DNA of 11,551 bases from positions 1-11,551 of the forward strand of contig JBDRKP010000011.1 of the NCBI GenBank assembly GCA_043813875.1, read 5' to 3'. The number at the start of each line of letters is the position of its first letter. Within the stretch, counting starts at the first letter, position 1. Origin of the DNA: an archaeon (GTDB lineage: Archaea; EX4484-52; B79-G9). The translations under genes were made by a program, and so were the position numbers. The notes under the pieces are model-generated. The model was not told the DNA's origin, searched no databases, and saw only the letters and a program-made list of their open reading frames with translations. Of this stretch, positions 1 to 11,551 are shown piece by piece.

Positions 1-87
1 AATAAGGGTGAGGTCATTGATGCAATTCAAGATGCATTTAATGGAGTACCATTCATCCCGCCGGTTATTCCACCAAATAATACCTGA
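1..87 (+). CDS. 3' end (partial) of a probable IS66-family transposase
   Basis: Frame 1 reads NKGEVIDAIQDAFNGVPFIPPVIPPNNT* with TGA at 85-87. The 'DA..AF.G.PFIP' tail resembles my recollection of IS66-family transposase C-termini, and a GTAA-type terminal inverted repeat ends 53 bp downstream. Confidence 0.6.
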   Translation, partial: NKGEVIDAIQDAFNGVPFIPPVIPPNNT

Positions 88-140
88 AAGGTATTAGGAA
101 GAGGCATAATGCGGGGGGAAAATGTGGGCTGAGTAGTTAC
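1..140 (+). mobile_element. Right end of a probable IS66-family insertion sequence (terminal inverted repeat 125-140)
   Basis: 125-140 TGGGCTGAGTAGTTAC is the exact reverse complement of 11412-11427. Read from outside it starts GTAA, the usual IS66 terminus, and it follows a transposase-like C-terminus. Confidence 0.65.
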
Positions 141-204
141 CCCGAAATCGTCATTATTTTAAGATGAATCATTAATATATATTATTTAAATAGGTCATGA
201 TAAC

Positions 205-1110
205 ATGGACAAATATCTGAAAGGCCGCCACTTCATCATCATTCTCGTAGCATTCATTAGCTTGTATTTAGCAGCATCCTATCTTCAAAACGCAACAACC
301 CCAAGCGAACAATGGTCCTTGACAGAAGACGGCCTCTTATCATACCCAAAAAACCGCGGCCCCGTAGATTACAAAGAACAGGTCCTAAACGACACAGAAA
401 AAGAGACTCTCAAAAAAATCATATACAAAAGCAAAGGCATAGACATCTACGCCCTCCTGCGCACCCCCAAATCCCCAAACAAACTTCCAGCAATGATCTT
501 CCTCCCCGGCGCAACCGTCCCGAAAGAAGGACAGGACAGGACCGCAAAAAAATTCGCTGACCTCGGCTACGTCACATTCACAATCGACGAACGCGGCAAC
601 GGCGGCGAGACAAAATCAGGAATCATATCGATGGAAGACGAATTCCAGAGATTCATGAGCAATAAAGAGCCAGTCCAGCACCTCATGGTCTTCGACGTCC
701 TGAAAGCCTACGACTTCTTAAAGACACAACCTGAAGTCGACAACGAAAACATCTACATATACGGCGAGAGCATGGGCGGCAGATTTGCAATAATGGCAGG
801 CGCAATAGAGCCCCGGATAAAGGGAATAATAGCCGTAAGTACCGCAGGCTACAACTCAGAACAACAGCAGTTCCAAACTCAGGACGTGGCCCGCTTCTTC
901 CGCTCGATCGACCCCGACTCATACATAGGAAAAATAACCCCAAGAACCCTCCTCATGATCCACTCCAAAGAAGACACCGTCATCCCGATAGGCATGGCAC
1001 AGGCGACCTTCAAAAGCGCAAAAGATCCGAAAAAATTCATAACCGTCACCTGTAAGACCCACGGCTTCTGCGACGACATGATGGCAGGCATCAAAGAGCA
1101 ATTAGGGTAA
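205..1110 (+). CDS. Alpha/beta-fold hydrolase (esterase/peptidase S9/dienelactone-hydrolase-like) with N-terminal membrane anchor or signal
   Basis: Nucleophile elbow GESMGG, candidate Asp (SKEDTVIP) and His (KTHGF), and a hydrophobic N-terminal helix (FIIILVAFISLYLAASYL). Confidence 0.85.
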   Translation: MDKYLKGRHFIIILVAFISLYLAASYLQNATTPSEQWSLTEDGLLSYPKNRGPVDYKEQVLNDTEKETLKKIIYKSKGIDIYALLRTPKSPNKLPAMIFLPGATVPKEGQDRTAKKFADLGYVTFTIDERGNGGETKSGIISMEDEFQRFMSNKEPVQHLMVFDVLKAYDFLKTQPEVDNENIYIYGESMGGRFAIMAGAIEPRIKGIIAVSTAGYNSEQQQFQTQDVARFFRSIDPDSYIGKITPRTLLMIHSKEDTVIPIGMAQATFKSAKDPKKFITVTCKTHGFCDDMMAGIKEQLG

Positions 1111-1198
1111 TCTTCTCCCCAAAAATACAGTTTGTTCTTGAAGCATATGCTTCGAAAGAAACCGAGACTTCAGAATACCTTAAATCCCCTCCGATAAA

Positions 1199-1206
1199 TA
1201 TTAATA
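1199..1206 (+). promoter_or_regulatory. Archaeal TATA-like box for tmk
   Basis: TATTAATA ends 23 nt before ATG 1230, the spacing expected for a leaderless or short-leader transcript. Confidence 0.45.
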
Positions 1207-1229
1207 CCCCCTAATCAAATAAGATACAC

Positions 1230-1811
1230 ATGACAGCATCCTACATCGTCATAGAAGGCATGGACGGCTCAGGCAAGACAACCCAGTCGAAACTCCTCGT
1301 AGAATTCTTAAAAAAGAACCGCTTCAAAGTATATCACAACATCGAACCATCAGGCACAGAAATAGGCAGATTCATCCAGAAGATGATAAAATCAAAAACC
1401 CATCGTCCGGAGACGATTGCCCTCGCATTCGCCCTTGATCGCATGGTCTCATACGATGAGAGCCTGAAGTTCGCAAAAGAGAAATACGACTACATAGTCT
1501 CCGACCGCTCATACATCTCATCGCTTGCCTATCAGCCCTTGCAGGGCTGTAAGTACGATTGGGTAAAAGAGCTCAACCGCTTCGTCGAAAAGCCGGACAT
1601 CGTATTCATTCTCGACATCCCTCTCGAAGAATTCACAAAGCGCCGCGGCAAGACCGACGTCATATTCGAGAACGAGGAATTCCAGAAGAAACTCCGCCGC
1701 TCATATCTCGCCCTGAAAGAAGAACTCCCTTTAGACATCGTGATTCTCGACGGCACGAAGCCGAAATACGAGCTTCACGAGCGCATTCGTGAACTTGTGG
1801 TCAAACTATAG
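1230..1811 (+). CDS. tmk: Thymidylate (dTMP) kinase
   Basis: P-loop IEGMDGSGKTT, EPSG motif, DRSYISSLAYQ motif, PDIVFILDI; 193 aa. Confidence 0.95.
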   Translation: MTASYIVIEGMDGSGKTTQSKLLVEFLKKNRFKVYHNIEPSGTEIGRFIQKMIKSKTHRPETIALAFALDRMVSYDESLKFAKEKYDYIVSDRSYISSLAYQPLQGCKYDWVKELNRFVEKPDIVFILDIPLEEFTKRRGKTDVIFENEEFQKKLRRSYLALKEELPLDIVILDGTKPKYELHERIRELVVKL

Positions 1812-2477
1812 TGCTTGCCTCTCATTTCTGTTCTGGAGAACATCAGGCACGCTCCTCGCCAGATTGAAAAATAATATCCCTAAAAGGACGCCTACAGCGA
1901 CATCACTGAACCAGTGGACATTAAGATATATTCTGCTCAATCCTATCAGTCCTATCATGAAAACATTTGCAAAGATAAACAATATTTTCATGGTCTTGTC
2001 TTTGATATCGTCTTTGAACGCATATATTAAAGACAGGAAAAAAATTGTGGCCACAGTAGCATGCCCGCTCGGGAAACTGTACCCGAAAGCATCGATCAGG
2101 GCGTTTTCAGGTCTCGCTCTCATGACAATATTTTTAAGGAGAAAAACAAGCGCCTCACCACCGCCCATGCAGGCAAGGAACAATGCCGTCTCCCTGTATC
2201 TTTTCAGGTATAGCAGAAGCCCGCTCATGACGATTAATAGTGTGAGTGCCTGATATATGTCAAAGATGCTGCTTACGTGGATCATCGTTTTATTTAGTGC
2301 TGGGCTCCAAAGCGTCGCAATCTCTTTATTGATATATGCGTCTGCTCTTGTGATCTGCTCCTCATATAATACGCCTTTTATTATCAGGAGAAACAATAGC
2401 GCTAGTGTGCCGTTAATCAGGACAAAGTATTTGGATCTTGATACATTCAATATGGTTTTGTTTCTCTCATTTTTCAT
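1806..2477 (-). CDS. PAP2-family membrane phosphatase (undecaprenyl-diphosphatase/lipid phosphate phosphatase-like); likely start ATG 2477
   Basis: All three PAP2 motifs are present: KNIVMRARP, SFPSGH and SRIYLNVHWFSD. Multiple TM helices. A TTTTTAAT box lies about 24 nt upstream of ATG 2477. Confidence 0.9.
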   Translation of the reverse strand: MKNERNKTILNVSRSKYFVLINGTLALLFLLIIKGVLYEEQITRADAYINKEIATLWSPALNKTMIHVSSIFDIYQALTLLIVMSGLLLYLKRYRETALFLACMGGGEALVFLLKNIVMRARPENALIDAFGYSFPSGHATVATIFFLSLIYAFKDDIKDKTMKILFIFANVFMIGLIGLSRIYLNVHWFSDVAVGVLLGILFFNLARSVPDVLQNRNERQAL

Positions 2478-2624
2478 TGTGTATAAATTATATCCGGACA
2501 ATTAAAAAGCTTGAAATGCAACAATTGCGCATGAATTTCATGATTTTTCATTGTGTATAAATTATATCCGGACAATTAAAAAGCTTGAAATGCTCCATCA
2601 CATCGAAATTTCATGATTTTTCAT
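2469..2624. repeat. Tandem duplication, period 73-74 bp, covering the PAP2 promoter and start codon
   Basis: 51 bp identical at 2469-2519 and 2543-2593. AATTTCATGATTTTTCAT recurs at 2534-2551 and 2607-2624. The intervening 14- and 13-nt segments are dissimilar. Confidence 0.95.
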
Positions 2625-2726
2625 ACAGTATTTATCAATGCTGTCACTTAAATAACCGGGCAATAGCTCGACTATTATTTATTCCAAAAAAACAATTCAA
2701 AGAAAAAGATTATTAAAGTGTTGGAC

Positions 2727-2887
2727 TGGACCCGGGTGATTTGACCTTGGCATCTTTCAGATGATATGGAATTAGCTCCACAAGCTTGGTATAATCATAC
2801 ACCGGGCCCGTCTACTTTTACTTTCTTACTGACGACTTTACATCGCCCCCTTCAAGTTACAAAGTGATAATACTTTGTATTACTTGA
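2727..2887 (-). ncRNA. Candidate structured non-coding RNA with a tRNA-like 3' domain (2727-2809)
   Basis: Minus-strand stems: GGGCCCG/CGGGTCC+A, TGGAG/TTCCA, CATCT/AGATG, GGCGAT/GTCGTC, plus a long hairpin at 2852-2887. The G-U pairs work only on the minus strand. A TATATATA box is at about 2908-2919 and T-tracts follow at 2686-2710. No ORF is present. Confidence 0.5.
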
Positions 2888-3084
2888 TATTAATATTATG
2901 TATCTGTATTATATATATACTTCTCCCACGTTATCAGTCATTATTTTGCATGATATGTATTATAAAATATAAAAACACGCATTAATAATACAAAAAAAAG
3001 AATTAGAGCATTTCAAAAATAAACTACTATTCTGTGACATCGTATGGGCTCTGTCGGAATACCGCCGCCTCCCGGGATAAAAAC

Positions 3085-3435
3085 CTACATCTTGCTGTTT
3101 TTCCTGATTTTAGCGATAATATCTCTTATATCGCCATTGGCCTTGAAGAAAGTGATTGAAGAAGAATCATATGGATTTGAATGGATATGGTATTTACGCA
3201 CCTCGATATCAATCGAATCCCCCTCGTTCAGGACAACCTCATTCATACTTCCGTCATCATCAAAGATCTTCATCACGCAGATCCCATTTAGCTGGAAAAG
3301 CGACTCTACAACAGGCCTGTTATGCTTCACAAGTTCACAGCGGGGATAAATCTCGATAGTCCCGATACTCACACGTTCATCCGAATGCGCAATAAGTATC
3401 TTGCCTTCAGAAATATTGTAAACCTCAAAACCCAT
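3085..3435 (-). CDS. Cupin-domain protein
   Basis: 116 aa, beta-rich, with cupin-like motifs HNRPVVESLFQLNG and LNEGDSIDIE..KYHIHSN. Confidence 0.7.
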   Translation of the reverse strand: MGFEVYNISEGKILIAHSDERVSIGTIEIYPRCELVKHNRPVVESLFQLNGICVMKIFDDDGSMNEVVLNEGDSIDIEVRKYHIHSNPYDSSSITFFKANGDIRDIIAKIRKNSKM

Positions 3436-3481
3436 GCAAATAACCGGCCTTTGTATCTTTAAATCATTTTTTAGCCGGATA

Positions 3482-4258
3482 TTATAGCTCGATGATATCT
3501 CCGGAATGTATTCGCTTTATTTTAAACATATCATAAAATCGGGCTAATGCAGGCAATTCTGTGCAATGTGTGGGATAAATTTTTTCGATTTTTTCCTTCT
3601 TGAAATACTCTGTCGTTCTTTTAGTGATCTCATCATCTTCCATCAGATGGAAACCCCCTAAAACAGCATAAACCTTTTTTGCGCATGTGACCTTCTTTGC
3701 ATATTCTATGATATTGCAGATACCTGCATGAGAGCAACCTGTAACCACAATTAGGCCTTTATCAGATTTAATCGCAATGCCTGAATCATCCATTATGTAA
3801 TCTTCCTTACGTCCTTCTTTATAAAATGGTGTTTTCTTTGCCTCAAAATCATTCATTCGCGGTATTTCCCCCAAAAAAACAATATTTTCAGATATCTGAT
3901 ACGGCTCTTTAGATAGCATCAAATCAAAAGACTTCCTTGCATCTTCTAAGCTAAGCGCTAGCCCGTTATACTTATCGTTGTCTTTCTTGTACCTTTTGAT
4001 AAAGCATTCAGGATGGCAGATAAGTTTCTTACTTCGTATGAATCTCAACCCATTCCCATGATCCCAGTGTCCGTGGCTCAAGACAATGAGCTCTACGTCC
4101 TCAGGCGAGAAGCCGAGTATTTCATGATTCTTCAGAAACAAATCCGAACTGCCCGCATCAAACAATATCTTCTTCTCTCCTTCAATCAGGAAAGAAAGGC
4201 CGTGCTCGCCACAACATTTTTTACCCGCCAGATTATCATTAAGCACAGTTAGTCTCAT
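3482..4258 (-). CDS. MBL-fold metallo-hydrolase (archaeal dihydropteroate-synthase-like MBL subgroup)
   Basis: EHGLS, LFDAG, HxHxDH (SHGHWDHGNG), GCSHAG, GGFHL and THCT motifs. SD-like GAGGT just upstream (4262-4266). Confidence 0.9.
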   Translation of the reverse strand: MRLTVLNDNLAGKKCCGEHGLSFLIEGEKKILFDAGSSDLFLKNHEILGFSPEDVELIVLSHGHWDHGNGLRFIRSKKLICHPECFIKRYKKDNDKYNGLALSLEDARKSFDLMLSKEPYQISENIVFLGEIPRMNDFEAKKTPFYKEGRKEDYIMDDSGIAIKSDKGLIVVTGCSHAGICNIIEYAKKVTCAKKVYAVLGGFHLMEDDEITKRTTEYFKKEKIEKIYPTHCTELPALARFYDMFKIKRIHSGDIIEL

Positions 4259-4410
4259 GTTACCTCATATATTTTCAAAGAAATATTAAGCTATGGATAA
4301 TTTGATTTAAATCCGGGTAATCCCGCAAGTTCCGGATACAGTTCCAAAAAAGGACATACTCATCCACAAAAAACGTATATTCGGATACTCATTTTCACCC
4401 ATCTATAACA

Positions 4411-4418
4411 TTTAAATA
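4411..4418 (+). promoter_or_regulatory. Archaeal TATA box of the por operon
   Basis: TTTAAATA ends 21 nt before ATG 4440. Confidence 0.55.
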
Positions 4419-4439
4419 ATCTAACGCCAAACAATCGAT

Positions 4440-4985
4440 ATGGTTTTAAGACAGGTACGCATCCATGGCCGGGGGGGCCAGGGCGCAGTCACATCCGCCG
4501 AACTTCTCGCGATAGCCGCTTTCAAGGACGGCAAATACTCCCAGTCATTCCCCTTCTTCGGCGTGGCAAGGCGCGGCGCACCCGTCATGGCATTCACCCG
4601 CATAGACGACAAATTCATCCGCCTAAGAGAGCAGGTAACAAAACCCGATTACGTCATGGTCCTCGACCCGACCCTGATAGATGTGATAGACGTAGCCGAG
4701 GGAACAACAGAAGACAGCATAATAATAGTAAACACATCAAAAAAACCACAGGATCTGAAAATCAGGACCAAAGCAAAAATAGTGACAGTCGACATCACAA
4801 AAATCGCGCTCGACATAATCGGCGCCCCCTTTGTCAACACCCCCATGCTTGGCGCATTCGCAAAAGCGACAAAAGAAGTCACGCTTGAATCCATACTCAA
4901 GGCCATAGAAGAAGAGATGCCCGAAAAGATAGCAAAAAAGAACATGGACGCCACAAAAAAAGTATACGAGGCAACATCATCATGA
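4440..4985 (+). CDS. porG: Pyruvate/2-oxoacid:ferredoxin oxidoreductase gamma subunit
   Basis: RIHGRGGQGAVT, FPFFGV.RRGAPV and NTPMLGAF motifs; first gene of a gamma-delta-alpha-beta cluster. Confidence 0.95.
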   Translation: MVLRQVRIHGRGGQGAVTSAELLAIAAFKDGKYSQSFPFFGVARRGAPVMAFTRIDDKFIRLREQVTKPDYVMVLDPTLIDVIDVAEGTTEDSIIIVNTSKKPQDLKIRTKAKIVTVDITKIALDIIGAPFVNTPMLGAFAKATKEVTLESILKAIEEEMPEKIAKKNMDATKKVYEATSS

Positions 4986-5254
4986 CAACAAAACATTCAC
5001 CAGGCGGAGCGATAACCGATGTCGGCAGTACGATCTCAAACAAGACCGGCACATGGCGCACATTCAGGCCAGTCATCGACACAAAAAGATGCACGGGCTG
5101 CGCAACCTGCGAGCGCTTCTGCCCCGACGGCGCAATCGTCGTCGATAAAGCAAAAAGAAAAGCCGAAGTGGATTACGATTACTGCAAAGGCTGCATGATA
5201 TGCGCAGAAGTATGCCCCGTAAAATGCATCACAAAACAGATCGAAGAAAAGTAA
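4982..5254 (+). CDS. porD: Pyruvate/2-oxoacid:ferredoxin oxidoreductase delta subunit (2x[4Fe-4S])
   Basis: KTGTWRTFRP, two CxxCxxCxxxCP motifs, DYDYCKGC; ATGA overlap with the gamma gene. Confidence 0.95.
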   Translation: MTTKHSPGGAITDVGSTISNKTGTWRTFRPVIDTKRCTGCATCERFCPDGAIVVDKAKRKAEVDYDYCKGCMICAEVCPVKCITKQIEEK

Positions 5255-5267
5255 CAGATGATTCATT

Positions 5268-6422
5268 ATGAACAATACAAAAATGCAGATCCTTGAAGGA
5301 AGCAAAGCAGCAGCCCTCTCCGTCTGCCTCTGCAGGCCGGCATTGACTGTGGCCTATCCCATAACCCCTCAGACCCACATCGTAGAAGCCCTTGCAAAAT
5401 TCATAGCAGACGGCAAACTGGACGCGCGCCACATAGAAGTCGAATCCGAATTCTCGGCAATTTCAGCCGTAGTCGGCGGCTCAGCAGCCGGCTCCCGCGT
5501 CTTCACAGCGACAAGCTCACAGGGCCTCGCCCTCATGCACGAGGTAATATTCGCAGCAGCAGGCATGCGCCTCCCCATAATCATGCAGGTAGCAAACCGC
5601 GCCCTCTCAGCCCCCATAAACATCTGGAACGACTGGCAGGACTCGATATCAGAACGCGATGCAGGCTGGCTCCAGTTATACTGCGAGACCGCCCAGGAAG
5701 TAGTCGACACCACAATCCAGGCATATAAGATTGCCGAAGACAAAAACGTCCTCCTTCCCGTCATGGTCTGCATGGACGGCTTCTTCATAACCCACACCAT
5801 TGAACCCGTAGAGATACCAGAACAAGCAGACGTAGACAGATTCCTACCGGAATACAAGCCGACTCACGCTTACCTCGACCCGAAAAGGCCGATGACCCAG
5901 GGCCCCTTCGCATTCCCTCAACCGTATATGGAAATGAGGAAAGATCTCTCAGACACAATCGACAGCTCAAAAGACACAATCAAAAAAGTCCACGACGAAT
6001 TCAAAAAATCATTCAAAAGAAGCTACGGCAACGGCCTCATAGACGAATACAAAAACAAAGGAAAAAAGACAGTGATGATCACCATGGGCTCCCTCGCAGG
6101 AACTGTAAGGGAAGCAGTAGACGCGAGAGGCGACATCTCATTGGTGAGGATAAGATGCTTTAGGCCGTTCCCGAAAGACGACTTAAGAAAAGCATTGAAA
6201 GATGCAGAGACCGTCATCATACTCGAAAAGAACATCTCTCTTGGCGCAGGCACAGGCGCCCTCTTCGACGAGATAAGGAGCGCCCTTTACGGCGGGAAAC
6301 AGAAAGTCCTCGGCGTAGTCTGCGGCATAGGTGGCTCAGAAGTCACAGTAGAAGACGTAAAAAACATAGCAGAAGAATCAAAGAAAAAGAAAGACGGCGA
6401 CGTCTGGTGGCTGATGAAATGA
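5268..6422 (+). CDS. porA: Pyruvate/2-oxoacid:ferredoxin oxidoreductase alpha subunit
   Basis: AYPITPQT, VESEFSA, TATSSQGLALMHE and NRALSAPINIW motifs. Alternative start at 5283. Confidence 0.95.
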   Translation: MNNTKMQILEGSKAAALSVCLCRPALTVAYPITPQTHIVEALAKFIADGKLDARHIEVESEFSAISAVVGGSAAGSRVFTATSSQGLALMHEVIFAAAGMRLPIIMQVANRALSAPINIWNDWQDSISERDAGWLQLYCETAQEVVDTTIQAYKIAEDKNVLLPVMVCMDGFFITHTIEPVEIPEQADVDRFLPEYKPTHAYLDPKRPMTQGPFAFPQPYMEMRKDLSDTIDSSKDTIKKVHDEFKKSFKRSYGNGLIDEYKNKGKKTVMITMGSLAGTVREAVDARGDISLVRIRCFRPFPKDDLRKALKDAETVIILEKNISLGAGTGALFDEIRSALYGGKQKVLGVVCGIGGSEVTVEDVKNIAEESKKKKDGDVWWLMK

Positions 6423-7276
6423 AAAAAGACGACTTATTAGCACCCGGTCACAGGACCTGCGCAGGATGCGGCCCTGCAATAGCGACACGCATGATGCTAA
6501 GAGCCACAGGTCCGAACATCGTAATCTGCCACGCGACAGGCTGCATGGAAGTGACAACGACCCAGTACCCCACAACCTCATGGAAAGTCCCGTGGATTCA
6601 CGTCCTCTTCGAGAACGCATGCTCCGTGGCATCCGGCGTAAAAGAAGCACTGATTGCACAAGGAAAAGAAGACGTCCACGTCATAGCCTTCGGCGGCGAC
6701 GGCGGCATGGCAGACATCGGATTCCGCGCGATGTCCGGCCTCATGGAACGCGGCCACGACGTACTCATAGTCATCTACGACAACGAAGCCTACATGAACA
6801 CAGGCATCCAGCGAAGCGGCTCAACCCCCTGGTGCGCATCAACAACAACAACCCCCTCAGGCAAGATAAGCAAAGGAAAAGAGCAATGGAAAAAAGACAT
6901 GGTAGCGATTGCCGTAGCCCACCACATCCCCTACGCTGCGACAGCATCAATCGCCTTCCCCTTCGACCTCGAAAAAAAGATAAAAAAAGCACTTTCGATA
7001 AAAGGCCCGAAATTCATCCAGATACACGCTCCATGCCCTGTCGGCTGGTACTTTGAATCAGAAAAGACAATAGAGATAGCAAAACTCGCAGTAGACTCAA
7101 AGATGTGGCCGTTATACGAAGTCGAGGACGGTAAGAAGACCGTCACCTACAAGCCCAAAGGCACCCCCGTAGCAGACTACCTGAATCCCCAGAAGCGCTT
7201 CCGCCACCTGACCGTTGACGACATAAAAGAATACCAGAAGCGCGTAGACGATTACTGGCAGAAGAACTTCGAATGA
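6419..7276 (+). CDS. porB: Pyruvate/2-oxoacid:ferredoxin oxidoreductase beta subunit (TPP-binding); likely start ATG 6419
   Basis: PGHRTCAGCG, TGCMEV, the GGDG...DNEAYMNTGIQRS TPP motif and PCPVGW; ATGA overlap with the alpha stop codon. Confidence 0.95.
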   Translation: MKKDDLLAPGHRTCAGCGPAIATRMMLRATGPNIVICHATGCMEVTTTQYPTTSWKVPWIHVLFENACSVASGVKEALIAQGKEDVHVIAFGGDGGMADIGFRAMSGLMERGHDVLIVIYDNEAYMNTGIQRSGSTPWCASTTTTPSGKISKGKEQWKKDMVAIAVAHHIPYAATASIAFPFDLEKKIKKALSIKGPKFIQIHAPCPVGWYFESEKTIEIAKLAVDSKMWPLYEVEDGKKTVTYKPKGTPVADYLNPQKRFRHLTVDDIKEYQKRVDDYWQKNFE

Positions 7277-7383
7277 CTTTTAGCCAATTTAACTCTTCTT
7301 TCTCCCCTTAACTTTCTGAATATATCTGTGAAGTCCATCCCTCGAAATCATCCAGTTCCTGCTGATTGTATGCAGACATATAA

Positions 7384-7416
7384 TATCGGATAGCATCAAT
7401 TTCACTGTATCCGATA
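7384..7416. terminator. 9-bp inverted repeat between convergent porB and DUF488 genes (possible terminator or 3'-end hairpin)
   Basis: TATCGGATA (7384-7392) / TATCCGATA (7408-7416). A pyrimidine-rich tract follows the porB stop at 7277-7317. Confidence 0.3.
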
Positions 7417-7456
7417 CAAAATTTTGAAAGCATAATAACAATATTCACTGCACCAA

Positions 7457-7927
7457 TCACACATCCAAACTCGTCTGCTCATGAGAAAACACGCAGGTCT
7501 CCGAAATGATATGCACGACATCAACCCCTCGCGCCACCAGCGCATCAGCGATAAGCGACCTGTGGCACTTGTTCGGCATCCCTTCAGCGCACATGATAGC
7601 GACCTTTTTCTCTCTGGCAAACTCCATGATCCTCTTGACAGCAGAATCAAACTCCTCTGTTTTCATATAGCTCCTGTATACCTCAAGCCCCTCGCTCTTC
7701 CACCCGTCCTTTGCCCTGCGAAGTCCCCCGAGTTCCGGCATATGTACATACTCTATGCCCTCGTTTTTAAGCGCACCTGAGATAATCTCCCGATCAAAAT
7801 GTGGCACATAAACCGACTTCGGTACGCTGCGCACATCAATCACAAAAGAAACACCCTGCGCCCCTAGCATCGCTATGAACTCATCAGCAGTATTCACCGA
7901 ATGCCCGATAGTATACACCGTCTCCAT
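7457..7927 (-). CDS. DUF488-family protein (156 aa); true start ATG 7927
   Basis: N-terminal YTIGHS, IDVRSVP.S, Y.H..ELGG.R and MCAE...CHR signature. A TTTAAA box is at 7950-7955. The longer ORF to 8137 would overlap the divergent gene. Confidence 0.9.
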   Translation of the reverse strand: METVYTIGHSVNTADEFIAMLGAQGVSFVIDVRSVPKSVYVPHFDREIISGALKNEGIEYVHMPELGGLRRAKDGWKSEGLEVYRSYMKTEEFDSAVKRIMEFAREKKVAIMCAEGMPNKCHRSLIADALVARGVDVVHIISETCVFSHEQTSLDV

Positions 7928-7966
7928 ACAGGAGATATCGCGCAACAACTTTAAATGATAACCCCT

Positions 7967-7996
7967 ATACGCACTCACTCGCCCCGATACTATCGG
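7967..7996 (+). repeat. 30-bp direct repeat, left copy
   Basis: ATACGCACTCACTCGCCCCGATAcTATCGG, 29/30 identical to 10037-10066. Confidence 0.95.
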
Positions 7997-8014
7997 CAGC
8001 CTCCACACATCAGC

Positions 8015-8050
8015 TATAAAAACCACCCATATCCAAAATAAGCTGGTGAT
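8015..8050 (+). promoter_or_regulatory. TATA box (8015-8022) and Shine-Dalgarno-like GGTGAT (8045-8050) for the ligase-like gene
   Basis: TATAAAAA, then GGTGAT 4 nt before ATG 8055. Confidence 0.5.
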
Positions 8051-8054
8051 TATA

Positions 8055-8762
8055 ATGATACTTAACAAAGACATAAAAAAACCATCAGATATGCCAAAAC
8101 TGGAGAGCCCCTTCACGAGAAAGGAAATCAACAGCACCTACATCTGCATCCCAGAAATCAACGACAAATATCGCTGGGTATTTACCCCAGAGAGCAGAGC
8201 AATAGAAAAACTGGATGGCACAAACATAAGCATAATCATAAAAGACAAAACAATAACCTCTGTGTACAACCGCAAAAACTGCATAGACATCTGGAAAAAA
8301 GGAAATAAGATATATGCATACGGTCTCTTGGAATCAATAGATCGTGGCTATATATCAATAAAAGGCAATCCTGACGGTCAATACTTCGGCGAACTCATCG
8401 GCGCAAGAATCAACGGCAACCAATACAATCAGGACAACCCGGTTTGGCTCCCATTCAGCTATCTTAAAGAAAAATACCGCTACAAATTCTGGGATGATTT
8501 CGTAAAAGAGTTAGACGGCCTACCAGACAAGCAGATATACGAAAAAGTCCGCAACCTCTTCAAAGGCCTCTGGAGCTTATACAAAAGAAAAAAAGCAATC
8601 AAAGGAGAAGTCACCGAAAACACATCATTTGATGGACTCGCAGCCGAAGGCATCGTATTCTACAAAAAAGGCACCAACGAGATGTGCAAACTAAGAAGGG
8701 ACATGTTCGACTTCTACATTAGCAACCGCCACAACACCACAAATAGCACACATAGAGGTTAG
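8055..8762 (+). CDS. ATP-dependent RNA-ligase-like covalent nucleotidyltransferase (ligase domain only)
   Basis: Motif I EKLDGTN (KxDG), NRK (Ia-like), motif III FGELIG, motif IV EGIVF, motif V CKL. No OB-fold or other C-terminal domain is apparent. Start chosen from the SD and TATA positions. Confidence 0.8.
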   Translation: MILNKDIKKPSDMPKLESPFTRKEINSTYICIPEINDKYRWVFTPESRAIEKLDGTNISIIIKDKTITSVYNRKNCIDIWKKGNKIYAYGLLESIDRGYISIKGNPDGQYFGELIGARINGNQYNQDNPVWLPFSYLKEKYRYKFWDDFVKELDGLPDKQIYEKVRNLFKGLWSLYKRKKAIKGEVTENTSFDGLAAEGIVFYKKGTNEMCKLRRDMFDFYISNRHNTTNSTHRG

Positions 8763-8765
8763 CTC

Positions 8766-9913
8766 ATGGCAATTGACATACAGGACGGAACTCTCGATAG
8801 AGTCTATAATGACATAAGACAGGTATTGGAAAAAGCCCGGGATAATGCCTGCAGGGCAATTAATTTTGCAATGGTGACCGCATATTGGGAAATAGGCAGG
8901 ATAATTGTTGAAGAAGAACAGAAAGGAGAAAAGAGAGCAGAATACGGAAAAGCGATACTCCGAAGTTTGTCCTGTAAACTATCGAAAGAATACGGCAAAG
9001 GATTTGACGACTCAAACCTCAGAAACATGAGGCAGTTTTATCTGACATTCCAAAATTGTGACGCACTGCGTAACGAATTGTCATGGACGCATTACAGGAT
9101 GTTGCTGCGCATCGAAAAAGAAGAAGCAAGACAGTTTTATCTGCATGAGTCTATAGCCAATAATTGGAGCACACGCCAGCTTGAAAGACAGATAAACTCT
9201 CTCTTGTATGAACGTATCGCCTAAAGCAAAGACAAGGAAAAAGTAAAAGAATTGTCATATGGTCAAATCATCAAAGCACCAGAAGACATTATTAAAGATC
9301 CTTATGTTCTTGAATTTCTGGGATTGAAAGACAACACAGGATTACATGAAAGCGACATGGAACAATTGTTGATTGACAAGTTGCAGGCATTTCTACTCGA
9401 ACTTGGGAAAGGGTTTTCCCTCGCATCAAGGCAAAAAAGAATAACAATTGACACAGACCATTATTATGTTGATCTGGTCTTCTACAATTATAGTTGACGT
9501 CGTTAATGGCTGGACAAATATGACCAATAAACCAACAGACGTCAATCTATATGGAAAAGCCATAGTCTAAAAAGTTATGGCTTTTACTATATATTTTGAA
9601 GTGTTTCATTCTTATTGACCTGAAACTGGGAAAACTCACGCATAAGGACATCGGTCAGATGGACTTTTATGTTCGTTATTTCGAGAAAGAAGAAAAGCAG
9701 GAAAAAGACAATCCTACAATAGGTTTGATACTCTGCTCAGACAAAAACGAGTCAATCGTAAAATACACCCTTCTCAATGAAAGCAGGACAATATTTGCAT
9801 CACGATATAAACTCTATCTGCCGACAGAGGAAGAACTCAAAAAAGAGATTACACGAGAGCGGACATTAATAGAACATGAAAAGAAACTTGAAATGCAAAA
9901 GATTCCGCAATAA
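8766..9913 (+). pseudogene. YhcG/DUF1016 PD-(D/E)XK nuclease-family pseudogene (nonsense codon 9222-9224; 101-bp insertion 9493-9593)
   Basis: Family motifs are spread over three fragments: YWEIGR.IVEEEQ.G..RAEYG, LSWTHY, WS.RQLERQI, IKDPYVLEFL, FLLELGKGF, DLVFYN|ILKCF.LIDLK, GQMDFYV, NPTIGLILC, FASRYKLYLP. Reading through the TAA and removing 101 bp restores one 348-aa frame. Confidence 0.9.
9489..9593. mobile_element. 101-bp double-hairpin insertion flanked by TATA direct repeats
   Basis: Removing 9493-9593 gives AAT TAT ATT TTG AAG TGT (NYILKC), the family consensus. Two imperfect hairpins lie at 9489-9551 and 9550-9591. Confidence 0.8.
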
Positions 9914-10036
9914 TAGAAAGATATTTGGCAACAACTGTCTCTCGTGCACATCATCAAGATTTGTAACATTTGACATGATTCAAGTAACAATTATAGATTA
10001 TGATTGCTGATCAACAAAAGATTGATTAGAGGTCTC

Positions 10037-10066
10037 ATACGCACTCACTCGCCCCGATAGTATCGG
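10037..10066 (+). repeat. 30-bp direct repeat, right copy
   Basis: ATACGCACTCACTCGCCCCGATAgTATCGG, 2070 bp downstream of the left copy. Confidence 0.95.
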
Positions 10067-10096
10067 TTACCATAAGATACTATCTGCCCGCTGCCA

Positions 10097-10975
10097 CTAT
10101 ATAGGAATATTCCCAAACACAGCTTGTTGCATACTCCCCCCGAAATCAAAACTGGGAAGATACCCCGACGTCACAAGAAAGAAAATCACCCCGATAACAA
10201 CCAGCGAAAACAGGTTGATAATGATTCCCTTCTCCATCTCATACCTCTCATCCCTGTTCAAAAGAAACATCAGCACCGTCACCGACAGGAACCCGCCGAC
10301 ATGCGCAACATGCGCAATCCCGTCATTCGCATTGCTCAGAAGCCCGGAGATATCAGCATAGATAGCAAACCACCCACAGATCATATTCGGCAGCGGCACG
10401 ACCGACGAAAAAGTGATCCCGAACGGGTCAAGCAGTATCGCAGCAGCTATGATCCCCATCAAAGCCCCCGACGCCCCGATAGCAGGGACATCAGACCCCA
10501 TAAGAAACAGATTGATAGCCGAATAGAACGCGCTGCTGATGACCAGCGCCCCGAAATATACCATTGCCGTCTTGGCGCTCCCAAGCTTCCTCTCAACCGA
10601 CCTTGAAAAGATAAATATCCCAAACATATTCCAAAACAGATGCACAAGACTCCCGTGAAGGAACCCTGCAGTCACAAGCGTATAATACCTCCTGTAATCA
10701 AGCAGGTTGCTCGGATAATTGATAAGTGCATTAAACGTTTCACTGCTAAGAAAAAACGCAGCAAAAATCGTGACAGCCACATTGGCAATGATTATGGTGA
10801 TCGTGAACTTCGCCTCGAACAGGAACTCATACATATCATAGAACGGCTTAAACAGATCCCCCCACTCCCTTTTGCCGAGCATCACAAGAACAAGAGTGAC
10901 CGGCGTGAGCAAAACATCATAGATCAGCTTCAGCAGGAACTTCGACTCCGGCTCAATCTCCTTATCATCATCCAT
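10097..10975 (-). CDS. Rhomboid-family intramembrane serine protease
   Basis: FLHGSLVHLFWNM, catalytic GASG, catalytic His in AHVAHVGG, multiple TM helices. A TTATATAT box is at 10999-11006. Confidence 0.92.
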   Translation of the reverse strand: MDDDKEIEPESKFLLKLIYDVLLTPVTLVLVMLGKREWGDLFKPFYDMYEFLFEAKFTITIIIANVAVTIFAAFFLSSETFNALINYPSNLLDYRRYYTLVTAGFLHGSLVHLFWNMFGIFIFSRSVERKLGSAKTAMVYFGALVISSAFYSAINLFLMGSDVPAIGASGALMGIIAAAILLDPFGITFSSVVPLPNMICGWFAIYADISGLLSNANDGIAHVAHVGGFLSVTVLMFLLNRDERYEMEKGIIINLFSLVVIGVIFFLVTSGYLPSFDFGGSMQQAVFGNIPI

Positions 10976-11050
10976 ATTTTCATATTCAATAAACTGATAT
11001 ATATAATTGACATCAGAATGAGTTGTTAAGTCTTATGGTGATGATTATTC

Positions 11051-11207
11051 TATACTCAAGGCATGAAATAAATGAGCAAACTTCAACAAAAACCAATATG
11101 CATTGAGTATTCGAGCAAATCTTTGATTTGCTGAATCCTAAAAATCACGTGTGATTTTTAAGGATATGGAAAGGCACACAACTCAAATTATTAGTGCCTT
11201 TACTATA
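11051..11207. repeat. Four consecutive inverted repeats, TATA-bounded; related to the 9489-9593 insertion
   Basis: Hairpins at 11052-11110, 11114-11132, 11135-11165 and 11165-11207. The last has the same TATGG...A-CTATA frame as 9550-9591. Confidence 0.7.
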
Positions 11208-11306
11208 AAAACGTCATATATCCTCACGAAATAACGAATGTCATAGTTTCATTGATGACGAAGCATTGACCATAATATTCTCTCTCATAGGAAAAAAAGA
11301 CTAAGA

Positions 11307-11411
11307 CTAAGGAATATAACCTGCTGACCGCAAGAACAAATAAAGTAATATCAACAGAACAATAATAATAATTATATCTGGTTTTATTTGAGCCTTTTTC
11401 TTTTTTTCTTC
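11307..11411 (-). pseudogene. Remnant of a small membrane or pilin-like gene with a class III signal peptide-like motif, cut by the IS end
   Basis: EEKKKKAQIKPDIIIIIVLLILLYLFLRSAGYIP*: a basic stretch, KKAQ, then a hydrophobic helix. The sequence immediately upstream is the IS terminal repeat. Confidence 0.5.
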
Positions 11412-11551
11412 GTAACTACTCAGCCCAATTATCCCCATTACCCCCATTATGACTTTTATACCCCAATTCTGTGTTAAAAACCGATAATTAGATATGGACG
11501 TTTGCACGATATCATATAATGCTTGACAAGGATGCATACATCAATAAATTA
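11412..11551 (+). mobile_element. Probable left end of an IS66-family element (terminal inverted repeat 11412-11427)
   Basis: Starts GTAACTACTCAGCCCA, a 16/16 inverted match to 125-140. Loose similarity continues to CATTATG at 11445-11451 (vs CATAATG 105-111) and then diverges. Confidence 0.6.

Follow-up and report, generated by a model that had tools for sequence, protein, structure and literature searches.

A probable small non-coding RNA gene with a rod and pseudoknot domain, from a family confined to one DPANN phylum

Sequence features and transcription signals of the locus

The window (the whole stretch of archaeal DNA analysed, 11,551 nt) contains, on its minus strand and ahead of a PAP2-type phosphatase gene of the same orientation, an 83-nt stretch (2727–2809) whose two ends, GGGCCCGG (2809–2802) and CCGGGUCC (2735–2728), pair over 8 bp with a G:U as the third pair and an unpaired A at 2727 following the stem. 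The elements GUAU-GAUU-AUAC, AGC-UUGUGGA-GCU, CAUCU-GAA-AGAUG and GGUCAAAUC are read from the same strand, and two upstream hairpins (2831–2847 and 2852–2887), a TATA-rich box (~2909–2920) and two T-tracts (2698–2708 and 2685–2693) were all found in the window. A preliminary description of this DNA had proposed a structured RNA on the minus strand, and both folding and the structure-conserving homologues described below agree with a separately encoded RNA there. The minus strand of the 83-nt stretch folded at -29.9 kcal/mol (z -3.49, equalled by 0 of 200 shuffles) in comparison to a z of -1.91 for the plus strand (equalled by 8 of 200), and a 201-nt stretch of the locus gave a folding z of -4.91.

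Comparison of copies defined a TATA box GTATATATATAA (2909–2920, minus strand) with a core, AAGTATATAT, that is invariant among a-type copies, is replaced by [AG]TATATATA in b-type copies at equal spacing to the RNA, and precedes the copies of genus g2 in near-identical form. About 20 nt before the TATA box, the sequence ATGCA(A/T)AAAT (2941–2951, minus strand) is kept in a-type, b-type and genus g2 copies and may serve as an upstream promoter element; no element common to this promoter and those of the RNase P, SRP and tRNA genes of the same genome was found. At the opposite end, the 3' tail and oligo-U terminator CUUUUUCUUUG (2698–2727, minus strand) places its T-tract at the same position in all a/b copies, so that both the TATA box and the downstream T-tracts first noticed in the single sequence are kept among homologues. 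The RNA unit would span 2698–2895 of the window (minus strand, ~190 nt) and be transcribed independently from the TATA promoter, with a predicted start ~22–28 nt past the TATA box, at two GTAATAC-type heptads, and a predicted end at the oligo-U tract.

The segments lying between this putative start and the 83-nt domain are less uniform, and the two upstream hairpins proposed for the window copy differed in their conservation. The two nearest homologues retain the 5' hairpin GGCGAU-GUAAA-GUCGUC (2831–2847, minus strand), in which a C-G pair has become U-A, and other subtypes carry different small hairpins at its place. The hairpin that includes the heptads (2852–2887, minus strand) is a lineage-specific insertion that corresponds to a gap in 12 of the 13 aligned a/b copies, while a copy from a metagenome contig (L082) has a shorter palindrome there. 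The alignments further showed an A-rich single-stranded linker (2810–2830, minus strand) of variable length, with a 6-nt insertion in relatives' contigs.

Homologues and phylogenetic distribution

A homologue search had been recommended for this locus, and covariance models recovered copies that conserve the structure. With model R1, every other genome of the genus (7 of 7) proved to carry copies, and five of them have a- and b-type genes in tandem ~440 nt apart. Model R3 was positive in 12 of the 151 archaeal genomes searched: 11 of 41 within the phylum had copies against 0 of 109 outside it, and all copies fall into three genera of a single small DPANN phylum. A positive genome has 1–5 diverged paralogues, and the source genome has three (contigs C11, C85 and C14). 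Searches by sequence reached fewer copies: a strict sequence pattern matched 8 of 42 genomes (0 for the reversed control), and a DNA similarity search of relatives returned two true homologues, its other seven matches at E<=0.01 being chance similarities of AT-rich or heptad sequence. Exact-pattern scans of genome and metagenome contigs added one new copy, L082, and a degenerate match to a core 13-mer in the genome led to the c-type paralogue. Further exact core 13-mers in the genome were attributed to chance, as they lie inside a protein-coding gene that is repeated at the ends of two contigs.

The family did not correspond to any catalogued RNA. A comparison with Rfam 15 gave 0 window matches at the gathering score; at E<=10, positions 2600–3050 produced two plastid chance matches only, and at E<=5 six homologue loci produced one unrelated match, outside the RNA. 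Other candidates considered (box C/D and H/ACA RNAs, an a-type K-turn, the GGCGAUG start of the fluoride riboswitch, the pistol ribozyme, a T-loop and an HDV-like fold) were rejected as misfits that also had no Rfam match. The literature searched contained no report of such an RNA. We consider it probable, though well short of certain, that the locus is a small non-coding RNA gene (~190 nt, with predicted transcription) belonging to an undescribed, lineage-restricted multigene family.

The conserved domain as a probable rod with a pseudoknot tip

Folds and pair counts support a model in which the conserved 83-nt domain forms an irregular rod, with a compact H-type pseudoknot at its end, rather than a tRNA. 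Proceeding from the base, the predicted layout is a stem P2 of 8–11 bp, followed by P3a, P3b and the pseudoknot tip (all minus strand). P2 is formed by the terminal strands 2802–2809 and 2728–2735, with both-side changes at pairs 4, 5 and 9–10, and the length of this basal stem ranges from 8 to 12 bp among copies. P3a joins UGAUU (2793–2797) to AAUCA (2737–2741), with U-A to G-C and G-C to U-A changes among copies, and P3b joins ACC (2788–2790) to GGU (2744–2746), where an A-U to G-C change and C-G, U-G, G-U and A-U pairs occur; both were derived from folds and the pair table. At the tip, the S1 strands AGC (2784–2786) and GCU (2774–2776) are paired in 73 of 75 cells over 25 copies, and the S2 strands GUGGA (2777–2781) and UCCAU (2766–2770) in 122 of 125. 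The earlier observation of a UUGUGGA loop closed by only 3 bp is therefore sound, this closing stem being S1. The CAUCU-GAA-AGAUG hairpin, previously listed as an arm of the structure, instead falls in a variable region (2747–2765) in which neither sequence nor structure is conserved and where relatives' contigs carry substitutions and indels.

The pairing in S1 (97% of cells in the 25 copies) was equalled by 0 of 500 shuffles, a count that overstates the support as the compared copies are close kin. One S1 pair is AU in 7 copies and UA in 16, another is CG in 5, UA in 9 and UG in 11, and the A-U/U-A swaps recur inside each subtype. In S2, pair 2 is UA in 15 copies, CG in 9 and AU in 1, and pair 5 is AU in 22 and GC in 3. 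The tip consequently comprises two interleaved helices, each with both-side changes, as an H-type pseudoknot does. Its consensus is an S1 of 3 bp (W-G-Y/R-C-W) and an S2 of 5 bp (GYGGR/YCCRY) with loops of 2, 0 and 2–3 nt, lengths that are sterically allowed for H-type knots. The G-C pair of S1 and the GG in S2 are invariant, and the short loops are also constant. The two helices could alternatively represent alternating states rather than a simultaneous pseudoknot, as the alignment counts are compatible with both and cannot separate them.

The rod was recovered from each of the 14 a/b copies when folded singly (14/14), with both-side changes at P2 positions 4, 9 and 10 and at P3 positions 14, 16, 18, 20 and 22, in a pair table for P2 and P3 that is built on per-sequence minimum free energy folds, which favour pairing. 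The 7 outer pairs of the basal stem are paired in every cell of these 14 close copies; over 25 copies, 89% of cells are paired across 10 tested pairs, 5 of which have both-side changes. P2 and S1 together are paired in 91% of cells in the 25 copies against 81.5% after shuffling (0 of 500 shuffles as high, again with kinship inflating the count), and a control with the 3' partner slid out of place gave 14–51%. Held in one fixed register in a MAFFT alignment, the rod has 78.5% of its cells paired, and its covariation score is attained by 30 of 500 shuffles. This support is modest because the 3' strands carry indels, and per-sequence folds were therefore used. Counting excluded alignment A10, for which model R2 had aligned four reverse-strand matches, and alignments A4 and A7, fitted to R1, which were too ragged.

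A further closing helix, P1, is tentatively placed between the G-rich 5' segment and the 3' tail (5' GGUGAU with 3' AUCACC). Four b1 copies and one a2 copy support it convincingly, and elsewhere it is no better than in shuffled tails, 136 of 200 shuffles being as good as the window copy. Variants in DNA contigs of relatives from four runs sit in the linker and the variable hairpin, and the sole P2 change among them keeps a U-G pair. Covariation had been suggested as the means of choosing between a tRNA-like fold and an alternative rod capped by two hairpins, and it favours the rod, albeit with the pseudoknot tip in place of the two-hairpin cap. Within that alternative, the UGAUU/AAUCA pairing is kept as P3a, while CTTG/CAAG is specific to the window copy and was paired in 0 of 14 minimum free energy folds.

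Heptad motifs shared with an RHH regulator gene

Pattern matches identified two heptads (GTAATAC-AAA-GTATTAT, 2867–2883, minus strand) at the predicted start of the RNA as a putative RHH operator, and other copies carry GTAATAYAANGTAATAC at this site. The same heptad forms a palindrome, GTAATACAAAGTATTAC, which in 6 of 6 inspected loci follows the TATA box and precedes the ATG of a gene coding for an RHH_1 plus NTP_transferase protein. Allowing <=1 mismatch, the motif is found in 19 of 42 genomes. Most a/b RNA genes are preceded by 7-bp GTAATAC units in direct orientation, 10 bp apart; upstream of the RHH gene, and in the window copy, two such units are inverted relative to each other.

This sharing of a heptad between the RNA genes and the RHH-nucleotidyltransferase gene suggests repressor control, in which, judging from the common motif, the RHH regulator of the source genus would bind the heptads and repress both a- and b-type genes. 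A precedent for such an arrangement is omega of plasmid pSM19035, an RHH repressor with 7-bp operator units in direct or inverted order. The likeness lies in these heptad operators of either orientation; the regulator here differs in being fused to a sugar-1-phosphate nucleotidyltransferase domain, and its operator is putative.

Alternative explanations

The preliminary description had offered, among its readings of the locus, a tRNA mimic or a decayed tRNA with an alanine-type acceptor stem. On such a reading the acceptor-like stem with its G3:U70 pair would be recognized by AlaRS, RNase P, RNase Z or the CCA-adding enzyme. The stem and its G:U do exist in the window copy, in which a terminal stem of 7–8 bp has G:U as its third pair and is followed by an unpaired A; one distant family member has an RNase Z gene ~290 nt upstream of it, and the c-type copy adjoins a tRNA-Gly gene. 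The G:U is nevertheless not conserved: of 25 copies, 10 have A:U at the equivalent of pair 3, 5 have G:U and 10 have no pair there (A:U in 10 and G:U in 4 of the 14 a/b copies), and the stem measures 8–12 bp among copies rather than 7. There is no T stem, and the letters GGUCAAAUC at the supposed T-loop position are the 3' strand of P3b plus P3a and covary with the 5' strands. The 4-bp D-like hairpin is likewise not conserved (67.9% of cells paired, the outer two pairs being unpaired in 10 and 8 of 14 copies), the letters of the supposed anticodon form pairs of S2, and the predicted RNA continues 3' of the stem up to the terminator. Gene detectors were silent at the family copies examined: ARAGORN called 0 genes in the window, nothing on contig C11 when introns were permitted, and no family copy at 19 homologue loci, where its sole calls were four flanking tRNA-Gly genes, and RF00005 gave 25 matches over the cut-off in the genome (28 at E<=1) with 0 on contig C11. 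Neither ARAGORN nor Rfam found a tmRNA (tRNA-like domain plus tag reading frame) in the window. We accordingly regard the tRNA reading as highly improbable, and the locus illustrates that a convincing "acceptor stem with G3:U70" in a single sequence can be a chance look-alike. Scarcely credible, too, is that the copies are non-functional repeats, MITEs or a travelling terminator module. The family does reach several copies per genome, but the DNA search found one copy in the source genome, the paralogues diverge widely outside the helices while keeping the pairing, each paralogue has its own TATA box, every paralogue type holds its own synteny across species, and no terminal inverted repeats were seen. 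The family is thus unlike a known Rfam family or a MITE, the two outcomes that had been named as counting against a new RNA.

A cis-acting role was also considered, in which a leader or riboswitch-like element governs the PAP2 phosphatase gene through read-through of the T-tract. A PAP2-type gene does lie downstream on the same strand in the window (gap ~200 nt) and in L082 (~45 nt), where the gene fragment aligns with the PAP2 protein of the window at E 1e-9; moreover, the partner gene under RHH regulation is a sugar nucleotidyltransferase, and PAP2 is likewise an envelope-lipid enzyme. This arrangement is not general, however, as a convergent tmk gene directly follows the a-type RNA, with no PAP2, in five relatives, and the b-, c- and e-type paralogues and genus g2 copies occupy unrelated loci with other neighbours. 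The conserved T-tract is predicted to terminate the RNA, and a tandem 74-bp duplication with a TATA-like stretch separates it from PAP2. PAP2 is found downstream in two lineages only; the RNA is therefore not a PAP2 leader in our reading, and that role is very doubtful. A ligand-sensing or catalytic RNA, with the invariant pseudoknot tip as a small-molecule pocket or self-cleaving core, is quite unlikely. Many riboswitch and ribozyme cores are pseudoknots and this one is compact with invariant letters, but no Rfam riboswitch or ribozyme matched, the genes are separate units that carry a promoter and a terminator of their own and do not precede a regulated gene, and several paralogues per genome are unusual for riboswitches. 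Somewhat more room, although still an unlikely outcome, can be given to a guide-type or L7Ae-bound RNP RNA resembling snoRNAs, whose shared domain would bind proteins and whose variable parts would direct the modification or processing of rRNA or tRNA by base pairing. The paralogues do combine one scaffold with differing other parts, a K-turn-like motif was seen by eye in e-type and g2 copies, and the genome has L7Ae genes. Against this, inspection by eye found no pair of C (RUGAUGA) and D (CUGA) boxes in the a-type and no ACA box after its basal stem: GGYGAUG occurs in the 5' part, with no CUGA in a position to pair with it in types a, b and c; the sequence that follows the basal stem differs among copies (AGUCC, GUGAG, GGAAU, GUAUA), and tandem G-A pairs are absent from the a-type rod. 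Types a, b and c also have no K-turn-like motif, Rfam gave no C/D or H/ACA match, and no target complementarity was established.

Proposed function as a modular RNP

Our best guess is that the family consists of modular RNP or regulatory small RNAs with a common 3' protein handle. The shared rod, pseudoknot and U-rich tail at the 3' side would act as a protein-binding and stability handle, while the diverged 5' domains and A-rich linker would set the specificity of each paralogue; from this combination of a shared handle and diverged 5' domains we infer that the RNA acts in trans. Several neighbourhood features accord with this proposal. The c-type paralogue lies just after a tRNA-Gly gene in 4 of 4 c-type loci, preceded by the order SmAP(LSM)-L37e-tRNA-Gly in both loci whose ORFs were read, and the sole LSM gene of the genome is 480–550 nt upstream of it. 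A U-rich 3' tail is present in the family. The e-type 5' domain contains a K-turn-like GGGG-GAU-GA...GA-CCCC, and this and the Sm link are to be read as hints, from inspection by eye and from gene neighbourhood, respectively.

In its fullest form the proposal is a tentative one, possible but not something we would expect to hold in its entirety. It envisages undescribed modular RNP RNAs of one DPANN phylum, with 3–5 paralogues per genome, in which the 80-nt rod and tight pseudoknot dock a dedicated and possibly Sm-like protein, one 5' domain carries an L7Ae-type K-turn, and two of the genes in one genus are controlled by a fusion of RHH repressor and sugar-nucleotide enzyme. If true, this would indicate RNA-based regulation tied to envelope sugar metabolism in host-dependent archaea. 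Non-coding RNAs of DPANN archaea are almost unstudied, and in tiny genomes each retained gene is informative. The family is narrow (three genera). Its members have their own promoters and, in one genus, a putative operator in common with the RHH-enzyme fusion, and a structured RNA family with a covariation-supported pseudoknot provides a concrete candidate for a new RNP.

Comparison with known RNAs

Domains that imitate tRNA are known from tmRNA and from the 3' ends of plant-virus RNAs, the latter with a pseudoknotted acceptor arm. The family resembles tRNA and these domains in its G-C-rich terminal stem, the G:U at pair 3 of the window copy and the small 3-bp plus 5-bp pseudoknot, but differs in having no T arm or conserved D arm, a G:U that varies and a stem of 8–12 bp; in comparison to the viral structures, its pseudoknot is located at the distal tip rather than in the acceptor arm, and the RNA extends beyond the stem.

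Orphan archaeal small RNA genes with a TATA promoter and poly-U terminator include the Hgc RNAs of AT-rich hyperthermophiles, which the present genes resemble as stand-alone, structured and G+C-richer islands in AT-rich intergenic DNA. They are set apart from Hgc RNAs by having no Rfam sequence or structure match and by their restriction to three genera within a single DPANN phylum. The Ro60-bound RNAs, namely Y RNAs and bacterial YrlA, share with the family the character of small stand-alone paralogues in which a long stem with sequence-conserved pairs is maintained while other parts vary. The conserved stem of the family does not join the RNA ends, no Rfam Y_RNA or YrlA match was obtained, and a TROVE/Ro60 gene was not found in the source genome (91.5% complete).

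The bacterial Hfq-dependent "sibling" sRNAs combine a variable 5' part with a shared 3' hairpin and a U-tail handle. The likeness to these and to archaeal Sm(Lsm)-bound sRNAs is a modular organization in which several paralogues have diverged 5' domains and a shared 3' structure with a U-rich tail. The 3' module of the family is an 80-nt rod with a pseudoknot rather than the simple terminator hairpin of the sibling sRNAs, and with regard to an Sm(Lsm) partner, one family paralogue lies beside the only LSM gene in the two genomes checked.

Conservation and distribution of the RNA family

All sequence features listed in the preliminary description of this locus (the stem with its G:U pair, the hairpins, the TATA-rich box and the T-tracts) were present when the minus strand was read. 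The basal-stem strands GGGCCCGG (2809-2802) and CCGGGUCC (2735-2728) have G:U as their third pair and are followed by A2727, and the 83-nt domain contains the small motifs GUAU-GAUU-AUAC, AGC-UUGUGGA-GCU, CAUCU-GAA-AGAUG and GGUCAAAUC. Upstream of it, on the same strand, lie two hairpins and the TATA-rich box (near 2909-2920), and the T-tracts run from 2708 downwards. The 83 nt folded at -29.9 kcal/mol on the minus strand (z -3.49, 0/200 shuffles as good) in comparison to a weaker fold on the opposite strand (z -1.91, 8/200 shuffles as good), and a 201-nt stretch gave a folding z of -4.91. The minimum-energy fold of the 83 nt was a rod with two small hairpins and no cloverleaf.

A DNA search returned two true homologues, and the covariance model built from them (R1) detected the RNA in all seven other genomes of the genus, and in five of them also a second gene of diverged sequence (b), located some 440 nt upstream of the first (a); the window genome (G000) possesses a and no b. 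Of 42 genomes in the phylum, 8 contained a strict sequence pattern; all 8 belong to the same genus, and the reversed control had no matches. One new a-type copy came from a metagenome scan, and the weak matches of a broader model (R2) fell in a second genus and in a single genome from a different family. A look for the core motif within G000 itself turned up, by chance, two further paralogues, a c-type (C85:11118-11197) and an e-type (C14:19214-19292); sequence similarity makes the latter a likely orthologue of the RNA in the second genus. The broadest model (R3), made from 25 copies, found the family at 1–5 copies per genome in 11 of 41 genomes of the phylum (genera g1 6/6, g2 3/4 and g7 1/1) and in 12 of 151 archaeal genomes (0/109 outside the phylum), where a lack of matches does not equal absence because many of the genomes are incomplete. 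One distant member (L093, contig C34 of genome G019) is on the same strand as an RNase Z gene (TIGR02651, 340 bits), some 290 nt downstream of it; the MBL-fold gene upstream of the window RNA (3482-4258) is not RNase Z.

A common rod with a putative pseudoknot at its tip

Each of the 14 a and b copies folded alone into the same rod (14/14), which consists of a basal stem P2 of 8–11 bp, an internal loop, helix P3a, a one- or two-letter bulge, helix P3b, a tip holding a GUGGA...UCCAY hairpin and a variable stretch. Since copies differ by no indels in the 5' half, pairs were tabulated by 5' position, with partners taken from the per-sequence folds, a procedure biased towards pairing. Both-side changes were found in P2 at positions 4 (C-G, U-A, U-G), 9 (G-C, C-G) and 10, and in P3 at positions 14 (G-C, U-A), 16 (U-A, G-C), 18 (G-C, A-U), 20 (A-U, G-C) and 22 (C-G, U-G, G-U, A-U). 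When the rod was held in one fixed register of a MAFFT alignment, support was modest only, as the 3' strands carry indels. Relatives' contigs from public runs differed in the linker and the variable hairpin, and their sole P2 change kept a U-G pair. A closing helix that would join a 5' GGUGAU segment to the 3' tail was clear in some copies; in others, the window copy among them, it did not outperform shuffles.

The 3-bp stem previously noticed around UUGUGGA proved to be real and covarying, and the letters assigned to its loop turned out to pair in a second stem. The first stem (S1; W-G-Y with R-C-W) was exactly aligned in 25/25 copies with 73 of 75 cells paired; its first pair was A-U in 7 and U-A in 16, with swaps within the a1, a2 and b subtypes, and its third was C-G in 5, U-A in 9 and U-G in 11. 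Neither the pairing nor the covariation score was matched in any of 500 shuffles, and pairing in slid controls was 27–57%. The second stem (S2; GYGGR with YCCRY) had 122 of 125 cells paired, its second pair being U-A (15), C-G (9) or A-U (1) and its fifth A-U (22) or G-C (3). The two stems interleave, with the 5' strand of S2 in the S1 loop and the 3' strand of S1 in the S2 loop, and if both form simultaneously they would constitute an H-type pseudoknot whose loops measure 2, 0 and 2–3 nt, a geometry that is sterically possible.

Promoter elements and a putative operator

All a and b copies have in common an upstream ATGCAT-type element, a TATA box [AG]TATATATA (a-type version AAGTATATAT), a conserved stretch about 22–30 nt downstream of the TATA box and a T-tract directly after the structured part, so that the TATA box and downstream T-tract first seen in the window are conserved features. 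The second genus's RNA showed the same promoter layout, and the c and e genes have TATA boxes of their own. In archaea the transcription start usually lies at a characteristic distance from the TATA box, from which we infer the start position of these genes. The predicted-start stretch of most a and b genes reads GTAATAYAANGTAATAC, and that of the window copy GTAATAC-AAA-GTATTAT; the second genus's RNA is without these heptads.

The same heptad occurs as a perfect palindrome, GTAATACAAAGTATTAC, at C7:2828-2844 of G000 (locus L043:1501-1517), where it separates a TATA box from the start codon of the gene at L043:1537-2391. This gene encodes a fusion of an RHH_1 domain (23.4 bits, cut-off 20.5) with an NTP_transferase domain (sugar-1-phosphate nucleotidyltransferase). 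The palindrome precedes the same gene, identified by eye, in another five genomes, which belong to several genera, and is therefore probably its autoregulatory operator. Allowing at most one mismatch, the motif was found in 19 of 42 genomes, with 41 matches versus 8 for the reversed control. Other heptad pairs precede enolase-like, nucleotidyltransferase-like and alanine-dehydrogenase-like genes in other genomes (named by eye from translations). The heptads would then represent an operator of this RHH protein, placing the a and b RNA genes of the genus in its putative regulon.

Alternative interpretations

The preliminary description had read the 83 nt as a tRNA-like domain with an alanine-type acceptor stem, and a tRNA mimic is hardly credible given how its parts fared when copies were compared. 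Among 25 copies, the pair equivalent to G3:U70 was A:U in 10 and G:U in 5, and the remaining 10 were unpaired there; the D-like hairpin had 67.9% of its cells paired, with its two outer pairs unpaired in 10/14 and 8/14 copies; the CAUCU arm fell within the variable stretch; and the supposed T-loop supplies the 3' strands of P3b and P3a. ARAGORN called neither a tRNA nor a tmRNA in the window, and none on contig C11 with introns allowed, and over 19 homologue loci it called no family copy, the sole calls being four adjoining tRNA-Gly genes. Rfam 15 gave no match for the window at the gathering score and only two chance plastid matches at E<=10, and none of six homologue loci matched any family. 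The Rfam tRNA model yielded 28 matches in the whole genome at E<=1 (25 over the cut-off) and none on C11. RNase P RNA and SRP RNA genes were located elsewhere in G000, so the element is not a diverged copy of either. With introns allowed, ARAGORN found only 16 tRNA genes in G000, many intron-bearing, versus 25 by the Rfam model; either the assembly is incomplete or the tRNA set is partly non-canonical.

A leader controlling the downstream PAP2 gene, also proposed earlier, was not supported as a general role. The window RNA is flanked by tmk (1230-1811, plus strand) and the PAP2 phosphatase gene (1806-2501, minus) on one side and porGDAB (4440-7276, plus) on the other, with a generic MBL-fold gene (3482-4258, minus) and a 116-aa ORF (3085-3435, minus; no Pfam or NCBIfam match) between porG and the RNA. 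In the relatives G006 and G007, porG is followed by two copies of the RNA and then by a convergent tmk; the ORF and the MBL-fold gene are absent at that position, and PAP2 follows the RNA only in the window and in one metagenome contig (L082). All three genes are therefore insertions in the window lineage. Immediately upstream of PAP2, and extending across the listed ORF start, is a tandem 74-bp duplication (2480-2631; 40 nt identical between copies); because it carries a TATA-like stretch (GGATATAATTTATACA, minus strand) the PAP2 promoter may have been duplicated. The relatives' gene order, the restriction of PAP2 to two lineages and the duplication argue against a leader as the general function, and even within the window lineage such a role is very improbable. 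Contig C11 belongs to a 1.64-Mb genome that is 91.5% complete; two other contig ends of this genome (C24:~10400-10638 and C37:~2800-3041) carry near-identical copies of one protein-coding stretch, and the assembly is probably broken by this repeated gene.

Possible function

Family members share an 80-nt rod with a predicted, sequence-conserved pseudoknot and a conserved 3' tail with a U-tract, their 5' domains have diverged, and several stand-alone genes occur per genome. This is very probably a functional structured RNA family, and junk or a mobile element is a scarcely tenable reading. The layout is that of RNAs combining a common protein handle with specific variable parts, and for this reason we tentatively propose the shared domain as a candidate handle of a trans-acting RNP or regulatory RNA. 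A guide-type RNP appears unlikely, and a ligand-binding or catalytic core very unlikely. A full-text literature search, judged from titles and abstract openings, gave nothing on such an RNA. The family is new and narrow but of a known general kind, the stand-alone structured archaeal sRNA, and is unusual in the pseudoknot-tipped rod common to paralogues and in the putative RHH operator.

Hints towards a protein partner came from gene order and from one 5' domain. Genes for SmAP, L37e, tRNA-Gly(UCC) and the c-type RNA follow one another at C85:10372-11260 of G000 (L100, L101, L137), where SmAP is the only LSM (Sm-like) gene found in the genome; the order recurs in G006, and tRNA-Gly precedes the c-type RNA in 4/4 c-type loci. 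A Ro60 (TROVE) gene was not found in the 91.5% complete G000, and L7Ae genes are present. The e-type RNA (C14:19214-19400, L107) and its second-genus relatives in G010, G012 and G014 (L094, L091 and L092) have a larger 5' domain, in which a K-turn-like GGGG-GAU-GA...GA-CCCC was kept, by eye, between the two genera.

Follow-up and report, generated by a model that had tools for sequence, protein, structure and literature searches.

A hairpin-rich element, probably a MITE of IS630 type, interrupts yhcG in a small-genome archaeon

Introduction

The Correia elements of Neisseria (CREE/NEMIS) are described as non-coding elements of ~70-157 bp with inverted repeats. They start with TATAG (published search patterns have the form TATAG[CT]GGATTAA...), often insert at TA, lie mainly in intergenic regions and sometimes disrupt genes; the same account treats the mobilising enzyme as not established (PMC2649163). 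Insertion sequences of the IS630 family are reported to duplicate TA at the target (PMC2170065), and one MITE derived from this family, MITEEc1_IS630, is named in PMC11602168. REPs are described for bacterial phyla, in which they occur in tens to hundreds of copies (PMC3733652).

Here we analyse a window of 11,551 nucleotides, the whole stretch of contig JBDRKP010000011.1 that was studied, from an archaeon (GenBank assembly GCA_043813875.1), in which the gene yhcG is interrupted by 101 bp. The insertion resembles CREE in being a small non-coding inverted-repeat element that carries TATAG, sits at TA and occurs mostly between genes. However, TATAG is all that the two have in common: the conserved 26-bp Correia repeat is absent here, and the CREE host is bacterial. 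Moreover, CREE ends are long and conserved in sequence, whereas the ends of the archaeal element are foldbacks that drift by compensatory changes, with modules gained and lost between copies. The likeness to IS630 MITEs and to ISY100 lies in the TA target with its apparent duplication, and the ends of a sister subfamily in the same genome are close to those of an insertion sequence (IS) of the genus; the differences are that this genome yielded no cognate transposase and that the ends of the focal subfamily match that IS only in TATAG. We found no literature description of a double-hairpin modular build for IS630 MITEs, although the family might be among the MITEs listed in the supplement of PMC11602168. 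REPs, REPINs and BIME-like arrangements share with our elements the tagged palindromes, the complementary stem changes with G.T pairs and the inverted pairs or clusters, but their tag is GTAG rather than TATAG (45/45 here), no Y1 gene flanked by our units was found, and our elements interrupt genes by clean TA-bounded insertion. Lastly, attC sites are likewise folded, have unpaired bases and keep structure better than sequence, whereas our elements have no conserved R and L boxes, no GTTRRRY core, no adjoining integrase and no cassette arrays. The element is selfish DNA of a well-known sort; its family is undescribed and unusually rich in hairpins.

Results and Discussion

A precise and recent insertion in yhcG

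The yhcG gene of the window, which encodes DUF1016_N and YhcG_C (PDDEXK nuclease) domains, is a pseudogene with two lesions:

8766-9224, 9252-9490 and 9592-9913, + strand: yhcG pseudogene in three pieces (Pfam; intact orthologues)
9222-9224, + strand: second yhcG lesion, a TAA stop where orthologues have Leu (sequence; orthologues; contig from run X2)

The Pfam YhcG_C profile is matched from position 2 to 68 within 9252-9497 and from 70 to 156 within 9596-9913, so a single profile position, a split Ile codon, lies at the break. Intact yhcG is present in two genomes of the same genus (361 aa in G005 and 376 aa in G002) with the same RNA-ligase gene upstream. Both proteins read ...FYNYILKCF... 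across the site, where the DNA is CAAT-TAYA-TTTTG, and these two sister species fix the intact gene as the ancestral state. In addition, sequencing run X2 yields a 437-nt contig with 10 differing letters (~98% identical) that joins 9488 to 9590, omitting exactly 101 bp and leaving the joint TA..TA. The original prediction, made from the letters of the window alone, was that deleting 101 bp restores yhcG, and the empty orthologues and the X2 contig all agree with it. Contigs from runs X3 and X4 contain the insertion with 0 differences (the source sample may be among these runs), which rules out an assembly chimera. In the one RNA run listed, 5% of the sampled sequence words were present. The insertion in yhcG is real and precise, and it is recent. 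At the second lesion, position 9223 is T in the X2 strain, and the codon is TTA instead of the TAA stop. The locus captures, in a small-genome (DPANN-type) archaeon, the inactivation of a gene by a probable MITE caught in the act, with both alleles in public data.

Two related foldbacks form the ends of the element

The inserted sequence divides as follows:

9489-9490, no strand: putative left duplicate of the target TA (one TA fewer in the empty sites of G002, G005 and the X2 contig)
9491-9589, + strand: element proper, 99 bp, TAG...CTA, without ORF (similarity between copies begins and stops at these ends)
9494-9545, + strand: hairpin unit A, 8-bp stem and 36-nt loop (fold; covariation; loop conservation)
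9550-9591, + strand: hairpin unit B, an inverted short-loop version of unit A (covariation; unit A model on the opposite strand)
9590-9591, no strand: putative right duplicate of the target TA (99 + 2 = 101 bp, the length absent from the empty alleles)

Positions 9489-9591 read TATAG-hairpin A-CTATA/TATGG-hairpin B-ACTATA, and inspection of the sequence places TATA at 9489-9492, 9548-9551 and 9590-9593. The stem of hairpin A pairs 9494-9501 (TTGACGTC) with 9538-9545 (GACGTCAA); an unpaired T at 9546 and CTATA at 9547-9551 follow, and the loop holds parts that are conserved in sequence across copies (GGACAAA ... AACCAA). Hairpin B opens with TATGG at 9550-9554, pairs 9555-9565 with 9575-9585 around a 9-nt loop, and has an unpaired A at 9586 before CTATA at 9587-9591. 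This architecture of TATA sites, paired hairpins and unpaired bases is as originally predicted. Folding of the 126-nt stretch gives -20.1 kcal/mol as DNA (z -5.7) and -33.8 kcal/mol as RNA (z -5.1), values that 0 of 200 shuffles equalled in either case.

The two stems had been taken to be unrelated, and here we find otherwise. Scanned on the opposite strand, hairpin B fits the hairpin A covariance model over the model's whole length (11 matches, 44 nt, 26-32 bits), and the outer ends align as imperfect inverted repeats (TATAGT plus ~20 nt); the element therefore has ordinary terminal inverted repeats.

Both stems vary by compensatory change. In stem A such changes occur at 4 pairs among 41 distinct copies of this genome and at 5 pairs among 65 distinct rows from other genomes, and in stem B at 4 pairs among 17 distinct copies. 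The stems of the genome's own copies contain 42 double-change cells, compared with 12.1 +/- 3.8 in shuffles. The ratio of G.T to A.C on the top strand of stem A is 7:1 in this genome and 18:8 elsewhere, although the rows are related and the counts are thus no test; the outer stem of B has G.T in 16 of 17 distinct copies. Neither the compensatory changes nor the G.T excess in stem A is accounted for by a plain double-strand TIR model, and a standard model leaves only this covariation at the end hairpins unexplained. The proposal that the unit is recognised by structure rather than sequence is not borne out: the TATAGT and ACTATA termini and parts of the loops are conserved in sequence, although the compensatory stem changes are real.

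A dispersed family in the genome and the phylum

A scan of this genome (1.64 Mb) and its relatives with the hairpin model shows that the insertion belongs to a large family. With nhmmer we find 45 A units and 37 B units, corresponding to ~45 element copies; 35 A..B pairs span 100-460 bp, and the remaining 10 A units mostly have diverged B ends. Of 42 genomes of the phylum, 17 have matches to the A-unit model, as do all 7 other genomes of the genus (7-68 matches each). Viral contigs scanned with the A-unit pattern gave 0 matches. Every copy starts with TATAGT(T) and ends with ACTATA, with TATAG in 45/45 and TA before TAG in 45/45, and beyond TATAG and ACTATA the flanks are unrelated between copies. 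Copies are solitary and mostly intergenic, often between divergently read genes. The 99-bp element has no ORF and is small, non-coding and dispersed, as expected for a MITE. A non-autonomous mobile unit had been predicted, with no cognate enzyme in the window; the many genome copies and the empty alleles bear this out, and Pfam found no transposase in the window. Searching Rfam with the window and six loci that carry copies (29,950 bases) gave 2 matches, at E 0.39 and 0.45, which is chance level. A generic detector of TATAG plus a stem returned 210 matches, against 170 in a reversed-genome control; it is unspecific, so only its multi-member stem groups were used, as leads.

Several copies bear on mobility and on how the family diversifies. 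Copies C20 and C38 are 100% identical across 105 nt, and C38 interrupts a second gene, with the domain order SLFN_AlbA_2 | HATPase_c_4 + HTH_24. Removing the element and one TA from C38 gives a 450-aa open frame (removal restored a long frame in 2 of the 35 copies tested); a DNA-level search found no orthologue of this gene in the genus, and the case consists of the restored frame and the domain order. At C53 two elements abut with one TA in common. Some copies carry extra hairpin modules between A and B, without visible duplication. All 7 matches to internal module C lie inside A..B frames; module D has 12 matches inside such frames and 12 others, which represent 6 loci found on both strands, in frames of the sister subfamily. 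In many copies a second small repeat family has inserted in the A-run of the hairpin B loop. The yhcG case shows that tiny transposons remain active in these reduced genomes and continue to diversify; here their population amounts to approximately 27 kb of short repeats.

Target site and candidate transposase

Reconstruction of 37 target sites gives the logo A19 A25 Y27 / TA / W29 W34 T22 (AAY|TA|WWT), an AT-rich and roughly palindromic context, and the yhcG target reads AAT|TA|TAT. Judged by its sequence, the insertion fits a TA duplication in the AAY|TA|WWT context, with the 101 bp divided as 99 + TA; an alternative register, in which TA is part of the element and nothing is duplicated, is equally permitted.

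The suggestion of an IS630-type mechanism with TA at the junctions was the best-fitting part of the original prediction. G005 has an IS encoding a 346-aa DDE_3 protein, with the ends TATAGCAATCCAATGAAGT / TATAGCAAACCAAGAAAGT, that is TATAGCA...TGCTATA, and the flanks GAAT|TA..TA|ATTC. The same ends occur in G018 and in 4 of 5 fetched metagenome loci: both ends in L229, L230 and L231, which are 56-81% identical, and the sole end present in L233. The sister MITE subfamily of our genome has the ends TATAGTCAATCCAAT.. and TATAGTGAATCCAAC.., which by manual count share 18 of 23 positions with the TIR of the G005 IS when one gap is allowed; between the B ends of the focal and the sister subfamily, the manual count is 21 of 28. 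The focal ends themselves (TATAGTTGAC... / ...TTTTACTATA) have only TATAG in common with the TATAGCA IS.

The transposase with TATAGCA ends was not found in this genome (91.5% complete) by gene search or by tblastn (best E 0.69). Repeats often remain unassembled. Among the 42 genomes this transposase occurs in 3, as against 17 with the repeat, and G001-G004 (22-43 model matches each) have no DDE_3 gene. Across 41 relatives, DDE_3 is present in 3/16 and Y1 in 4/16 repeat carriers, which is no association, a weak result given incomplete MAGs. The IS630 that the genome does contain (identical copies number at least 4) differs at its ends (TA|GTACC...), and each of the 4 right ends seen lies in CTAG. 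No IS with TATAGTTGAC ends was seen anywhere. In a search for an autonomous copy in the genome itself, outward-facing units 0.5-4 kb apart enclosed housekeeping genes and nothing else (Lon_C, Nre, AAA_14/DUF4143, FBPase, aldolase, archaeosine TGT and AI-2E transporter). The genome's remaining IS (two are DDE_Tnp_1, one is rve-like) have unrelated ends. TnpB (PF07282) has no match in the genome; nor does Mariner PF01359, which also had no match in control genomes and is hence uninformative.

We propose that the 101 bp is a MITE, probably moved in trans by a DDE transposase of the IS630/Tc1-mariner family. The element inserted at AAT|TA|TAT in yhcG, inactivating the gene, as 99 bp of TAG...CTA plus one putatively duplicated target TA. 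Because each terminal repeat has an internal inverted partner, each end folds as a hairpin. The element codes for nothing and has to be mobilised in trans; the likeliest enzyme would come from the IS630/Tc1-mariner clade whose own ends are TA|TAGCA...TGCTA|TA, cutting at the TAG and CTA termini and joining them to a staggered TA. This candidate clade, IS630 with TA|TAG ends, is directly testable. Since the TATAG/TA signature is common to CREE, for which PMC2649163 leaves the enzyme undetermined, a pair of enzyme and ends, once established here, could guide that question as well.

Alternative explanations

A different source of mobility would be a Y1 HUH enzyme that works on single strands and reads structure, as in REP/REPIN-RAYT systems or a terminal-only derivative of IS200/IS605; it would read the TATAG tag and the foldback on one strand and place TAG...CTATA 3' of TA, without duplication. 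We regard this as unlikely. It is consistent with the sequence, which fits insertion after TA by a TA-ended element as well as TA duplication, with stems maintained by compensatory changes despite sequence drift, and with the preference for G.T over A.C on the top strand of stem A and the outer G.T of stem B. In GTAG REPs, according to PMC3733652, a conserved tag likewise adjoins the base of the hairpin, units form inverted pairs and G.T pairing occurs. There is, moreover, a Y1_Tnp fragment at the end of contig C84. However, 39,234 bases of 12 Y1 loci contained 1 match (E 0.51), a loose detector gave only 6 noise matches in 24 Y1 loci, and no units lay beside the fetched Y1 loci of G000, G003, G005, G022, G027, G039 and G040. 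Of 41 relatives, 8 were found to have Y1 genes, and the 16 repeat carriers account for only 4 of these. In IS200/IS605 the left and right hairpins lie on the same strand, whereas our end units are mutually inverted; insertion there is 3' of a fixed 4-5-nt word, with no duplication, and in the left flank of our copies only TA is fixed. The TAG-ended, TA-flanked IS630 clade is also a simpler origin for the ends. Quite unlikely, too, is a machinery that reads the foldbacks as such, whether an archaeal REPIN-like or a wholly new single-strand system acting on TATAG plus any stable hairpin. If true, it would explain the compensatory drift with a one-strand G.T excess, the gain of internal modules without duplication, and the many-copy genomes that have no matching DDE transposase.

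Each hairpin might instead be a separate mobile palindrome, the 101 bp being two independent insertions at adjacent TATA. Each unit is indeed bounded by TATAG or TATGG and CTATA, elements do insert into or beside each other at TA (the C53 tandem; the flanks of C42 and C26), and the second family occupies the B loop in many copies. Nevertheless, we find this very unlikely: no solo A or B was seen, in 45/45 cases the A unit leads on to a B-type end or a truncation, only 2/37 B units are orphans, and the internal modules C and D are confined to such frames. Copies of A+B are near-identical as wholes, which argues that the pair moves as one unit. Likewise, the original picture of two empty cassettes with an attC-like crossover, in which a tyrosine recombinase would act on folded sites at TATA, can appeal to the unpaired bases of those sites and to three tyrosine recombinase genes in the genome. 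It is highly improbable given that the copies are solitary and mostly intergenic and form no cassette arrays, that inverted repeats form the ends, whose terminus is TA-flanked and IS630-like and has no GTTRRRY core, and that none of the three recombinase genes adjoins a copy; among the genes and loci examined, neither a tyrosine recombinase nor a Y1 gene was found next to one. No excised circles with a TATA joint were seen, nor any recombinase gene linked to arrays. Least probable of all is an element acting at the RNA level (an intron or processed insert) that leaves yhcG functional, or an assembly artefact. The insert folds well as RNA, but the empty and filled forms are both present as DNA, yhcG also has a stop codon, no Rfam match was obtained and most copies are intergenic; an artefact is contradicted by the filled form, with 0 differences, in contigs of two other runs.

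A second element in the window

The window contains one further element of the superfamily:

11051-11207, + strand: second superfamily element, of the sister subfamily (TATAC-hairpin, two internal hairpin modules, TATGG-hairpin-ACTATA)

This element lies upstream of a rhomboid gene. In G005, the same intergenic region holds a different copy in the opposite orientation.

The insertion in yhcG and its empty site

The 101-bp insertion in yhcG is real, precise and recent. Its sequence had been described correctly in the original prediction: TATA stands at 9489-9492, 9548-9551 and 9590-9593, and two hairpins lie within a gene whose Pfam domains run on either side.

8766-9224, DUF1016_N of yhcG
9252-9497, YhcG_C of yhcG, profile positions 2-68
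9494-9501 paired with 9538-9545, hairpin A: stem TTGACGTC with GACGTCAA, 36-nt loop, an unpaired T, then CTATA
9555-9565 paired with 9575-9585, hairpin B: TATGG, 11-nt stem, 9-nt loop, an unpaired A at 9586, then CTATA
9596-9913, YhcG_C of yhcG, profile positions 70-156

The two Pfam halves of YhcG_C place the break within one codon of the conserved domain. The inserted stretch folds far better than its shuffles (z of -5.7 as DNA and -5.1 as RNA), with 0/200 shuffles as good in either case. That deleting the 101 bp restores the conserved YhcG sequence was borne out by a gene search of the family's genomes, which found the halves contiguous in two same-genus genomes. The empty-site alignment there reads ...TTCTAYAAT-TAYATTTTGAAG..., the 101 bp being absent, and both genes are intact (361 and 376 aa, reading FYNYILKCF). 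The same RNA-ligase gene precedes yhcG in the related genomes G005 and G002, and the rhomboid gene lies 3' in G005 too.

We also aligned contigs from four public sequencing runs to window positions 8900-10000 and recovered the expected empty allele. A 437-nt contig of run X2, with 10 differing letters, joins 9488 to 9590 and skips the 101 bases (TA..TA), four letters at the junction fitting either side. The filled allele is present with 0 differences in contigs of runs X3 and X4, one of which may be the source sample. In addition, yhcG carries a TAA stop at 9222-9224 where orthologues have Leu, and the X2 contig has T at 9223, giving TTA (Leu). Thus, yhcG has two lesions in this genome and none in a closely related strain.

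A modular family of TA-flanked elements

The insertion belongs to an undescribed family within a known kind, the TA-flanked miniature inverted-repeat transposable element (MITE). Further copies had been anticipated, and the 105 bases of the element and its edges give 51 BLAST matches in this genome (1.64 Mb in 90 contigs, 43.8% G+C, 91.5% complete). Using iterated nhmmer, we find 45 A units (left hairpin) and 37 B units (right hairpin), among which A..B pairs make up 35 elements of 100-460 bp; of the 10 unpaired A units, a few are truncated and most lead into a B end whose stem has diverged. When 17 copies were aligned with their flanks, similarity stopped exactly at TATAG and ACTATA and the flanks were unrelated. 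Longer copies have additional hairpins between A and B. For instance, all seven matches of the C module lie inside A/B frames, as do 12 matches of the D module, the other 12 being six loci counted on both strands in frames of a sister subfamily. In many copies the A-run of B's loop is interrupted by a member of a second repeat family, ordered T-run, hairpin, A-run, GCTTG, hairpin, CATGA. Copies in contigs C20 and C38 are 100% identical over 105 nt, two adjoining elements in C53 have one TA in common, and in C42 an element apparently lies in an older unit's loop. Taken over all families, short repeats occupy 27,136 bp in 198 regions of the genome.

In two of the 35 copies, yhcG and a gene in C38, a long frame returns once the element and one TA are deleted. 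The C38 gene becomes a 450-aa frame whose halves carry SLFN_AlbA_2 and HATPase_c_4 + HTH_24; no orthologue to confirm it was found in the genus at the DNA level. The largest duplication that fits all copies is TA, which makes the element TAG...CTA, with registers of 0 or 1 base also compatible with the sequence. Across 37 reconstructed sites, the positions before TA are A in 19, A in 25 and Y in 27, and those after it W in 29, W in 34 and T in 22. By crude ORF calls (greedy, at least 80 aa; 5 copies skipped), both neighbours read away from the element in 15/40 copies and both towards it in 4/40, so elements favour promoter-side spacers; no strong orientation bias was seen. The window also contains a sister-subfamily element at 11051-11207, which precedes the rhomboid gene by about 75 nt and is built of a TATAC-hairpin, two hairpins inside and a TATGG-hairpin-ACTATA end. 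In G005 the same spacer holds a different copy in opposite orientation. Element positions are not conserved, and the two copies suggest that promoter-side spacers are hit repeatedly.

End hairpins evolve by compensatory change

The distinctive trait of the element is that its end hairpins evolve by compensatory change. Among the A units of this genome (41 distinct), pairing holds in 93.8% of stem cells, versus 26-41% when partner columns are slid, and 42 cells at 4 pairs changed on both sides versus 12.1 +/- 3.8 after shuffling (0/500 reach this). In other genomes, 65 distinct rows give 54 double-change cells at 5 pairs versus 16.4 +/- 3.1 shuffled, in a model-fitted alignment that includes 11 short B-unit matches and a few weak ones. 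When both hairpins are scored in 17 distinct full copies, pairing reaches 96.1% of cells, with 35 double-change cells versus 8.4 +/- 3.0; compensatory changes fall at 8 pairs (3/500 shuffles reach this) and include transversion-type swaps in B. All these controls overstate independence because the rows are related.

Of the original prediction, the observation stands and the interpretation is only in part supported. It held that the unit is recognised by structure rather than sequence. On the top strand of stem A, G.T outnumbers A.C by 7:1 in this genome and 18:8 in others, and a G.T pair is kept in the outer stem of B in 16/17 copies, which may hint at single-strand folding but falls short of proof. 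It also held the two stems to be unrelated, and this did not survive: the A covariance model matches B end to end on the opposite strand (11 matches of 44 nt, 26-32 bits, in 80 loci). The outer ends are imperfect inverted repeats. The element is thus of the ordinary kind with terminal inverted repeats (TIRs), each accompanied by an inverted partner further inside. We consider a structure-read, single-strand mobilisation mechanism improbable; the MITE is probably IS630-dependent.

Candidate transposases

As predicted, no cognate enzyme is encoded in the window. Elsewhere in this genome and in the same-genus G005 we find the following:

C62 about 11789-12993 (locus L032 872-2076), IS630-family IS whose two-part gene is frameshifted; also at the ends of C82, C46 and C47
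C84 3171-3335, minus strand, Y1_Tnp fragment, the C-terminal half of an IS200-type Y1 transposase running off the contig end
C139 of G005 (locus L104 928-2047), DDE_3 IS with a 346-aa transposase

The IS630-family IS of this genome is present in at least four identical copies that break the assembly; its ends are GTACC...GTCAC between flanking TA, with CTAG at 4/4 right ends seen. Its two-part gene is joined at an A-run and looks like a programmed frameshift. Further IS (two DDE_Tnp_1, one rve-like) have ends unrelated to the element, there are three tyrosine recombinase genes, and TnpB was not found in this genome. Beside the transposase genes examined from this genome and its relatives, the A model found no units (best E 0.51 over 39,234 bases of 12 loci) and a looser unit detector gave six noise matches only (24 loci, 68,997 bases). 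Another repeat, about 130-150 bp long with the end ..GGCAGACCC, also breaks the assembly, at the starts of C43, C57, C75, C83, C73 and C74.

The best candidate comes from the G005 element. Read inward, its ends are TATAGCAATCCAATGAAGT (left) and TATAGCAAACCAAGAAAGT (right), with flanks GAAT/TA and TA/ATTC. The same ends occur in G018, a member of another family (L226), and in 4/5 metagenome loci: three homologues (L229-L231, 56-81% identical) have both, and the sole end present in L233 matches. A 41%-identical homologue has other ends. These IS define an IS630-family clade ended TATAGCA...TGCTATA in two families of the phylum and in metagenomes. In this genome, a sister subfamily of MITEs whose ends are TATAGTCAATCCAATAAC and TATAGTGAATCCAACAAC agrees with the G005 TIR at 18/23 positions with one gap, and shares with the focal element the two-unit build, the TATATGG middle junction and the kinds of inner module; the two B ends match at 21/28 positions (both manual counts). 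TA insertion with TA duplication is a property of the IS630 family in the portion consulted of PMC2170065. Based on the end match, the sister-subfamily link and the TA duplication, we propose a transposase of this TAG-ended clade as the best candidate. Against this candidate, searches of this genome gave no TATAGCA-ended transposase, which was seen in only 3/42 genomes, DDE_3 of any kind was seen in 3/16 repeat carriers, and the ends of the focal subfamily turned up on no IS, negatives that are weakened because MAGs are incomplete and multi-copy IS rarely assemble.

Comparison with known systems

Correia elements of Neisseria start with TATAG, often insert at TA, span about 70-157 bp and sometimes disrupt genes; the portion consulted of that paper does not establish their mobilising enzyme (PMC2649163). 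They resemble the focal element in kind and in five terminal bases only. GTAG REPs, as described in the sections consulted of PMC3733652, combine a tag with a palindrome and show stem variants that stay complementary, G.T pairs, and units paired in inverted orientation, all of which the focal element has as well. They are linked there to RAYT genes with REPs on either side (PMC3733652); unlike in that system, no Y1 gene flanked by focal units was found. The resemblance to attC sites goes no further than the notion of a folded site. A MITE census reports, in the part consulted, high densities in DPANN genomes with families not described (PMC11602168), and a 2026 survey treats archaeal IS (PMC13343696, consulted in part). 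We found no description of the focal family in the portions retrieved of the full-text literature on DPANN or archaeal MITEs, IS630 and TA, a coverage that stops short of the census's supplementary sequence lists.

Distribution and other repeats

The element is present in 16/41 relatives by BLAST and, using the A model, in 17/42 genomes of the phylum from three families, including 7/7 other genomes of the genus with 7-68 matches each. Archaeal markers of this genome (Nre, archaeosine TGT with a PUA domain, four-subunit POR) are consistent with a DPANN archaeon. Scanning species-representative genomes for the exact pattern yielded 87 stretches, two of which look like chance, nearly all in MAGs labelled Candidatus Nanohalarchaeota; elsewhere there were four in one Methanosarcinales-labelled MAG and one each in MAGs labelled Altiarchaeota, Makaraimicrobium and Bacteroidota, the last a genuine 75-bit match on a 2.9-kb contig. 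Full-scoring A units on contigs binned outside DPANN are L128, L148, L166 and L175 (the Methanosarcinales-labelled MAG) and L144 (Bacteroidota-labelled). These may be mis-binned episymbiont DNA, with transfer between partners less likely.

Lastly, the second repeat family nested in B's loop is also present at window 2468-2624, as two tandem copies (T-run, hairpin CATTGT..ACAATG, A-run, GCTTG, hairpin, CATGA, T-run); across the genome its overlapping self-matches number up to about 50.

Follow-up and report, generated by a model that had tools for sequence, protein, structure and literature searches.

A probable family of small non-coding mobile elements built of imperfect hairpins in DPANN archaea

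Two related elements in one archaeal contig

Two segments of an 11,551-nt stretch of archaeal DNA, the whole of which was analysed and is referred to here as the window, are probably copies of one family of small, non-coding, non-autonomous transposons of the MITE type with DPANN/Nanohaloarchaeota hosts, a reading to which we give a probability of roughly three in four. The kind of element is already known, and this variant is unusual in three traits: it is a chain of local, covarying and imperfect hairpins, the hairpins are gained modularly and may be nested, and the target context is asymmetric. Little has been charted of the mobile DNA in the tiny genomes of Nanohaloarchaeota and other DPANN archaea. 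A preliminary description of the window had recognized the hairpins; to these we add the inverted repeats at the termini, a probable TA duplication, the disruption of a gene by the first copy and the archaeal host. The two elements (E1 and E2), their modules and the neighbouring genes are as follows.

9489–9591, + strand: E1, 103 nt including one TA per side; two modules (A–E); inside a gene
9489–9549, + strand: E1 module A, TAG-TTGACGTC / GACGTCAA-T-CTA
9550–9591, + strand: E1 module E, same frame as 11165–11207, with stem AAAAGCCA/TGGCTTTT
11051–11207, + strand: E2, 157 nt including one TA per side; four modules (A–B–D–E); divergent subfamily member
11051–11109, + strand: E2 module A, TACTCAAGGCAT / ATGC-A-TTGAGTA, the hairpin at the left end, whose 33-nt loop is conserved and which includes the left inverted repeat
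11110–11135, + strand: E2 module B, TTCG-A-GCAAATC / GATTTGC-TGAA, with G.T wobble and 5′-side bulge retained
11136–11164, + strand: E2 module D, TCCT-AAAAATCAC / GTGATTTTT-A-AGGA, with A5/T5 runs on both strands
11165–11207, + strand: E2 module E, right terminal hairpin TATGG-AAAGGCAC / GTGCCTTT-A-CTATA, with the right inverted repeat inside
8766–9913, + strand: pseudogene of a YhcG/DUF1016 PDDEXK nuclease, interrupted by E1 and also by an in-frame TAA (9222–9224)
10097–10975, − strand: rhomboid protease gene, outside the element and given for context only

Re-reading of the letters gave the hairpins of E2 as they had been described, with a long-loop hairpin at 11052–11109 followed by AGCAAATC-TTT-GATTTGCT, then ATCCTAAAAATCAC-GT-GTGATTTTTAAGGAT, and a right-hand hairpin that shares its frame and bulged A with 9550–9591. 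The 3′ boundary of E1 is at 9591, the TA at 9592–9593 being flank, and E2 lies 76 nt upstream of the rhomboid start codon, past an AT-rich stretch near 10998–11010. Folded as single-stranded DNA, 11051–11207 forms four adjacent hairpins with an energy of −28.4 kcal/mol, as compared with −11.6 ± 2.5 for dinucleotide shuffles (z −6.8; 0/200 as good), and 9489–9593 forms two hairpins at −19.9 kcal/mol, as compared with −6.0 ± 1.9 (z −7.2). The common right-end pattern occurs in the window only at 9550–9591 and 11165–11207, where 0.00 occurrences are expected (200 shuffles). When the left hairpin was modelled on 17 foreign copies, the window sequence being excluded, the resulting covariance model matched 9489–9549 at 71.3 bits (E 2e-14) and 11051–11109 at 46.2 bits (E 1e-8), while its next-best match in the window, at 17.8 bits, is to the opposite strand of E1 itself. 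Since both are found by a module A model made from foreign copies, E1 and E2 belong to one family, as had been proposed, with E2 a divergent member.

Related elements in other genomes

A scan of reference genomes with the right-end hairpin pattern TATGGAAANGC-N15–35-GCNTTTACTATA returned 31 loci, 24 of which carry a multi-hairpin element upstream of the match. Twenty-three of these are in seven MAGs labelled Nanohalarchaeota, Nanohaloarchaea or 'archaeon', with up to 8 in one MAG, and one (L026) is in a MAG labelled Pseudomonadota, so that the 24 loci represent 8 MAGs and are additional to the two window copies; all of the relatives are known from MAG assemblies. The remaining 7 of the 31 loci are in unrelated bacteria and were taken as chance matches, because their upstream sequence is ordinary and the left-hairpin model finds no module A there. 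The contig of L026 carries a complete 104-nt copy, which suggests either a mis-binned archaeal contig or a transfer.

The genes flanking the copies differ from one copy to the next and are of archaeal housekeeping type (TFIIB, L7Ae, the glutamine synthetase gene glnA, thiC), and the pyruvate:ferredoxin oxidoreductase α subunit encoded in the window finds its nearest matches among proteins labelled 'archaeon', Aenigmarchaeota and Diapherotrites; from these flanking genes and the relatives of the oxidoreductase we take the host to be a DPANN archaeon. When the module A model was run over 160 kb of sequence, no new complete copies emerged, only the known ones, fragments in L002, L012 and L009, and weak matches to the reverse of module E. 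A blastn search with a 216-nt copy gave no match in phage and plasmid collections.

Complete copies are 103–407 nt long, have no coding capacity, are built of hairpins and share the layout TA-TAG...CTA-TA. Module A (59–61 nt) has the form TAG-TTAAGGTC / GACCTTAA-T-CTA around a conserved loop of about 35 nt, and module E (42–44 nt) the form TATGG-AAAAGCCAT / ATGGCTTTT-A-CTATA. Between them there is either nothing, or module B (TCCGG-G-stem...CTGGA) with module D (TCCT-AAAAAT...ATTTTT-A-AGGA), or B and D with further hairpins, the number of internal hairpins ranging from 0 to more than 8 with some nested in the loop of module A. Eight of the 21 complete copies, E1 among them, consist of A and E only (103–104 nt), ten, including E2, have the four-module arrangement (153–158 nt), and the other three are longer (216, 219 and 407 nt). 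The preliminary description had concluded from two copies that the element is modular, its first and last hairpins being conserved and the number between them variable, and this holds across 24 further loci.

The modules are separable units, to judge from the occurrence of D-type hairpins in either orientation and inside the loop of A (L002 2719–2748; L029 2804–2872). The second copy in L029 has D-like units in both orientations and hairpins nested within hairpins, and additional hairpins are found within the module A loop of L012 and of L002, the latter with a damaged left end. Incomplete forms include a lone E (L025) and a fragment accompanied by D and E (L020). All four combinations of the A and E stem variants are found, and the A variants pair freely with the B–D variants, from which it follows that modules have been reshuffled between copies. 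On the − strand of L009 (311–338) there is a mini-hairpin, TATAGTTAACGCC-GAAA-GGCGTTGAC, which corresponds to the stem of module A minus its loop and the remaining element, and which could be a deletion derivative or a footprint.

Insertion into genes

E1 splits the Pfam YhcG_C domain of the gene in which it resides, the upstream ORF matching profile positions 2–68 and the downstream ORF positions 70–156. Intact 345-aa homologues from Methanosarcina read DLVFYNYILKCF across the E1 site, where the upstream piece in the window ends in ...DLVFYNY and the downstream piece begins with ILKCF..., with zero residues gained or lost by comparison. The extra DNA between the codon ending at 9491 and that starting at 9593 amounts to 101 nt (9492–9592), and since the homologues are continuous across the split, what was added is exactly a 99-nt body (TAG...CTA) plus one TA. 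For E1 this supports, at the protein level, the earlier suggestion that loci would differ by presence or absence of the element at a TATA site. At 9222–9224 the gene also has an in-frame TAA where the homologues have Leu, and given both this codon and the E1 insertion it is a pseudogene. A reading of E1 as an archaeal bulge–helix–bulge intron was dropped, as no such motif was evident by eye and the gene also has a nonsense codon. The C-terminal YhcG piece is 83 % identical to the Methanosarcina homologues, and identity of this order (up to 83 %) to methanogen proteins suggests that the YhcG gene itself was horizontally acquired.

A second element that touches a reading frame is at L027 (2577–2679), within the TA of the predicted TAA stop codon of a thiM-like gene (CGC-TA[element]TA-A); the frame is now two codons longer, with a protein tail of ...R-Y-S and a TGA inside the element. 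We note that E1 yields the same Y-S-stop tail. Two loci of a single MAG (L015 and L024) have identical 104-nt copies at different positions, and the family appears to be active, in view of the gene broken by one copy and the identical copies at separate loci. Three contigs (L008, L028 and L029) end within a copy, as is expected of a repeat that breaks assemblies, so that the family accounts for some of the contig breaks in these MAGs; it is also a possible marker for population and host–symbiont studies.

These insertions bear on a different view of the repeats, according to which they are chiefly structured RNA or regulatory modules of the host, such as two-way terminators, insulators or a family of non-coding RNAs, that were spread by duplication or recombination and whose mobility is incidental or extinct. 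Most copies are indeed intergenic and near gene ends, the loop sequences are conserved beside covarying stems, and A/T runs adjoin the stems of D and E on both strands. One copy nevertheless destroys a gene, another sits inside a stop codon and identical copies occupy unrelated loci, while the TA flanks and inverted ends (see below) are transposon hallmarks; moreover, a search of the whole window against Rfam gave nothing on either E1 or E2 at E≤1, and the spacing to downstream start codons is not fixed. The gene disruption and the identical dispersed copies in particular make a purely host-RNA origin highly improbable. How far the right end lies from the start codons downstream of it is not constant among the copies, and the idea that the element donates a promoter was rejected for that reason. 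Under the transposon reading some copies may still have been co-opted by the host: the runs of T4–T5 found 3′ of the stems on both strands in modules D and E look like archaeal oligo-T terminators, and the palindromes flanked by A5/T5 might double as two-way oligo-T termination signals for the archaeal RNA polymerase.

Inverted ends, target context and the responsible enzyme

Each copy has a TA at both sides and imperfect terminal inverted repeats of about 27 nt that begin TATAGTWRANG.... When the first 27 nt (TA included) are compared with the reverse complement of the last 27, between 15 and 20 positions match in all 21 copies, the mean for shuffles with the first five bases fixed being 10–12 (p<0.01 in 18/21 copies). 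End-to-end complementarity in the 10-copy alignment amounts to 77 % of cells, versus 25–47 % with the partner slid, and the module A model weakly matches the reverse of module E (~18 bits). Both ends of E2 depart from the consensus in the same way (AAGGCA; TGAG), which indicates that the two ends evolve together.

Of the 21 complete copies, 19 have the left TA. The TA on the right, like most of helix E, was imposed by the search pattern and is not a free observation. Duplication of a TA is read from one interrupted gene (E1), one stop codon (L027) and the conserved left TA, and these same data are also compatible with insertion, 3′ of a TA and with no duplication, of an element whose own last two bases are TA. 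The flanks of the 21 complete copies are unequal, with A or T at 74/84 of positions +1 to +4 versus 50/84 of positions −4 to −1 (background 0.59; Fisher p 4e-5), and position −2 is an A in 14 of them. It follows that insertion, or survival after insertion, is oriented with respect to an asymmetric context, R-N-TA-WWWW, which is not predicted by a symmetric DDE reaction on a palindromic TA.

The enzyme most likely to be responsible is nevertheless a TA-duplicating DDE transposase of the IS630/Tc1-mariner kind, an assignment that we propose by inference and hold at slightly less than even odds. Such a transposase, acting in trans, would bind both inverted ends of the element, excise it and join it into a TA, leaving a host TA on either side. 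The TA on both sides, the inverted ends of about 25 nt and the size classes agree with MITEs of this TA-duplicating style, of which Correia and RUP are bacterial examples (PMC2229807), and transposons of the IS630 group have been reported in archaea (PMC13343696). Pfam searches of 140 ORFs (at least 130 aa) from the 3-kb flanks of the 24 loci that carry the family found no matching transposase and no autonomous copy, and neither an IS630 transposase nor a Y1 transposase (TnpA) or TnpB is present in these flanks. The same ORFs include one IS4-type transposase domain (L022) and one tyrosine recombinase domain; the IS4-like gene was rejected as a partner, as it has its own, unrelated 32-nt repeats.

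Conservation of the hairpins

RNAalifold predicts four hairpins from the ten four-module copies, and the compensatory stem changes first noticed between the two window copies are borne out by the pair counts. Of 440 alignment cells in these helices 98.2 % are paired, as opposed to 30–48 % in slid controls, and 15 of the 44 pairs have changed on both sides; none of 500 column shuffles reaches either value, although such statistics are upper bounds on significance, since the copies are related by descent. Helix A, which lies outside the search pattern, is 95.1 % paired across 19 distinct copies, and compensatory change affects 5 of its 11 pairs. For helix E the figure is 99.2 %; the pattern dictated 9 of its 14 pairs, and among the remaining pairs 4 are compensatory. 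The loop sequence of module A is also conserved. Possible kissing between the loops of A and E (86.5 % of cells paired) was equalled in 50 of 500 shuffles and is indistinguishable from inverted-repeat similarity.

The imperfections of the helices are retained as well. A G.T wobble in helix E is present in all 18 distinct copies, the wobble of helix B is G.U in 8 of 10 copies and A.U in the other 2, and the single-base bulges of B, D and E have kept their places in E2; in helix A, by contrast, the bulge is missing from L007, L016 and L029 and displaced in E2. These features point to a folded single strand, nominally the + strand, which is slightly the more stable in 16 of 20 copies when folded as DNA and in 13 of 20 as RNA. 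We propose that selection maintains the local hairpins while the element is single-stranded, be it as a transcript or as single-stranded DNA; their pairing, wobbles and bulges have outlasted turnover of the sequence. The family is in this respect a particularly clean natural experiment in structure conservation, in which four to more than ten hairpins retain pairing, bulges and wobbles despite replacement of about one-third of the sequence. The selection on single-stranded DNA or RNA structure that the preliminary description had proposed is thus plausible rather than established, the wobbles and bulges being kept even in the divergent E2.

Compensatory changes might instead arise as a by-product of mutation, with intrastrand template switching in quasi-palindromes copying one arm onto the other without any selection. 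Every covarying helix is a local palindrome, there are few intermediates (stems with one mismatch occur in L005, L007, L013 and L016, for example), and B and D are dispensable for movement, in that the short A–E copies of L015 and L024 have transposed without them. Template switching should, however, perfect the palindromes, and the retained bulges and wobbles, including that of helix E in 18/18 copies, argue against simple self-correction of this type, as does the fact that E2, strongly diverged as it is, has the imperfections of B, D and E in the corresponding places; conservation of the loop of A is likewise not explained. We regard this origin of the covariation as quite unlikely.

Hairpins, wobbles and bulges are not needed by a cut-and-paste enzyme acting on double-stranded DNA, and movement as single-stranded DNA therefore also has to be weighed, with a hairpin-recognizing HUH/Y1 enzyme that would place the element 3′ of a TA, always in the same orientation and with no duplication, in the manner of the PATEs of IS200/IS605 or of REPIN/RAYT systems. 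Both ends of the elements described here form subterminal imperfect hairpins (A and E), as expected of a PATE. The two are similar in build, each having 3–5 bp at the base, 8–9 bp in the upper stem and one bulged base on the 3′ side. Covariation in the stems has left the bulges and two G.T wobbles in place, E2 included, and a G.T on the + strand would read A.C on the other. The asymmetric target context implies orientation-specific insertion, and the 101-nt arithmetic of E1 is accommodated equally well if the right end of the element is TA. PATEs and REPIN/BIME repeats share with this family bulged imperfect end hairpins, conservation of structure over sequence, mosaic units and oriented insertion, but they are not known to have terminal inverted repeats or TA duplication. 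The ends of IS200/IS605 elements are alike in direct orientation, and the family uses a target of 4–5 nt. The ends found here, in contrast, are most alike when inverted, loops included (15–20/27), and just 2 nt of target are conserved, the left TA; furthermore, the flanks contain no Y1 transposase or TnpB, and the stability advantage of the + strand is slight. On balance we consider an HUH/Y1 mechanism unlikely, though the least so of the alternatives to the DDE transposase.

Finally, the element may be mobilized in a structure-dependent and strand-specific manner, with an archaeal enzyme reading the chain of imperfect hairpins in single-stranded DNA or a transcript, insertion being oriented by the TA and an A/T-rich tract, and modules being gained between hairpins or within loops. 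We consider this a speculative proposal with a small chance of being correct; if it is, inverted-repeat ends would be joined with hairpin-guided one-strand chemistry, a combination that to our knowledge has not been described for any IS family. Were the transposition machinery to read the hairpins, the family would bridge classical inverted-repeat transposons and hairpin-guided single-stranded DNA transposons. Integron attC sites, IS110 bridge-RNA elements and Helitron/IS91 elements, as these are generally described, were set aside, the present elements having no target specificity beyond TA and inverted ends.

Relationship to known repeats

Among the closest counterparts of the family, judged by description, are the Correia (NEMIS) elements of Neisseria, which are also small, non-coding and dispersed, with TA termini and inverted ends. 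TA termini, terminal inverted repeats, target-site duplication and stable folds are features of bacterial MITEs in general, and Correia elements, for which no cognate transposase is known, have a target-site duplication and terminal inverted repeats of about 24 bp and exist in forms of about 107 and 155 bp that differ by an insert of about 50 bp (PMC2229807). The two main size classes found here (103–104 and 153–158 nt) parallel these, with the B–D block as the difference. The hosts, however, are archaeal, and whereas Correia transcripts fold into one long stem by end-to-end pairing (PMC2229807), in the present elements it is a series of local hairpins that is conserved (98 % paired), complementarity between the two ends being weaker (77 %). 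For the IHF site, the promoter and the RNase III features known from Correia elements there is no obvious counterpart in archaea.

The RUP element of Streptococcus pneumoniae is tied to IS630-Spn1, which its terminal inverted repeats match (PMC2229807). RUP, as it is described there, resembles our elements in its TA target, short terminal inverted repeats and length of about 100 nt, and its TA duplication and mobilization in trans are what we propose for them. Our elements differ in that no partner IS was found in their flanks, in the asymmetric target and in the modular, structurally conserved body. An archaeal example of an IS630-derived MITE is SM1 of Sulfolobus, which has a TA target that is duplicated, short terminal inverted repeats and a length of about 100 nt and is mobilized in trans. 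The modular organization finds a parallel in the pneumococcal BOX elements, arranged as boxA–boxB(n)–boxC, in which the first and last modules are conserved and the stable middle hairpins vary in number. BOX elements repeat one boxB in tandem, though, whereas the internal hairpins described here differ from one another, occur in either orientation and can be nested. Searches of the literature on mobile elements of Nanohaloarchaea and on archaeal MITEs and IS630 turned up no account of this family; an automated census of archaeal MITEs exists and may list copies of it (10.1101/2024.01.18.576219).

Other repeats in the window

A 74-bp tandem repeat (2.1 copies, 90 % matches) is present at 2469–2624 in the non-coding stretch that follows a PAP2 gene, with one hairpin in each unit. 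The only Rfam match of the window, to mir-2574 at 2534–2591 (E 0.64), was taken as chance. A further repeat is a 30-nt block found at 7967–7996 and 10037–10066 with 29/30 identity and unrelated flanks, which contains the palindrome CCGATA-N-TATCGG. One copy is just downstream of the rhomboid gene and the other is between a DUF488 domain and an RNA-ligase ORF, within the long DUF488 ORF as listed; the block could serve as a binding site for a protein or represent a further small repeat.
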